Assembly (NCBI GenBank): GCA_029259945.1
Contig: JAJDEF010000037.1
Span: 122,169 to 186,168 of the forward strand
DNA length: 64,000 nucleotides
Direction: 5' to 3'
Source: Planctomycetota bacterium
GTDB taxonomy: Bacteria; Planctomycetota; Planctomycetia; Pirellulales; Lacipirellulaceae
Numbering within the stretch: the stretch's first letter is position 1; each line of letters begins with the position of its first letter. A program made the translations under genes and the position numbers. The notes under the pieces were generated by a model. That model was not told the DNA's origin. It worked only from the letters and a program-made list of their open reading frames with translations, and ran no database searches. Positions 1-64,000 of this stretch are shown here, one piece after another.

Positions 1-1104
1 AAGTTGATGGAATTCGGCGCTATGGACAACTCGATCAATGCCACTACCTTTTTCTTCACAGATTCCCAGGCGTCGCATTAGCCCTGCTAGCAACTCATTG
101 CGAGACTGGTATTCGTCGATAAATCTTTCTGTTGAAATAGGTGGCGTGCCAGGGTTGGATATCTCTATCCGATCAGAGTACAGCTCGATCATTACAGAGG
201 TTCCAGGTTCTGAGAATTCTTGATGGATTAGCGCATTTGCAACGAGTTCACGGATGGCATCGTCTGGAAACATCTTGACTTCAAAGCGAAGCGCCTTGGT
301 AACGATTTCATTTGCCGGAACAAGACTACTCACAAAGTCAACTAGCCCCTCAAAACCGACGGCATAGCCTTTGATTTCCGACTTATCTAGTCGAGTGCTC
401 AGCTTATCAATTCCCTCATAAACAATCACGCGGGTTGCTTTTCTGCTGAGGCCGGAAAAATCGTCCAGACGCTTTGCAAAGAGTAGCGCGCCAAGGTTCG
501 TGATGTTCCACAAGCTGTCCTGGTTGATAATTAGCTGTTCGGATTCAAATCGCTCTAAAACGGCATCGCGGGTTGAAGGATAGGGTAATTGCAAGAGATC
601 AAAATAACTCTGAGTGTCTAGCAAACGCACAATGTCCGCACCTTCGAGGCGTGTTGTGGCATACTCCAATAACCAGTCGGGCTTTCCTTCATCGAAGATT
701 CGACGTAAACGATCCTCGCTCATAGAGACAAGATCCTCCGAAGATCGCATAAGATAAGCGCCTGCAAACTGATATGCCGTTCCTCGTGGCCGTGCCGGGA
801 TGTCAAATATCACAACCCGGCCGGAAGGATGTTGGAGTTCTTCTACATCGACCCGAAATCCTAACTTAGAAAAAATCTGGGTCGCAATCTTCGAAGTATT
901 ACGGAAAGCCATCGACCCAATCACTGATCGAGGCGTTTTGTCAGTAACACCAAGAATAAACTGACCGCCTCCTTCGTTGGCAATGGCAACACAGTATTTG
1001 AACAGCTTCGTCGTGTCGTACCGATCTTTACCCTCTTTGAACTCGAGGTTTTCATCCTCGTCAGATCGTTCCATCAGATGTGCAAGTACTTCGAGCGAAA
1101 TCAT
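1..1104 (-). CDS. AlbA_2/Schlafen-like DNA-binding domain + HATPase_c_4 (RecG C-terminal-like) ATP-binding protein; partial, runs off window start
   Basis: Missing from the ORF track because it has no stop inside the window. Manual translation from ATG at 1104 gives MISLEVLAHLMERSDEDENLEFKEGK...YCVAIANEGGGQFILGVTD (AlbA_2 EFK / A-x-AN-x-x-GG motifs), later IRELVANALIHQ...DRIEISNPG and CEEKGSGIDRV. Visibly more AT-rich than its neighbours. Confidence 0.8.
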   Translation of the reverse strand, partial: MISLEVLAHLMERSDEDENLEFKEGKDRYDTTKLFKYCVAIANEGGGQFILGVTDKTPRSVIGSMAFRNTSKIATQIFSKLGFRVDVEELQHPSGRVVIFDIPARPRGTAYQFAGAYLMRSSEDLVSMSEDRLRRIFDEGKPDWLLEYATTRLEGADIVRLLDTQSYFDLLQLPYPSTRDAVLERFESEQLIINQDSLWNITNLGALLFAKRLDDFSGLSRKATRVIVYEGIDKLSTRLDKSEIKGYAVGFEGLVDFVSSLVPANEIVTKALRFEVKMFPDDAIRELVANALIHQEFSEPGTSVMIELYSDRIEISNPGTPPISTERFIDEYQSRNELLAGLMRRLGICEEKGSGIDRVVHSAEFHQL

Positions 1105-1379
1105 TTTTTACGACAGCTTCTTTCACAGGGTAAACGTCTATCTTATCAGCTCATCACCAAAGTCATCTGTTAGTGAACACGCCTTGCCACGCCCATGAAA
1201 GGTAGCCTAATTTTCTCCACGTTCAAAGTCATAGCTTGTCACATGGTGACGATTGCTGCCATGGAAAGAGTGTACGCTTGACTCCCAATTGTTCCGAGGG
1301 GCAGAGCAACTGCGGACAACTCTTTCGACAGCTTCCATTATCGAGTTCAGAGTTAAGTTTTAGGTTCAGGCACTCTTGA

Positions 1380-3584
1380 TTACGGCATGTTCATGTCGGA
1401 GCTGTGGCCTCCGGCGGCGACGAGGTACGACTGTTGGACGTAGTCCATCACCATGCGATGGGCGCTGAAGCGTGCGGCCAGCGTTGCGATAGAGACAGTC
1501 ATACGCTGAATCCACTGCTGGGGAAGACCGTCGGCGTCGCGGTCGTAGAACAGCGGAATGACTTCGTCAGACAAGACGCGAAGTAGCTCTTCGGCGTCGC
1601 GTTGATCGCTCATTTCGTCGTCGACGTGTTGGGTGCCGTGCCCGATGGCAAAGCCGTTTTTGCCATTGAAAGCTTCGGCCCACCAACCGTCGAGAACCGA
1701 GCAATTGAGGCCGCCGTTGAGGACGACTTTTTGACCGCTGGTGCCCGAGGCTTCCAAAGGTCGGCGAGGATTGTTGAGCCAGACATCGACACCTTGGGTG
1801 AGATGTCGACCGACGTTGATGTCGTAGTCTTCAACAAAGACAATCCGACCGTCAAATCGAGGGTCGTGTCGCAGGTTCGCAATTTTTTGGATGAGCTTTT
1901 TGCCCGGCTCGTCGGCCGGATGTGCTTTGCCAGCGAAGATGAATTGCACTGGCCGATGCGAATCGGTCATCAGTTCGGCAAACCGATCAAGGTTACGCAA
2001 AAACAGATCCGCCCGCTTATAGGTGGCAAAGCGGCGAGCAAAACCGATGGTGAGCGCCGAGGGGTCGAGAACATTGCGAGCAGCTTCTATGGCGGCTTCG
2101 TCTTCGTTGCGTCGGCGGCATTGGCGGCTCATACGACGCCGGACGAATTCAAGTAGTCGACTCTTCAGCGCATTATGAGTTTCCCAAAGTTCGCCGGGGT
2201 CGACGGAGTAGATTTTTTGCCAAGCTTCGGGGTCACCCATCCTTTGTTGCCAGCCCGGGCCGAAATACTTGTCGTACAGCAGCTGCATCGGATAGGCCAA
2301 CCAGCTAGGAACGTGCACACCATTGGTAATATGCCCGATAGGTACTTCTTCTTCGACGCGCCAAGGCCAAAGGTGAGCCCACATACGGCGAGAGACGTGT
2401 CCATGCAGCGAGCTAACCGCATTGGCACGGCGCGAGAGCTTCAGCCCGATGACCGTCATGCAGAAAGTTTCAGCTTCGTTTTGAGGTTCGACTCGTCCGA
2501 GGCCCATAAGTTGCTCGTGCGAGATGCCAAGCTGCTGGCGAAGCGGTCCGAGATGTTCTTCGACGAGGCTGGCTTCGAAACAGTCGTGTCCGGCGGGAAC
2601 GGGTGTATGGGTGGTGAAGACGGTGTTTTGAACCACTTGGCGAAGGGCGTCGTCGAACTCGAGTCCATCGTCTTCCATGCGCTCGCGAATGACTTCGAGC
2701 GGAGCGAAAGCGCTGTGACCTTCGTTGAGATGATAGACCCCAGGATAGATTTTGAGTGCCCGAAGGGCCTTGACTCCACCGACGCCGAGTACGAGTTCCT
2801 GGCGGATGCGGGTACGAATGTCGCCGCCATAAAGTCGGGAGGTGAGTTCACGGTCTTCGGGACGATTGCCCTCGACATCGCAGTCGAGTAGGTAAAGTGG
2901 CACGCGGCCAACTCGCATCAGCCAAAGCTTGGCTTGTAGTGGTCCCTCGAGCGTCTCGATTTGGATGGTGATGGAGTTGCCGTCAGGGTCGAGGGCAGGC
3001 TCCATGGCGAGGTTCTCGACTTTGGTGTCGAGATACTCCTCTTGTTGCATCCCCTCGGAATCGAGGTGCTGGTTGAAGTAACCTTGATCGTAGAACAGCC
3101 CCACGGCTACGAGTGGAACTCCCAGCCCGCTCGCACTTTTGATGTGATCGCCGGAGAGGACGCCAAGGCCACCCGAGTAGATAGGAACCGATTCGTGGAT
3201 GCCAAATTCAGCGGAGAAGTAGGCGACCGGCTTCGAGCCCAAGACTCCTGCTTCACGCGCACCCCAGGTGGCATGTTCGTTGCTGAGGTATTCTTTCAGT
3301 CGACGATGGGCCTGATTGATGCGGGTGTAGAGCACCATTTCTGAGGCACGTTGGGCCAGTTGATCGGGCGTCATCTCGTTGAGCAGCGCGATTGGGTTAT
3401 GGTCGACCTGCCGCCAGCGGACAGGGTCGAGATCGCGAAAGAGACTGACTACATCGGGATGCCAACTCCACCAAAGATTGTGTGCGACTGCAGTGCATTT
3501 GTCGTAGATATCTTGCGGGGTAATCTCGGTCCAGCTATCGCGAGTGGCTTTTGCCGAAGGGGTCGGGATTTCTGTTTGGCTCAT
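1380..3584 (-). CDS. glgP: Alpha-glucan (glycogen/starch) phosphorylase
   Basis: 734 aa; YFSAEFG, YSGGLGVLSGD, RLYGGD, HLNEGH, ARRFATYKR, EASGTSGQK (PLP lysine), LDGWW motifs. Confidence 0.95.
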   Translation of the reverse strand: MSQTEIPTPSAKATRDSWTEITPQDIYDKCTAVAHNLWWSWHPDVVSLFRDLDPVRWRQVDHNPIALLNEMTPDQLAQRASEMVLYTRINQAHRRLKEYLSNEHATWGAREAGVLGSKPVAYFSAEFGIHESVPIYSGGLGVLSGDHIKSASGLGVPLVAVGLFYDQGYFNQHLDSEGMQQEEYLDTKVENLAMEPALDPDGNSITIQIETLEGPLQAKLWLMRVGRVPLYLLDCDVEGNRPEDRELTSRLYGGDIRTRIRQELVLGVGGVKALRALKIYPGVYHLNEGHSAFAPLEVIRERMEDDGLEFDDALRQVVQNTVFTTHTPVPAGHDCFEASLVEEHLGPLRQQLGISHEQLMGLGRVEPQNEAETFCMTVIGLKLSRRANAVSSLHGHVSRRMWAHLWPWRVEEEVPIGHITNGVHVPSWLAYPMQLLYDKYFGPGWQQRMGDPEAWQKIYSVDPGELWETHNALKSRLLEFVRRRMSRQCRRRNEDEAAIEAARNVLDPSALTIGFARRFATYKRADLFLRNLDRFAELMTDSHRPVQFIFAGKAHPADEPGKKLIQKIANLRHDPRFDGRIVFVEDYDINVGRHLTQGVDVWLNNPRRPLEASGTSGQKVVLNGGLNCSVLDGWWAEAFNGKNGFAIGHGTQHVDDEMSDQRDAEELLRVLSDEVIPLFYDRDADGLPQQWIQRMTVSIATLAARFSAHRMVMDYVQQSYLVAAGGHSSDMNMP

Positions 3585-4003
3585 GGCGAGTAATGTCCTG
3601 TCTATATGCCTGAAGCTCGCTCACCGCGCAAAGACTCTGGAACCTGCAGCGCGTCACGACAGGCGAGTCATCCGTGGCCGCGGTGGGTCGGCCGCGTGTA
3701 AGATTGGATTGAAACGCATTTCGTCTAGAAACAGGCGAATTATACAGGATTCGCCTCTTGTTGCGATGCAAATAATTGCCCCTGATAGCCGGGGCCAGTC
3801 ACTTTTTTTCAAACTGGGTAAGGTGATTTTGTCTGCAGGAGCTACTCTAGTGTAGTGAAACTCGATTGGCCCGGCGTCAAAGACGGTGTTTATTGCTAAT
3901 TGGGGGGTTAGGGCGTAGAGTGGGGACGGTTTTTATAGGTCTTCGCGGCGACCGGGCGGAGACGGATCTAGCGAACGATGCCGATGTGGAGATATTGCTG
4001 CAG

Positions 4004-4876
4004 ATGACACTTGCCCAGGCCTATCGCCCCGGAAAAATCGGCCTTTCTTTTGAGCTTTTCCCGCCCAAGACCGAGAAAGGGATGGCAGCCCTGTTTCGCC
4101 ATGCGGGCCGATTGGCCGAGTTTCAGCCTAACTATATTACGTGTACCTACGGGGCGGGCGGTTCGACGCAAAACCGAACGCTGGACGTGATTTCAGGGAT
4201 TCTCGAAAAATATAACCTGCCTGTAGCGACCCATTTGACCTGCGTGGGCCGTACGCCAGAAGAGCTGCGAGACTATCTAAGCCGCGCCATCGGATTAGGA
4301 ATTCAAAACGTGGTTGCACTGCGTGGTGATCCTCCACAAGGGGAGACAGAATTTCGCCCGGTGGAGGGTGGGTTTTCTTATGCCGACGAGCTAGTTGCGT
4401 TCATTCGAGCAGAGTTTGCTGACATGGGTATCGCCGTTGGGGGCTATCCCGAGACCCATCAGGAAGCGCCGAGCCCGGAAGTCGATATCGAGAATCTCAA
4501 ACGAAAAGTTGATGCAGGGGCAGATGTCATCATCACCCAACTATTTTATAACAACGGCGATTTTTTCGATTTTTGTGAGCGCTGTCAGAAGGCGGGGATT
4601 AATGTGCCGATCGTGCCCGGACTGCTGCCCGTGACCAATGGTGCCCAAGTGCAACGGATCGCGTCGTTGTGTGGGGCAAAGTTGCCGGCGAAGTTTTTGG
4701 CGGATTTGCAGAAGCATGAAGACGATGCTGCTGGGCAGTTTGAAGTGGGCGTGGAATTCGCCACCCAGCAGACGGCCGACTTGCTTGAGGCTGGCGTCGC
4801 CGGGATTCATTACTACGTGTTGAATAAATCGGAAGCTGCCGAGCGCGTGCTGAATGCGGTTTCTTTGCCAAGGTAA
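4004..4876 (+). CDS. metF: Methylenetetrahydrofolate reductase [NAD(P)H]
   Basis: SFELFPPK, TYGAGGST, HLTC, ALRGDPP, GYPETH, LKRKVDAGA, ITQLF motifs. Start moved to ATG 4004, behind a GGAGA RBS. Confidence 0.93.
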   Translation: MTLAQAYRPGKIGLSFELFPPKTEKGMAALFRHAGRLAEFQPNYITCTYGAGGSTQNRTLDVISGILEKYNLPVATHLTCVGRTPEELRDYLSRAIGLGIQNVVALRGDPPQGETEFRPVEGGFSYADELVAFIRAEFADMGIAVGGYPETHQEAPSPEVDIENLKRKVDAGADVIITQLFYNNGDFFDFCERCQKAGINVPIVPGLLPVTNGAQVQRIASLCGAKLPAKFLADLQKHEDDAAGQFEVGVEFATQQTADLLEAGVAGIHYYVLNKSEAAERVLNAVSLPR

Positions 4877-4882
4877 AACAGG

Positions 4883-6394
4883 ATGATGGATCCGACGCCT
4901 GCTGCACCCAGCCCAGACCTAACTGGGCATGAATGGGGAGACTATCGCATATTGCGTCGGTTAGGCTCCGGCGGCATGGCCGACGTATATCTGGCCGAGC
5001 AGCGATCGTTGGGCCGTCAGGTAGCACTGAAAGTTTTGCGCAGAGAGTTGGCCCGCGATGCTACCTATGTCGAGCGTTTTTCGAACGAGGCACGTGCGGC
5101 AGCTTCGTTGGTGCATCCGAACATCGTGCAGATTATCGAAGTTGGCAAAACAAAGGATCTGCATTTTATCGCGCAAGAATATGTGCCTGGGAAGAATCTA
5201 TCCCAATTGATGCATCGCGAAGGCCCGTTTGAACCTGGGCTCGTGCTCGATATTCTACGGCAAGTCACGTCGGCGTTATGCAAGGCGCATGAGTTGCGCA
5301 TTGTGCATCGCGACTTGAAGCCAGAGAACATCATGCTAAGCCACTCGGGTGAAGTGAAAGTAGCCGACTTTGGTTTGGCTCGCGCGTTAAGTTCCGATAC
5401 AAAAACGCTGACGCAGGTGGGCGTCGCGATGGGAACGCCGTTGTACATGAGCCCCGAGCAAATCGAGGGTCGCCCGGTCGATGCGCGAAGCGACATCTAT
5501 TCGCTAGGAGTGACCTGTTATCACCTGCTGTCGGGAGTTCCACCGCACACAGGCGACACAGCATTGGCCATTGCGATGCAGCATCTAAATAGTACGCCGG
5601 AGCCGTTAACAACCGCACGACCTGATATTTCCGCGACACTGTCGGCCGTAGTGCATCGAATGTTTGCCAAGCAGCCGGGGCAGCGGCCAGCGAATCCGAA
5701 TGAACTCTTGAGCGAATTACGTGAACTGGCAAGTGAAGCGTCGCGTGAGGGTTGGGCGGATGGGCCCGAGGGCTGGTCGCTTGTCGAGCGGACCGCGTCG
5801 AACGGTTCGCGTAGCGGGGTAAACTCGCAGTTAGACGAGTTGATGAAAGCAAGCGCCCAGCTAGGTGAAAAAAAGCGGAATTGGGGACGCGTGTTAATGG
5901 GAGTGGCTGCTGCCCTGCTGTTAGGAGTGGTTTTAGGGGCAGTCACTCGGCCGCGATTTTATTTGGCAGGTCGGACGCAAGTATCAACGGTGCCAAAGCG
6001 GTCGTCGGCTTGGGCCCAGTTGTACCACGCGAAACTGACCGAGTCGGAAGCGGCATGGTTGGCTGTCGAGAAGGAGTTTCCCCAGGCCCCGACCTACTTA
6101 CACCAGTTGGCTAAAAAGGGTTTGGTGCGCCACTATTTGATTGTGACCGGTGAACCCAAAGAGGCTTTGCCAGTGCTACGTGACTTGAGGCAGATGGCAA
6201 TTTCTGAGAAGTCGCCGTCGATGGAAGCATTTGCGGCTGCCGGGTTGTGCATCGCGAACCAACAGTTAGGCCGATTGGCCAAGGCCCAAGAAGCACAGGG
6301 ACAGTTGACCGCCGACATGCGTGACAAATTACGCCGTCGAGAGAGTCAGCTCTACAGTGTGTTGCAGACCTCGCTCGGCAAGCTGGGCGACTGA
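4883..6394 (+). CDS. Hanks-type Ser/Thr protein kinase with one TM helix and a helical C-terminal region
   Basis: LGSGGMADVY, VALK, HRDLKPEN, DFGLAR, GTPLYMSPE; hydrophobic VLMGVAAALLLGVVLGAV. Starts 6 bp after the metF stop. Confidence 0.92.
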   Translation: MMDPTPAAPSPDLTGHEWGDYRILRRLGSGGMADVYLAEQRSLGRQVALKVLRRELARDATYVERFSNEARAAASLVHPNIVQIIEVGKTKDLHFIAQEYVPGKNLSQLMHREGPFEPGLVLDILRQVTSALCKAHELRIVHRDLKPENIMLSHSGEVKVADFGLARALSSDTKTLTQVGVAMGTPLYMSPEQIEGRPVDARSDIYSLGVTCYHLLSGVPPHTGDTALAIAMQHLNSTPEPLTTARPDISATLSAVVHRMFAKQPGQRPANPNELLSELRELASEASREGWADGPEGWSLVERTASNGSRSGVNSQLDELMKASAQLGEKKRNWGRVLMGVAAALLLGVVLGAVTRPRFYLAGRTQVSTVPKRSSAWAQLYHAKLTESEAAWLAVEKEFPQAPTYLHQLAKKGLVRHYLIVTGEPKEALPVLRDLRQMAISEKSPSMEAFAAAGLCIANQQLGRLAKAQEAQGQLTADMRDKLRRRESQLYSVLQTSLGKLGD

Positions 6395-6402
6395 CTCTTT
6401 AT

Positions 6403-6501
6403 CTAACGTCCAGAATGATTGCGAATTGCGATTTGGCCCGCCACGACCCAAATGGCAATGAACGCAAGCGTCATCACGAGCTGTGCAGATTGAATGGACA
6501 T
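6403..6501 (-). CDS. Small single-TM protein (32 aa, MSIQSAQLVMTLAFIAIWVVAGQIAIRNHSGR)
   Basis: Below the ORF-track cutoff. GGAGG RBS 4 nt before the ATG; one clear hydrophobic helix followed by a basic tail. Confidence 0.55.
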   Translation of the reverse strand: MSIQSAQLVMTLAFIAIWVVAGQIAIRNHSGR

Positions 6502-6724
6502 AGAGCCTCCGCCAAAGATGGGTAGCGATCTCCATCGCGTCTGGGACGGCATTCCCTGCCTCGACTTCTTTTTCTCGTCCAGTTTTGTCCTGTCAGGACA
6601 GATTCTTAATCCCGGTCGCTAGCATTTACCCAGCCCACATAACAAGTTGCGTCGAATCGGACTGATTTGGATGCGAAAATAGGTGCATAAGCCCCTAAAA
6701 CAATGCGTTCAGCACTACATGCAG

Positions 6725-6750
6725 AAATAGTGTACAAATGTATATTATTT
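6725..6750. promoter_or_regulatory. Imperfect palindrome AAATAGTGTACA-AA-TGTATATTATTT, candidate operator
   Basis: 10 of 12 positions pair between the arms; lies in the intergenic region between divergent small genes. Confidence 0.45.
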
Positions 6751-6837
6751 GGCCGCACTTTCTGTTAGGTTTCTGTTTCGTCGGAGGCCAAAGAGGGCTC
6801 TAAGTGCTGAAAACCACGGCTTAGGAGGATGGGAGCA

Positions 6838-7035
6838 ATGATTGACCAAAATCCGCGAGAAATGCCATCGGAGAGCGATTTGCCACGGGATTTCGAAGAT
6901 CGAACGCCGCTAGAAATCGAAGACGACCGTTGGGATGCGTTTTTGCCCGACGACGATCAACTCGATCCGTTGCCAGACCCCGGAGATTTTTGGATTGAGG
7001 ATGAGCAGTTGGAATTGCGTTTGCGGGCTGCCTGA
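6838..7035 (+). CDS. Small acidic hypothetical protein (WDAFLPDDDQLDPLPDPGDFW motif)
   Basis: AGGAGG at 6823-6828 is suitably spaced from ATG 6838; very D/E-rich; probably co-transcribed with the HTH gene. Confidence 0.6.
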   Translation: MIDQNPREMPSESDLPRDFEDRTPLEIEDDRWDAFLPDDDQLDPLPDPGDFWIEDEQLELRLRAA

Positions 7036-7068
7036 ACTTGTTTTTGCTACTGAGAGGGAGAACTACTT

Positions 7069-7395
7069 ATGTTGCCACTAGCGGTGGTCGAAGAGATTCG
7101 ACGGCATTTGAACGAGGGTCGGTTGTCGCAGCGAAAAATTGCGGCGAAGTTGGGGATAAGTCGGGGGACCGTGGGGGCAATTGCGAGCGGACGACGCGGT
7201 GTTTATGGGCGGGAATCGGATCATAGCGACCCGCTCTTACCAGATATGGAGCTCTTGGCCGAACGGTGCTCCAGCTGTGGAGGCATGGTCCACAAACCTT
7301 GTGTATTGTGCCAAGCACGAACTTATCGACGGCGCCAAAAGCGATTGGCGGAGCTTCAATCTGCCGAGAAATATGGCCAGAGGCGGGTAGCTTAA
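7069..7395 (+). CDS. HTH DNA-binding protein with C-terminal C4 zinc finger
   Basis: LSQRKIAAKLGISRGTVGAIASG (HTH); CSSCGGMVHKPCVLC (CxxC-x7-CxxC); basic tail; GGAGA RBS. Confidence 0.75.
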   Translation: MLPLAVVEEIRRHLNEGRLSQRKIAAKLGISRGTVGAIASGRRGVYGRESDHSDPLLPDMELLAERCSSCGGMVHKPCVLCQARTYRRRQKRLAELQSAEKYGQRRVA

Positions 7396-7490
7396 AGCAA
7401 AGGGGAAGGGATTTCCTGGTAAGAGCATGTTATCCTGTGCAAAGTTCGCCGAAGCAACTGGTTATTCATAGATGAGAGAGGGAGATACGG

Positions 7491-9260
7491 ATGCGATTTT
7501 TCGAGGTGCGTTTGCAGTGTCTTGTTATTGCAGTCGGGATTTGTTTACTGGGTTTTTACTCGCCGGTTTTGGCATCGGATGCTGATGTGCAGTTTGCTGC
7601 GTTGTTGGAGGAGATGTGGCAACGCAATCTGGAGGAGTTTCCTCAGTTTGCCACTTCGGTGGGCGATCATCGTTTTGATGACCGCTTGCCGGCCATCTCG
7701 TTGGCTGATAGCGCTCGCCGTCATGCGGACGATGTGAAGTTTCTGCAGCGGCTGGAGGCGATTGCGCAGGATCAGCTTTCGACAAGCAATTCCATCAACC
7801 TTAGCATCATGCACCGTAAGTTGAGCGACTCGATCGCAGAGTACCAGTTTGGCAACCATCTCACGCCAATCACGCAGCGGTCGGGCTTTCATATCAGATT
7901 TCCCGAATTGCGCCGGAATATGCCGTTCAAGACGGTTGCCGATTACGAAAATTACGTCGCCCGACTGAGAGCTTTTCCGCAGTATGCCAACGGGTACATG
8001 GAGTTGATGCGGGCGGGCATTTCCGCAGAGAAAGTATTGCCAGCCGTGGTAATGGAAGGATGGGAGGGTGCAATCGACGCGCAAATCGTGAACGACGCCG
8101 AGCGGAGCTTGTTCTACGAGCCGGTACGAGAATTTCCGGCGACCTTGCCCAAAGAGAAACACGCGGAGTTGCGTAATGCAGTGCGTAATGCGATTACCGA
8201 ATCGATAGTACCTACTTACAAGCGATTTCGGGAATTTATGGCGGAGGAGTATGTGCCGCAGGCACGCGATACGATTGGTGCGTCAGCCGTGCCCGACGGA
8301 CGCGACTTTTATCGACATCGGGTGCAACGGTTTACTACGCTTGATTTGACACCCGACGAGGTGCACAAAATCGGTTTGGCCGAGGTGAAACGCATTCGTG
8401 CCGAAATGGACGAGATCATTCGTCAAGTAGAGTTCAAGGGAGATTTCGCAGCGTTCACCACGTTTCTGCGTGAAGATCCACAGTTCTATGCAGAGACTCC
8501 CGAAGCGTTGTTGAAGGAAGTTTCGTTTGTGCTGAAAAAGATGGACGGCAAACTGCCGACCTTGTTTGGGCGATTGCCACGGATGTCGTATGGCGTACGA
8601 GAGGTGCCTACGTATGTGGCGCCGCGAACAACTGCGGCATACTATCAACGGGCGAGTGGGGATGGGACGCGGGCCGGTTTTTTCTTCATGAACACTTATG
8701 ATCTGAAGAGCCGGCCCCTGTATACCGTGACGGCCCTTTCGTTGCACGAGGCAGTTCCTGGGCATCATTTGCAGATTGCGTTGCAACAGGAGCTAGCCGA
8801 TGTGCCGAATTTCCGGCGGCACAGTGGTTTTACTGCCTATATTGAAGGTTGGGCGTTGTACGCAGAGCGGTTGGGACTGGAAGCGGGGATGTACGAAGAC
8901 CCCTACGACGATTTTGGCCGGCTCACGATGGAAATTTGGCGAGCTTGCCGTTTGGTGGTCGACACGGGGATTCATTACTTCGGTTGGACGCGCGAGCAAG
9001 CGATAGAGTACCTGCATGAGAATTCGGCCATGTCGATGCACAATATCCGCGCGGAGGTCGATCGCTATATCAGTTGGCCTGGGCAAGCGTTGGCTTACAA
9101 GATTGGCGAGATGAAAATTCGTGAGCTGCGACGCTTGGCGGAAGAACGGTTAGACGAGCGTTTCGATGTGCGTGCGTTTCATGACGTCGTATTAGGCAGC
9201 GGTGGCGTGCCGCTGGATGTTTTAGAAACGATGGTGAAGACTTGGATCGACCAACAGTGA
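7491..9260 (+). CDS. DUF885 family secreted protein (metallopeptidase-like)
   Basis: Signal peptide; HEAVPGHHLQ, YIEGWALYAE, RACRLVVDTGIH, EVDRYISWPGQALAYKIG are typical DUF885 motifs. Confidence 0.9.
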   Translation: MRFFEVRLQCLVIAVGICLLGFYSPVLASDADVQFAALLEEMWQRNLEEFPQFATSVGDHRFDDRLPAISLADSARRHADDVKFLQRLEAIAQDQLSTSNSINLSIMHRKLSDSIAEYQFGNHLTPITQRSGFHIRFPELRRNMPFKTVADYENYVARLRAFPQYANGYMELMRAGISAEKVLPAVVMEGWEGAIDAQIVNDAERSLFYEPVREFPATLPKEKHAELRNAVRNAITESIVPTYKRFREFMAEEYVPQARDTIGASAVPDGRDFYRHRVQRFTTLDLTPDEVHKIGLAEVKRIRAEMDEIIRQVEFKGDFAAFTTFLREDPQFYAETPEALLKEVSFVLKKMDGKLPTLFGRLPRMSYGVREVPTYVAPRTTAAYYQRASGDGTRAGFFFMNTYDLKSRPLYTVTALSLHEAVPGHHLQIALQQELADVPNFRRHSGFTAYIEGWALYAERLGLEAGMYEDPYDDFGRLTMEIWRACRLVVDTGIHYFGWTREQAIEYLHENSAMSMHNIRAEVDRYISWPGQALAYKIGEMKIRELRRLAEERLDERFDVRAFHDVVLGSGGVPLDVLETMVKTWIDQQ

Positions 9261-9280
9261 ACGAGATGGCTTTCCGTAAT

Positions 9281-9313
9281 AGATTTACCGCAGGGGCACG
9301 GAGCACACGGAGC
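9281..9313. repeat. Half copy of the CAGAG foldback repeat (TTTACCGCAGGGGCACGGAGCACACGGAG), overlapping the stop codon of the 9285-10145 gene
   Basis: Resembles TTTACCACAGAGGACACAGAG at about 11574-11595. Confidence 0.55.
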
Positions 9314-10145
9314 TTAGATGGTTGTTGGTAATAAACCCCGTAACAATTTGGTTCAAGGCTAGAACCGGCTCGAACGATGGCAGCGGGACGATGTTGGCTG
9401 CTTGATCGGCGCTGAATGCCGCCGTGATGCCGATCAGAAGGTACAGCACCAGCAGAATCCACCAGCAAAGGACGATTAACGGGGGTGGATCGAAACCGGC
9501 GGCATGCAGCACCAAGCCTAACAAGGCAATCACGCCGAGCAGCATCGCCGCGTTGTGCGTGCCACCCACCAATCGCACGAATCCCAGTGCAAGTGCTGCG
9601 GCAGTGAATGCGCCAAGGAGTTCTTTGAGCGAAAATGCGATGCGAAACGAAGGTTGCGCGGGGGGTGGATCAAAAGCGACTTCGCTGGTCGGCGGCATCG
9701 CGGCGTCTGGATCGCCATCTTCGTTAGCCCGTTGTGCCGCGATGCGGGCTTTCAACTCTTGTTTCTGACGCGCAAGTTCGATCTGCTGGCGGCGTTCTTG
9801 TCGGACGATAAACCACCAAGCCGACGCGACCGTGAGAGCGAAGGTGATGATCGTGCCGTTACAGGGCCCTGTGTACTTGAAGATGGTCATCGCCACCGAC
9901 AGCAGCGCGGTGACGATAAGCAAGTGGCGGATCGAAAAACGAAACTTCTTGAGATTGTCGAACTCGAACGGGTCGCTAGCATCTAACGAGCCATAGACTT
10001 CATTGATGTTAACCGCATCTTCGGCCTTGCGAGTTCGCTGTATCGTACGCCGACGTTCGTGTTCCAGGATTTCTGGATCGACCGGTTCGAGTTCTAACTC
10101 GAAATCATCGTCTTCGCTAGGCGTTGGTGGGTGTTCCGTCATCAT
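9285..10145 (-). CDS. Hypothetical multi-TM membrane protein with acidic N-terminus
   Basis: Two related units, FRFSIRHLLIV... and FSLKELLGAF..., each followed by TM helices and joined by a coiled coil. Confidence 0.75.
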   Translation of the reverse strand: MMTEHPPTPSEDDDFELELEPVDPEILEHERRRTIQRTRKAEDAVNINEVYGSLDASDPFEFDNLKKFRFSIRHLLIVTALLSVAMTIFKYTGPCNGTIITFALTVASAWWFIVRQERRQQIELARQKQELKARIAAQRANEDGDPDAAMPPTSEVAFDPPPAQPSFRIAFSLKELLGAFTAAALALGFVRLVGGTHNAAMLLGVIALLGLVLHAAGFDPPPLIVLCWWILLVLYLLIGITAAFSADQAANIVPLPSFEPVLALNQIVTGFITNNHLSSVCSVPLR

Positions 10146-10246
10146 TGTTTCTGCTTCGTAAGTGGCGTGGAAGTACTATGCCCATTGTCAGGGAAAGCTG
10201 GGTATGTTGCAATGTCTACTGTCCGTGACTTACGAAGAGATAAAAT

Positions 10247-11506
10247 ATGCGATTGTTAATGACGGCCGTGGGAAGCTATGGCGACGTTTATCCGATTGTC
10301 GGCTTAGGGGCTGCCATGCGCGGGCGAGGGCATCCGGTGACGGTCATCACGAATCCTCACTTTCAGCCGGTGGTCGAGGATGCCGGGCTTGAGTTTTTAC
10401 CGTTGGGAACGGCAGAAGAGTACCGCGAGCTGGCTCATCACTCCGACTTGTGGCATCCGATGCGAGGACCGTTGGTGATCGTTCGCGAGGGGGTAGAAAA
10501 AACCTTGCGACCAATCTACGAGCTGCTCGAAGAACACTATCGACCGGGCGAGACAGTGTTGGTTGCACCGGCTCTCGATTTAGCGAGTCGCGTGTTTCAA
10601 GAGAAACACGGGGCGCCCCTGGCGAGCGTTCACTTGGCACCGGTGGGGTTGAGAAGCGTCTATCAATCGTCACGTGTATATGGGTTGTGGATGAGTGATG
10701 CTGCGCCGCGCTGGTTGCGGCGGATTCAATATTGGGCCGCTGACAAATTTGGAATTGATCCGCTCGTGGGACCGATTCTGAATAAGCTGCGTGCCGAGTT
10801 GGGATTGCAACCTGTGTCGAGGATTATACGAGATTGGTATTTTTCGCCGCAGTTAGTGCTTGGGTTGTTTCCCAATTGGTTTGCGGCCGAACAACCCGAC
10901 TGGCCGCCGAATACTCGGTTGACCGGTTTTCCGTTATGGGATCAATCGTCCACCGTGGAATTGTCGGACGAGGTGTCTGAGTTTCTCGACGCGGGTGACC
11001 CGCCGATTGTCTTCGCACCCGGCTCGGCGATGACCAGTGGCGAAGAGATTTTTGCCACCGCCGCAGACGCCTGTGAGCGGCTAGGCCGGCGTGGCGTGTT
11101 GATGACCCGATACCCCGACCAATTGCCTAAGCATTTGCCTGCAGGAGTCCGGCATTTTGATTTTCTGCCGTTTAGCCAACTATTACCGCGAGCGGCGGCG
11201 CTGGTCCATCATGGCGGCATCGGGACAAGCGCCCAGGGCTTGGCCGCAGGAATCCCGCATTTGGTAATGCCCATGGCGTACGATCAATTCGACAACGCCG
11301 CTCGACTGCAACGTTTGGGGGTGGCATCGGTATTGCACCGATCAAAATTTCAGGGAGCGCGCGTAGCGAGAATGCTCGACGAACTGTTGTCGTCGAAGTC
11401 CACGCATGAAAACTGCCAACGATGGGCAGGCGGGACCGACAGAAAGGCGGCGCTGGCCGCTAGTTGTGAATTGCTAGAGGGGCTATTGCAGGATGCACAG
11501 ACATGA
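10247..11506 (+). CDS. GT1 family glycosyltransferase (RhlB/UGT-like)
   Basis: GSYGDVYP N-terminal motif; LVHHGGIGTSAQGLAAGIPHLVMPMAYDQFDNA UDP-sugar-binding box. Confidence 0.9.
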   Translation: MRLLMTAVGSYGDVYPIVGLGAAMRGRGHPVTVITNPHFQPVVEDAGLEFLPLGTAEEYRELAHHSDLWHPMRGPLVIVREGVEKTLRPIYELLEEHYRPGETVLVAPALDLASRVFQEKHGAPLASVHLAPVGLRSVYQSSRVYGLWMSDAAPRWLRRIQYWAADKFGIDPLVGPILNKLRAELGLQPVSRIIRDWYFSPQLVLGLFPNWFAAEQPDWPPNTRLTGFPLWDQSSTVELSDEVSEFLDAGDPPIVFAPGSAMTSGEEIFATAADACERLGRRGVLMTRYPDQLPKHLPAGVRHFDFLPFSQLLPRAAALVHHGGIGTSAQGLAAGIPHLVMPMAYDQFDNAARLQRLGVASVLHRSKFQGARVARMLDELLSSKSTHENCQRWAGGTDRKAALAASCELLEGLLQDAQT

Positions 11507-11527
11507 AGCGGTTCTGTATCTTTCCAG

Positions 11528-11700
11528 GACGACTGCGAAATCGGTACGATCAATCAAAAGACAGGAAGAAAGATTTACCACAGAGGACACAGAGCAGCAC
11601 AGAGTGCCTGGAAATAATCTTTCCTCAGTGTTCTCTGTACCCTCTGTGGTTCAGTTAATTTTGTTTCATTTCATGCACTTGTGACTTTGCAGTTCGCCTG
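11528..11700. mobile_element. MITE-like foldback element, copy 1
   Basis: About 170 bp that align in reverse complement to 33463-33630. Internal arms ACCACAGAGGACACAGAG / CTCTGTACCCTCTGTGGT; ends resemble ACTGCAAAGTCG. Confidence 0.75.
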
Positions 11701-11718
11701 TGTATCTTTCACAAAAAC

Positions 11719-11747
11719 TTGATCTCTCATCGTCTGAAGACTATGTT
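11719..11747 (+). promoter_or_regulatory. Possible sigma70-type promoter of the GNAT gene
   Basis: TTGATC-N17-TATGTT. Confidence 0.35.
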
Positions 11748-11793
11748 GCCGTCTCCTAGCCCAGCGAATAATAAGTTTTGCAGAAGGGATTAA

Positions 11794-12324
11794 ATGGAAA
11801 TTCAGCGTTACATTGAGCATGAAATAGGGCGCAGCTTAGAGACACAAATCACATCTCTAAGAAATGCCTGCTTCCCCGATTGCCAGCAAAAGAGGTCGTA
11901 CTTCAAGCAATTACCACACTTTAGATTTCTGGCCTTCAAAGATGGTGAGGTTGTTGGTCACCTTGGCATCGATCATCGAATGATGGCGTTCAACCATCTT
12001 TCCTATTCTGTGTTTGGAATTATTGACTTATGTGTACGAGAAGAGCACAGAAGCCAGGGTATTGGCAATAAGCTGCTTTCTGCCGCTGAAGAGTGCGCAA
12101 AAGACGCGGGTGTAAATGCGATGGTATTGCTTGCAAAAGATTCACGTTTGTATGAAAGATTCGGATTCGTGAGTATCGATGCTATTTGCCAATGGTTGAA
12201 AATCGATGAGCACACCAACTATGGCGTTGCTGTTGAAGAAATCGCCAATGAAGTGATGGTGAAGCCACTTTCTTCAGAATTTAAAGCCGATGGCCCCATC
12301 GATTTTCTTGGGTATATGTTTTGA
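11794..12324 (+). CDS. GNAT family N-acetyltransferase
   Basis: LCVREEHRSQGIGNKLL acetyl-CoA motif A; LYERFGF; AT-rich; AAGGGA RBS. Confidence 0.88.
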   Translation: MEIQRYIEHEIGRSLETQITSLRNACFPDCQQKRSYFKQLPHFRFLAFKDGEVVGHLGIDHRMMAFNHLSYSVFGIIDLCVREEHRSQGIGNKLLSAAEECAKDAGVNAMVLLAKDSRLYERFGFVSIDAICQWLKIDEHTNYGVAVEEIANEVMVKPLSSEFKADGPIDFLGYMF

Positions 12325-12363
12325 TGAAGCAGGTAGGATAGGCCAAAGCAAAGCAGCGGCTCA

Positions 12364-12399
12364 GCGACCCTGGGCTTTGTTGTTGAATGCCTTCGGCAT
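12364..12399. repeat. Partial CCCTGGG-type REP-like repeat
   Basis: GCGACCCTGGGCT...TGCCTTCGGCA parallels ACCCTGGGCT...CCCCTTCGGGG at 17528-17560. Confidence 0.5.
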
Positions 12400-12749
12400 G
12401 TTCAGTAGCGCAGCTGCGCTAGCGCTTGTTCTGGCTTGAATTTCACCTACCGATACGGGGCTCTCGAATTCTTCGTGGTGAGTGAACCTCTCGACGTACG
12501 GTTTCGCTCAATGCATGGCCATTGAACCGGCAGAGCACCAGTCCTGCATATTAGCCAACAGAGAAATCTTGCGAAGCGGATGGGAACGCTCTGTTGCAAA
12601 ATTGATGCAATTCCTTGTTCTATTTACAAGACTGTGCGTTTTCGCACGGGTAGCTATCAGTCGGATCTCACCATTTTCCCTGTTGATCACACATAGGCTC
12701 AACTTTGCTTTTGCTGCCTACCGATGTCGTCAGCAGCTGGCCCACCCAC

Positions 12750-12771
12750 GGGACATGACTGGGACATGACT
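12750..12771 (+). promoter_or_regulatory. Perfect 11-bp tandem direct repeat (GGGACATGACT)x2
   Basis: Seen directly, 66 bp upstream of the beta-barrel gene start. Confidence 0.4.
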
Positions 12772-12837
12772 CTGCGGGCTGCCTGAAGATCAAACCCACC
12801 TTCCTTCTGCGCAACCTCGCGGGGAGAATCCAGTCCT

Positions 12838-14115
12838 ATGCTGTACTCCGTATGCAAATGGTCATTTAGAACTTTATTCGTCCTGGCAAGTTGTACCGTC
12901 TATGGTCAAACCGGCTGGAATGAAGCACCCACGCCGCTAGAATCCTTGCCTGTGGAGACAAACTGGAATACTGGGCCACAAAATACCGGAGTACAGTACA
13001 CAGCTACGGTACCATCTGTGCCTGGGTCTTACTCTTCGAATTGGATGCCGACTGACAATAGGTTGCCATGCCGTGCTCCAGAAAACTTCTCGCAGAACTG
13101 TCCACCAGCTTGTGCCATTGCGACACCCTGCCGGTTGACTAGTCCGTGGTACTTTTCGGCTGCTGGGCTCTACCTAGGACGCGACCAACCCAACCGCGTC
13201 TGGACCACTTACGAGAATAACAACAATGCCAACCAACTGATGAACACGCAAGATACCGACCCGGGCTGGGAAGGTGGTGCCGATCTTCGTCTCGGTCGTT
13301 ATTTCGCATGCAAACGCTGGGCACTGGAATTGGGCTATTGGTCGGTGAACAACTTTGAAGCCAATTCAAGCCGAACCCACGCCAACGGCGTCAGCTCGCC
13401 CCTGCAGTTCAACGATCTCGAATTCGGCGTCGGTGATCCGGTCGTGGATTACTTCGACGGCGCGACGGAGCATCGGCTTTCGCGCACCAATGAGCTGCAT
13501 AACGTCGAGCTGAACATCATTGAAGGCAATGCCCAAACTAACAACTGCAACCCTTGGTCACACCAAATGTTGGTCGGCGTGCGGTATTTCAAATTCGACG
13601 AAGATCTCACCTTCGACACGCTTGACCAGGGGGGGGCCTGGGGCGGCAACGGCGGGCGCGACGAAGTTCGTTTAAGCGACTCCATCAGCAACGACCTGAT
13701 CGGCGTCCAAATCGGGTGCTTATTCCAACGGCAAATTGGTTGCCGGGCGAATTTCTTCATTACGCCTAAACTCGGCGTCTACAACAATCGCATTGAACAT
13801 CGCTTCGATCTGCGCCGCGGCGACGGCGCAGCTGCCATGCCCTCGGCACTTAGCAACGTCAATGGTAGCTATCCCGTAGAGTCGAGCACCGATGTTGTCT
13901 CCTTCCTTTCGGAAGCCAACATCGGCATACAGTACCAGTTGTCAAGCCGATGGACTCTCTTCGGGGGCTACCGAGTTGTCGTCCTTACCAATGCGGGACT
14001 TGCTGACAACCAAATCCCGCAGTTCATCGTCGACATCCCCGAAATTGCTAACATCGACACGAATGGAAGCCTTGTTTTGCAAGGTACCTTCTTCGGTCTA
14101 TCTTGTTCACTGTAA
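12838..14115 (+). CDS. Planctomycete outer-membrane beta-barrel protein (BBP7-like)
   Basis: N-terminal signal-like segment, Pro/Cys-rich linker, alternating beta-strands, GVRYFKFDE, SNDLIGVQIG, GYRVVVLTNAGLADNQIP, C-terminal beta-signal-like end. Confidence 0.8.
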   Translation: MLYSVCKWSFRTLFVLASCTVYGQTGWNEAPTPLESLPVETNWNTGPQNTGVQYTATVPSVPGSYSSNWMPTDNRLPCRAPENFSQNCPPACAIATPCRLTSPWYFSAAGLYLGRDQPNRVWTTYENNNNANQLMNTQDTDPGWEGGADLRLGRYFACKRWALELGYWSVNNFEANSSRTHANGVSSPLQFNDLEFGVGDPVVDYFDGATEHRLSRTNELHNVELNIIEGNAQTNNCNPWSHQMLVGVRYFKFDEDLTFDTLDQGGAWGGNGGRDEVRLSDSISNDLIGVQIGCLFQRQIGCRANFFITPKLGVYNNRIEHRFDLRRGDGAAAMPSALSNVNGSYPVESSTDVVSFLSEANIGIQYQLSSRWTLFGGYRVVVLTNAGLADNQIPQFIVDIPEIANIDTNGSLVLQGTFFGLSCSL

Positions 14116-14190
14116 CGCTTCTACTCGCAGCGATGCTGAAAGCGAACTCACCTCGTGGGTGAACCACCCACCCCTCGTCTCCTGCCCATT

Positions 14191-14236
14191 AAAAAATCCC
14201 GGCCTCGGCTGCGTGCCGAGGTCGGGATGGTTTTTT
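14191..14236. terminator. Bidirectional intrinsic terminator between the convergent beta-barrel gene and pnp
   Basis: AAAAAA-TCCCGGCCTCGGC-loop-GCCGAGGTCGGGA-TGG-TTTTTT. Confidence 0.75.
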
Positions 14237-14258
14237 ATTCACGGTTTTATACGTGGTG

Positions 14259-16391
14259 TTACGAAGCGGTGTCGGCAGTTTTGCTGTCGGAGGGTTCTTC
14301 TTCGCCTAGCTCTTGCATCGCCACTTTGCGGCTCAGCTTAACGCGATCTTGCTCGTCGACGGCGATGACTTTCACTTTCATCTCGTCGCCTACCGAGCAA
14401 ATGTCGCTGACGCTGCCGACATATTCGTTCGACAGCTCGCTGATGTGGCATAGGCCGTCTCGTCCTGGCAGGATTTCGACGAAGGCACCAAAGTCTTTCA
14501 CGCTGGTGACGGTGCCGTCGTATATCTTGCCAACTTGGACGCTTGCGGTCAGGGCATCGACGCGAGCCAAGCCCGCCTCGGCACACTCTTGGTCGGCCGC
14601 AGCGACGGTCACGGTGCCGTCTTCTTGAACATCGATCGTGCAGCCCACTTCCTCCTGAATGCTGCGGATCATCTTGCCACCAGGGCCGATCAACAGACCA
14701 ATCTTCTCGGGATTGATCTTGGTGCGAAGCAGTCGCGGTGCGCTTTCCGAAGTCGTATCGCGTGGCCGTGGGATGGCGGTCAACATGCTACGCAAAATTT
14801 CCAACCGTGCTTCCTTCGACTGGGCAAGGGTCGCTCGAATAATTTCTTCGCTGATGCCGTTGATCTTAAGATCGAGCTGGATGCCGGTGATCCCGTTTTG
14901 GGTGCCGGCGATCTTAAAGTCCATGTCGCCGAAGTGGTCTTCGTTGCCAATGATGTCGGTCAACAAGGTCCAATCGTCGCCCTCTTTGACCAAACCGACC
15001 GAAATACCGGCAACCGGATTGGTGATCGGTACGCCAGCCGCCATCAGGCCGAGGGTTGCGCCACAGACGCTTGCCATCGAGCTGGAGCCGTTCGACTCGA
15101 GGATATCGGAAATCACACGAATGGTGTAAGGGAACGTATCATGATCGGGCAGAACTGGGTTGACGCTTCGCTCGGCCAAGGCTCCGTGACCAATCTCGCG
15201 ACGTCCTGGGCCTCGAATCGGTCGGCACTCGCCCACCGAGAACGAAGGGAAGTTGTAATCGAGCATGAATCGCTTGGAGTACTCGTCAAACAACCCGTCG
15301 ACACGTTGCTCGTCGCGGCCGGTGCCTAGGCAAACGGTAATGAGTGCCTGGGTTTCGCCACGTTGGAACAAGGACGAACCATGGACGCGAGGCAAAAGAT
15401 CGACTTCGCAATGGATGTCTCGCAATTCGTTGCTAGTACGGCCATCGGAACGCACCCCGGCGAGAATCTGCTCGCGAAGCACTTTTTCTTCGAGGTCGTG
15501 CCAAGCTTTGCGGAACGAGCTGACGGTATAAGCACCTTCGGCCTCTTCGTCGGGGATCAAATCTTCTTGCGCTTGCGTGCGTAAAACTTTGACCGCATCG
15601 TCTTTGGCGTGCTTGCCTTCGGTCTTGTAGGCCTCTTTGAATTGCGACTCGAAACGCTCGACGACAATATCAAACAAGCCATCGGACACGGGCGGAGTGA
15701 CTTCGATCTTGGGAGTGCCGACCTTGTCGATCAACTCTTGCTGGAGATCGCAGACTTCGCAGATGACTTTGTGGGCTTCCATGATGGCTTGGGCCATCTC
15801 GTCTTCGGGCATCTCGCGAGAGAACCCTTCGATCATCAACACCGCTTCTTTGGTGCCCGAGACAATAAGGTCGAGAGTGCTGACCTCAAGATCGTCTTGC
15901 GTGGGGAAGGCAATAAACTTGCCGTCGACGCAGCCCATGCGAACCGAAGCGAGAGGGCCCAGGAACGGCAGCGGTGAAATTCCTAGTGCGGCACAGGCAC
16001 CGTTCATGGCCAACACGTCGGCATCGGTCTGCTTGTCGCTGGCCATCACAAAGTTCTGAATCTGAACTTCGTCGTTGAAGCCCGGAGCGAACATGGGACG
16101 AATGGGACGATCGATCAGGCGAGCGGTGAGCGTCTCTTTGGTGGTCGGACGCCCTTCTCGCTTGAGAAATCCACCTGGGAACTTACCCGCGGCAGCAGTT
16201 CGCTCGCGGTAGTCACACATCAGGGGGAAAAAGTCGATGCCCGGTCGAGGGCTTCCAGTAGCGACCGCACTAAGAACCGTGGTGTCGCCGTATTGTACGA
16301 GGCAGGAGCCTGCCGCTTGTTTTGCCAGTGTGCCCGTCTCGATGGAGAAGAGGGCATTTCCGATTTTTCTTTCTACGCGAATTTTTTTCAC
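14259..16391 (-). CDS. pnp: Polyribonucleotide nucleotidyltransferase (PNPase)
   Basis: DFFPLMCDYRE, FLKREGRP, RREIGHG, ESNGSSSMASVC, GDMDFK motifs, then KH and S1 domains; follows rpsO. Confidence 0.98.
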   Translation of the reverse strand: MKKIRVERKIGNALFSIETGTLAKQAAGSCLVQYGDTTVLSAVATGSPRPGIDFFPLMCDYRERTAAAGKFPGGFLKREGRPTTKETLTARLIDRPIRPMFAPGFNDEVQIQNFVMASDKQTDADVLAMNGACAALGISPLPFLGPLASVRMGCVDGKFIAFPTQDDLEVSTLDLIVSGTKEAVLMIEGFSREMPEDEMAQAIMEAHKVICEVCDLQQELIDKVGTPKIEVTPPVSDGLFDIVVERFESQFKEAYKTEGKHAKDDAVKVLRTQAQEDLIPDEEAEGAYTVSSFRKAWHDLEEKVLREQILAGVRSDGRTSNELRDIHCEVDLLPRVHGSSLFQRGETQALITVCLGTGRDEQRVDGLFDEYSKRFMLDYNFPSFSVGECRPIRGPGRREIGHGALAERSVNPVLPDHDTFPYTIRVISDILESNGSSSMASVCGATLGLMAAGVPITNPVAGISVGLVKEGDDWTLLTDIIGNEDHFGDMDFKIAGTQNGITGIQLDLKINGISEEIIRATLAQSKEARLEILRSMLTAIPRPRDTTSESAPRLLRTKINPEKIGLLIGPGGKMIRSIQEEVGCTIDVQEDGTVTVAAADQECAEAGLARVDALTASVQVGKIYDGTVTSVKDFGAFVEILPGRDGLCHISELSNEYVGSVSDICSVGDEMKVKVIAVDEQDRVKLSRKVAMQELGEEEPSDSKTADTAS

Positions 16392-16655
16392 TTTTCCGAT
16401 TCCTACATTGGGTTAGAAGTCGTAACGACCGAGAAGACAGCGGTTGCAACAACGCAACCAAATTCTACTGCCACTTAGAAAACAAGGGCCACTCGAAGCA
16501 TGACGATGCACCGAGAGCGGGATGTTTTCGACTCGCCTAGAGATATGGCTCGTCATGGCAAGCGAAACACGCTTGACGATGAAAATTTGCAAGCGAGCAA
16601 GAGAACCGACGTCCGCTTGCAATCTTTCGAGGGCGAAGCGACCGGCGCAACGTTG

Positions 16656-16925
16656 CTACTTGCGGATTTCCAAACGACGCAACAGATCGAGATACAGCTG
16701 AGGGCTCTTGCGTTTCACATAATCCAAAAGACGTCGGCGCCGACTAACCATACGCAACAAACCGCGTCGGCTCGAAAAATCTTTCTTGTGAGTCTGCAAA
16801 TGGCCGGTCATCTCGGCAATGCGAGTGGTCAGGATCGAAATCTGGACTTCTGGCGACCCCGTGTCTTTGGCATCGCGTCCGAACTCACCAACCAATTCTT
16901 GCTTACGTTCTTTTGTGACCGACAT
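16656..16925 (-). CDS. rpsO: 30S ribosomal protein S15
   Basis: [33 protein letters not shown]. Confidence 0.98.
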
Positions 16926-17244
16926 TATTTCCCGCTTCTGTACTGATCGCTTGCATGTCTGGGACGGTTGAGACTGGACGCATGCCGAACGGGCAAACGA
17001 GAATCTCGGTGAGCTTCACTCCGTGACCAGCTGCTACGACTCTTCCTACAAAACTAACAGTGTTTACGATTAACTACGAACCCTCCAATTTAGCAATCTA
17101 TTGGTGCTCCGCAACCGCAATTGGGGGCTTCAGGAAGCTCATAGAGTCCCTTCGGCCATCCCGATCGCAGAAAATCGGGGCTTTTGCTACTAATAACCGC
17201 ATAACCCCCATTGTGGTAACCCGTTAGCAGCTATCCAGGTACCT

Positions 17245-17663
17245 GTAGGGAACGCCCTCTGTGGCGTTCCGCCGTGTACCGTTCACCTGTTGGTCTATAC
17301 ACAAGTGTGCGTGTTGGCTCTTCCGGCCCAACGGGCCAGGCCTATGTCAGCCCAGGGTGTAGCAAATAGGAGCGAAAGTGACTATTTGCGTAACCCTGGG
17401 TAACCAACCAATCCGAGGCCAAACCCCCAAGGGGTGATCCTAACAGCGAGACGCTAGGGCCACCCTTTCAGGGTTTTGTTGGATGGTATCATCGAACCCA
17501 GGGTTGCGACCGCCTGCGGCGGACTCCACCCTGGGCTGATTTAGGATCTCCCCTTCGGGGTTGAGACGCCAACGGCGTCGGATCATCTAACGAAATGTCA
17601 TGAGCAACTCGTGTATAAAGGGTGTACCGTTCAAACGGAACGGCACGGAGGCACGTTCCCTAC
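17245..17663. repeat. Inverted pair of GTAG-type REP sequences (17245-17271 and 17636-17663)
   Basis: GTAGGGAACGCCCTCTGTGGCGTTCCG ... CGGAACGGCACGGAGGCACGTTCCCTAC; both also sit next to GTGTACCGTTCA. Confidence 0.7.
17325..17560. repeat. Composite CCCAGGG/CCCTGGG palindromic repeat nested inside the REP pair
   Basis: GGCCCAACGGGCC, AGCCCAGGG...CCCTGGG twice, CCCCAAGGGG, CCCTTTCAGGG and CCCCTTCGGGG hairpins. Confidence 0.65.
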
Positions 17664-17683
17664 ACAGGTAAGGGGACAGGCTC

Positions 17684-17806
17684 TTAGTGGCCCTCTCGTC
17701 GCCGGAAAGTCGACATCTCGATCCCCTGCCCGCCCGCGCCAAACCGTGGCGGATGCAGTACCTCGATTTCGATCTCTGGATTAGCGGTTCGTAGTCGGTC
17801 ATGCAT
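17684..17806 (-). pseudogene. comEC: Remnant of a comEC 3' end with an internal deletion
   Basis: Translates as MHDRLRTANPEIEIEVLHPPRFGAGG-QGIEMSTFRRREGH*, versus ComEC MNDRLRTANPDIEIEVLHPPRFGVGG...QRGIEMSTFRQVDH*. The first 78 bp carry 11 differences, 8 of them synonymous. Confidence 0.8.
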
Positions 17807-17895
17807 CTCAAAAGCTGCAGCTATAGGCCATTACACACTAAATCGCTAATTTTCCAGCCAGATTACGGAGTTCAGCCTTTTCACGGGCTTTTTAT

Positions 17896-17924
17896 TTGAC
17901 AGCAAGTCGCTTACTCGGTACAGT
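17896..17924 (+). promoter_or_regulatory. Sigma70-type promoter
   Basis: TTGACA-N17-TACAGT with an AT-rich upstream element. Confidence 0.55.
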
Positions 17925-17927
17925 CAA

Positions 17928-18083
17928 GACAGTTACGAGCTTTTAGCAACGTTACTAAACACAAGAGATACGAACCACTGCAAGACGTTAACAAAGGGAT
18001 CTTTCTTCAACTTGATTGAGGGGGATCCCTTTTTTTGTTGCTCAAGCAGCGTTGCCTCTTGGTTGTCTCTTGCGTTCGCTGTC
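17928..18083 (+). ncRNA. Candidate structured RNA or leader (rod-like hairpin containing a terminator-like stem)
   Basis: Nested pairings GACAG/CTGTC, CAAGAGA/TCTCTTG, AACCA/TGGTT, GCAA/TTGC, AAAGGGATC/GATCCCTTT, with a T7 run at 18030-18036; begins just after the promoter. Confidence 0.35.
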
Positions 18084-18196
18084 GGAAATTAGGTGATGTG
18101 ATGCAGAATCGAAAAACAAAGCCGAAATCGTCCCTGTCAGGACTAACTAACCAGATGTCACCTGCTTAGATAACTCGTAATAACAAGGTTGCCATC

Positions 18197-18841
18197 ATGA
18201 ATCAACGATTTTTCTTTTTGAATTTAACGGCCGTCGCGATTCTTGCCGCAACGGCTACGGTTGCGTCTGCCCAGCAGACGGTTACGTTTGTAGAAAACAT
18301 AGCGGATCCCGCCCTTGCAGGCCTTGGTGCTGGTGGTTACGTCGATATTTTCTACACCCAGTCTCCAGGCGCTGAGTACCTCAACCACGATCTCATTGTC
18401 AATCCAACGGCAGGAGGCATCTTGGATCCAATTCGTGGGGTCGGGGGCGGACAGGCTGATGGGACGGGGACTGCGGTAGATACCTGGTCACACACGGTCT
18501 TTGAGTTGTTTGTACCCAACAGTAGCTCTTATGTGTTTACCACCTATGATCCGGTTGGGAGTTTCCCAACTTTCATAGGCGATCCTCTCCCGGCGACATC
18601 TTTGAATTGGTCTGTCTTTGACACTAATAAGCTCGACACCGATGTGCTGGCTCCCTACCATCTGGCGAGAGTTTTGTACTCAGCGGGTGGCGTCGGTACG
18701 ATTGATTTCCAGGTGTTTGACACGGTAACGGTTAGTACGGGTGGCGAGTTGTTCTCGACCATTTACCGGGCCCCCGAACCTACCACCCTCGCACTGGCCG
18801 CTATGGGGCTCTGCGGCTTACTGACCCGTCGACGCAGGTGA
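18197..18841 (+). CDS. PEP-CTERM sorting-domain surface protein, copy 1
   Basis: Signal peptide (…VASAQ); C-terminal APEPTTLALAAMGLCGLLTRRRR. Confidence 0.9.
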   Translation: MNQRFFFLNLTAVAILAATATVASAQQTVTFVENIADPALAGLGAGGYVDIFYTQSPGAEYLNHDLIVNPTAGGILDPIRGVGGGQADGTGTAVDTWSHTVFELFVPNSSSYVFTTYDPVGSFPTFIGDPLPATSLNWSVFDTNKLDTDVLAPYHLARVLYSAGGVGTIDFQVFDTVTVSTGGELFSTIYRAPEPTTLALAAMGLCGLLTRRRR

Positions 18842-18906
18842 ATTTTCTAGTACGGTGAAAACCAGATGTCACCTGTTTGATGACTCGTAATAACAAGGAC
18901 GCCATT

Positions 18907-19551
18907 ATGAACCAACGATTTTTCTTTTTGAATTTAACGGCCGTCGCGATTCTTGCCGCAACGGCTATGGTTGCGTCTGCCCAACAGACGGTTACGTTTG
19001 TAGAAAACACGTCCGATCCCGCCCTTGCAGGCCTTGGAGCTGGTGGTTACGTCGATGTTTTCTACACTCCAAGCCCTGGAGCTGAATACTTCAACCACGA
19101 TCTCATTGTCAATGCAACGGTAGGTGGCATTCTGGATCCAATTCGGGGGAGTGGGGGCGGACAAGCTGATTCTACAACGTCTACGGTAGATACCTGGACA
19201 CACACCATCAATGAGATATTTGTGCCTAACAGTAGCTCTTATGTGTTTACCACCTATAATCCGGTTGGTAGTTTCCCAACTTTTGTGGGCGATCCACTCC
19301 CGGCACCAGCTTTAAATTGGACGGTCTTTGACACGAACAGTTGTGACTGTGACATTATTGGTCCCTACCATCTAGCGAGAGTTTTGTACTCAGCGGGTGG
19401 TCAAGGCACGATTGACTTCCTGGTAATTGACCAAGCAACGGTTACTGCGGGTGGCGAGTTGTTCTCGACCCCTTACGGGGTCCCCGAGCCTACCACCCTC
19501 GCACTGGCCGCTATGGGCCTCTGCGGCTTGCTGACCCGCCGACGCAGGTGA
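18907..19551 (+). CDS. PEP-CTERM sorting-domain surface protein, copy 2 (tandem paralog)
   Basis: 214 aa, 176/214 identical to copy 1 by manual alignment; VPEP tail; upstream CCAGATGTCACCTG...CTCGTAATAACAAGG also duplicated. Confidence 0.9.
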   Translation: MNQRFFFLNLTAVAILAATAMVASAQQTVTFVENTSDPALAGLGAGGYVDVFYTPSPGAEYFNHDLIVNATVGGILDPIRGSGGGQADSTTSTVDTWTHTINEIFVPNSSSYVFTTYNPVGSFPTFVGDPLPAPALNWTVFDTNSCDCDIIGPYHLARVLYSAGGQGTIDFLVIDQATVTAGGELFSTPYGVPEPTTLALAAMGLCGLLTRRRR

Positions 19552-19586
19552 ATTTTCCAGGGTGAAAAGACAAAGACCTTGAACGA

Positions 19587-22115
19587 CTAGTGGTCGACCT
19601 GTCGGAAGGTGGACATTTCAATCCCGCGCTGATCTAGCACAAAAACGGCAGCTCCGCAGTCGGCTGTGTGCAGAACCTCTGCTCCGACCGCTTGGTACGA
19701 GACCGTAGTCACTCGTTGGTCGGCGGCCTGATGTCGACCGCTAACGACCACCCACCCGGGCGTACACCAAGCAGCAAAGCCGGGCGGGTCGCTATGGCGG
19801 CTACCATGATGGGGTGCCAGCAAAATATCGCAGTGCAGAGGAGGTTCGGCAACCACCGCCTCGATGCCAGGGGATTCAAGATCGCCGGGGAGCAAGATCG
19901 AATGCCCTGCATAACGCACGTAAAGCAGAATGCTGTTGGCGTTGTCACGCCCTCCCACACCAAATCGCGGCGGGTGCAGTACCTCGATTTCGATATCAGG
20001 ATTAGCGGTGCGCAGTCGGTCATTCATCCAGACTTCACGCAACGGGATGTCGGCGTCTTCGAGCGTCGTGCGTAAAAACTCGGGGGCGTCTAACTTGCCT
20101 GCGGTCGCCCAAGGGTCGAACATCAACGGCGAAACATAGACCACCCCGATATCAAACCGATCGAGCAAGCCAGGCACGGCGTTGTAGTGATCGACATCAG
20201 CATGCGAAAGCACAATGGCATCGATACGGGTAATGCCACGAGACCAAAGAAAGGTGGCTATTGTGTCGCTGGTCACTTCGGGCGAAACGAGGCTGCCTGC
20301 ATCGTAAAGAATGGTCTGATTGCCGGGCAGTTCGAGCACGACACACGTACCGTGGCCGACGGCAAGAAACGTGCAGCGTAGTTGATCGTCTTGCCGCGAG
20401 ACTTCGCCCGCCGCTAAGCCCACGGTAATCCAAAGAGCGGCCAGCGAGGCAGCCGTTTTCCAGCCGGTTCGCAGGGTCGGAACCAAAGCAAACAGCGCCA
20501 TCGCACCATAAAAAACCAACAGCCACCAAACCGCCGGGCCAGCAAGATACGCTCGGCTGACATCAACTTGCTCGGCGAACGAGACAATCGTCCGCGTTGC
20601 GCTGAGGCTAAAGGCGCAGATCACTCCCAGCAACGTGGCGACCGGTGGCAAAATCCAGCCGACGGTACAAATTGCCAAGCCTGTGGTCAGCACCACCGCG
20701 ACAAGCGGCCATAGGATCGGGGTAATGAGAATGCTGATAGGCGTGGTGATATGAAAATGATGAGCCACCAACGGCGCGACGACTAACCAAAGAACAAACG
20801 AAGCCGCCGCCAGATGGCCAAAGCTATTCGCTGCCCAACGTAGTGCTTGGTGAAACCAGGTTTCACGGCTACGTATCAAACGAAGGAGTGGGTCCGGCGG
20901 TTTTTTTGATTGGGTGATGCAGTATCCATATCCGGCCAAAGCGGCGACGCAGAGGAAACTGAGCTGCGTCCCGCCGCGAAACAGCTCGCTGGGGTTGTAA
21001 ATAAGCACTCCTATCGCAGCCGTCGCCAGCAGGGTCTGCATCTTGGCACGACGAGTGGTCAACAACGAGAAAAGCGCGAAGACAATGAGAATGGCTGCTC
21101 GTACCACCGGCGGACGCCCTCCGACGACCAAAGCGTAAGCAATCACAAGGCTCGCGGCGATAACGATTGCCAGTCTCTGCGACAACCACCCGCCACGTAA
21201 GATCAACCAGACGACGCCCGCCAACAACCCGATATGCAAACCCGAAACCACCAACAAATGGATGGTGCCGGTCTTAAAGAACGATTCTTTTGTGTCTTGG
21301 CGAAGGTGCTCTCGTTGACCAAGCAAAATCGCCATCGCAAGGTCGCTTTGTTCGACGCCCACATAACGGGAAAGCTGCGTTGCACATTGATTCACCGCTT
21401 TGTTGAGCCAACGCCCCGCCGGCGCAGTTGCCGCAGGCTGAAGAATGGTCACACACTCGGGGGCCAGACTGAAAAGCGCACAATGTCGCCCCACGCCACG
21501 TTCTATTTGTGCCCAATCGTATTGACCTGGGTTCATCGCTGGGCGCGGTCGAGAAAGATGCGCAAAAACCCGAAGTCGATCGCCGGCAGTGATGCCGGTG
21601 AGTACACCAGCAACGCGTAGCCGACAGTCGCCGGTGGCAGTACGCCATTGCGTCCCGTCGCGAACTCTTACGATGCGAACTTCGACCTCGCTTCGTGGGC
21701 GAGCCGGCATTGCTCGTAAGGGGTTGTTCGGGGCCGCCGGGCTCTGCTTGGTGCGAGCAACCGCAATGGCCTCGATGCAGACGGGCCGGGAAACCTCGCT
21801 GGCAAATCGCGTCAGACTGTCGTTGGTCGTATAGTTCCACTGAAGATGATGCCACGCGCCGGCAAGCGCAAGAACTGCCAGCAAAAGAAGGTATGCCGAA
21901 CGACAACCGGCGCCTCGACGGCACATTAGCGTACAAGCAATCACCAAGGCTGCAGAGGCTGCCCACCAAAACAGGTGCCCACCGATCGCGTCTGCCAAAC
22001 CATAGCGATCGGCAACAATGCCTGTAGCCGCAGCAAGAGCCACCCAGAGTATTGGGTGTCTTGAAGGGGTCGAAACGTCAACTTGAGGTGGCAAGTGGGA
22101 CACCGATGCTCTCAA
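19587..22115 (-). CDS. comEC: ComEC/Rec2 DNA-uptake channel with C-terminal metallo-beta-lactamase domain
   Basis: NPGQYD, TGTIHLLVVSGLHIG, RPPVVRA, QLSFL, LAVGHG, SHADVDH, APHHGS motifs; many TM helices. Confidence 0.9.
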   Translation of the reverse strand: MRASVSHLPPQVDVSTPSRHPILWVALAAATGIVADRYGLADAIGGHLFWWAASAALVIACTLMCRRGAGCRSAYLLLLAVLALAGAWHHLQWNYTTNDSLTRFASEVSRPVCIEAIAVARTKQSPAAPNNPLRAMPARPRSEVEVRIVRVRDGTQWRTATGDCRLRVAGVLTGITAGDRLRVFAHLSRPRPAMNPGQYDWAQIERGVGRHCALFSLAPECVTILQPAATAPAGRWLNKAVNQCATQLSRYVGVEQSDLAMAILLGQREHLRQDTKESFFKTGTIHLLVVSGLHIGLLAGVVWLILRGGWLSQRLAIVIAASLVIAYALVVGGRPPVVRAAILIVFALFSLLTTRRAKMQTLLATAAIGVLIYNPSELFRGGTQLSFLCVAALAGYGYCITQSKKPPDPLLRLIRSRETWFHQALRWAANSFGHLAAASFVLWLVVAPLVAHHFHITTPISILITPILWPLVAVVLTTGLAICTVGWILPPVATLLGVICAFSLSATRTIVSFAEQVDVSRAYLAGPAVWWLLVFYGAMALFALVPTLRTGWKTAASLAALWITVGLAAGEVSRQDDQLRCTFLAVGHGTCVVLELPGNQTILYDAGSLVSPEVTSDTIATFLWSRGITRIDAIVLSHADVDHYNAVPGLLDRFDIGVVYVSPLMFDPWATAGKLDAPEFLRTTLEDADIPLREVWMNDRLRTANPDIEIEVLHPPRFGVGGRDNANSILLYVRYAGHSILLPGDLESPGIEAVVAEPPLHCDILLAPHHGSRHSDPPGFAAWCTPGWVVVSGRHQAADQRVTTVSYQAVGAEVLHTADCGAAVFVLDQRGIEMSTFRQVDH

Positions 22116-22244
22116 GAAATGGACAAGGCGGTTGCCCCGGCATTCTAACCCCTGAAGGAAAAAATTTCAGCTATCACGCTTGAAGCATTGGAAGACACCG
22201 GGGACAATGTGCCTTTTCCCCAAGACCCCTACGAGATTTTCGCA

Positions 22245-24365
22245 ATGGAAATGCCTGTATCCCGCCTTCTACCCTCTGGACTCCTCCTGCTGGTCGCGAT
22301 CGTTTTTCTGGTCAGTACAAGCTGCCAGAGTGATCTGCCGGTGACCACGCCCTCGTCCCAGGACGAACCCGTGCTAATCCCACGAAGTATCTTATTCGGC
22401 AATCCGCAACGGGCCTCGGCACGGTTAAGCCCGAATGGCAAGTGGCTCAGTTTTTTGGCGCCGGTCAACGGCATTCTGAATATCTGGGTCGGCCCGTTCG
22501 ACGACTTCACGAAAGCAAAACCAGTCACTAATGAAAAAATCCGTGATATTCGCAGCCACCACTGGGCCTACACGGGTGAGCATGTTCTCTACAGCCAAGA
22601 TAAGGCCGGCAACGAGAACTGGCATGTTTATGCCACGAATGTTGTCACTGGAGAAACCAAAGACCTTACGCCACTCGAAAAAGTGCGCGCCGAAATCGAA
22701 GGCCTCAGTCATAAGTTCCCTGACGAGATCCTCGTGGGACTCAACGATCGCGACCCTCGCCTGCACGACATCTACCGAGTCAACCTCCGCGCAGGCGAAC
22801 GCGAATTGGTACAGATCAATCACGGCGTCGCGGGCTATGTGACGGATGATGATTTCCGTGTGCGCTTTGCGATGAATTACACCCCCGAGGGTGGCAAAGT
22901 TTTATTGAAACCAAAAACTGAAAGCGAAACGGGCGAAGGAGCCGAGTGGGAAGACTTCGTCCGCGTAGGGACCGAAGACGTGATGACGACCGGGCCTGCC
23001 GGTTTTGATAAATCGGGCAACGTGCTATATCTCGAAGATAGTCGCGATCGTGATACGGGGGCGCTGATGGCCGTCGATCTCAGCACGGGTAAGTCGACTC
23101 TAGTCGCCGAAGATCCACGAGCCGATGTGGGCAGTGTGATTTCGCACCCGACTGAAAAAACCATCCAGGCCGTCAGTTTTACCTATTCTCGACGCGAATG
23201 GACTATTCTCGACGAGTCGATTCGCCCCGACCTCGAATACTTGGCCACCCTGGAAGATGGCGAAATCATCATCACCAGCCGAACGCTCGACGATTCGCAG
23301 TGGACCGTGGCCTATGTGCTCGACGATGGGCCGGTCAAGTTTTATCGGTACGATCACACGGCCCGCAAAGCCCACTATTTGTTTAGCAGCCGCGACGAAC
23401 TCGAAAACTACCCATTGGTCAAGATGCATACTCCAGTGATCAAGAGCCGCGACGGCCTGAACTTGGTTTCTTACCTCTCGCTGCCTGCCGAGAGTGATGC
23501 CGACGGGGATGGGCGTCCCGACGCCCCTTTGCCGATGGTGTTGGATGTTCACGGCGGACCCTGGTCGCGCGATGGTTGGGGGTACAACTCGTCCCACCAG
23601 TGGCTGGCAAACCGTGGTTACGCCGTACTCAGCGTGAATTTTCGCGGGTCGACCGGGTTTGGTAAAAACTTTTCGAATGCTGCCGCCGGCGAATGGTCGG
23701 GCAAGATGCACGACGACCTGCTCGATGCCGTGGATTGGGCCGTCGAAAACGGCATCGCGCGGCGAGACAAGGTAGCCATCATGGGTGGCAGCTATGGCGG
23801 TTATGCCACGCTGGTTGGGCTGACGTTTACGCCCGATGTTTTTGCCTGCGGCGTCGACATTGTGGGCCCCTCGAGTTTGGTCACACTGCTAAAAAACGTG
23901 CCGCCCTACTGGATTCCCTTCATGCCGGTGATGAAGCACCGCGTCGGCGACGTCGATACCGAAGAAGGCCGCGCCGAACTAGAGAAGAAATCACCGCTCA
24001 ACTATGTCGACAAAATCACACGACCTTTGCTGATTGGCCAAGGTGCGAACGATCCGCGCGTGACCCAACTCGAAGCCGATCAGATTGTCGAAGCAATGAC
24101 CTCGAAGAATATCCCGGTCACTTATGTTCTCTATCCCGACGAGGGGCACGGCTTTTCGGGAGAGCATAATCGCATGTCGTTTAAGGCCGTGGTCGAAGCA
24201 TTCTTAGCCCAAAACTTGGAGGGACGTTATCAGCCCGTTGGCAACGATTTCGACGAGTCGAGCATTCTTGTCCCCGTCGGTGCTGCCAATGTGCCCGGCG
24301 TCGACGAAGCCTTGTCAGCCGAGCAAAAGCAGATGCCGGCGGAGTCAAAAGAAGATCAGCCGTAA
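22245..24365 (+). CDS. S9 family serine peptidase (prolyl oligopeptidase / dipeptidyl aminopeptidase), probable lipoprotein
   Basis: VSTSC lipobox-like; VHGGPW, NFRGSTGFG, GGSYGG (catalytic Ser), NDPRV (Asp), EGHG (His). Confidence 0.92.
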   Translation: MEMPVSRLLPSGLLLLVAIVFLVSTSCQSDLPVTTPSSQDEPVLIPRSILFGNPQRASARLSPNGKWLSFLAPVNGILNIWVGPFDDFTKAKPVTNEKIRDIRSHHWAYTGEHVLYSQDKAGNENWHVYATNVVTGETKDLTPLEKVRAEIEGLSHKFPDEILVGLNDRDPRLHDIYRVNLRAGERELVQINHGVAGYVTDDDFRVRFAMNYTPEGGKVLLKPKTESETGEGAEWEDFVRVGTEDVMTTGPAGFDKSGNVLYLEDSRDRDTGALMAVDLSTGKSTLVAEDPRADVGSVISHPTEKTIQAVSFTYSRREWTILDESIRPDLEYLATLEDGEIIITSRTLDDSQWTVAYVLDDGPVKFYRYDHTARKAHYLFSSRDELENYPLVKMHTPVIKSRDGLNLVSYLSLPAESDADGDGRPDAPLPMVLDVHGGPWSRDGWGYNSSHQWLANRGYAVLSVNFRGSTGFGKNFSNAAAGEWSGKMHDDLLDAVDWAVENGIARRDKVAIMGGSYGGYATLVGLTFTPDVFACGVDIVGPSSLVTLLKNVPPYWIPFMPVMKHRVGDVDTEEGRAELEKKSPLNYVDKITRPLLIGQGANDPRVTQLEADQIVEAMTSKNIPVTYVLYPDEGHGFSGEHNRMSFKAVVEAFLAQNLEGRYQPVGNDFDESSILVPVGAANVPGVDEALSAEQKQMPAESKEDQP

Positions 24366-24381
24366 ACGATTCTCGTAGCTA

Positions 24382-24840
24382 CTAGAGATACTTCTGATAG
24401 GCAGCGACGGCGAGTTCGTCGACGCGGTCGTTTTCGGGATGGCCGCTGTGGCCAGCGACTCGAGTGTATTGCACTTGATGGGTTTGCAGAAGCTGGTCGA
24501 GGCGCTGCCAGAGGTCTTCGTTTTTCACAGGCACTAGTTTTTTGCCTTCCTTGCGTTTCCAGCCATTGGCCTTCCACTTGGGCATCCATTCGCTCATGCC
24601 TTTGCCGACATAAACGCTGTCGGTGAAAAGTTCGACCAGGGTTGGCTTTTTGAGTGCCGCTAGCCCCTCGATCACAGCGGTCAACTCCATGCGATTGTTC
24701 GTGGTCTCGCGTTCGCCGCCCGAATTTTCTAATTTTTTTTCCGTAGCCGGATGACATAACAAAAACGCCCAACCTCCGGGGCCCGGATTGCCGCTGCAAC
24801 CACCATCGGTAAACAAATGAACTTCGGATTGCTGCGTCAC
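24382..24840 (-). CDS. rnhA: Ribonuclease HI
   Basis: FTDGGCSGNPGPGGW, TTNNRMEL, TDSVYV, VKNEDLW, GHSGHPENDRVDELA. Confidence 0.97.
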   Translation of the reverse strand: MTQQSEVHLFTDGGCSGNPGPGGWAFLLCHPATEKKLENSGGERETTNNRMELTAVIEGLAALKKPTLVELFTDSVYVGKGMSEWMPKWKANGWKRKEGKKLVPVKNEDLWQRLDQLLQTHQVQYTRVAGHSGHPENDRVDELAVAAYQKYL

Positions 24841-24910
24841 GGGGATCTAGGCCTTTGTGTGAGTCTGAAAGAGTAGGACAAGAAGCAATACTGTTGGCTT
24901 CTTAGGCCAT

Positions 24911-26707
24911 CTAGTCAAGTGTGTGATCGACGATGGCAATCTCGGGCCGCGGCTTGGTCATCTGGCGTAATTCATCGGCCAGTGGCGAATCGAGTTTCGG
25001 CAATTCGGTTAATTCCCAAGGCAGATGCACCGTGAACGTGCTCCCTTTGCCAAGCTCGCTTTCGAGGGTAATGTCGCCGCCCAAGAGCCGACAAAGCTCG
25101 CGAACGATCGACAAGCCTAAGCCCGTGCCCGAATACTCGCGAGTCATCGCGTCACCGCTTGGCATGACGGTGGTACCTTGGCGAAATTTTTCGAACACCA
25201 ACACTTGCTCCGATTCACTGATGCCGACGCCCGTATCGACGACGTTGAGCCTCAAGTCGCCCGTTCGATCGCGGTCTGCCGTCACCTTAATGCTCCCACC
25301 GTCAGGAGTAAATTTGATTGCATTGGATAACAAGTTGTTGAGTATTTGCTCGATCTTCCCCCGATCCTGTCGCATCGGCGGCAAATCTTGAGCGATGTCG
25401 CATTCGAGTGCAATATTCTTTCGGCCACTCAGTGAACGGGCCAAATCGCATTGGGTGGCAACGACGACCCCTACATTCATTTTGTCCAACCGCACTTCCA
25501 GCTTGCCACTTTCGATCTTCGCCAAGTCGAGAATGCCGTTAATCATCTCGAGAAGTTGCTTTCCTGATCGCTGGATATTGTGGGCAAAACGGAGTTCCTT
25601 TTCGTCAAGCTGTTCGAGACTGCTGAGTAAATCGCTGAACCCAATAATGCTATTGAGCGGCGTACGCAGTTCGTGGCTGATGGTCGCCAAAAAATCGCTC
25701 TTGTGTTGGTTCATTTCGAACAGCCGCAGGTTGGCTTGCGCCATCTCATCGATTTTACCATCCAACTCGCCATTGACGGCCCGTAGCTCGTCCTGCTGAC
25801 GAAGGAGTTGCCGCAACATTCGGTTGAACGCGGCCCCAAGGTCTTCGAATTCGTCGCCGGTATGAATCGACACGCGTTGTTCGACCTCGCCATGACGAAT
25901 GGCATTGCTCACATCGCGCAAATGGCGAAGTGGCTTGACGATTACATAGCGGACGATCACATAAAGCGCGATCATTGCCAAAAAAACCGTGACAATCGCA
26001 GCGATTGCCAGCATCGATTGATTGAAAGCCAACTGGGCATTGGTTTCTTTCATATCGATCTGAACGCGTGCGATAGCGAGCAAATCACCTATTTGCAGAT
26101 TAGGCCAATAGACGTCCACCATCGAGTTATTGTGACAGGTGATGCATCGTTCCTTCGCGAAAATCGGCTGGTAGTACTGATAGAACTCTTTAGCTTCTTC
26201 TGACGATTGGGCTGGCGAGCCGGAGCTCGACCGTTGCGCCCAAGGTCGGTCGTCTTTATTGAGATTCTGAATCTGCTTGATCTCTTCATCCGTACTAAGA
26301 TTGCCCCCATACTTTTTCCATGCATCGACAAGATGCCACTCCCATCCATCGGCAGGATTACCAATCCCTTTAGGATTCTTGGGGTGAAGAAAATTCCAAC
26401 TAAAGTTGCCGCTACGCAACGACTCTGTCAGAAACTCGTTCGCACCCGAAAAAAGATTGTCCGTCTGAAAGGTACCTTCGTTCAGTATTTTCTGGTGTGC
26501 CTCGATCATCGCGAAATTGACGGCTAACTCGGCCAAGGGCCGATTGTTCTCGACCACAATTTGGTCCGTTCTCGAGCCGTACCACCAGAAGCTTCCTGCG
26601 ATGAGCGGCAGCAAACACGCGCCAAAAAGAAAACGGCACTTGCGCTCCAAATTGGTTTCGCCCAGCGCTTTTTTGATTGTGCGGTAACTCATAGAATAAA
26701 GAGGCAA
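24911..26707 (-). CDS. Membrane sensor histidine kinase with a CxxCH-containing extracytoplasmic domain (DUF3365-like), HAMP, HisKA and HATPase
   Basis: Two TM helices; CITCH at 26132-26146; HTGDEFEDL HAMP; SHELRTPL; NLLSNAIKFT; GTGLGL. Confidence 0.9.
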   Translation of the reverse strand: MPLYSMSYRTIKKALGETNLERKCRFLFGACLLPLIAGSFWWYGSRTDQIVVENNRPLAELAVNFAMIEAHQKILNEGTFQTDNLFSGANEFLTESLRSGNFSWNFLHPKNPKGIGNPADGWEWHLVDAWKKYGGNLSTDEEIKQIQNLNKDDRPWAQRSSSGSPAQSSEEAKEFYQYYQPIFAKERCITCHNNSMVDVYWPNLQIGDLLAIARVQIDMKETNAQLAFNQSMLAIAAIVTVFLAMIALYVIVRYVIVKPLRHLRDVSNAIRHGEVEQRVSIHTGDEFEDLGAAFNRMLRQLLRQQDELRAVNGELDGKIDEMAQANLRLFEMNQHKSDFLATISHELRTPLNSIIGFSDLLSSLEQLDEKELRFAHNIQRSGKQLLEMINGILDLAKIESGKLEVRLDKMNVGVVVATQCDLARSLSGRKNIALECDIAQDLPPMRQDRGKIEQILNNLLSNAIKFTPDGGSIKVTADRDRTGDLRLNVVDTGVGISESEQVLVFEKFRQGTTVMPSGDAMTREYSGTGLGLSIVRELCRLLGGDITLESELGKGSTFTVHLPWELTELPKLDSPLADELRQMTKPRPEIAIVDHTLD

Positions 26708-26809
26708 GTATAGCTAAACGTGCGGGGGAAATTATGCTATCAATCTATTCTAGATCCGCTGCCAGCGTCAGTCCAAGTGCATCCACTTCTTTCCGCCTTT
26801 GCCCTTTGC

Positions 26810-29110
26810 TTACAGCATATCCGCCGGGTCAACGTCGACTGTCCAAATAATATCCCGTGGAGACTTAAAACGCACTGTGGCTAGTTCAATGATGCGTCGC
26901 AAGGCGTCTCCCTCAGACGCTTGCATTTGGATTTGAAAACGATAATTGCCACGTAGCTTGGGAATAGCAGCCGGGGCGGGACCAATAACGCGCAACGATT
27001 TCTCATTACCGCCTGCTTGTTTCAATCGATCGTCCAGTTCTTCGGCGACGCCCCGGGTCGTTTCTTCCAGTGGACCACGGATCACCAAACGCACCATCGC
27101 TCCGTAAGGTGGGTAATGCAACGTGCGGCGCACGATGAGTTCTTGCTTGGCAAACGCCGGGAAATCGTGTCGAACCGCGGCCTTGATCGCCGGATGGTCG
27201 GGGCTCAAGGTTTGCACAATAACCCGTCCGCCTTTGTCTCCACGCCCCGTCCGGCCCGCCACCTGAGCCACCAACTGAAAAGTACGCTCGCCGGCACGAA
27301 AGTCGGGCAGATGCAAGGCCGTGTCTGCGTTGATTACCCCGACGAGCGTGACGTTGGGGAAATCGAGCCCTTTGGCAATCATCTGCGTGCCTAATAAAAT
27401 ATCGATTTCACCTCGACCAAAAGCATCGAGCACGCGCTGATGACTCCCACGGGCGCGCATGCTGTCGGTGTCCATGCGAGCACAAGCGTGTTTTGGAAAC
27501 CGCGCGCGGACTTCGTCTTCCAGCTTTTGGGTTCCTAGCCCTCCGTAACGAATGGCGTGCGACTTGCAATCGGGACAGTTGGTGGGGGGCGAAGCGTGGT
27601 AGTCGCAGTAATGGCAAAGCGTCTGATTCTGCTGTCGATGAAACGTCAGCGACAAATCGCAGTGGGGGCATTGCAAAACAAAACCACACGCAGGGCATTG
27701 AATATGTGTCGAAAAACCACGACGATTCAAAAACAAAATCACTTGCCCGTGGTCGTGCAGGGCTGCCGTCATCGCTTGGTGCAAAGGGCGGCTAATTCCG
27801 CCCCGACCGCCCCGCGATTGGGCACGATCTCGTAAGTCGATGGTCACCACATCGGGCATCGAGCGATCCGAAACGCGGCGTGGCAGCGAAGTCAGCGTAA
27901 ACTCCTTCTGCTCAGCTCGGTACCAAGATTCGAGCGAGGGGGTCGCACTGCCAAGCACCAACGGGATGCGCTCGCCGACGGCCCGTTGCCACGCAACGTC
28001 TCGGGCATGATAACGCGGGGCCGTGTCTTGTTTAAACGACGATTCATGCTCTTCGTCGATCACAATCAATCCTAAATTGGGCGTGGGCGCAAAAACCGCG
28101 CTGCGGGCACCCACCACAACTTGCACTTCGCCGCGGGCAATGCGCTGCCAATGCGCATGACGTTCAACCGCCGATTGATGGCTATGAAGTACGGCGACCG
28201 AGTCGAACCGAGCGCGAAATCGTCGCACCGTTTGCGGTGTCAAACTAATCTCGGGCACGAGCACAATCGCTTGACGACCGTAGCCGACTACTTGGTCGAT
28301 GGCATGAAGGTAAACTTCGGTTTTTCCGCTGCCAGTGACTCCATGCAATACAATTCCACAAGCCTCGTCGGCTTCCATCGCATCCGAGATCTGATCGAGT
28401 GCCGCTTGCTGATCAGGATTTAACGACAAAGGTAAAACTCGTTCCACAGCAGCTTCGTCCAATTGGCTCGTAGCAATACGAGTCTTCTCTGCTTGAATGA
28501 GTCCCTTTTTCAGAAGTTGTTGGATGGGAGCCGAAGTACATCCGGCGGCTTTGGCTAGTTGAGCCTTGGTAAGTGGATCGCTTTGCTTGGCCAATAACTC
28601 GAGGGCATGCCGCTGCTTGGGTGGCAGCTTGAGCTTCGGCATTTCTTGCAATACGTCCTCGGGGACATGCACTAACTGAACCTCACGGGTGCCTGCCTGC
28701 TGTCGTACCCCCGCAGGCACCACGGCTTCTAGCACTTGGCCCCAGGGACACAGGTAGTACTCGGCCATCCAACGTGTGATCCGCAGCATTTCGGGCGACA
28801 ACAGGGTCGACGAATCAACAACTTGGGCTACCTCTTTTAGGCGCCCTGCGTCCACACTTTTGGTTTCTAACTGAACACAGTAGGCGACTACCTTGCGATT
28901 CGAACGACCAAAAGGCACCCGAACTCGGCGCCCCGGCTCGAGAAGTTGATCGCGGCGATCGGAATCACAAAAATTGTCGGGGACGAGGTAATCGTATTCG
29001 CCGTTTGGACCTTCGCCCAACACCACGGTCGCCACCAACCGTTGCTGACGCGCGTCGATTTCCCACTGCATGGGCTCGGTGTCGAACAGGTTTTGTTGCT
29101 GGGAGGACAT
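26810..29110 (-). CDS. priA: Primosomal protein N' (replication restart helicase)
   Basis: GVTGSGKTEVY, LVPEISLTPQ, DEEHE, LGSATPS, CxxC Zn cluster, GTQMIAKGLDFP, QVAGRTGR. Start estimated at MSSQQQ. Confidence 0.95.
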   Translation of the reverse strand: MSSQQQNLFDTEPMQWEIDARQQRLVATVVLGEGPNGEYDYLVPDNFCDSDRRDQLLEPGRRVRVPFGRSNRKVVAYCVQLETKSVDAGRLKEVAQVVDSSTLLSPEMLRITRWMAEYYLCPWGQVLEAVVPAGVRQQAGTREVQLVHVPEDVLQEMPKLKLPPKQRHALELLAKQSDPLTKAQLAKAAGCTSAPIQQLLKKGLIQAEKTRIATSQLDEAAVERVLPLSLNPDQQAALDQISDAMEADEACGIVLHGVTGSGKTEVYLHAIDQVVGYGRQAIVLVPEISLTPQTVRRFRARFDSVAVLHSHQSAVERHAHWQRIARGEVQVVVGARSAVFAPTPNLGLIVIDEEHESSFKQDTAPRYHARDVAWQRAVGERIPLVLGSATPSLESWYRAEQKEFTLTSLPRRVSDRSMPDVVTIDLRDRAQSRGGRGGISRPLHQAMTAALHDHGQVILFLNRRGFSTHIQCPACGFVLQCPHCDLSLTFHRQQNQTLCHYCDYHASPPTNCPDCKSHAIRYGGLGTQKLEDEVRARFPKHACARMDTDSMRARGSHQRVLDAFGRGEIDILLGTQMIAKGLDFPNVTLVGVINADTALHLPDFRAGERTFQLVAQVAGRTGRGDKGGRVIVQTLSPDHPAIKAAVRHDFPAFAKQELIVRRTLHYPPYGAMVRLVIRGPLEETTRGVAEELDDRLKQAGGNEKSLRVIGPAPAAIPKLRGNYRFQIQMQASEGDALRRIIELATVRFKSPRDIIWTVDVDPADML

Positions 29111-29206
29111 AACAAGCGGCGAAGTGGGGGCTGTGGAACGAGGGCCAGGGATGTACGATACCAGTTGAGAGCCCTCTATCCCTAGCCCCCCCCTGTCACT
29201 CATCGC

Positions 29207-29815
29207 ATGCGTCTTGGCATTTTTGGTGGAACTTTCGATCCCATTCACCGAGGGCACTTGGTACTAGCCAATTGCTGCCTCGAACAGGCAAGTCTCGATG
29301 CGCTGTGGTTTGTGCCCGCTGCCCGACAGCCGCTGAAACCAGTCGGCCCCCACGCTGCTGAAGGCCACCGCTTGGCCATGCTCGAACTTGCAGTCGCTTT
29401 GCAACCCGAATTCGCGATCTCGACGATCGAGTTCGATCGAGGGGACATCAGCTATACTGTCGAGACGCTAGAAAGCATCCACCAACGACAACACGAAGCG
29501 GAACTCTACTTTCTGATGGGGGCCGATTCGTTGGCCGATTTGCCCCGTTGGCATCGGGCGGCAGAGGTCTGCCAGCTTGCGGTTCCGCTGGTCGTCCACC
29601 GTGCGGGCCATTCGCAACCCGATTTCGAAGCGTTATCCAAAATCGTATCCCGCGAGCGTTTAGATTTGATTCGCCGCAGTCAGGTCGAAATGCCAGCGAC
29701 CCCGATCAGTAGCTCCGCGATTCGCAAGCAGATTGCTTGCCACGGCGATTGGCAATCTTGGGTCGTGCCTGAAGTGGCCGACTATATCGGCCAGCATCAG
29801 CTCTATCGAGAATAA
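29207..29815 (+). CDS. nadD: Nicotinate-nucleotide adenylyltransferase
   Basis: GIFGGTFDPIHRGH, SYTVETL, MGADSL, ISSSAIR. Confidence 0.93.
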   Translation: MRLGIFGGTFDPIHRGHLVLANCCLEQASLDALWFVPAARQPLKPVGPHAAEGHRLAMLELAVALQPEFAISTIEFDRGDISYTVETLESIHQRQHEAELYFLMGADSLADLPRWHRAAEVCQLAVPLVVHRAGHSQPDFEALSKIVSRERLDLIRRSQVEMPATPISSSAIRKQIACHGDWQSWVVPEVADYIGQHQLYRE

Positions 29816-29851
29816 CGCTAGCACCCAGGCTCACTCACCCAGAGTAAGGCC

Positions 29852-30112
29852 TCAAGCCGCCTTCTGGTCACAGAGACATTCGGCGAGTGCTGGCAGAACC
29901 CCTTGAAGGTCTAGGTGGGGTTCGCTGTTTAGCGCGTCGAGCACATCTCGGAGTTGCTCGCGTTGCGATTGCGCAAGGTCGAGTAGCAGGCACTTCTCTC
30001 CGCGAATCAAACAATGCCCTCCGCCTGCCCCATCGAGCATTTCCTCACGAATTTGAAAACCCGAGCGTCGGGCCACCTCGATCGCTTGTGACAGCAATTG
30101 GGCTGTGTACAT
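29852..30112 (-). CDS. Small hypothetical protein
   Basis: 86 aa, globular-looking (LDGAGGGHCLIRGE); fills the gap between convergent and divergent neighbours. Confidence 0.7.
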   Translation of the reverse strand: MYTAQLLSQAIEVARRSGFQIREEMLDGAGGGHCLIRGEKCLLLDLAQSQREQLRDVLDALNSEPHLDLQGVLPALAECLCDQKAA

Positions 30113-30335
30113 GGGCGCTTATGGGGCAGAGGTTTGAAAAAACATTGGAATTGGGGCGGAATTGTATCGCAAAGTGTTTGAGTCGAACAGGTGACTTCGA
30201 CGATAGGCAATAATGCACTAAGTGCTGAAAACATCAGTAGTTAAAGCATTTCGATCAGCCAGTCTCGCGACTGTAGATAGCTTTGGCAAACTACGTTGGC
30301 TTTACCTTTTACTGCAAACACCTACAGACAACACC

Positions 30336-31160
30336 ATGACCCGAAACGACACACCTTCATCCGAAGAGCAAATCGAGCTTCTCAAGCAGCAGCTCACCCA
30401 AGCGCAACGGATGGCAGCTCTAGGCGAATTGGTCGGAACGACGACCCATGAGTTCAACAATATATTGATGACCATTCTTAACTACGCCAAGCTCGGTTTG
30501 CGTCACAAAGATGAGCCCACACGCGATAAGGCACTCAGCAAGATTCTCTCCGCCGCCCAGCGTGCCGAAAAAATCACCAACAGCGTGTTAGGCTTGGCAC
30601 GTAACCGCAAAGAAGAATTCGCGCCGACCGAATTGGCAAAACTGGTCGAAGAATCGCTCGTGTTGCTCGAACGGGAAATGCAAAAATATCGGGTCGCAGT
30701 CCGATGTGAGTTTGCCGAAGTCCCGCCTGTGCGCGCCATCGGCAACCAGATTCAGCAGGTGCTACTTAACTTAATGACCAACGCACGACAGGCGATGCCC
30801 AACGGGGGCGAGCTAATTTTGCGCATCAGCCACGACGCCGCTGCAGGAATGGTCGACATGACGGTACGCGACTCCGGATCGGGGATTCCCCAGGACAAGC
30901 TTCTCAAGATTTTCGATCGATTCTACAGCACCAAAGATGGCCCCGATGCTAGCGGCAAAGGAGGCACCGGCGTGGGGTTGTCGACCTGCAAAGATATCGT
31001 CGACGCCCACCAAGGTCGCCTACGCGTCGAAAGCTCCGTCGGACGCGGCACCGCATTTACTGTGCGACTGCCCGTCTTCAAGCAAACGGCGGCCCCAACC
31101 AGTGCCGCCCCAATCCCATCGCTCGGCGTCCCAGTAACTGCGGCAAAAGCGGTGAAGTAA
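30336..31160 (+). CDS. Cytoplasmic histidine kinase with no input domain
   Basis: THEFNN H-box, QVLLNLMTNA, DSGSGI, GTGVGL; no TM helix; start estimated at MTRND. Confidence 0.88.
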   Translation: MTRNDTPSSEEQIELLKQQLTQAQRMAALGELVGTTTHEFNNILMTILNYAKLGLRHKDEPTRDKALSKILSAAQRAEKITNSVLGLARNRKEEFAPTELAKLVEESLVLLEREMQKYRVAVRCEFAEVPPVRAIGNQIQQVLLNLMTNARQAMPNGGELILRISHDAAAGMVDMTVRDSGSGIPQDKLLKIFDRFYSTKDGPDASGKGGTGVGLSTCKDIVDAHQGRLRVESSVGRGTAFTVRLPVFKQTAAPTSAAPIPSLGVPVTAAKAVK

Positions 31161-31194
31161 CAGGGTCTGCGCTACCGCAGCGATGTCACAAAAT

Positions 31195-32391
31195 CTACTC
31201 TTCAGATTCGATGTTAGAACGGCATCCATAGGCGAAAAATAGGGCCGCGCAGCCTAATAAGAGGAGTGGGAGAAATTGCATCCATAAGAAAGTAGCCCTT
31301 GCCTCTCTCCACAAAGAAAAATCGACCGTTTCAAATAGTCTGCTAAGGTTTATCTGCTTGGCGTTGGAATACCCCGAACGGAAAGTGAAAACCGTGACTC
31401 CGGGAATAATTACCAAAAGCAACCAGACAAACCGCTGCAACAGTCGCCTACATTGCAAACAAACCTGTATATCGAAATTTACTTTCCCCTGACTCCGTTT
31501 TGCGTGGGCAAACATTCTCACTCCCACGACAAAAGCAAACATCGCCCCCCCGATGGTGATTGCCAAAGTAAGCAAGGTCGGAATGACCGCAATACTATTG
31601 GCTTCGCTGCCACCAGTAAGCCAAACATCCACAACTGTCGTCATTTTAGCGTGACAAAAAACGCTAGTTACCTGAAACCAGACGACCGGCAACACGAGAA
31701 TTGCTACAAAAAGAAAACTAACCATCCCACAGATTCGATAAGCTTTGGCGTCGGTGTTGATCCAGCGATTGATACTTGCCTTGGAGTTGCAATCTACAGC
31801 ATGTAGTCGCAACGCTAAAACAGATGGTTCGTTGCCATCTCCTCGAGACAGCATGCCAATCGCAACAACCGAGGTTACGTACCCAACAGTTAAAACAGCA
31901 ATGGCGTGTGGGACAATAATATATTTCTCTGTGACAAACAAACTAAAAAGAAACCACGGATGTAGAATCGCACAAACAAAGAAAATAAGACCAAGCAGGA
32001 GATAGCCACATCGTTGACGGGTGTGAGACTTGGACAGAGGAGAATTTCGCAACTTCCTAGCCAACCTTAGCATCGTCACGCCCGAAAAAAACCCAAAGAC
32101 TCCCACCAGAAAAAGAAAAACTATTGCCGGAAATGCAAACCCTGAGGCCATTCCGCTCCATCCCGCATCCGGCCCAGATATCCTCATGACCAAGACCAGC
32201 CACAGGTCATAGAACACCCCACGGCGTCCGATGGCTATTTGTACTAGCACTGGTGGCAGCACGACCGTTGCAGTAAGCAGCAGAAGGAGTATGCCACTTG
32301 TTCGGCAAGCTAGGTAGTCCGTGGCAGACCGCTCACGCAAAAGTGTTCTGATTCGACCTGCGGAATTTCGAAGTACGGCCATCATCTTCAT
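31195..32391 (-). CDS. Hypothetical polytopic membrane protein with atypical AT-rich composition
   Basis: Long ORF with roughly 8-9 hydrophobic helices; no family recognised; start uncertain. Confidence 0.6.
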   Translation of the reverse strand: MKMMAVLRNSAGRIRTLLRERSATDYLACRTSGILLLLLTATVVLPPVLVQIAIGRRGVFYDLWLVLVMRISGPDAGWSGMASGFAFPAIVFLFLVGVFGFFSGVTMLRLARKLRNSPLSKSHTRQRCGYLLLGLIFFVCAILHPWFLFSLFVTEKYIIVPHAIAVLTVGYVTSVVAIGMLSRGDGNEPSVLALRLHAVDCNSKASINRWINTDAKAYRICGMVSFLFVAILVLPVVWFQVTSVFCHAKMTTVVDVWLTGGSEANSIAVIPTLLTLAITIGGAMFAFVVGVRMFAHAKRSQGKVNFDIQVCLQCRRLLQRFVWLLLVIIPGVTVFTFRSGYSNAKQINLSRLFETVDFSLWREARATFLWMQFLPLLLLGCAALFFAYGCRSNIESEE

Positions 32392-32655
32392 GAGGGCAAA
32401 CTCTTTCTGTGTCCGACTTTTTTTCGATATTGTGATAACATGGTATACACAAAGAATAGAGACACACCCAGAAGGAGGGGGACCACGACGGTTGCGGGGT
32501 GAAACAATCCCACCATAAGAAATAATACGGTGCATTTTATGACCGGCGCATTCTAGGGGATTTTCCCGCTTCTTGCAAAAAGCCGAGAAATTTAGCGACA
32601 GTGAAAATGACGCTTGCCGCTCTAGGTGAACTGAGATAGAAGCCCTAAGACCGCG

Positions 32656-33393
32656 CTACCGCTGCAAGACTCCTGCAGCGACTCCTGTCGTGCTCGCTTG
32701 AATTTCTGCGAGGATTTGCTGTTCGACCGCCGGGTCGCGTCCTTGCGGTAACCACAGTTCTGAAAATCGGGTGCGGCGTACATTTTCGTCCAGTCGGCTG
32801 GGCAGTGAGCTATCGTGCCGAAAGGTGGCGGCGCCGGCTGTGGCATGTTCGGGGCGAGGCAAGTCTTCGAGTTCTTTGTAAACGGCAACGTCGACTAAGT
32901 AGCCCCCTTGAGATGGGATTACCCGCAGGACGGCGCGGCGGCGAATGGTTTGAAACGTGCTTTGCCAACGGCTCTCGTATCCGACGGAGTCAGGCCGATG
33001 GGGTTCGAGCCAGGTGGCCCCGACTTGGGGAAACGTATCGATGCGGCCTTCGGTCACGACATTGCCAATCAACTGCACCCGATTCTCGCGCTCGATTCGA
33101 AAGTAATCGTCAACCACATCGACGATCTGCTCCCACGCGAGATCTTGATTCGTCACGGGGATGAAAAGCGGATTGCCTACGACTACTCCAGGCATCGCGG
33201 GATGATTGGGCTGAATCACCGTCGTATTTTGCACCGGCGGTGCCACCAAGGCAGGCCCGACGGGCACCGGAGGTGGTGCAGCGAACAACATTTGCGGGAT
33301 CACGACCGACTGCGTTTGAATGGGTTGGCATCCGGCCAAAAGCGCAATGCTAGCCAGTGCGTAGATCGATCGTACTTTCTGCCGGCTGTTCAT
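32656..33393 (-). CDS. Hypothetical lipoprotein
   Basis: GAGGAG RBS; LLAGC lipobox; WEQIVDVVDDYFRIERE motif. Confidence 0.75.
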   Translation of the reverse strand: MNSRQKVRSIYALASIALLAGCQPIQTQSVVIPQMLFAAPPPVPVGPALVAPPVQNTTVIQPNHPAMPGVVVGNPLFIPVTNQDLAWEQIVDVVDDYFRIERENRVQLIGNVVTEGRIDTFPQVGATWLEPHRPDSVGYESRWQSTFQTIRRRAVLRVIPSQGGYLVDVAVYKELEDLPRPEHATAGAATFRHDSSLPSRLDENVRRTRFSELWLPQGRDPAVEQQILAEIQASTTGVAAGVLQR

Positions 33394-33462
33394 CTGCTCC
33401 TCGCGAGAGAATCTCGAGCGGCGGATAATCGCGAAACTTCGCAAACGGGGCAAGGGCGATAT

Positions 33463-33630
33463 CAGGCAAACTGCAAAGTCGCAATTGCATGAAATAAAAC
33501 AAAAAATTGAACCACAGAGGGCACAGAGAACACTGAGAAAAGCTTATTTTCAGGCACGCTGTACTCCTCTGCGTCCTCTGTGGTAAATTTTTCTTCTTGT
33601 CTTGATTGATCGCACCGACTTTGCAGTCGT
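33463..33630. mobile_element. MITE-like foldback element, copy 2 (best preserved)
   Basis: Perfect 12-bp terminal inverted repeats ACTGCAAAGTCG (33470-33481) / CGACTTTGCAGT (33616-33627); internal ACCACAGAGGGCACAGAG / CTCTGCGTCCTCTGTGGT arms. Confidence 0.8.
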
Positions 33631-33703
33631 TTTGAGGGCGATATTGGCTTTGCCGGGTGCTAGCAGTGGTCGGAGGTGCTAGGCGCGAGCTTTCAATTCC
33701 CAA

Positions 33704-33731
33704 CTCGCGCCTAGCGCCTTGCACCCAGCGC
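33704..33731. repeat. Heptamer array CTCGCGC-CTAGCGC-CTTGCAC-CCAGCGC
   Basis: Four 7-bp units; the same family occurs at 36182 and 41305. Confidence 0.6.
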
Positions 33732-33736
33732 CAAAT

Positions 33737-33773
33737 AAAAACAGGCCGACCATTCTTTCGAGTGGTCGGCCTG
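33737..33773 (-). terminator. Intrinsic terminator after the 33832-34524 gene
   Basis: Minus strand CAGGCCGACCA-CTCGAAAGAA-TGGTCGGCCTG-TTTTT. Confidence 0.75.
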
Positions 33774-33831
33774 GCGGTGTGCAAAGCCGCAGCCAAGTGG
33801 TTTGGTAGGATGGATGAATACGGCTTAAGGC

Positions 33832-34524
33832 TTAGTAGTTGCCACTGTCGATGCCAAGTCGCATCTTGAGGGCTTCGAATTGCTCGATGTATTCATCGTT
33901 GGTCGAGTGGACATGCTCGGCCTCGGTGATGAATTTCATGTCTTCGGAACAATTGAGATGGGCATCGATCAAAATACCTTCGTACTCGCGAAGCTCTTTG
34001 CCATACACAATCAAGATTTTATGCTCGTCTAGCTGAACCTCTTGCGGAATGCGGGGATTCAATACCGCGATTCCCGTGCAGCCATCGTTGACAAGCATCT
34101 CTTCAAAATCCCACAGAATGCTCTGCAAGATGGGCATGTCGATATGCTCGCGGTAGAGGTCTTGATGCCCCTTAGCGCCATAATCGTGACTGGTTTCGAT
34201 CACCACGTCGACCACAGGGCCTAGCGGATCGAGCAACTCCATAAAGGTGTCGAACAATTGCTCTCGAGACGCTGCAGCCATGACGACTGGCACGTCTTGC
34301 CGTGACGACTCGTCATGGTAGGTGTCGTGTCGAAAACCGGCCGTAGGTACCACATCGAGGCCATAGGATGGCCGCACAGCGTCGGTCAACACAAAATCAC
34401 CATAGCGGCTTACGCCCAAATGGGCTTCCAACTCCTCTTCGTTGAGCTGTTGGAAACTGCTAGTAGTCTGTGCAACCACATCTTCGTGGAACACGTCATT
34501 GAAAAAATTCTTCAGAAATCCCAT
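33832..34524 (-). CDS. Acidic hypothetical protein
   Basis: 230 aa ORF, plausible codon usage, followed by its own terminator; NDGCTGIAV, QLDEHK motifs. Confidence 0.8.
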   Translation of the reverse strand: MGFLKNFFNDVFHEDVVAQTTSSFQQLNEEELEAHLGVSRYGDFVLTDAVRPSYGLDVVPTAGFRHDTYHDESSRQDVPVVMAAASREQLFDTFMELLDPLGPVVDVVIETSHDYGAKGHQDLYREHIDMPILQSILWDFEEMLVNDGCTGIAVLNPRIPQEVQLDEHKILIVYGKELREYEGILIDAHLNCSEDMKFITEAEHVHSTNDEYIEQFEALKMRLGIDSGNY

Positions 34525-34907
34525 CGGCGAACTCTTTGCTGGGTCGGAGCAAAATGATTGGTCAAATAATACGTAACGGGAGCTGCCGGGTAGGTGCCTG
34601 AGATCGTGGTGATCTCAGTTGCGAAGGGTTTCGTTAAGCAGCTTCGCCGGGACTGGCTTGCTGCCGCCTTCTACAGCCGGTTTCAAAACTCATTCCTGGC
34701 GCGAAAATTTCCGGCCGTGGGATGCTTGTTTGGTGTTTTGAACCGCCATCTAAGAGAAGATTAGGTTACGAACTTGCGCAACGTCTGCCCTACAAGAAAA
34801 CACCTAGTGCTTTCACTAGAGCGGGCTCGACATAACCGTCATATCCGGTCACGCGGAAGAAAGCTGTTGAACTTCGGCATCAACGGGTGAAAAACAGCCG
34901 CCTGGGA

Positions 34908-36152
34908 CTACTGGTTCAAACAGCGAATCAGCGAAGAAACCGCCATCGCGGTGCCATATTGCTGATGGTAGTTATAAAGTGGGAAATCCCACCAGCTACC
35001 ATCTTTTTCTTGCAAAGGGATCAAAATGTGCGCCAGGTGCCCCTGGTGATGGGGACGCTCTTCGACTGGCAATTCCTCGATGCACATCGCCGCATAAAAA
35101 TGGCCGTAGTAGTAGAAATATCCGGCGACGCCAAAAAAAGACTCGTGCGGAACCGGGTACTTCCGACCGATACTTAGCCACCCATTGCGCGCATAGAGTC
35201 GATTTAGCCACGTTTTAAGAACCTCGTCGGTTACTTTTGTATCGCCAACCATCCGCAAAGCCAAATTGCAAGCTTGCGAACGACCTAAGCTGCCAGCCGG
35301 TCGATTGATGCCATATCGCGGGTTCAAGGCTAAATACTCGCCGTAGGCATAAGCAAAGTCAGGGTAACGCTGCCGGTGGATCGACGCGATCGCTTGTTGA
35401 ATGCGCTCATCTGGAAACGTAACCCCTAGCTGTTCGGCTTTTTTGATCGCAATCAAAACCGTCGCCGTGGTGAAGCTGATCGAACTGCTACTCGGCCGAC
35501 GGGTATGAGCCACCATATCGTAATAAGCCCACCCACCGTTGATGGATTGGTATCGGCGTAATCGATCGACTTGATACTTTGCCAACTCCATAAGTTGAGC
35601 CTGCAGCGGTTCGTTGCCAGCCGCTCGCCCGTGCAACAACGAAATGGCATGGATGGCAAAGGAATGCCCCCAAATGTTGTAGATCGCCTCGGGCTCAGCT
35701 CGGCGAAGTGTGCCCGCATGTGCCAATAGCCACTGCTGCCCTCGATCGATGGCTGCCTCGATCTTTTCGCGCCGTTCGCCCTCGAAATGCTCACAAGACT
35801 CGATCAAAGCCTGCAACGTCAGCGAAGTGACCGCCGTCCGAAAAGCACGATGCGAACCGGGAACCGGCGCGTAGATGTTCAAATGTTTCGTACGCTGAGC
35901 ACTTCCCCACGCCCCATGCTTCATCTGCACATCAAGCAGAAAATCAACGCCTCGCTCGATCGCTTGAAAAATCTCTTCGTTCGAAGGAGGCGTAATGGGT
36001 GCCGGCTTGGGGCCCTGAGTTGCCAGGGGCGAAAGCGTTGGAGCCTCAGTAACGGCCTCTTCACCGACTGCATTCCATGCCAAAAGAAAGACACCGAGGC
36101 CAATCGACACCACGGCAACCAACATCCGGCGGCGATAGTTGCCATATTTCAT
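34908..36152 (-). CDS. Secreted prenyltransferase/squalene-oxidase-repeat (alpha/alpha barrel) protein
   Basis: Signal anchor; QW-like repeats LLDVQMKHGAW, RYQSINGGW, LQEKDGSW. Confidence 0.8.
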   Translation of the reverse strand: MKYGNYRRRMLVAVVSIGLGVFLLAWNAVGEEAVTEAPTLSPLATQGPKPAPITPPSNEEIFQAIERGVDFLLDVQMKHGAWGSAQRTKHLNIYAPVPGSHRAFRTAVTSLTLQALIESCEHFEGERREKIEAAIDRGQQWLLAHAGTLRRAEPEAIYNIWGHSFAIHAISLLHGRAAGNEPLQAQLMELAKYQVDRLRRYQSINGGWAYYDMVAHTRRPSSSSISFTTATVLIAIKKAEQLGVTFPDERIQQAIASIHRQRYPDFAYAYGEYLALNPRYGINRPAGSLGRSQACNLALRMVGDTKVTDEVLKTWLNRLYARNGWLSIGRKYPVPHESFFGVAGYFYYYGHFYAAMCIEELPVEERPHHQGHLAHILIPLQEKDGSWWDFPLYNYHQQYGTAMAVSSLIRCLNQ

Positions 36153-36181
36153 GTACTAAAACCCTGCTGCGTGTACTACAA

Positions 36182-36209
36182 CTCGCGCCCAGCGCCTCGC
36201 GCCTAACAA
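36182..36209. repeat. Heptamer array CTCGCGC-CCAGCGC-CTCGCGC-CTAACAA
   Basis: Directly after the stop codon of the HlyD-like gene. Confidence 0.6.
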
Positions 36210-37856
36210 CTACTTCTTCTCTTCTTTCACAATCAGATCGCCCTCATCGAGTCCTTCGAGCACCTCGACGAGCTTGCCCTTCGTTCGGCCTAACTTCACG
36301 TCTCGACGGACGGGCTCTGCTTCTTCTGATTCCACCAGCATGACATATTTTATTTTTTCGTCGTCTTCGTCGGTTTGCACTAATGCTGTGGGAATGACAA
36401 TTGCTTTCTTATTTTCGTAGGTGGTCACTTTGACTTTACAGGTCATTCCTGCAACGAGCCATTGGGGGGCGTCGTCGGTATCGACCTCTAACTGCACCAC
36501 AAATTTCTTCTTGCCGTCTGGGACGGTAGAGACCCGCGTCACTTTGCCGGTCAGTTCTACTTCGTCGTCTGCGGTGGGGATAATCGTTGCAGCCAATCCG
36601 TCCTCGAAGTCTGGCAATTCGTCCTCTGTAAGAGCTGCTTCGATGAGGAGCGGATGCTGCTGGACAATCGTCATCAGCACTTTATTGGCGGTCACGGTGC
36701 CATGAGGTTTCAACTTCGTCGAATAGCTAGTAATTCCCGACCATTTCCCGTGGATGCATCGCCCGTAATACACCACCCCATCGGCGGGTGCTCGAAGAAC
36801 CATCAGGCTGCGGTCGCTCAGCAACTTCGCATGACGTTCGATGCTACGGGCACGAGAATCGCGTTTCTGCTGCATCTCGAATGCAAGGCGGGGCACACCT
36901 TTTTCTTTGGCTGTCTTTGCTTGCTGGAAACGTAGTTCGGCCTCTTTCATGGCCGTGGAATAGTACTCATCCCGACGTGGCAAACTCACGTTCAAAGTGA
37001 AATCTCGACTAGCCGTTTGAAGTTCGAGTCTCAACTCTTCGGTTTCGACTTGAAATCGCTGACGCCGAAGGACAATTTCTTCGGTCTCTTCGGTGATCTC
37101 ATCGGCCTCATACATTTTCAGTAGCTGATCAAGTTCTTCTTGCTGCGAGGCGAGCGATTCTTCTGCCTGCTTGTAGCGGAAATTCGCGATCTGTACGTAA
37201 AAAGGCCGATCGACGTTTTGATAGTATTCGTAATCTTCTTGCGATTGTTCGTAGTCTCGACTCGATTCGTCAAATTCAATTTCCATCAACTGCTTGATTC
37301 GCGGGAACTCTTCTTCCTGCTGCATCAACGCCAACTCACTAAGTCGCTGAGTGAGCGACTCCTCCTCGATTTCTTTTTCGATTTTTTCGTCGTCAAAACG
37401 CACCAGCACCTCACCCTTTTTCACGCGCGTGCCGTGCTCGACAGCTTCGACCACTTTGAATTGGCTCCAAGACTCGGGACGAAGGGCCACTTCGTGCATC
37501 TCTTTGGCAACGAAAATTCCGTCCACCTCTTCTTCGATCTTCAACGGCTTGCGCTCGACCTTATGAGGCTTAGGCTTTTTATCTGACTTCTCGTCTTCGT
37601 TGTCCTCTTCGTCATCTTCATCTTCCTCAGTGTCCTGGTCTTCCTCGGATTCCCCGTTTTCGTCCTGGGCATCGGCCTTTGGCTCTGCGTCTTCAGACTC
37701 CTCCTCGGCCTTGCCGTCCCCCTCGCTTTCGGAAGATTCTGTCTCTTCGCCTTCGTTGGCAGTTTGCGCAGTCGCCAATTCGGTGGGCGCCGCCAAAGCA
37801 TGGGCCACCCAAAACAGGGTGACAAGCAACAGAAAACTGCAAAAAACACGGGACAT
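36210..37856 (-). CDS. HlyD / RND periplasmic adaptor-like protein with an acidic linker and a long coiled coil
   Basis: Signal peptide; VEHGTRVKKGEVL and LRAPADGVVYY biotinyl-like halves; GMTCKVKV; VEVLEGLDEGD. Confidence 0.8.
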   Translation of the reverse strand: MSRVFCSFLLLVTLFWVAHALAAPTELATAQTANEGEETESSESEGDGKAEEESEDAEPKADAQDENGESEEDQDTEEDEDDEEDNEDEKSDKKPKPHKVERKPLKIEEEVDGIFVAKEMHEVALRPESWSQFKVVEAVEHGTRVKKGEVLVRFDDEKIEKEIEEESLTQRLSELALMQQEEEFPRIKQLMEIEFDESSRDYEQSQEDYEYYQNVDRPFYVQIANFRYKQAEESLASQQEELDQLLKMYEADEITEETEEIVLRRQRFQVETEELRLELQTASRDFTLNVSLPRRDEYYSTAMKEAELRFQQAKTAKEKGVPRLAFEMQQKRDSRARSIERHAKLLSDRSLMVLRAPADGVVYYGRCIHGKWSGITSYSTKLKPHGTVTANKVLMTIVQQHPLLIEAALTEDELPDFEDGLAATIIPTADDEVELTGKVTRVSTVPDGKKKFVVQLEVDTDDAPQWLVAGMTCKVKVTTYENKKAIVIPTALVQTDEDDEKIKYVMLVESEEAEPVRRDVKLGRTKGKLVEVLEGLDEGDLIVKEEKK

Positions 37857-37928
37857 AAAGAGGGCTCCTTCTCTGCTTAATCGATCGTCGTAAGACGGGT
37901 GAGGACGTCTACGAATTAGATTAGGCTA

Positions 37929-37942
37929 TTTATGTACATAAA
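37929..37942. promoter_or_regulatory. Perfect 14-bp palindrome TTTATGTACATAAA
   Basis: About 70 bp upstream of the HlyD-like gene start. Confidence 0.4.
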
Positions 37943-38222
37943 GGCAATTGCCGCAGACCCTGGAAACTAGGCAAAATATGCGGCTGATAGATTCTAGCTG
38001 CGCCGGAGTCAAATGCCTACATTCTTGTTCGGTTTCGCCGAGAGAGAAGCAAATTTGCACCGAACGTCTGCTCCCCTCGGTTCTGCGCCACCTTTTGGCC
38101 CCTACAACCCCGACATCTGATGGTTTTGCCAAAGCCGTCGTATTTGGCACCCGACGGCAATCGGTTAGGCTGGACGGGCGTAACCAATCCACAACCGTTC
38201 ACAGGATAAAAGGCGAGTCGGC

Positions 38223-38325
38223 CTCTGGCAAAGGCGCAAAAAAGTGATGTGAATCACGCAGAGACGCTGAGAGATACTTTTTTTCTATTTTCTTTCCTTT
38301 GCGTCTTAGCGCCTTTGCGAGAGAC
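38223..38325. repeat. CTCTCGCAAAGGCGC-family foldback repeat
   Basis: CTCTGGCAAAGGCGC ... GCGCCTTTGCGAGAG inverted ends; internal CACGCAGAGACGCTGAGAG. Confidence 0.7.
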
Positions 38326-38375
38326 TTTTACAAATATCCCTACGTAGCACCCCCCAGCAAAAATCTTACAACAGC

Positions 38376-38921
38376 ATGAAAATCTACACCCGAGCTGGCG
38401 ACCAAGGTACGACCGCTCTTTTTGGCGGTGGCAAAGTGGCCAAATGCGAGATTCGCATCTGCGCCTATGGAACCCTCGACGAACTCAACGCCGTGCTTGG
38501 CGTCGCTCGAGCCGCCGACCTACCATCTCAAATCGATGGGGCATTGTTTCAGCTACAAAATCAACTATTCGACTTAGGTGCCGAGCTGGCGAGCCCAAAA
38601 TCCAAAGAACGGGCGACGGAGTTTATCCAAGAAGAGGACGTGAATTCTCTGGAAAAACTGATCGACTCGTTCGAAGAAGGCCTCCCCGCGCTCACCTCGT
38701 TCATTCTGCCGGGCGGCTGCCCGACGGCGGCAACGCTTCACCTCGCTCGCTGCGTTTGCCGACGTGCCGAACGCGAGATTGTCGCCTTGTCGCACGAGGC
38801 AACCGTGCGAGAAATGGTGCTGAAGTACGTCAACCGCACCAGCGATTTGCTATTTGTACTCGCTCGGTCAGCCAACGCCGCTGCAGGGGTCGACGACGTT
38901 CCCTGGAAACGATCGACCTAA
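38376..38921 (+). CDS. pduO: PduO-type ATP:cob(I)alamin adenosyltransferase
   Basis: KIYTRAGDQGTT, YGTLDELNA, FILPGG, RCVCRRAER, YVNRTSDLLF. Confidence 0.92.
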   Translation: MKIYTRAGDQGTTALFGGGKVAKCEIRICAYGTLDELNAVLGVARAADLPSQIDGALFQLQNQLFDLGAELASPKSKERATEFIQEEDVNSLEKLIDSFEEGLPALTSFILPGGCPTAATLHLARCVCRRAEREIVALSHEATVREMVLKYVNRTSDLLFVLARSANAAAGVDDVPWKRST

Positions 38922-38935
38922 TTTTTGCTCGCTGG

Positions 38936-39085
38936 CTGCAAAGTCGTATACTACTCAAAATAAAACCAATTTAATTGAACCACGGAGAACACAGAGAAAA
39001 GCTTTTTTCTAGGCACTCTGTGATCCTCTGCGTCCTCTGTGGTAATCTTTTTTCACTGCTTTGACAGGGTGGCCGACTTTGAGTT
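38936..39085. mobile_element. MITE-like foldback element, copy 3 (degenerate)
   Basis: CTGCAAAGTCG ... CCGACTTTG ends; AACCACGGAGAACACAGAG / CTCTGCGTCCTCTGTGGT arms. Confidence 0.65.
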
Positions 39086-39282
39086 CTCCTGTTCTGCCTC
39101 CCCAGCTACTTTACTTGCCTTGCCCGACGTCTTATCCTACCTACCAGCTTGTCCGCGCCAATTTTTCTTTTTTTCACAGGTTGGCGCTAAATAGCTTGAA
39201 AGAGTAGGTGCGCAGACCAAGTTGGCCTGTAAGGCGGAGCGCCTTCTTCATCACAAAACCAACTAAAAATGATGGGGATGAT

Positions 39283-40680
39283 ATGGGCGCGTCTTTTCGA
39301 TCTTTATTGCTTGTGCTTGCAATTACAAGCGTGGGAATACAAGCCGACGGGGCTGCAGCGGCAGACACCCTCGATTTGGCGACGGTGGCAGCGAAGGCAG
39401 AAGAAGCAGCCCTGGCTGGGCATAACGCTTGGATGCTGGTCTGCTGTGCTTTGGTGCTGTTTATGACGGCTCCGGGGCTCGCCATGTTTTATGGCGGATT
39501 GGTCCGCCGTAAAAACGTGCTCGGCGTCTTGATGCAATGCTTGTTTCTGATGGGCATGATGACCGTCTTGTGGGCCCTCTATGGGTATTCGCTCGCGTTT
39601 GGTGGTGATGGACCTTACCTCGGCAATTGTGATTACTTGTTCATGGAAGGCGTCCAGCGCACTTGGGATGAGGCGACTGGCGCAGCCATTGAACCCATGG
39701 CAGGCGGCATTCCACGATACACCCACATGCTATTCCAAGGCATGTTTTTTATTATCACCCCGGCGCTCATCTGCGGAGCCTTTGCCGAGCGGATGAAATT
39801 TAGTGCGATGGTGGTATTTAGCGCAGCCTGGGGAACACTCGTCTACTGTCCACTTTGTCACTGGGTCTGGGGCGGCGGCATCTTGGCATTTGGTTCAGAG
39901 CATGCCTGGATGGGCGGGGCTCTCGATTTTGCCGGGGGGACCGTCGTGCATATTAGCTCGGGCGTGTCGGCCTTGATTTGTGCGTTAATGATCGGCAAAC
40001 GGGGTGGCATGGGCCACTCCGACATGCGGCCTCACAACTTGACCTATACCACCCTCGGCGCAGCCATGCTGTGGGTCGGTTGGTTTGGCTTCAACGCCGG
40101 AAGCGAATTACTTTCCGATCACCTAACCTCCAGCGCCTTTGCGGTAACCCATTTTTCTGCGGCAGCGGGTCTCCTTGGTTGGAGCTTTTACGAATGGATT
40201 AAAGATGGAAAACCAAGCGTCTTGGGTGCCGCCTCAGGTGCCGTCGCCGGTTTGGTCTGCATCACCCCTGCAGCGGGTTTCGTGAATCCCATGCATGCCC
40301 TGCTGATGGGTGCCTTTGCTGGAATCGTTTGTGCGATTGCCTGCGGTACGATCAAAAACCGATTTGGCTACGACGACTCTCTCGACGCCTTCGGTGTTCA
40401 TGGGGTCGGAGGGACTTTGGGGGCCGTTTTAACCGGCGTTTTCGCAACACGCGCCTGCTGGGATATTGCCGAGGGCGAGCCACTGGGAATAATAGAGAAG
40501 GGTTCGGTCATGCCAGGGCAACTGCTAGCCATCGCGGTGACATGGATCTTCAGTATCGTCGCCACTTTTGTGATCCTCAAGGTGATCGACGCTATCATCG
40601 GCTTGCGAGTCGGCGAAAATGACGAGGTTCGCGGCCTGGATCTTAGCGAACATGGCGAAGAAGGTTATATTTTCACCTAA
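39283..40680 (+). CDS. amtB: Ammonium transporter
   Basis: LFMTAPGLAMFYGGLVR, FQGMFFIITPAL, DFAGGTVVH, WVGWFGFNAGS, DDSLDAFGVHG, GLDLSEHGE. Confidence 0.97.
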   Translation: MGASFRSLLLVLAITSVGIQADGAAAADTLDLATVAAKAEEAALAGHNAWMLVCCALVLFMTAPGLAMFYGGLVRRKNVLGVLMQCLFLMGMMTVLWALYGYSLAFGGDGPYLGNCDYLFMEGVQRTWDEATGAAIEPMAGGIPRYTHMLFQGMFFIITPALICGAFAERMKFSAMVVFSAAWGTLVYCPLCHWVWGGGILAFGSEHAWMGGALDFAGGTVVHISSGVSALICALMIGKRGGMGHSDMRPHNLTYTTLGAAMLWVGWFGFNAGSELLSDHLTSSAFAVTHFSAAAGLLGWSFYEWIKDGKPSVLGAASGAVAGLVCITPAAGFVNPMHALLMGAFAGIVCAIACGTIKNRFGYDDSLDAFGVHGVGGTLGAVLTGVFATRACWDIAEGEPLGIIEKGSVMPGQLLAIAVTWIFSIVATFVILKVIDAIIGLRVGENDEVRGLDLSEHGEEGYIFT

Positions 40681-41106
<426 letters not shown>

Positions 41107-41139
41107 GTTGTCAGTGCGAACTTGCAACCCCAAGCATCC

Positions 41140-41172
41140 CGGGCCGGCGCTGATAGCGCCGGCCCGCTTTTT
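41140..41172 (+). terminator. Intrinsic terminator after glnK
   Basis: CGGGCCGGCGCT-GAT-AGCGCCGGCCCG-CTTTTT. Confidence 0.75.
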
Positions 41173-41187
41173 GCCAATTTTGTAAAA

Positions 41188-41345
41188 GTCTCTCGCAAAG
41201 GCGGGAAGACGCAAAAAAATGAGGTGAATCACGCAGAGTCGTAGAGACTGCAGAGGAAACGTGAGTGTAAAAGTAAGAAGAGCAAAAGGGGCGCTGGTTT
41301 TTATCTCGCGCCTCACAACTAGCGCCTCGCGCCTTAGCGAGAGAC
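41188..41345. repeat. CTCTCGCAAAGGCG-family foldback repeat containing a heptamer array (41305-41332)
   Basis: GTCTCTCGCAAAGGCG ... CGCCTTAGCGAGAGAC ends; CTCGCGC-CTCACAA-CTAGCGC-CTCGCGC. Confidence 0.7.
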
Positions 41346-41379
41346 CGATTCGCCTTTCCTCCTATGAACAGTTACCAAT

Positions 41380-44013
41380 ATGCCAAATAGCTCCCCGCTT
41401 CAGGAATCGATTCGCGAAATTCGCGATGAACTGCGAGAGCAGCGCGAAACGGTCAGACTGTCGCACGAACGCGGACTGTCGGGGGAACGTGTCTCGGCCA
41501 AGTTGGCAGCGCTCATTGATGGCGTAGTCATACGACTCTTCAACCTCGCTTTGGATGAGCTTGAAGAAGAGGCTGCAAACGCGATTCGCTCGAATGTGGC
41601 TGTCGTCGCTTTGGGAAGCTTAAGCCGTCGGCAATGTGCACCGTTCTCGGATGTCGATCTGATGATATTACATCAAGATCAGGCCCCTGAGGATCTGGCG
41701 GCCGCGCTTCGGACAATGACCCAGGGAATCTTCGATGTGGGTCTACAACTAGGACACAGCATTCGTACCGTGAACGAAGCCGTCCAGTTGGCTCGCACCG
41801 ATACGGTAATCTACACGTCGCTGGCAGACGCTCGCCTGATGATTGGTCGGCAATCGTTGTACGATGCCTTTCGCTCAAATCTTGATCGCATGGCCCAGAA
41901 AAACAGCAAGGTGATTTGCCAGGAAATACTCGATACTCGCCTGAAAGAACGAAATCAGTATGGCGAGACGGTGTATCTCCTTGAGCCGCATGTCAAGCGC
42001 TCGCGAGGTGGGCTACGAGACCTCAATCTGCTGCGTTGGCTCGGGTATGCGAAACATCAAACTGCCGATCCCGATCGGTTGTTGCTCACCGGTGCCCTCT
42101 CGAAACTGGATCATCGTCGGTGGCTGTTGGCGAGAGAATTTTTTCTGCGACTGCGCAACGAGATGCACTTTCACGCCAACTCGGCCCGAGACACGCTCGA
42201 CCGTGCCGAACAACTGCGGATTGCCGAGTGGATGGGGTACAAGGCGCGCTCGGGACTGTTGCCGGTGGAATACTTAATGCGCGACTACTTTCGGCATACC
42301 AATCAGGTTTGGCAGATTGTCCGCCGACGGGATGCGAGCCTGCAAACGGTCTCGCGTCTCTCTCGTGCGCTCGACCCGGTTCTCGGAAAAAACGTGGATG
42401 GCTATTACCGTGTGGGGCTTCGCCATGTGAGTGCCACGACCGCAGGCATCGAAAAGCTGAAGAAAGATATCCGCGAAGTGCTGCGCCTTGTTGAACTGTC
42501 GGCGAAAGAACAAAAGCATCTCGACCACCGAACTTTTTCGTTATTACTGCTGGCTGCCCCCGACTTTCCCGACAAGGTGGCCGAGACCGTGGGGCAACAA
42601 TTCTACGACATGCTGGCAGACCCAAAGACCGTGGGGGAAACCCTTCGCGTGCTCCACGAGTTGGGCTATCTCGAAAAAGTCATCCCCGCCTTCCGTCACG
42701 TCCGTTGTTTATTGCAGTTCAACCAATATCACAAATTTACCGTGGACGAGCACAGCCTGCGAGCCGTTCGCAAAGCAGCTCGGTTTGCCGACCGAGAGGA
42801 TACACTCGGGACCGCTTATCGCGAAATCAAAAATAAGCGTACTTTCCATTTAGCCGTTTTGCTCCATGACCTGGGCAAAGGATTCGAAGAAGACCATTGC
42901 GAGGTCGGCAAACGCATTGCTGAAGAGACCACCGAGTCGCTGCACCTCGACGAGCAATCGGCAAACGACGTGGTCTACTTAGTGCATCAACACCTGATGA
43001 TGGCGCACCTAACATTTCGCCGCGACACAAGCGACGAATTGCTAATCAAAAATTTCGCCGAAAACGTCGGTTCGGTCGAACGGCTTCGGATGTTGTTCGT
43101 ACTCACCTGTGCCGACTTGGCTGCGGTGGGCCCTGGGGTGCTCAATGATTGGAAGGTGGACGTTTTGGCCGGCGTCTATCGACGAACGGCCAAGCTTCTA
43201 GAGCACGATGACGATACTTCCTACGAATCCGAATTAGAAGCTCATCGCCGACTACTTTCCGACAAGCTCTCCACTTCGGAACAAAAAGACGCTTGGTTCG
43301 CGAAGCAAATAAAAACCCTTTCGCGTAGCTATCTGGCTGAATTTGAAGCCGACGAGGTGATCGAAACGCTGAGGCGTTACCATCGGTTGACCGATTCAGA
43401 AATCAATGTGGTCGCCACGACTCAGCCTGAAACAAAAACCATTCGCTTTGTGGCAGGCGCTCATCAAGGCACCGGACGTGGAGTTTTCTCCAGCATGGCA
43501 GGGGCTCTGACCGAGCAAGGCATGCGTATTTTATCGGCACATACCGACGTCCTGGCCGACGATCTACTCATGGTCCGTTATACCGTCACCGACCCAGCCA
43601 ACGCAGACGCAACCGCTCCAGAACGACTCGCTGTCGTTTGCCAATCGCTCCAGGCATCGGTCGACTCGAACGAGCCCCCCCGATTTCCTCAGGTTTGGGG
43701 CGAAGAACAAGCAGAAGCTTCGATCCAACTTTCGATGCTGCCTAATGAAGTTCGCCTCGATAATGAAGTGTCTGCCGACTTTAGCGTGGTCGAGGTGTTT
43801 ACGTTCGACCGGAAAGGCTTACTCTACCTCTTGTCGCGCAAACTGCACGACCTTTCGCTGATTATTCGGCATGCAATCATCGGCACCTATCTCGATCAGG
43901 TCGTCGACGTTTTCTATCTCACCGACCGCCAGGGAAAGAAAATCCAAGATGCCGATCAGCTAGACCATCTGCGCAACCAATTGCTTGAAGTCATCGAGCG
44001 CAAGCAGAATTAA
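41380..44013 (+). CDS. glnD: [Protein-PII] uridylyltransferase / uridylyl-removing enzyme
   Basis: FSDVDL nucleotidyltransferase; LEPHVKRSRGGLRD; YHKFTVDEH and LLHDLGKG HD domain; two ACT domains (VVDVFY). Confidence 0.95.
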   Translation: MPNSSPLQESIREIRDELREQRETVRLSHERGLSGERVSAKLAALIDGVVIRLFNLALDELEEEAANAIRSNVAVVALGSLSRRQCAPFSDVDLMILHQDQAPEDLAAALRTMTQGIFDVGLQLGHSIRTVNEAVQLARTDTVIYTSLADARLMIGRQSLYDAFRSNLDRMAQKNSKVICQEILDTRLKERNQYGETVYLLEPHVKRSRGGLRDLNLLRWLGYAKHQTADPDRLLLTGALSKLDHRRWLLAREFFLRLRNEMHFHANSARDTLDRAEQLRIAEWMGYKARSGLLPVEYLMRDYFRHTNQVWQIVRRRDASLQTVSRLSRALDPVLGKNVDGYYRVGLRHVSATTAGIEKLKKDIREVLRLVELSAKEQKHLDHRTFSLLLLAAPDFPDKVAETVGQQFYDMLADPKTVGETLRVLHELGYLEKVIPAFRHVRCLLQFNQYHKFTVDEHSLRAVRKAARFADREDTLGTAYREIKNKRTFHLAVLLHDLGKGFEEDHCEVGKRIAEETTESLHLDEQSANDVVYLVHQHLMMAHLTFRRDTSDELLIKNFAENVGSVERLRMLFVLTCADLAAVGPGVLNDWKVDVLAGVYRRTAKLLEHDDDTSYESELEAHRRLLSDKLSTSEQKDAWFAKQIKTLSRSYLAEFEADEVIETLRRYHRLTDSEINVVATTQPETKTIRFVAGAHQGTGRGVFSSMAGALTEQGMRILSAHTDVLADDLLMVRYTVTDPANADATAPERLAVVCQSLQASVDSNEPPRFPQVWGEEQAEASIQLSMLPNEVRLDNEVSADFSVVEVFTFDRKGLLYLLSRKLHDLSLIIRHAIIGTYLDQVVDVFYLTDRQGKKIQDADQLDHLRNQLLEVIERKQN

Positions 44014-44051
44014 AGCCTCGCGACAACTGCTTTCAGAAGAAAAGTAAACAG

Positions 44052-44264
44052 GTCTCTCGCAAAGGCGCAAAGAAAAGTAATATGAGTCTCGCAGAGCCGC
44101 AGAGACGGCAGAGAAAAGGTGTGTATAACCAAGAAGAGCAGTAACTATCAAACTGCTAGTTGTTGAGAGGACGTGTCTGGTCAACTCAAGCACTCTGCTG
44201 TCTCTGCGGCTCTGCGAGACACTTTTTTGCTTCTTCCTTTGCGCCTTCGCGCCTTTGCGAGAGC
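44052..44264. repeat. Nested double foldback repeat
   Basis: Outer CTCTCGCAAAGGCGC / GCGCCTTTGCGAGAG; inner GTCTCGCAGAGCCGCAGAGAC / GTCTCTGCGGCTCTGCGAGAC. Confidence 0.8.
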
Positions 44265-44354
44265 CCGATCCGACGTTTCCGCTCTTGGTATTTCACCAAC
44301 ATACACTAAACTGTTTCTTCCTCCCCTACCCTGACCTAAACCTGTCCCAGTACT

Positions 44355-45359
44355 ATGGATAACCCATCAAATAAGCCTGCTGACGAAAATGAGTATCCGC
44401 GCATCAATGCGAAAGATACCGACCGCAAGCTCTCAAAATATTTTTCCAATAATTTCAATCGCTACTCCGAATTTGCCCCGCTTAGCAAAGGGGGCGGGGG
44501 CCAACTGCAATCTTGTCTCGACATGAATCTCGGCCGAAGGGTCGTGATGAAGACGCTACCACCGCATCTGGCAAACCACGAGTACCTGCGCGCGCGGTTC
44601 TTGCGCGAAGCTCGGGTGACCGCTCAGCTACAGCACCCCAACACTGTCCCCGTCTACGAAATAGGCCATGACAACGACGGCCGACTTTACTTCACCATGA
44701 AAAAAGTCGAAGGCAAAACCCTACGCGATATTCTCGAAGATCAAACCCAGGGTAATCAAAAAGCAATTTACATCTACAACCTAGATCGAATGCTCGGTGT
44801 GCTAATCCAAATCTGCAATGCCCTATCGTATGCACACGCCCACGGCGTGGTACATCGAGACATCAAACCCGAAAACATTCAGATCGGCGCGTTTGGCGAG
44901 GTGGTGCTCTTGGATTGGGGCGTAGCCAAAGTTTGGGCCGCAGACGAGGACGAAGACGACGAACCCGAACGACAATTGATGGAGCACGAAGAATTAACCA
45001 GCGTCAACCAACGGCCTGGAACCCCGCTGTACATGTCGCCCGAACAAGTGCGCGGAGGAGGCGAAATCGATGCCCGCACCGATGTCTATAGTATTGGCGT
45101 AGTGCTTTATGAAATTCTCACGCTCAAAGAGCCCCTTCGCGGCAAACGCGTCAATGAAACCTTTGAAATGATCCTCCACGAAAAGCCCGAGCCACCCGAA
45201 CAACGTGCTCCTATACGATACATCCCCGAATTACTCTCCAAGATTTCGATGAAAGCTTTGGAAAAAGACCCAGCCGACCGATATCAAACCATGCAAGAAA
45301 TGATCGACGCACTACGCGAATTCCGAGGCCGAGCTTTTCGTTCGATGAGTGGAAATTAG
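44355..45359 (+). CDS. Soluble Ser/Thr protein kinase (kinase domain only)
   Basis: HPNTVPVYE, HRDIKPEN, DWGVAK, GTPLYMSPEQ, DVYSIG. Confidence 0.92.
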   Translation: MDNPSNKPADENEYPRINAKDTDRKLSKYFSNNFNRYSEFAPLSKGGGGQLQSCLDMNLGRRVVMKTLPPHLANHEYLRARFLREARVTAQLQHPNTVPVYEIGHDNDGRLYFTMKKVEGKTLRDILEDQTQGNQKAIYIYNLDRMLGVLIQICNALSYAHAHGVVHRDIKPENIQIGAFGEVVLLDWGVAKVWAADEDEDDEPERQLMEHEELTSVNQRPGTPLYMSPEQVRGGGEIDARTDVYSIGVVLYEILTLKEPLRGKRVNETFEMILHEKPEPPEQRAPIRYIPELLSKISMKALEKDPADRYQTMQEMIDALREFRGRAFRSMSGN

Positions 45360-45462
45360 AAAACCACCCACCCTACGGCCAAAAGACAATTTTGAAATCG
45401 GCTCAGGCCCTTGACCCAGGCTGGCTGGGCATCGAAAATCGATGTTTTCCTTGGGAGTTTTT

Positions 45463-46683
<1,221 letters not shown>

Positions 46684-46736
46684 AAATTTATCCTGCAGAA
46701 CCACTCACCCTACACCTAAAAACTCCTGTTTCATTT

Positions 46737-47537
46737 ATGTCTGTAATCGATCAACTTTTTGTCAAGCTCCGTAACGAAAATCGCAAGGCGCTGATGCCGT
46801 TTATCACGGCTGGCGACCCCGACCTTGAATTCACTGCGGAGGTCATTCAAGAGCTTGTCGCGCGCGGTGCGTCGATGTGCGAAGTAGGCATCCCTTACAG
46901 CGACCCCATCGCTGACGGGCCGGTCATTCAAGCCTCGTACACTCGAGCGCTGGGTCGAGGAATAAAACTGGCAGACCTATTAGAATCGCTCGGCAATGTC
47001 TCGCCACAAATTTCTGCGCCGCTGGTCACCATGGGCAGCTACGCCATCATCTATCGGCATGGTATCGAAAAATATGCCGATGCGCTGAGCGAACGTGGCG
47101 TTGCCGGCATGATTGTGCCCGACTTGCCGCTCGAAGAATCTCCCCAGCTAGCCAAGGTTTGTGCCGCCCGTGATTTGAGCTTAATTCAACTAGTGACCCC
47201 CACCACGCCACCCGATCGAACGCTCAAGATCGCAGAAACATCCAGCGGTTTTTTGTACTACGTTTCGGTGGCCGGCATTACGGGAGAACGCACCGAACTT
47301 CCGCCTGAGTTGGTCGAACGCGTCAGTTGGTTACGTGAGCAAACCCCCCTGCCCGTCTGCATCGGATTTGGAATTAGCCAACCCGAGCATGTGAAATTGC
47401 TGGCCCCGGTCGCCGATGGCCTTATCGTCGGCTCCGCCATTGTCCGCCGCATGGCAAATGTCACCCCAAAAAACCGAAGCACCACCTTGCAAGAAATCGG
47501 CGACTACGTCGAAACGCTGCTATCAGCGCTCGAATAA
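46737..47537 (+). CDS. trpA: Tryptophan synthase alpha subunit
   Basis: MPFITAGDP, GIPYSDPIADGPVIQ, VPDLPLEE, GFGIS, DGLIVGSA. Confidence 0.97.
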   Translation: MSVIDQLFVKLRNENRKALMPFITAGDPDLEFTAEVIQELVARGASMCEVGIPYSDPIADGPVIQASYTRALGRGIKLADLLESLGNVSPQISAPLVTMGSYAIIYRHGIEKYADALSERGVAGMIVPDLPLEESPQLAKVCAARDLSLIQLVTPTTPPDRTLKIAETSSGFLYYVSVAGITGERTELPPELVERVSWLREQTPLPVCIGFGISQPEHVKLLAPVADGLIVGSAIVRRMANVTPKNRSTTLQEIGDYVETLLSALE

Positions 47538-47549
47538 ATCCGGTAAGGA

Positions 47550-47708
47550 TTTTAACGCAGAGGACGCTGAGAGCGCGGAGGAGAATGACTCTGTTGCTCT
47601 AGATTTGGGAGTCCGTTTCTTCGGTAATTTTGATGCGAGCAATGCGGCCCGGAACTAGACTACAAAAAAATTCTTCTCTGCGCTCTCAGCGACCTCCGCG
47701 GTAAAAAA
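47550..47708. repeat. CAGAG-family foldback repeat
   Basis: TTTAACGCAGAGGACGCTGAGAGCGCGGAG ... CTCTGCGCTCTCAGCGACCTCCGCGGTAAA inverted arms. Confidence 0.75.
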
Positions 47709-47939
47709 TGGGCCTTTCTAGGAACTGTGGCTTTGCAGTGTCTACTTAATCTTAATCACAATTTTTTACGTTTCTTTTTTCTGGCGAACACGTAACCCTA
47801 TTGCCGATAACAGATATACCTGTTAATCCCGGCATACTCGATTTGACCTCTGGCATTTTTGCAGGGTAGAATTGAGAGGGTTGCATCGCGAAGATGCTTC
47901 GACGATGCAGCCGACCCCACTTTTCTTTGGAGGTCGCCC

Positions 47940-48482
47940 ATGACATCAAATTCGCCACGTGGAGCCCGCAGCGAGGTGCTGCAGCGGTTCTTTTCTGGTC
48001 TCACCGAGTACACCTTCGCCTCGCGGCTAGGCGTTGCCGATCCTCCGTTGATCGATTATCTGGCAGCCATGCTAGTCAACTTCGTGCGTACCGACGCGGT
48101 CTACGGATTGCGGACGCCGACCGGCGAACGCCTTTCGCAGGTCGCCGACATGTTGGCCGAAGCACAGGCCCGACAAGGTTCTGCCCGTCGACGTGTCCAT
48201 CGGCATATCGGCGACTTCACACTTTTTTGGACCGGCCTTTATCCCGAAATCGCCGAACGGCTGCGCAAAGATCGTAAAGACAGTCTCATCAACTACCAAG
48301 CACAAGGCAAACGCAACTATCTGATCGCCAGCCGACTGCCGGCCGGTCAGCAATCGGCACCCGACGCCGTCCTCGAACGACTCAGCAACCAATTCGACCT
48401 CTGCGTCTACGGCCTGGGCGAACTTCGCAAACATTGGGAAGAACGCGAGGGCAACAACGACACACCACTACTTCTTGGCTGA
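47940..48482 (+). CDS. Hypothetical helical protein
   Basis: GGAGG RBS; HRHIGDFTLFWTGLYPE and GKRNYLIAS motifs. Confidence 0.8.
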   Translation: MTSNSPRGARSEVLQRFFSGLTEYTFASRLGVADPPLIDYLAAMLVNFVRTDAVYGLRTPTGERLSQVADMLAEAQARQGSARRRVHRHIGDFTLFWTGLYPEIAERLRKDRKDSLINYQAQGKRNYLIASRLPAGQQSAPDAVLERLSNQFDLCVYGLGELRKHWEEREGNNDTPLLLG

Positions 48483-48502
48483 AAACCAATTAGCAGAACT
48501 TG

Positions 48503-48578
48503 GTAGGGTGAGTGCGGCGAAGCGCAACGCACCTTCTCTCACTATCGGTGTGTTTCGCTATCGCTGCACACACCCTGC
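48503..48578. repeat. GTAG-type REP dimer
   Basis: GTAGGGTG...CGCAACGCACC ... GGTGTGTTTCG...CACCCTGC between convergent genes. Confidence 0.7.
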
Positions 48579-48616
48579 AGTCAATCTTCGATCAGCAATC
48601 TTAAATCTCACACCCT

Positions 48617-49543
48617 TCAAGTCACCAACCCTTTGGTGACCATCATAAATACGTCCTCCAGGGTCGGTTCCTTCTCCGCAAACGAAATGAGTCCGCAATC
48701 GGCGGCGACCAACTGACGCATCAAACGCTGCACGTCGGAGTCGGTGCCTTTCATTTCGATCGTGCAGCCGCGAGAATCGACCACGGTGTTCGCCACGTTC
48801 GGATCGCTACGAATAAGGCTGATGCCAGATTCTGGATTTTTGGCAAACCGCACTTCGATATGCCGATTGCTAGTAATTTTTCGATAGACCTTGTCGATCG
48901 GGCCGTGCAGTAAGAGTCGACCACGCTCGATAATACCGATCGAAGTGCAGCAATCGGCCAGCTCAGTAAGAATGTGGCTTGAAATTAATATCGTCTTGCC
49001 CATCTTGCACAATTCTTTCAGCAGTGCCTTCACTTCGAGCCGTGCTCGCGGATCAAGGCCACTGGCGGGTTCGTCGAGGATGAGCACCGGCGGGTCGTGG
49101 ACCAGCGTCTTCGCCAGACACAATCGCTGCTTCATGCCACGCGATAGCCCATTCACAAAATCATCACGTTTGTGAGTCAGGTCGAGCAGTTCAAGAACAT
49201 CCGACAAAACCTCCTTCCGTCGTACTTTGGGCACTTGGTAAGCCACCGAAAAAAAATCGAGAAACTCCCAGACCTTCATGCCGTCGTAGACCCCAAAATT
49301 ATCAGGCATGTAGCCGACGCTACGACGCACACCAATCGGATCGTTCGTCACGCTGTAACCATTGACCGTTCCTTCACCATGCGTGGCTTTCAGTAACGTC
49401 GCGAGAAAACGAATCGTTGTGCTCTTGCCCGCGCCATTCGGCCCAATAAAGCCAAACATCTCGCCAGCCTCGATCTTGAGGTTCAAGTTCGCCACCGCGA
49501 CAAAGTCGCCGTAGTGCTTACCAAAGTTTCTGAGTTCAATCAT
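48617..49543 (-). CDS. ABC transporter ATP-binding protein (ABC-2/CcmA-like)
   Basis: GPNGAGKST, LSRGMKQR, LDEPASGLD, ISSH, LEDVF. Confidence 0.93.
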   Translation of the reverse strand: MIELRNFGKHYGDFVAVANLNLKIEAGEMFGFIGPNGAGKSTTIRFLATLLKATHGEGTVNGYSVTNDPIGVRRSVGYMPDNFGVYDGMKVWEFLDFFSVAYQVPKVRRKEVLSDVLELLDLTHKRDDFVNGLSRGMKQRLCLAKTLVHDPPVLILDEPASGLDPRARLEVKALLKELCKMGKTILISSHILTELADCCTSIGIIERGRLLLHGPIDKVYRKITSNRHIEVRFAKNPESGISLIRSDPNVANTVVDSRGCTIEMKGTDSDVQRLMRQLVAADCGLISFAEKEPTLEDVFMMVTKGLVT

Positions 49544-52073
49544 CGATTTTTATCCTCTGAACATCGGCCCGAAGGTTCACATCGGGACGCGGCTGCGGCA
49601 GGTCGCCATATTTCAAATGGGCAACGACGACCGTCACGCCCTGAATCTGGGAAGCAGCGGGAATCACTTCAGTGCCGGGCAAAACTTGGTCAACCACAGC
49701 GACCAGCCGAGTTTCTTCTCGCTGCATTTGGCGTTGATCTTCTTCGGCCGGAAGATGAAACGCAAGTTTTACTAGGGCATCGGTATCCAGCGAATTGGCA
49801 GTCGAACCCTGCTTGGCTTCCTTGCGTTGCTCGGCATACGGAATTTTTTCTGGTGAGTAGAACATCGTGGTAAGCCCCAAGACAGCCGAGTCACTGTTGC
49901 GAAGATCGCCAATCCAAGCACCTCGATACTCGGGCCGCTCCGCCCGGTCGAAACGGCGCTGAATCACGGCGACCTGCCGCAAGTTGAGCCCTGAAAAATT
50001 TTCGACCTGCTCGTGTCCACGCGAAGAGACGCCCAGTCGCAGTGTTCCTTCGAGTTCGTAAATTTCTTCGCTACGTATCGTGCGACGCGACGCCGACGCG
50101 ACAGTCAGCCCGCGGAGGTGGGCCTCCCGCTTTTTCTCAAAAAGAACCTGCTCGCTACTATCGCCAACCTTTAACGGATTTTCGTCTGAAGAAGCAAACG
50201 GCAAAGCGACTGCCGTGGGATGCTGATAAGCAATGTCGTAGATAGTCGATAACGACGAATACAAAGCCGTATAACGGCTTAACAATCCGCGTGGATGGTT
50301 GCCGTGCAACTCCAAAACGGCCACTTCGGTCTGCGAACGGACAAATCCAATATCGAGTTGCACCATGCGAACGATGGCAAAAGTCCCCAACACCGCAATG
50401 ACCGGCGCAGCAATCCATGCCCACTCGACTCGCCGCAAGGTGCGAAAGATAACCCAGTTCATCGGCACTAACACCACCAAATAAGCTGCCAGACAAGCGA
50501 CCACAAAACCAGCGCCAGGGATACGCACGGCAGCAGCTTCTTCAAGAACTTCTCGCGCAGCGATCGATACCGGACTTGTATGGCTCCAAGCTCCCAGCCC
50601 GCCCGGCCGATCAACTTTTTCGTGGATCGAAGTTTCTGACATCCCAAATTGGTTGGCCGCCGTGGTTTCAATGCGTCGATAGTTTGCTGCGGCAGACGTA
50701 TCACGTGCGAACATCCGTGAGCTCGTGATAAAATGAGCATCCAACCGATGAGGTTCATAGTCAGCCCAATTCACCTGAGATCCGCCATAGGGCCCTTGGG
50801 TAAATTGCCGTCGGGGGCGTCGCAACAGACCGGCATTCAAAAAACTATCGTAGCCGGGCCAATTAATCAGTTCGCGTTCTGCGAGTTGAACCGCAGAAAC
50901 AACCACGGTGCCTTGCCCTACGCCCAACTCATAAAAGAGTTGCCCTCCGCCCACCAATTCACTGGCATTGTCCCGTGCTCGAAGATCAATACCCGACCAT
51001 GGCAGCGAGGCTCTTAATACCGGCGGGCGGTTACCGCTATTTCTATTGGCCCAGTAGTTCGACCACGGCTCAAGATCACTCGAGGTGAACTTACGCGGGC
51101 CACCACTTTCGGCAGGCAACCACTCATCAAGAAAACTTCCTCGCAGTGTTTCGAGTGAATCAGGCCCATTGATAATGAGCCGTCCCCCCCAATGCAACCA
51201 ATCGACGAGGGCCTCCTGTTGTTCCGTCGACAGGCGAGTCGGATCGACTTCGTCCCAAACAAGGTAAGCAATGCTCGACCAAGCAAGCGGATTGACAGAG
51301 AGCGGAATCTCTTTGGTCGCATCCGAAAGAACGACCCGATAATGGGAAGCCGAAGATTCGTCGAACTCCTCTTCCCAAGGGGCACGTACCGTGTCGGTCA
51401 CTTTCAAAAAACCATAGCGAGAGACTTCTTTGGCCAACACCACGAAAAAGTATTGGTACGAGGGCATCTCCACAAGGCTCGGCGTCTTCGCAACCACCTC
51501 GCCGCCCGTCTTACGATTGACAAGAGCTGCTCGAACTCGTTTGCCCGTCGTATATTCGGGAACAAACAACTCGCTCTCAATGAACTTCGCTCGCCCCTTG
51601 GCCAAGGCAACCGGTCGGGTCGCCAGCATACGATAGCGCGTATTTTGTAAAATCGTGGGCTGATTGCGATTGTCGAGCAGATGCACCGAAATTTGGCCGA
51701 CGAAATCGTCGTCGTTGGCTTTCATCCGCTGAACCGTCGGAGTCCAATGCCCCGGCTTCACCAGCAAACGCGCTCCGACAGGCTCCCCGGTTTCTGCAAC
51801 CTCCTTACCGACATTTAGCTCTCGCCCAAGTTGCGGTAGTAATTCTCCGATTTCAAGAGGCCGCTTTATCTTCGTCTCTGCCTCTGCTTCTTTCTTACTC
51901 TTTTCTTCGATCTGCTTTGCGGCTTGCTCAGCCGTCAACGGAGAGTCGCAGCCGCCACAGCCAGTGGTGGCTAACATCGTCACAACAAACAGCGCAAGGA
52001 CGGCATGCCACATTGCCATTCCGAAGAAACTCGCAGGCGGTGTTATCGGTGAACTAGGAAGGTTGGCAAGCAT
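49536..52073 (-). CDS. Large membrane-anchored hypothetical protein (glutamine-amidotransferase-like middle region; ABC-system accessory)
   Basis: TTGC lipobox-like; LVDWLHWGGRLII; YLVVLVPMNW TM pair; overlaps the ABC ATPase start by 8 bp; start uncertain. Confidence 0.7.
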   Translation of the reverse strand: MLANLPSSPITPPASFFGMAMWHAVLALFVVTMLATTGCGGCDSPLTAEQAAKQIEEKSKKEAEAETKIKRPLEIGELLPQLGRELNVGKEVAETGEPVGARLLVKPGHWTPTVQRMKANDDDFVGQISVHLLDNRNQPTILQNTRYRMLATRPVALAKGRAKFIESELFVPEYTTGKRVRAALVNRKTGGEVVAKTPSLVEMPSYQYFFVVLAKEVSRYGFLKVTDTVRAPWEEEFDESSASHYRVVLSDATKEIPLSVNPLAWSSIAYLVWDEVDPTRLSTEQQEALVDWLHWGGRLIINGPDSLETLRGSFLDEWLPAESGGPRKFTSSDLEPWSNYWANRNSGNRPPVLRASLPWSGIDLRARDNASELVGGGQLFYELGVGQGTVVVSAVQLAERELINWPGYDSFLNAGLLRRPRRQFTQGPYGGSQVNWADYEPHRLDAHFITSSRMFARDTSAAANYRRIETTAANQFGMSETSIHEKVDRPGGLGAWSHTSPVSIAAREVLEEAAAVRIPGAGFVVACLAAYLVVLVPMNWVIFRTLRRVEWAWIAAPVIAVLGTFAIVRMVQLDIGFVRSQTEVAVLELHGNHPRGLLSRYTALYSSLSTIYDIAYQHPTAVALPFASSDENPLKVGDSSEQVLFEKKREAHLRGLTVASASRRTIRSEEIYELEGTLRLGVSSRGHEQVENFSGLNLRQVAVIQRRFDRAERPEYRGAWIGDLRNSDSAVLGLTTMFYSPEKIPYAEQRKEAKQGSTANSLDTDALVKLAFHLPAEEDQRQMQREETRLVAVVDQVLPGTEVIPAASQIQGVTVVVAHLKYGDLPQPRPDVNLRADVQRIKIDD

Positions 52074-52179
52074 CGGCAGCAAGCTCTGGTAGAATCGAGT
52101 GCAAGAATCATCGCTTGACATTCTAGCGGATTCCGCCCAGCAGTACACGTCGCTACCTAGTGCTTTGTCACAGCAAAGA

Positions 52180-53826
52180 TTAGGACACGGACCGACGACC
52201 TGCCGGCATAGCAATCAGCAGGATCACGATTACTACCGCGCTCACCACCAAGGCAACTGCCAGACAGAGGGCCGCAACTCGATCTTCGGCACCATAGTGT
52301 AATAACCCAAATATACGCATCGACAGGGTCGTGACGCCCGGTGGTGCAACCAGCAACGTCGCAGCCAAGTCGCCCATCGCAACGATCATAGCCATACCGC
52401 CAGCCGCAACCACCGCAGGCCAGCGCAGCGGCAAGACAACGCAAACCAGTTGCCGCCACCACCCGGCACCATCACTCGTTGCACTGTCCAATACATCTTG
52501 AGAGACACTGGCAAACTGCGACCATAATAAAAGCGTGGTCAAAGGCAACGCTCGAAAAAACTGAATCAACGACGGGGCAAAAATCGTGTGGTTGTAGCAC
52601 CAAGTGAGTGGCCAAAGGATCGAGTCGTCGGGTTGGTTCAACACACGAATCAACCACACAGCTAAAAGCGGCCCTGGAACCGAAAATCCTAAGGCAAGCA
52701 ACGATGCAATCGGAAAAGCTGGCAAGCTGCCCGACCGGAGCGACCAAGCAAGTACGACGCCGACCAAAGTCGCTGCAACGACGGCAGCCGAACCGATGGC
52801 AAACGTCCACCCCCATTCCCTGCGATGCTCCCAAAAGCTGTCGACCACCATGCGGCCAGATTTCTTGGCCGACCAACTACGCACAACTTCTTGGTCTACT
52901 CGTGCAGTCGTGACACCCGTTTTATTGACGAGACTGGCCGCTGGGACCCCCACCATCCCCACAAGAATAACCGCCGTTGCAAGAGCAAATCCCCAACGAC
53001 CCCACCGAAGATTCCAAATCCAATCCGCAGACGTGGACACCGCGTCCGAAGATGGCAACCACGATCTAATTGCAGCTAGCGCTGCAAACACCAACGCCAT
53101 CACAACACCCGTGCCAACCCACAGATCACTGGCAGCCAGCTGCGAAATATTTTCCAACTCCACGTTGCTCGAGGCACCCATCCCCAAGGGTTCCGTCAAA
53201 ACACCCAGATTGGCGGCCGTATAAATTTCTTCGGCAAAGGTGCGTATTTGAAACAAATCAGTGACCGCGATCTCGCCAAAACAGAGAACCGCGATCCACA
53301 AAGCCGCCGCGACAATGCCTGCCGTGGCTCCACGAAGACTAACTCGCCGAAGCACTCGCCACGAGGAAGCATCCTGAAGCGACTCCTCTTCAAGCTCTGG
53401 TCGGAGACTCCTTAGCGATGCCGCCACAAACAAAACGACCCAGGGAATCGCGGCGAAACCATGCACCCAAATACTGGCCATCCAACCGGTGAACCAAATC
53501 GACGCATCCAGCCCGGTGGTTAGCCAGCCACTATGTCCCAAGGCTGCCTTCCACGCGGTCGCATGGACGTATAGCGGAATAAACAACAGCGCCACGAGCA
53601 GCCCTTCGACCAACCGACGACCAGGCATCGAGGTCTTAACGACGGTCACTGCTAGCAGCACCCCAAGCGGAAGACTCACCGCTAACGTTCCCGCAGCAAG
53701 CAGCGACGAATTCATGAGCAGCCCCCGGAGCCGCACACTTGCTAAAGCAATAAAGATAGCCAACCCGAAAAAGCTGAGGACAAACCACCGGACTGCAAGC
53801 AATTTGTCAGAGCGGGACAAGGTCAT
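52180..53826 (-). CDS. ABC transporter permease (FbpB/ThiP-like, duplicated binding-protein-dependent permease domain)
   Basis: Two EAA-like loops (LEEESLQDASSWR; VLDSATSDGAGWW); FIPLYV; APPGVTTLSMRIF. Confidence 0.85.
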   Translation of the reverse strand: MTLSRSDKLLAVRWFVLSFFGLAIFIALASVRLRGLLMNSSLLAAGTLAVSLPLGVLLAVTVVKTSMPGRRLVEGLLVALLFIPLYVHATAWKAALGHSGWLTTGLDASIWFTGWMASIWVHGFAAIPWVVLFVAASLRSLRPELEEESLQDASSWRVLRRVSLRGATAGIVAAALWIAVLCFGEIAVTDLFQIRTFAEEIYTAANLGVLTEPLGMGASSNVELENISQLAASDLWVGTGVVMALVFAALAAIRSWLPSSDAVSTSADWIWNLRWGRWGFALATAVILVGMVGVPAASLVNKTGVTTARVDQEVVRSWSAKKSGRMVVDSFWEHRREWGWTFAIGSAAVVAATLVGVVLAWSLRSGSLPAFPIASLLALGFSVPGPLLAVWLIRVLNQPDDSILWPLTWCYNHTIFAPSLIQFFRALPLTTLLLWSQFASVSQDVLDSATSDGAGWWRQLVCVVLPLRWPAVVAAGGMAMIVAMGDLAATLLVAPPGVTTLSMRIFGLLHYGAEDRVAALCLAVALVVSAVVIVILLIAMPAGRRSVS

Positions 53827-54056
53827 TCGCTGTTCATCAAAGATAGGAGAAATCTTGCTAGCAATACGGCCCTCTAGTCTACCAGCAGGTACACCGATCA
53901 GGTATTGCACGATTAACCGGCCTTACCAAGAAGTTGGCATGGCGAGGTGGGCGACGATTTGCTAGTCTCCCGCGTCGCTTTCGAGACCAAAATTACCGGT
54001 CTTTGACTCGGCCATTCCCGTGCTATTTGCCCCCCATCGCTGTATCCAGGCGTTCT

Positions 54057-54749
54057 ATGGCTTCTACATTTCCGAAATCTCGGCAAAAGATCTGGCAGCT
54101 GGCCTCCCTCGCTAGCTTCGTGGTAATGACAACGGCCGGATGTACTGCTTGGCCATTCCATGCGAAAAGAAACACAACCGTTATCACCCCCGGCATGCGT
54201 ATCGCTGCCGTACGCGAAATGGCTGCTCAGGCCTCGGACATTGACAATGCCGAGCAACTTCGACTGACCGAGCAATTGGCGACCCAAATTCAGACCGAAC
54301 CCGATCCGCTCGTCCGAGAGGCCATCCAAAAAACAATCGCTGAATATTCGACGCCCTTGGCGCAACAAGTCTTGATCGCCGGACTCCAAGACGACGATCT
54401 TGATGTCCGCCTTGCCTGCTGCAGCAAACTAGCTGGACGCACTGAATCGGCTGTCGTCAGTGCATTAAGACAGGTGATCGAGAATGATGAAGAACTAGAT
54501 GTGCGACTCGGCGCGGTCGACGCGCTAGGAAAAATATCTTCAGCCGAGAGCGTAAGTGCGCTGGCCATCGCGTTGAAAGATCGCGACCCTGCAATGCAGT
54601 ATGCTGGAGTCCAATCACTGAAAGCAATCAGCGGCCAAGATTTGGGGAACGACGTCAAAGCCTGGCAGCAATACGCCGAGGGCGAGCAACCCACAATCTC
54701 ACCACGCATTTCTGTGGCAGAGCGAGTAAAGCAGTACTCGCCCTTCTAA
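54057..54749 (+). CDS. HEAT-repeat lipoprotein
   Basis: TTAGC lipobox; repeated DPLVRE / DLDVRL / ELDVRL / DPAMQ HEAT units. Confidence 0.8.
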   Translation: MASTFPKSRQKIWQLASLASFVVMTTAGCTAWPFHAKRNTTVITPGMRIAAVREMAAQASDIDNAEQLRLTEQLATQIQTEPDPLVREAIQKTIAEYSTPLAQQVLIAGLQDDDLDVRLACCSKLAGRTESAVVSALRQVIENDEELDVRLGAVDALGKISSAESVSALAIALKDRDPAMQYAGVQSLKAISGQDLGNDVKAWQQYAEGEQPTISPRISVAERVKQYSPF

Positions 54750-55047
54750 ATTGCTACTCTATTGCAGCATGACACTCTTTTTCTCTGCTGTCATTGCTAT
54801 CGGTTTGTATTCTCGCCAATAGCTTATGCTCTAGTCCCCCTAGTCTCCCGTTATTCCATGCTCGGTTGAAAACTCTATCATCTGGGTGAATTTCTTCACC
54901 GACTCGCCCGATATCAAAGGCATCGGGCTGCGAACAACTCGCGCCAGACCGGAACAGCTCGTGCTAACAAAGATTCAGCACAAGGTGGGGCATTTTTGGG
55001 CAGCTTTTGCCCAGACACGAGAGACGGAAATCCAGGGGGGGAATTCA

Positions 55048-56625
55048 ATGCAACGCAGCTTGCCTGCCTACGGGAGCGGTATCGTTGCGCTTTTTGCGCT
55101 TCACTTCGCCACGTTTGCGACTCTTTGCCCCCAAATTGCGAGGGGCTTCGAAAATTCGCTCGAGACGGTTGAGATCAACGCGACCTCGACGCTTGGCGTA
55201 CGAGTCGAACCCCAGAATCGAATCCTGCAATCTGAGGTGCTCAATTTTACGAGTCACCGCATTGCGGCGAAGACAAGAAAAACGACCAAAAAACAATCTC
55301 CGGCAAAGACGCCTCCATTCATTAAGTGGGTCTCGCCCAGAATCACTTCAACTGACTCCGACTCCAGGGCGGACGTCACAGACCGTAGCCAGCCAGCACA
55401 AGCGAGAGTACAAGTTGCTCGCCGCATTCGCCCCGCTCGATCTGCTCCAACACCGCGGCCAGTTCAACATCGCATCGCCAAAGCAACCAAGTTGCCCAAA
55501 CCTCGCGTCCTAGAGTTACCAACCGAAGCCAGAAACGACCCAACCCCCAGACTCGAATTCCCCGCCAATCCGACTCTATCAACGCCAACCGACTTACCGC
55601 CACTCACAAAGAGCCAACAACAGCTGCGTACGAAAATTCGTCGCGTCCTGACCGACTATTACAACCGACCGCTGAATACTCGCGACCGTAGCCCGTGGGA
55701 ATTACTACACGCGGTACTCTCCTTTGAAACACACAGCAAGGTATTGCAAGGTGGCCCCAATGGCAAACCCATCACGGCCGTCGGTTGGCTCTGCTTCAAC
55801 CAAGCTTGTCGTAAACGCACGCTGATGTACGTCAACGACGAGGGCAATCTACAGGTACGGGTTGGCCCAGCCCTGCAAGGGCACCGCGGGCAACTTCTCG
55901 CGATGCTTGCTCAAGCGAAGGTGAAGCCTGACTATCCGATGCGTATCGAGAAGCAAGACTTTGCGGTCTACGACCTGATCGAAATGGAAAAGCGAACCTG
56001 CTATCCGCGCACAGAGTTGACCTTCAAACTGATTGGCCTCTCCCATTATCTCGAAAGCGATGCCACCTGGATGAACGACCAGGGCATGCAGTGGAATATT
56101 CCAAAATTGATTTCGGAGGAAATACGCCAACCCGTCCGTGGCGCAGCATGTGGCGGAACGCATCGCTTGGCTGGCCTCACACTTGCTTATAAAAATCGCT
56201 TAAAGCAGGGCGGCTCGGTCGATGGCCAATACTTAAAAGCAAAGAAATTCGTTACCCGTTACCAGCAATACGCCTACAAACTACAAAACCGCGATGGGAG
56301 CTTTAGCACCGAGTGGTTTCGCGGGCAAGGCAACGAGCAAAGCGTCGATCGCAAACTAAAAACGACGGGGCATATTCTTGAATGGCTCCTCTACGCCGCT
56401 TCCGAAAAAGAGCTCAAACATTGGAAGACGGCTAAAGCTGCGAACTACCTCGCGAATATTATGCACAGCAATCGACGCAAAGACTGGGAAGCAGGGCCCC
56501 TGGGGCACGCGATTCATGCTCTGTTGCTCTACGATCGACTGGTTTTCAAACCTTATGACAATCAAAATCCTCTCCCTGTCGCAGGCAAATCGGTGCCTTC
56601 CGCGTCCGCCCACAAGAAGCGATAA
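55048..56625 (+). CDS. Secreted hypothetical protein with a Pro/Thr/Arg-rich linker and a helical C-terminal domain
   Basis: Signal-like N-terminus; ACGGTHRL, TTGHILEWL, GPLGHAIHALLLY motifs; no function recognised. Confidence 0.75.
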   Translation: MQRSLPAYGSGIVALFALHFATFATLCPQIARGFENSLETVEINATSTLGVRVEPQNRILQSEVLNFTSHRIAAKTRKTTKKQSPAKTPPFIKWVSPRITSTDSDSRADVTDRSQPAQARVQVARRIRPARSAPTPRPVQHRIAKATKLPKPRVLELPTEARNDPTPRLEFPANPTLSTPTDLPPLTKSQQQLRTKIRRVLTDYYNRPLNTRDRSPWELLHAVLSFETHSKVLQGGPNGKPITAVGWLCFNQACRKRTLMYVNDEGNLQVRVGPALQGHRGQLLAMLAQAKVKPDYPMRIEKQDFAVYDLIEMEKRTCYPRTELTFKLIGLSHYLESDATWMNDQGMQWNIPKLISEEIRQPVRGAACGGTHRLAGLTLAYKNRLKQGGSVDGQYLKAKKFVTRYQQYAYKLQNRDGSFSTEWFRGQGNEQSVDRKLKTTGHILEWLLYAASEKELKHWKTAKAANYLANIMHSNRRKDWEAGPLGHAIHALLLYDRLVFKPYDNQNPLPVAGKSVPSASAHKKR

Positions 56626-56749
56626 GCCCTGGCACGAAGCCTCCATTGAATTAGTGACTCGCCTGCATTAGATTGCAGTGGCACATGATTGCCCTACCCC
56701 GCTCTATTCAGGTGAACCGCCCCGTTCCGCTTGGTGTAACAGCTTCCTC

Positions 56750-57685
56750 ATGGCGCCCTCAATCAAGTTTACCGATCAGCTAGAAACCTTTTGCGATATC
56801 GCTACGCGATTGGCGAAACGCGAAGAGGCCGATGCTCTTCTCTTTTTGCTTGAAGGTTCGCTCGATTGGGAAAAGCTTCGGAAAGCAACAGGCAAGCTAC
56901 CCGTTCTGCTCGCCAGCGATCGCCACCACCATCTAGACAAGGCCGAAGAAGCTGGTTTCGACACAGTCGAGTTGAATATCCCAGACAGCCCGGTCTACGA
57001 AAGACTCACCCAAGCCCTGCTCGAAGGCGTTGCCGACGATGTACTCGCACCCGGTGCTTGTGTGGTTGCGCTCTACAGTGGATTTGAGGTGAAAACTATC
57101 GACTCGCTTAGTCTGATTCGATTAGACGAGCATCTGGGCCGACTCACCGTCCATGATCTTCGACAACTTGAAACCCGAGTCCCGTTCGAAACTCTCAAAA
57201 TCGCAGTCGATCTGGCCGTTGCGATTGGACGCGAAGGACGCGAAGGCAAACCGGTCGGCACACTCTTTATTGTTGGCGATCATCGCAAAGTGCTAAAGCA
57301 TTGCCACCCGCTTGGGTTCGATCCCGTTCGAGGGTACAACACCAGCGAAAGACGACTGAAAGACCGAAAGGTCCGCGAATCAATCAAAGAAATCGCGCAG
57401 CTCGATGGAGCTCTGATCATCGCTTCCGATGGCACCGTCGTGGCGGCATGTCAGTATATTTCTTCTCTGGCTGACGAAATTTCGCTGACCAAGGGCTTGG
57501 GCGCCCGACACTGGGCGGCGGCATCGATCAGTCGCTCGACCGCTGCGGTTGCCGTAACCGTCAGCGAATCAAATGGCACGGTCCGCGTTTTTCAAAACGG
57601 GGAAGTCATGCTCCGCATCGAACCCTTCCGTCGAACAATGAAGTGGAAAGATTTCGAGTACGGACCACCCTCTGCCAACGACTGA
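56750..57685 (+). CDS. Diadenylate cyclase (DisA_N/DAC domain) with DacZ-like architecture
   Basis: AQLDGA, GLGARHWAA, VSESNG DAC motifs; REGREGKPVGTLFIVGD; soluble N-terminal alpha/beta region. Confidence 0.85.
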   Translation: MAPSIKFTDQLETFCDIATRLAKREEADALLFLLEGSLDWEKLRKATGKLPVLLASDRHHHLDKAEEAGFDTVELNIPDSPVYERLTQALLEGVADDVLAPGACVVALYSGFEVKTIDSLSLIRLDEHLGRLTVHDLRQLETRVPFETLKIAVDLAVAIGREGREGKPVGTLFIVGDHRKVLKHCHPLGFDPVRGYNTSERRLKDRKVRESIKEIAQLDGALIIASDGTVVAACQYISSLADEISLTKGLGARHWAAASISRSTAAVAVTVSESNGTVRVFQNGEVMLRIEPFRRTMKWKDFEYGPPSAND

Positions 57686-57736
57686 ACCCGCCTCTCGTCC
57701 TCATATCCGCAGACAAGACCGCTAGCGGCTTTAGGA

Positions 57737-59236
57737 TCAGACGTCTAATTCCTGTTCCTGTTTCACCGATTCCGGCGAGTCAGTCACATGGACACATGTC
57801 CCATCATGCAAGTAGACGGCGCTACCACCAGCAACAATGGCCGCCGCCAACGCGTTTTCGACGCGTTGAAGCGATGCTCCGGGCGATTCATCGGAGCCAA
57901 CCTGAGCCACGCCAATGCTCACCGTGTAGCTCAACGCGGGATACTGATCGTCGTAGTACTCGGCAGCCTCGTGACGCAGTCGTTGTAAAGGAATTAGTAC
58001 GCTTTCCTCGACGGTAGACGGGAAAAGAATTCCCAGACTATTTCCGTCGTATCTCGCCACCAAATCGGTTTCGCGTGTAACCGAAGTCGCCAGTCGCGCC
58101 ACCTTTGCTAATAAACTTTTGCGAGCACGGACATCATATTCTGTCCCGGCAAGCAAACTGTCGATGGTAACGATCGCCACCGAGAGGTCTCCCCCGTAGC
58201 GATGTGTCTCTGCCGCGCGACGGCGAAACTCTTCGAGAAAAACTTTTTGCGTCGGCACGCCTGTTGTTTCGTCTGTGTAGGCATCTTTCAGCTTCGATGC
58301 CAGCGTCGAATCGGCGGCACCCACCGTCGACTCGGTGGCGATGCCTTGCCCAAAGCGTAAACAGCCCGTTCCATCGTGAAAGTGAACACAATTGCGCCCT
58401 GCTTCCTTCGAGCTGTATAAAGCAGCATCAGCCCGCTGTATAAACGACGTGATATCCTCGCCGGGCAATATCTGTGCCACGCCAAGGCTTGCCGTCAAAC
58501 TTAGGCGAAGCCCTTGATGGGGGAACTTCGATGACTCAATGAGATTACGAACTCGCTCTGCGCTTTCTTTCGCGCCGTCGAGATTGACGCCCGATAGGAT
58601 CACCCCGAACTCTTCTCCACCGTAACGAGCAACAAGATCTTGATCCCGCATTGTATGCTGCAAGACCTTGGCAAACGCCTCGAGCACCGTATCTCCCGCC
58701 TGATGCCCGTACCGATCATTGAAATTCTTGAAGTGGTCGATATCTAGCAAGATCAGACAGATGGGCGTCTGTTCTCGATTCCAATCCTTACGCCGTCGTG
58801 ATAGTTCAAAATCATAAGCCCGACGGTTCGCGATCCCCGTCAAAGCATCGGTAAGGACGTCTTTTTCATGGGCCTCTCGCAATTCCTCCATGGCCGATAG
58901 ACGGCCATCGCTCAACGTACCCGCCAGTACGGCAACGACCAGCAAGTTGGCCGACCACAGAACAAACGCCATGGGCTCTTCTAAAGGAACTCCGATACCC
59001 AAACTCGGCAGAAACGAGACCGAAGCAGTCATGACACATAGAAGTGCCATCATCCGAGCTCGATACGCGCCTCGAAAAAAACCAGCGAGCACCACCGGCA
59101 CATAATAACAGTGCAGCAGCACCGGATTACCGACATCGTAAGACCACAGCAATAGCGTCACCCCTAAAACGACTGCAACTAACAGCCCTTCCAGCAGCAA
59201 ATGCTGTTTCGATGATTCTTTGTCAGTGTTTGTCAC
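57737..59236 (-). CDS. Membrane diguanylate cyclase with tandem GGDEF domains (one canonical, one degenerate)
   Basis: About 4 TM helices; DALTGIANRR, DIDHFKNFNDRYGHQAGD, RDQD I-site, RYGGEEF; second domain RETD...RYDGNSL. Confidence 0.92.
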   Translation of the reverse strand: MTNTDKESSKQHLLLEGLLVAVVLGVTLLLWSYDVGNPVLLHCYYVPVVLAGFFRGAYRARMMALLCVMTASVSFLPSLGIGVPLEEPMAFVLWSANLLVVAVLAGTLSDGRLSAMEELREAHEKDVLTDALTGIANRRAYDFELSRRRKDWNREQTPICLILLDIDHFKNFNDRYGHQAGDTVLEAFAKVLQHTMRDQDLVARYGGEEFGVILSGVNLDGAKESAERVRNLIESSKFPHQGLRLSLTASLGVAQILPGEDITSFIQRADAALYSSKEAGRNCVHFHDGTGCLRFGQGIATESTVGAADSTLASKLKDAYTDETTGVPTQKVFLEEFRRRAAETHRYGGDLSVAIVTIDSLLAGTEYDVRARKSLLAKVARLATSVTRETDLVARYDGNSLGILFPSTVEESVLIPLQRLRHEAAEYYDDQYPALSYTVSIGVAQVGSDESPGASLQRVENALAAAIVAGGSAVYLHDGTCVHVTDSPESVKQEQELDV

Positions 59237-59399
59237 GTAATACCGCTCTCAGGGTGGAACAAAAATGCTCCACCGAAGCTATCCGTCTTGATTATTGTCG
59301 TTATTCGAGATACTAAGGCACAACGATAGCCGCATCTCTTCAGTAATTTAGCTCACACTAGCTGGGGGGGTATGCACTCTGCAGGAAGAATAATGAACT

Positions 59400-60689
59400 C
59401 TAATATGCAACTCGTTGCCAAGTACTCGGCACAATCTGCATAACCGGTCCTGCAGAAAAACCGGGCGGCGGGGTGTTGTAAAAGCTGGAGTCGTAGGTCA
59501 GCGTAAGATCAGCGGCCACATTACAGACACCTCCCACTACGACTGTTCCATTTAAGTTGCATGGATTCGTGACCGTCAAATCGTCTGACACGTAAATCAA
59601 ACCATTAATCACCCCAGGGTACTGGTCGAGCTGATCCGCATCTTCAACATCGAGATAAGGAGTCCCAGTCGGATTGAAATTCATGTTATTGTCGCTCTCT
59701 GTTAGAGGCGTGTTAGCATCCCACTCCATTTTCATGTCGCCCTGCACCATCAATACGGGATAGTTTGCCACCGCCGGTTCCCCGTGTATGCTCCCTTCAA
59801 TCCTCGACTCCGGTCCTGCGTCCAAAAGCACTAAGGTGCCTACGATTCGAGAATCGAGGATAACAATATTGTCCGACTCGCAATCGATTACGTAAATTCC
59901 CATCGGGTTGGTCGACGTCCCAAAGGGATTGCTGCTGGGGCTCAGAAGCTGCTTATCTATTCTCAATCCAGCAATAGAATCGGCCTCAATGACCGTGCCG
60001 TTCGCAAGATAATAGTCAAACACCGTATCGTCACTCGGCATCGCACGAGGCGGTGACTGGAATTTATCCCTTGCACCACTCACCGTACCGTAGATGCTTC
60101 CTGCCGCCCAAGCGTCACCTGTGACACCAGCACCTCCACTGCCATCAATATCAAGGTTCGAGCTTACCGTCTGATCTGTCGTAATCGAGGCTGACATACT
60201 AATCAGCAAATTGCCCTGCGAATGCAATGATACTGCGAGACTGTCCAGCCCTGCGTCATCGGGCACCAGCGAAACGGTCGCCACGCTGGTCGATTGACCC
60301 GCGACCCCCACACCACGAACCGTAACCCCATCCGCTTCGTCGTCTGCCAAGTCGCCATCCTTGTCGAGCAACACAAACTTGTACTGGGCCCTCGAATCCA
60401 GAATCAACCACGACCCGTTCGGCTCTTCGACACCGTGGAAATAGCGTGTTCGCCAATCGGGATAGAATTCCATGCGCGCCAGCGCAAATTCAACCGCCGA
60501 CTGGGCCGCTAGCTGCGCGTGGACCATTTCTTCGCTGGCCACGCCTGCGCGTATTTCCAGGCGAGCCATTTGCATCGAAGTCATCGCAATCGTGGCAACA
60601 ATCATCGCTACGCCTAGCACGGCAATGTAAACGCCGCCACGCCGGTTATTGCGTTTCATTCGTTGTAATTTTCGTCGAAAAAACATCAT
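59400..60689 (-). CDS. PilX/GspK-like pseudopilin with a long C-terminal beta-rich domain
   Basis: RRG|GVYIAVLGVAMIV class III signal lacking Glu5; AQLAAQSAVEFA. Confidence 0.75.
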   Translation of the reverse strand: MMFFRRKLQRMKRNNRRGGVYIAVLGVAMIVATIAMTSMQMARLEIRAGVASEEMVHAQLAAQSAVEFALARMEFYPDWRTRYFHGVEEPNGSWLILDSRAQYKFVLLDKDGDLADDEADGVTVRGVGVAGQSTSVATVSLVPDDAGLDSLAVSLHSQGNLLISMSASITTDQTVSSNLDIDGSGGAGVTGDAWAAGSIYGTVSGARDKFQSPPRAMPSDDTVFDYYLANGTVIEADSIAGLRIDKQLLSPSSNPFGTSTNPMGIYVIDCESDNIVILDSRIVGTLVLLDAGPESRIEGSIHGEPAVANYPVLMVQGDMKMEWDANTPLTESDNNMNFNPTGTPYLDVEDADQLDQYPGVINGLIYVSDDLTVTNPCNLNGTVVVGGVCNVAADLTLTYDSSFYNTPPPGFSAGPVMQIVPSTWQRVAY

Positions 60690-60695
60690 TAGTAC

Positions 60696-61331
60696 TCAGT
60701 TGTCGGTTGCTTGATTGCAAAGGTTGGTGCTCATGCGCGCAGATTGCGAACTTCCACCCAAACGAAGCTCTGCCCCCATCCAAGTCACGGCAGTCGTATC
60801 GATTGCTGGCGTTCGCTCTAATAGGCCATTTCTCTGACGAAATGCACAGAATTCATAAATCTTTCCGTCCGGATCAGTAACACGCACACGAATTTTTTTG
60901 AGTCCTGTCTCCGAAAACCAAAAAACTCCATTGATTCGATCCGCCCACCAAACATCGATTTCCCGCAGCCAGCCCGTGTAACCCACCAGCGCCGTTCCAT
61001 CTTTCGCGCGGGCATTCGCCGAGCTCCAATTGTTGTAATCGTCCACATCGTCGAAAGCAGCACGTGTCGCGGTCGATTCACCCGTTTCGGCGCCTGTGCC
61101 ATTGCCCGCTCCTTCAGGATCTTCGTAAGGCATAGCAAGCACTTCTGCCATCAACTCATGTGCCAATTCTGGTCCCGTCAACCTAAGGCTATTGATCCGC
61201 TGCGTACGATAAACAGCCCCCAACGTATCGAGCGCCACCAAAAGCATCGACCCGACGATCATGGTGCTCACCACTACCTCAACCATGCTCACGCCACATC
61301 GCAGTTTGGTTTTTCCTGAAAGTGTTCTCAT
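60696..61331 (-). CDS. PilV-like prepilin (N-methylation domain)
   Basis: RCG|VSMVEVVVSTMIV; AAGGA RBS; FDDVDDYNNW motif. Confidence 0.8.
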   Translation of the reverse strand: MRTLSGKTKLRCGVSMVEVVVSTMIVGSMLLVALDTLGAVYRTQRINSLRLTGPELAHELMAEVLAMPYEDPEGAGNGTGAETGESTATRAAFDDVDDYNNWSSANARAKDGTALVGYTGWLREIDVWWADRINGVFWFSETGLKKIRVRVTDPDGKIYEFCAFRQRNGLLERTPAIDTTAVTWMGAELRLGGSSQSARMSTNLCNQATDN

Positions 61332-61341
61332 AGTTCCTTGC

Positions 61342-62436
61342 TCAAGGTACTGGATTTGGTGCAATCGCAATCGTCACCGTGCGGTAATCCTTACTATTCG
61401 CAAGTGCAAACGCAGCCGTCGCCGTGGCGCCTGATGATAGATGTTCGAGATAGCCCGCCCCGCCTGCAACCGACGCGCCACCGATCGAACTCGAATCCAT
61501 CGCAATCGAGGTATGCCCAGCAAGGCCAGTAGTGCCAACCGTGATGTCGCTACCATCAAAGGCTCCAATCCTGACCACGAGCGTATTTTCAACACTCGTG
61601 GTCACCGAGGGACTCAGCGGGGTGACTGATTTGCCGACACTAAAGGCGCTGGCGTCAATCGGTGAAGTCGTATCATTGCCCGTAAATCGCATCATCCAAC
61701 CGTAAGCCTCTTCGGGCGTCGACCAAGCGAATCCGTGGGCTATAGGTTCGCTCGCAGCGGCAACTTTCCACCACACACCAAGAGTTACTTTCCCAACTCG
61801 ATCGCCAATATCAACTGCAGTCCAGTCCGCTGCCGCTAACAACGAATCCGTGTTGTTGCCGTCGGTCGCAACCACCGCAACAAGCAAGTCGCCTGCGCTA
61901 GTGCCAGAAGGCACAAACAGAGCGATCGCCGTGCTGTCGACGTTGACTTTTTGATCGGCATAACCCGCAAATACCGGGGCGGATGCCGGTGTTAAAGGCG
62001 AGGGATCTGCCAGCAACAAGCGAGTGATGCTCGTCAGATCAAAAACCTGCACGTCCTTAGCAATCGTTTGCACGGGATCACTATTATACTCATAAGTCAA
62101 CGCATCGCCTGGTGTTCCCGACCAACCATAGCGAATCGTCTCAGGCAATCCGTCGTTGTCGCGATCGGGCACAGTAAAGGTCACGGCCGTGGCCGTTCGT
62201 TCACTAAAACTCAGTGCATGCCGAAGGTCGGCCATCATGTCACCCAGCACTTCCGCAGCAATGCTCGATTGGCGAGCCGGTCGGTCGTCAAGATTCAGAG
62301 CTTGACTCGAGATGTAGAGCGTCGATGCCAACCCCGAAATAAGCAACGTCGACGAGGCCATACCGATCATCAACTCAATCAGCGTATAGCCGACAGAATG
62401 TCTCGGTCGTCGTAGGTTTTGTTTACACGCTATCAT
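61342..62436 (-). CDS. PilW-like prepilin fused to a ~200-aa C-terminal beta-sandwich domain
   Basis: SVG|YTLIELMIGM; ETIRYGWSG; C-terminal VPSGTSAGDLLVAVV...WWKVA...domain. Confidence 0.8.
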   Translation of the reverse strand: MIACKQNLRRPRHSVGYTLIELMIGMASSTLLISGLASTLYISSQALNLDDRPARQSSIAAEVLGDMMADLRHALSFSERTATAVTFTVPDRDNDGLPETIRYGWSGTPGDALTYEYNSDPVQTIAKDVQVFDLTSITRLLLADPSPLTPASAPVFAGYADQKVNVDSTAIALFVPSGTSAGDLLVAVVATDGNNTDSLLAAADWTAVDIGDRVGKVTLGVWWKVAAASEPIAHGFAWSTPEEAYGWMMRFTGNDTTSPIDASAFSVGKSVTPLSPSVTTSVENTLVVRIGAFDGSDITVGTTGLAGHTSIAMDSSSIGGASVAGGAGYLEHLSSGATATAAFALANSKDYRTVTIAIAPNPVP

Positions 62437-62437
62437 T

Positions 62438-62938
62438 TTATTCCACACCAGGTTGTGTCGATTGCGACACGTCGCTTGTCTGAGTGACATTTCCATTCAC
62501 ATCGACACCTACTGTTTCTGTATTATTACCGCTACTCATGACCACCACCCCTGCAGCACTAGGTCGACCGTACATGTCGTAAGTAAGGGTCGTCGCACCG
62601 GCGAAGCTCGCCGACTCCAAGGCCACTTGATAATCGGACTGCCCGAAATTAAATCGATAAGCAGTGCCCGGACGATTGAAGTCGTCAATTCCTGTCACCG
62701 AATAACTATTCGACGCTAAATCAAATACAATGGTTTTGCTGCTGCTGGTCCGTTGCGCTTCGCGCCGGGCCAGTTTCATATCGGCAACCATCCGTTGAGA
62801 GGCGGCCTCAACACGAAATTTGGAAAGCGAATCGAAGTATCTCGGCGCAGCAACCGCGGTGAGGATCCCCATGATGAGCATGACGATCACCACTTCGATC
62901 ATCGTAAAACCTGACAAGTTTTTACGTGCTCGTTCCAT
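62438..62938 (-). CDS. GspH/FimT-family pseudopilin
   Basis: LSG|FTMIEVVIVMLIMGILTAVAAP; ADMKLARREA; YDMYGRP. Confidence 0.88.
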   Translation of the reverse strand: MERARKNLSGFTMIEVVIVMLIMGILTAVAAPRYFDSLSKFRVEAASQRMVADMKLARREAQRTSSSKTIVFDLASNSYSVTGIDDFNRPGTAYRFNFGQSDYQVALESASFAGATTLTYDMYGRPSAAGVVVMSSGNNTETVGVDVNGNVTQTSDVSQSTQPGVE

Positions 62939-62984
62939 GAAAATAGGCTCTGCTTGACTTATTAGTGGCTGAATTTCAGCTTCT

Positions 62985-63056
62985 TTTTATTGCCGCAGAG
63001 GAAAATCAATTTGAGAGGTGTTTCCTCTGCGCTCTCTGTGTCCTCTGCAGTTAAAT
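62985..63056. repeat. CAGAG-family foldback repeat (short)
   Basis: CCGCAGAGGAAA ... TTTCCTCTGCGCTCTCTGTGTCCTCTGCAGTTAA. Confidence 0.6.
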
Positions 63057-64000
63057 TATTTGAAAGAATTGTCAGGTTCGCGAGCGGGGCGTTCGCGAGG
63101 TTGATAGTTTTCTCGCATCGCAGACAACTCTTCAGAAACTTCGAAGAAGGCTTCGATCACCTCTTCGTCCCATTGAGTGCCTGCACCAGACCGCAGTATC
63201 TCTTCCGCTTTTGCTTGGGGTATCCCTTGTCGATAGGCACGATCGCTAGTCATCGCATCGAAGGCATCGGCCACGGCCAGCACACGCCCGTCTCGCGGGA
63301 TATCCTCTCCCACCAAACCATCTGGGTAGCCTTTGCCATCATAACGCTCGTGATGATGCAATACGCCGGGGAGCACGTAACTCAATTGTTTGAGCCCCCG
63401 TAAAATGGCCCAACCGTCGTCGGGATGTTTTTTTATCTCGTCGAATTCCTCTTCGGTCAGCGCGTCTGGTTTTTGTAAAATCGCGTCGTTGATTCCGATT
63501 TTTCCCACGTCGTGTAACAAACCGGTTAGATAGAGCAGATCGCAATCCTCTTCACTATATCCAACTTGTTGTGCCAATCGCTTTGCATAGAGGGCCACAC
63601 GCTCGCTATGACCACACGTATATCCGTCCTTGGCTTCTACAGCCGATACTAGGGATTGAACGACGTTGACCAACAACGTTTCACGCTCTTGAAACAAATT
63701 CAGGTTGCTAGCATGCGAGGCCAACATCGCCGCTGCCGTTGACAAGAGTGACGCTTCGGGGGTACCAAACTCGTTCTGACTCAAATTCTTTCCCAATGGG
63801 TCCGGCAAGTGATCTTTTCTTCGATTCACTGCCAAGAACCACCCAATCTCACCAATTGAGGTCGACACCGCAACTAATACAAAATCGTGGACACCAAGAA
63901 GATTTTCCAGCCCTTCCATTTGATTCTTGATGACCGGCTGCAGCTTGGCAGCCTCTCGATGGTTCTCTACCAACTCGACGAGCACCGCAGGATCGACTTC
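63056..64000 (-). CDS. HD-GYP c-di-GMP phosphodiesterase; partial, 5' end beyond the window
   Basis: TCGHSERVA, LHDVGKIG, HHHERYDGKGYP, VADAFDAMTSDR; the frame stays open to base 64000. Confidence 0.92.
   Translation of the reverse strand, partial: EVDPAVLVELVENHREAAKLQPVIKNQMEGLENLLGVHDFVLVAVSTSIGEIGWFLAVNRRKDHLPDPLGKNLSQNEFGTPEASLLSTAAAMLASHASNLNLFQERETLLVNVVQSLVSAVEAKDGYTCGHSERVALYAKRLAQQVGYSEEDCDLLYLTGLLHDVGKIGINDAILQKPDALTEEEFDEIKKHPDDGWAILRGLKQLSYVLPGVLHHHERYDGKGYPDGLVGEDIPRDGRVLAVADAFDAMTSDRAYRQGIPQAKAEEILRSGAGTQWDEEVIEAFFEVSEELSAMRENYQPRERPAREPDNSFK

Follow-up and report, generated by a model that had tools for sequence, protein, structure and literature searches.

The window analysed here is a stretch of 64,000 nucleotides from a planctomycete of the Lacipirellulaceae (contig JAJDEF010000037.1, assembly GCA_029259945.1). 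It contains an intact comEC gene convergent with a tandem pair of PEP-CTERM genes, beyond which lie a short in-frame remnant of a second comEC 3' end, a cluster of nested hairpins and the genes rpsO and pnp. The features of this region are, in the order of the forward strand:

14259 to 16925, minus strand: rpsO (16656-16925) and pnp (14259-16391), the conserved downstream anchor, with tblastn synteny in 41 loci
16926 to 17125, minus strand: conserved rpsO leader, where homology to relatives resumes downstream of the remnant
17240 to 17664, no strand assigned: REP/BIME-like cluster of nested hairpins, starting 19 nt past the remnant stop codon
17684 to 17728, minus strand: junction and piece B of the remnant (a CAG codon, GIEMSTFR, a diverged tail of five codons and TAA), as aligned with comEC
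17729 to 17806, minus strand: piece A of the remnant, 26 codons, MHDRLRTANPEIEIEVLHPPRFGAGG, equivalent to comEC codons 685-710 (window 19950-20027)
17807 to 18196, plus strand: joint (17807/17808) and leader of the PEP pair, 44% GC
18197 to 18841, plus strand: PEP1, a secreted protein of 214 aa with a PEP-CTERM sorting signal, convergent with comEC
18907 to 19551, plus strand: PEP2, tandem paralogue of PEP1
19587 to 22115, minus strand: comEC/Rec2, intact, 842 aa, with DUF4131, Competence and metallo-beta-lactamase domains and orthologues in 127 loci

The resident comEC and its remnant

The resident comEC is full length, aligns end to end with its orthologues and has no interruption of the reading frame. 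Its three domains score above their cut-offs (PF13567, 50.5 bits; PF03772, 170.9 bits; PF00753, 50.7 bits) and occur in one uninterrupted open reading frame, which places the product in the ComEC/Rec2 family. The finding of the remnant also shows that selection maintains an intact comEC in this planctomycete. The stretch of the gene equivalent to the remnant is its final 441 nt (19587-20027).

The remnant (17684-17806, minus strand) is a 40-codon in-frame fusion of two pieces from the comEC C-terminus, located 2221 bp downstream of the part of comEC that it matches, with the PEP-CTERM gene pair in between. Piece A corresponds to a direct repeat (17728-17807 and 19949-20028) that is 86% identical over 80 nt, and chance similarity was ruled out by the blastn E value of 1.9e-22. 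In piece B (17702-17725 against 19602-19625) 19 of 24 bases are the same and GIEMSTFR is encoded by both copies; past this piece the match continues through a diverged tail to the stop codons (RRREGH* in the remnant, RQVDH* in comEC). The 324 nt of comEC that separate the two pieces (19626-19949) are swapped for 3 nt (CAG) in the remnant, a net in-frame loss of 321 nt. The remnant frame is open over 40 codons from ATG to TAA in the comEC orientation, its ATG being the homologue of comEC Met685 and not a new start. These alignments bear out the first-pass annotation of the window, which had described 17684-17806 as an in-frame fusion of two comEC C-terminal pieces with its own stop codon and about 320 bp deleted between them.

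Homology to comEC begins sharply at 17807/20028 and stops at the stop codons, and the downstream flanks of comEC and of the remnant are unrelated. The edge of the repeat consists of GATG, one mismatch and 10 identical nt, the longest exact run (20 nt) lying 34 nt inside; short cores are possible.

The structure of the remnant is real and fixed in the population. A Logan contig of 699 nt (17534-18232) runs from the end of the REP cluster through the remnant into the PEP1 leader, and independent contigs across the remnant and both flanks show 0 differences in each of four metagenome runs at a depth equal to that of comEC. An assembly chimera, which the first-pass annotation had named as a possibility, was discarded on the basis of this contig in four runs, its lack of differences and its single-copy depth. 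No alternative joints at the remnant site were found in the metagenome contigs of the source runs.

Divergence of the two comEC 3' ends

In the first 78 nt the remnant and comEC differ by 8 synonymous and 3 non-synonymous changes by Nei-Gojobori counting (dS 0.55, dN 0.054), exactly the 8 of 11 reported before, and in piece B all 5 differences are synonymous. Taken together, the 34 codons of both pieces that can be aligned show 13 synonymous and 3 non-synonymous differences (dS 0.81, dN 0.04), a dN/dS of about 0.05. A plain duplication in situ, after which the remnant decayed neutrally, is rejected by the synonymous excess (P about 0.001). It follows from these values that the remnant and comEC accumulated their differences as functional genes of separate lineages and came together in a single genome only a short time ago, in agreement with the earlier proposal that both copies were functional before one decayed. 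Since both copies evolved as functional comEC, DNA from a diverged lineage must, on the substitution pattern, have recombined at this locus. The arrangement corresponds to a 3'-end displacement in that a 3' fragment with the orientation of comEC has been shifted downstream of it, the gene itself is still complete, and the two ends come from different alleles, each evolved under selection.

The closest relative retrieved from genome contigs, metagenome contigs, a database of 5.8 billion proteins and exact-protein look-ups shares only 70-73% amino-acid identity, and a second comEC 3' end that could represent the donor was not found in the same metagenomes at 80% likeness. When the three amino-acid differences were compared with 16 relatives, one agreed with the resident copy (N), one with the remnant (E in L046 and L081) and the third was mixed, a pattern that favours neither copy as the native one.

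The only other comEC 3' duplicate found (loci L094 and L095), an independent parallel that speaks for recombination of this kind, starts at the PHHGS motif, about 100 codons further downstream. Immediately after the restored stop codon of comEC comes the truncated C-terminal part of a transposase gene of the IS1 family; this junction is an illegitimate joint and not an att site. The remnant-side junction is common to both loci, yet each remnant resembles the comEC of its own genome; the copies in L095 differ by 13 synonymous and 2 non-synonymous changes. The frequencies of 3' duplicates (2/113 for comEC, 0/30 for pnp, 0/34 for the S9 peptidase) are based on counts too few to claim specificity.

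The L094/L095 pattern suggests that such structures can persist, refreshed by conversion or allelic replacement. This lends something to a modified in-situ origin in the window, in which part of the comEC 3' region was duplicated, for example through Campbell-type re-insertion or unequal exchange, and overwritten afterwards by allele replacement from a diverged strain or by patchy gene conversion. This course of events is nevertheless very improbable: it takes two or more events instead of one, and the downstream flank is not duplicated.

The PEP-CTERM pair and the comEC-rpsO interval

PEP2 is 82% identical to PEP1 at the amino-acid level (dS 0.34, dN 0.12), and the stop codons of PEP2 and comEC are 35 nt apart. 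Both proteins match PF07589 (PEP1, 25.2 bits; PEP2, 28.9 bits) above the cut-off of 20.7, which assigns them to the PEP-CTERM proteins. As comEC homology ends at 17807, the joint was placed at 17807/17808; in the leader that follows, a scan detected a promoter-like site (17896-17924) and a hairpin with a T-run (about 17995-18040). The leader segment 17969-18035 is found again on other contigs, between the paralogues of a second PEP array (joints 19523 to 17969 and 18035 to 18205). This array, of the same family, occurs in the same metagenome at the same depth; look-ups of its members P0123 and P0124 gave no record. The PEP1 family comprises 11 proteins only, and those homologues with known context adjoin thrS, in two other organisms.

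A PEP1 homologue beside comEC was found in 0 of 131 related loci, nor was one found in GTDB representative genomes; because of the former result, the PEP-CTERM pair is regarded as derived at the comEC locus. The pair also predates the recombination event and either moved or was already present as a unit, because a PEP duplication after insertion predicts about 13 non-synonymous changes in the remnant and 3 are observed. The earlier suggestion that foreign DNA entered comEC holds in part: recombination with a diverged lineage and a derived PEP pair speak for it, but the cargo is not clearly foreign in view of the second array.

Among the neighbouring genes, the flanking rpsO and pnp show the strongest conservation (90-92% amino-acid identity to L046), and the rpsO leader is 83% identical to that of L046 (198 nt) and 88% to that of L081 (125 nt). 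The gap between comEC and rpsO ranges from 121 bp to 9.5 kb across Pirellulales (41 loci) and its contents differ. Its usual occupant is a fatty-acid desaturase gene (about 45 loci), normally positioned after comEC and before the rpsO leader. This gene is absent from the locus, a fact overlooked in the first-pass annotation, and no orthologue was found elsewhere in the organism at 80% identity or more in runs X2 and X4. In L128 the gap contains three unrelated PEP-CTERM genes. The comEC-rpsO interval is in this way marked as a variable site that collects genes of PEP-CTERM surface proteins.

The REP/BIME-like cluster folds with -223.8 kcal/mol (z = -7.8) and is multi-copy in the source metagenome, as its loose ends and twofold depth indicate; L043 and L072 share the terminal hairpin. 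No Rfam match to a known RNA family was obtained in 16000-22500, the cluster included.

Probable recombination between lineages and comparison with known systems

The remnant was probably left by one recombination event, rather recent in date, in which two diverged lineages of the same Lacipirellulaceae-like clade took part, without participation of a mobile element that targets competence genes. We infer the mechanism, its polarity and the order of the deletion and of the desaturase loss as follows. The two lineages would have carried different contents in the comEC-rpsO interval. One end of the incoming DNA may have been resolved by homologous recombination in a conserved flanking gene and the other joined illegitimately at 17807/17808, a point that falls within the comEC frame at codon 685. 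This would give a full-length comEC with the 3' end of one lineage, PEP2-PEP1, and the 5'-truncated comEC 3' end of the other lineage. We lean, with the first-pass annotation, towards import of a block formed by the new comEC 3' end, PEP2, PEP1 and the leader, anchored in comEC. The displaced copy would afterwards have lost 321 nt in frame, its decay having just begun. A dedicated mobile element or recombinase is not needed in such a scheme. The insert of 1.8 kb (17807-19586) holds PEP1 and PEP2 only, with no integrase or transposase, and the open reading frames of 220 aa or more that were checked over about 15 kb are housekeeping genes, with no recombinase among them; the earlier statement that no integrase is present thus stands.

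Some observations count against recombination between lineages as outlined. Downstream of the new 3' end, no more than about 15 nt of sequence of its own precede the PEP2-derived DNA. A random illegitimate joint is usually less tight, and such spacing would be in keeping with a compact element equipped with a surrogate 3' end. The desaturase loss demands an extra event, and recombination is inefficient at only about 86% identity.

The opposite polarity agrees equally well with the two copies and is a possible but rather less likely version of the exchange. Here comEC-PEP2-PEP1 would be native and the remnant would have arrived with foreign DNA of a relative that contained a partial comEC 3' end, a short spacer and rpsO/pnp, recombining homologously in rpsO/pnp and illegitimately at 17807/17808, so that the stretch between the PEP1 leader and rpsO, possibly with the desaturase, was replaced. 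This would account for the missing desaturase in one step and make use of highly conserved genes as good anchors (90-92% amino-acid identity to L046 for rpsO and pnp). Moreover, the PEP1/PEP2 duplication (dS 0.34) is much older than the inactivation of the remnant, and the adjacency of comEC and the PEP genes may be old. No direct counter-evidence was encountered: the absence of PEP1-like genes beside comEC in relatives is compatible with either polarity, because the lineage of the window is unsampled elsewhere.

A known case of 3'-end replacement is e14 in icd of E. coli K-12, where the insert provides an alternative 3' end, the old end persists beyond the insert as the 5'-truncated pseudogene icdC, and most differences between the two ends are synonymous or conservative (PMC13626634). 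As in e14/icd, insert-proximal DNA completes comEC, and the far junction bears a 3' end that is displaced and 5'-truncated. In contrast to e14, which has an integrase and a defined att core and excises, the comEC locus shows no recombinase and no evident core at the boundary, and its insert consists of 1.8 kb with two chromosomal-type PEP-CTERM genes. The remnant could be thought of as the relic of such a site-specific integrative element. This would have carried a surrogate comEC 3' end at its attachment site, entered the gene at codon 685 and been stripped over time of the integrase and the bulk of the cargo. Its resemblance to e14 between icd and icdC (PMC13626634), the surrogate end finishing within about 15 nt of the stop codon and the mainly synonymous differences agree with this origin. 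It is, however, distinctly improbable, as neither integrase, excisionase nor transposase occurs in the insert or the open reading frames checked within about 15 kb, no identical core is evident at the boundary (GATG, a mismatch and 10 nt, the 20-nt run being internal), the L094/L095 duplicate starts about 100 codons further on without reuse of the insertion point, and the cargo belongs to a chromosomal paralogue family.

Insertions into competence genes include the comK prophage, AbaR in comM and a genomic island in S. pneumoniae comEC (reviewed in PMC12378983). These concern the same type of competence-family locus, but there the gene is disrupted by recombinase-bearing elements, whereas here comEC is complete, with its three domains, and mobility genes are absent. 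For these reasons the first-pass annotation's comparison to elements targeting competence genes does not hold, also because the L094/L095 duplicate starts elsewhere and its joint lies in an IS1 transposase gene. The mechanism is an example of the known 3'-end displacement pattern; it represents neither a new kind of mobile element nor a new attack on competence.

Homology-facilitated illegitimate recombination was proposed to underlie C-terminal (3'-end) displacement in Rhs, CDI and T6SS effector-immunity arrays (PMC5361080, which cites Jackson et al. 2009, de Vries & Wackernagel 2002 and Prudhomme et al. 2002). The comEC locus shares with these arrays the old 3' end downstream in the same orientation and the lack of an integrase and, probably, a conserved 5' part as homologous anchor and an illegitimate other end. 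In those systems variable toxin tips are exchanged under diversifying selection and orphans accumulate in arrays; here a conserved housekeeping-type domain is under purifying selection, a single orphan is present and the novelty resides in the genes carried along, not in the tip of the gene.

It is doubtful, though conceivable, that the 3' part of comEC acts as a recurrent landing zone in Pirellulales for integrase-free gene capture, anchored in comEC or rpsO/pnp and illegitimately joined, with ComEC restored by selection. If so, the remnants in the window and in L094/L095 would be direct genomic evidence of homology-facilitated illegitimate recombination and an indirect pointer to DNA uptake and to a selected ComEC function in the phylum. 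To our knowledge, natural transformation has not been demonstrated in the phylum of this planctomycete. The remnant documents that planctomycete lineages which had diverged exchanged DNA recently at the locus of a core gene, and the scar of it is unusually clear. Like integration hot spots between core genes, the comEC-rpsO interval holds lineage-specific cargo between conserved flanks; exchange at hot spots by flanking homology is normally scarless, whereas the remnant described here would record one imprecise end.

Structure and read support of the duplicated comEC 3' end

The intact comEC gene is followed by a convergent pair of PEP-CTERM genes (PEP1 and PEP2) and by a short decayed copy of its own 3' end, here called the remnant.

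Features of the comEC region (window positions)
22188-24365, S9 peptidase gene, divergently oriented upstream of comEC
22115-19587, minus strand, comEC, 842 aa
35 nt, spacer between comEC and PEP2
19551-18907, plus strand, PEP2, convergent on comEC
18841-18197, plus strand, PEP1, convergent on comEC
18196-17807, leader, 390 nt, 44% GC
17806-17684, minus strand, remnant
19 nt, spacer between remnant and REP-like cluster
17664-17240, REP-like hairpin cluster
115 nt, unique sequence between the cluster and the rpsO leader
17125-16926, conserved rpsO leader
16925-16656, minus strand, rpsO
16391-14259, minus strand, pnp

A repeat search returned a direct repeat of 80 nt, 86% identical (17728-17807 and 19949-20028; blastn E = 1.9e-22), and gapped alignment added a second homologous block (17702-17725 against 19602-19625), past which the copies stay homologous up to their stop codons over a tail that has diverged (remnant RRREGH*, gene RQVDH*). 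Between the blocks CAG stands in for 324 nt of comEC, and these two blocks with their net in-frame loss of 321 nt agree with the first-pass annotation, which had described an in-frame fusion of two comEC C-terminal pieces with about 320 bp lost. The remnant is an open frame of 40 codons whose ATG is homologous to Met685 of ComEC.

Four biofilm metagenome runs of one study contain the sequence, and in each of them a 699-nt contig spanning 17534-18232 was built independently with zero differences, at depths of 5.6, 10.1, 5.1 and 9.9 (comEC contig: 4.8, 9.8, 6.4 and 8.3). Contig breaks were confined to the PEP1/PEP2 repeats and the interior of the REP-like cluster, and no alternative joints at the remnant or the comEC end were detected in the four runs down to 80% likeness and 5% share. 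The remnant and its flanks are thus supported by reads, and an artefact or assembly chimera, considered earlier as a source of the remnant, is ruled out by the mismatch-free contig and its comEC-like depth.

Divergence of the two copies and proposed origin of the arrangement

Over 34 alignable codons the remnant and comEC differ by 13 synonymous and three non-synonymous changes (S = 26.2 and N = 75.8 sites; dS 0.81, dN 0.04); the earlier count of eight synonymous among 11 differences, made over the first 78 nt, proved exact on recount. Had an in-situ duplication made the remnant a pseudogene from the start, while selection held on the gene, some 39-41% of all differences should be synonymous; the chance of at least 13 in 16 is then ~0.001, which rules out in-situ duplication with neutral decay, and it is 5e-6 with both copies neutral. 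This excess argues that nearly all of the divergence arose while both copies encoded working ComEC in separate lineages, which strengthens the proposal that two functional alleles preceded the decay. Inactivation of the remnant is recent, since three non-synonymous differences in 76 sites leave room for neutral change of a few per cent at most. Between PEP1 and PEP2 dS is 0.34 and dN 0.12, and a PEP duplication later than the insertion would predict ~13 non-synonymous changes in the remnant (three observed); they were thus already a pair at the time of the event.

All of these facts would be covered by one import event in which the DNA came from a diverged relative. At one end it would have recombined homologously with a conserved flank; at the other it would have been joined illegitimately at 17807/17808. 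Homology-facilitated illegitimate recombination would give this outcome, an intact gene and a displaced, 5'-truncated 3' end, and so, equally well, would Campbell-type homologous insertion of a circular fragment. Two polarities are conceivable: import of a block of new 3' end, PEP2 and PEP1, anchored in comEC, or import of the remnant together with rpsO-proximal DNA, anchored in rpsO/pnp. Neither the tail nor the three amino-acid replacements separate them when set against 16 relatives.

The arrangement could possibly be the relic of a site-specific element, as the surrogate comEC end stops at most ~15 nt from its own stop codon; against this, neither a recombinase nor a clear boundary core is present, and the insertion point is not used again in other loci. 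An ORF survey detected neither integrase nor transposase in the insert, as reported earlier for integrases, and the larger ORFs within ~15 kb are housekeeping genes (glycogen phosphorylase, MTHFR, Ser/Thr kinase, DUF885, glycosyltransferase, porin-like protein, PriA and histidine kinases). The earlier proposal that a frame-restoring element inserted itself into comEC is supported in part only.

Comparable scars in other loci and known systems

The last 750 nt of each comEC were compared with its own downstream DNA, and direct 3' duplicates were found in two further loci, which are mutually closest (75% ComEC identity).

Duplicate regions of the comEC 3' end
L095, 11026-11793
L094, 11029-11500

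Duplicates occur in 2/113 comEC, 0/30 pnp and 0/34 S9 peptidase genes, counts too small to claim comEC specificity. In this pair the remnants begin at a PHHGS motif, the window remnant beginning elsewhere, and lie 281 nt (L094) and 604 nt (L095) downstream of the comEC stop codon, the intervening DNA carrying a small ORF on the opposite strand; the L095 copies differ by 13 synonymous and two non-synonymous changes (P = 4e-4). The comEC stop codon of L095 abuts 55-60 C-terminal codons of an IS1-family transposase gene, of which just the last ~30 nt are left in L094. As the restored comEC end is fused to mid-gene sequence, it is an illegitimate joint and not an attachment site. Each remnant is most like the comEC of its own genome despite the common neighbouring junction, which suggests that gene conversion or (repeated) allelic replacement later touched them.

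The same product, an intact gene with a displaced 3' end, is also generated by site-specific elements, e.g., e14 between icd and icdC (PMC13626634). The other setting known to yield it is 3'-end displacement in Rhs, CDI and T6SS effector-immunity arrays (PMC5361080). Competence genes that are reported to carry insertions, S. pneumoniae comEC with its genomic island among them, are disrupted by these (PMC12378983), whereas the window comEC is complete and, if anything, shows selection to keep it. The feature is a further example of an already known type of recombination scar, and its value lies mainly in the evidence of inter-lineage DNA exchange and of a variable PEP-CTERM site in Pirellulales.

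The comEC-rpsO interval and its PEP-CTERM genes

ComEC searches yielded 80 genome and 47 metagenome loci, with two more from a protein database; the closest relatives, Lacipirellulaceae/Bythopirellula-like MAGs, share only 70-73% amino acid identity. Across Pirellulales, S9 peptidase, comEC, rpsO and pnp keep this order, and the gap between comEC and rpsO measures 121 bp to 9.5 kb (41 loci), being gene-free at 121-673 bp in 14 of them. A fatty-acid desaturase gene follows comEC in ~45 loci, including the three closest (L046, L081 and L128); it is absent from all 64 kb of the window, including 16926-19586 (compared with L046 12497-14276), and no orthologue at ≥80% identity was found in the source runs X2 and X4. 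Homology to L046 and L081 upstream of rpsO stops at ~17125. The range of gap sizes and contents, PEP-CTERM genes in L128 among them, makes the interval a variable site between conserved anchors. In L128 (8168-15459), the relative nearest by MBL domain (73%), the gap measures 7.8 kb and contains the desaturase, a prepilin-like protein and three unrelated proteins with PEP-CTERM signals (of 275, 460 and 530 aa, the 530-aa one being DUF7453); exosortase substrates seem to collect here.

PEP1 and PEP2 carry PEP-CTERM signals and belong to a family represented by only 11 among 5.8 billion proteins. Homologues of 76-78% identity form tandem pairs adjoining thrS-infC-rpmI-rplT-pheST in two other organisms.

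PEP-family arrays beside the thrS cluster
L130, 6898-10543
L131, 7009-8651

A second array of the source metagenome (P0123/P0124) has a depth equal to that of the window, and the segment 17969-18035 (67 nt) recurs between its paralogues. No PEP1 homologue adjoins comEC in 131 loci or in GTDB representative genomes, so the pair is derived at this locus; it is part of a chromosomal paralogue family and not a recognizable mobile element.

The REP/BIME-like cluster of nested hairpins (17240-17664; predicted RNA fold -223.8 kcal/mol, z = -7.8) has no Rfam match and is multi-copy in the source metagenome, with doubled depth and loose ends at 17240, 17253, 17635 and 17664; 17272-17636 is missing from certain copies. 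The terminal hairpin of the cluster, GGAACGCC-N6-GGCGTTCC, is also present several times in distant Pirellulales loci (L043, L072). Just upstream of the L130 PEP homologue lies a five-fold tandem repeat of ~24 nt (GCCAACTAATCCCTGACAGTCTTT). Leader plus first 300 nt of PEP1 and PEP2 (18166-18465 and 18876-19175) are 88% identical in nucleotides, the genes diverging mid-gene; both have an 'AQQTV' type signal peptide, which thrS-side arrays elsewhere pair with an 'AGS' type. In the 44% GC stretch upstream of PEP1 (17896-18040, plus strand), a promoter-like TTGACA-17-TACAGT is followed ~70 nt on by a GC hairpin and T-run, a unit that could be a ~110-nt small RNA or a PEP leader.
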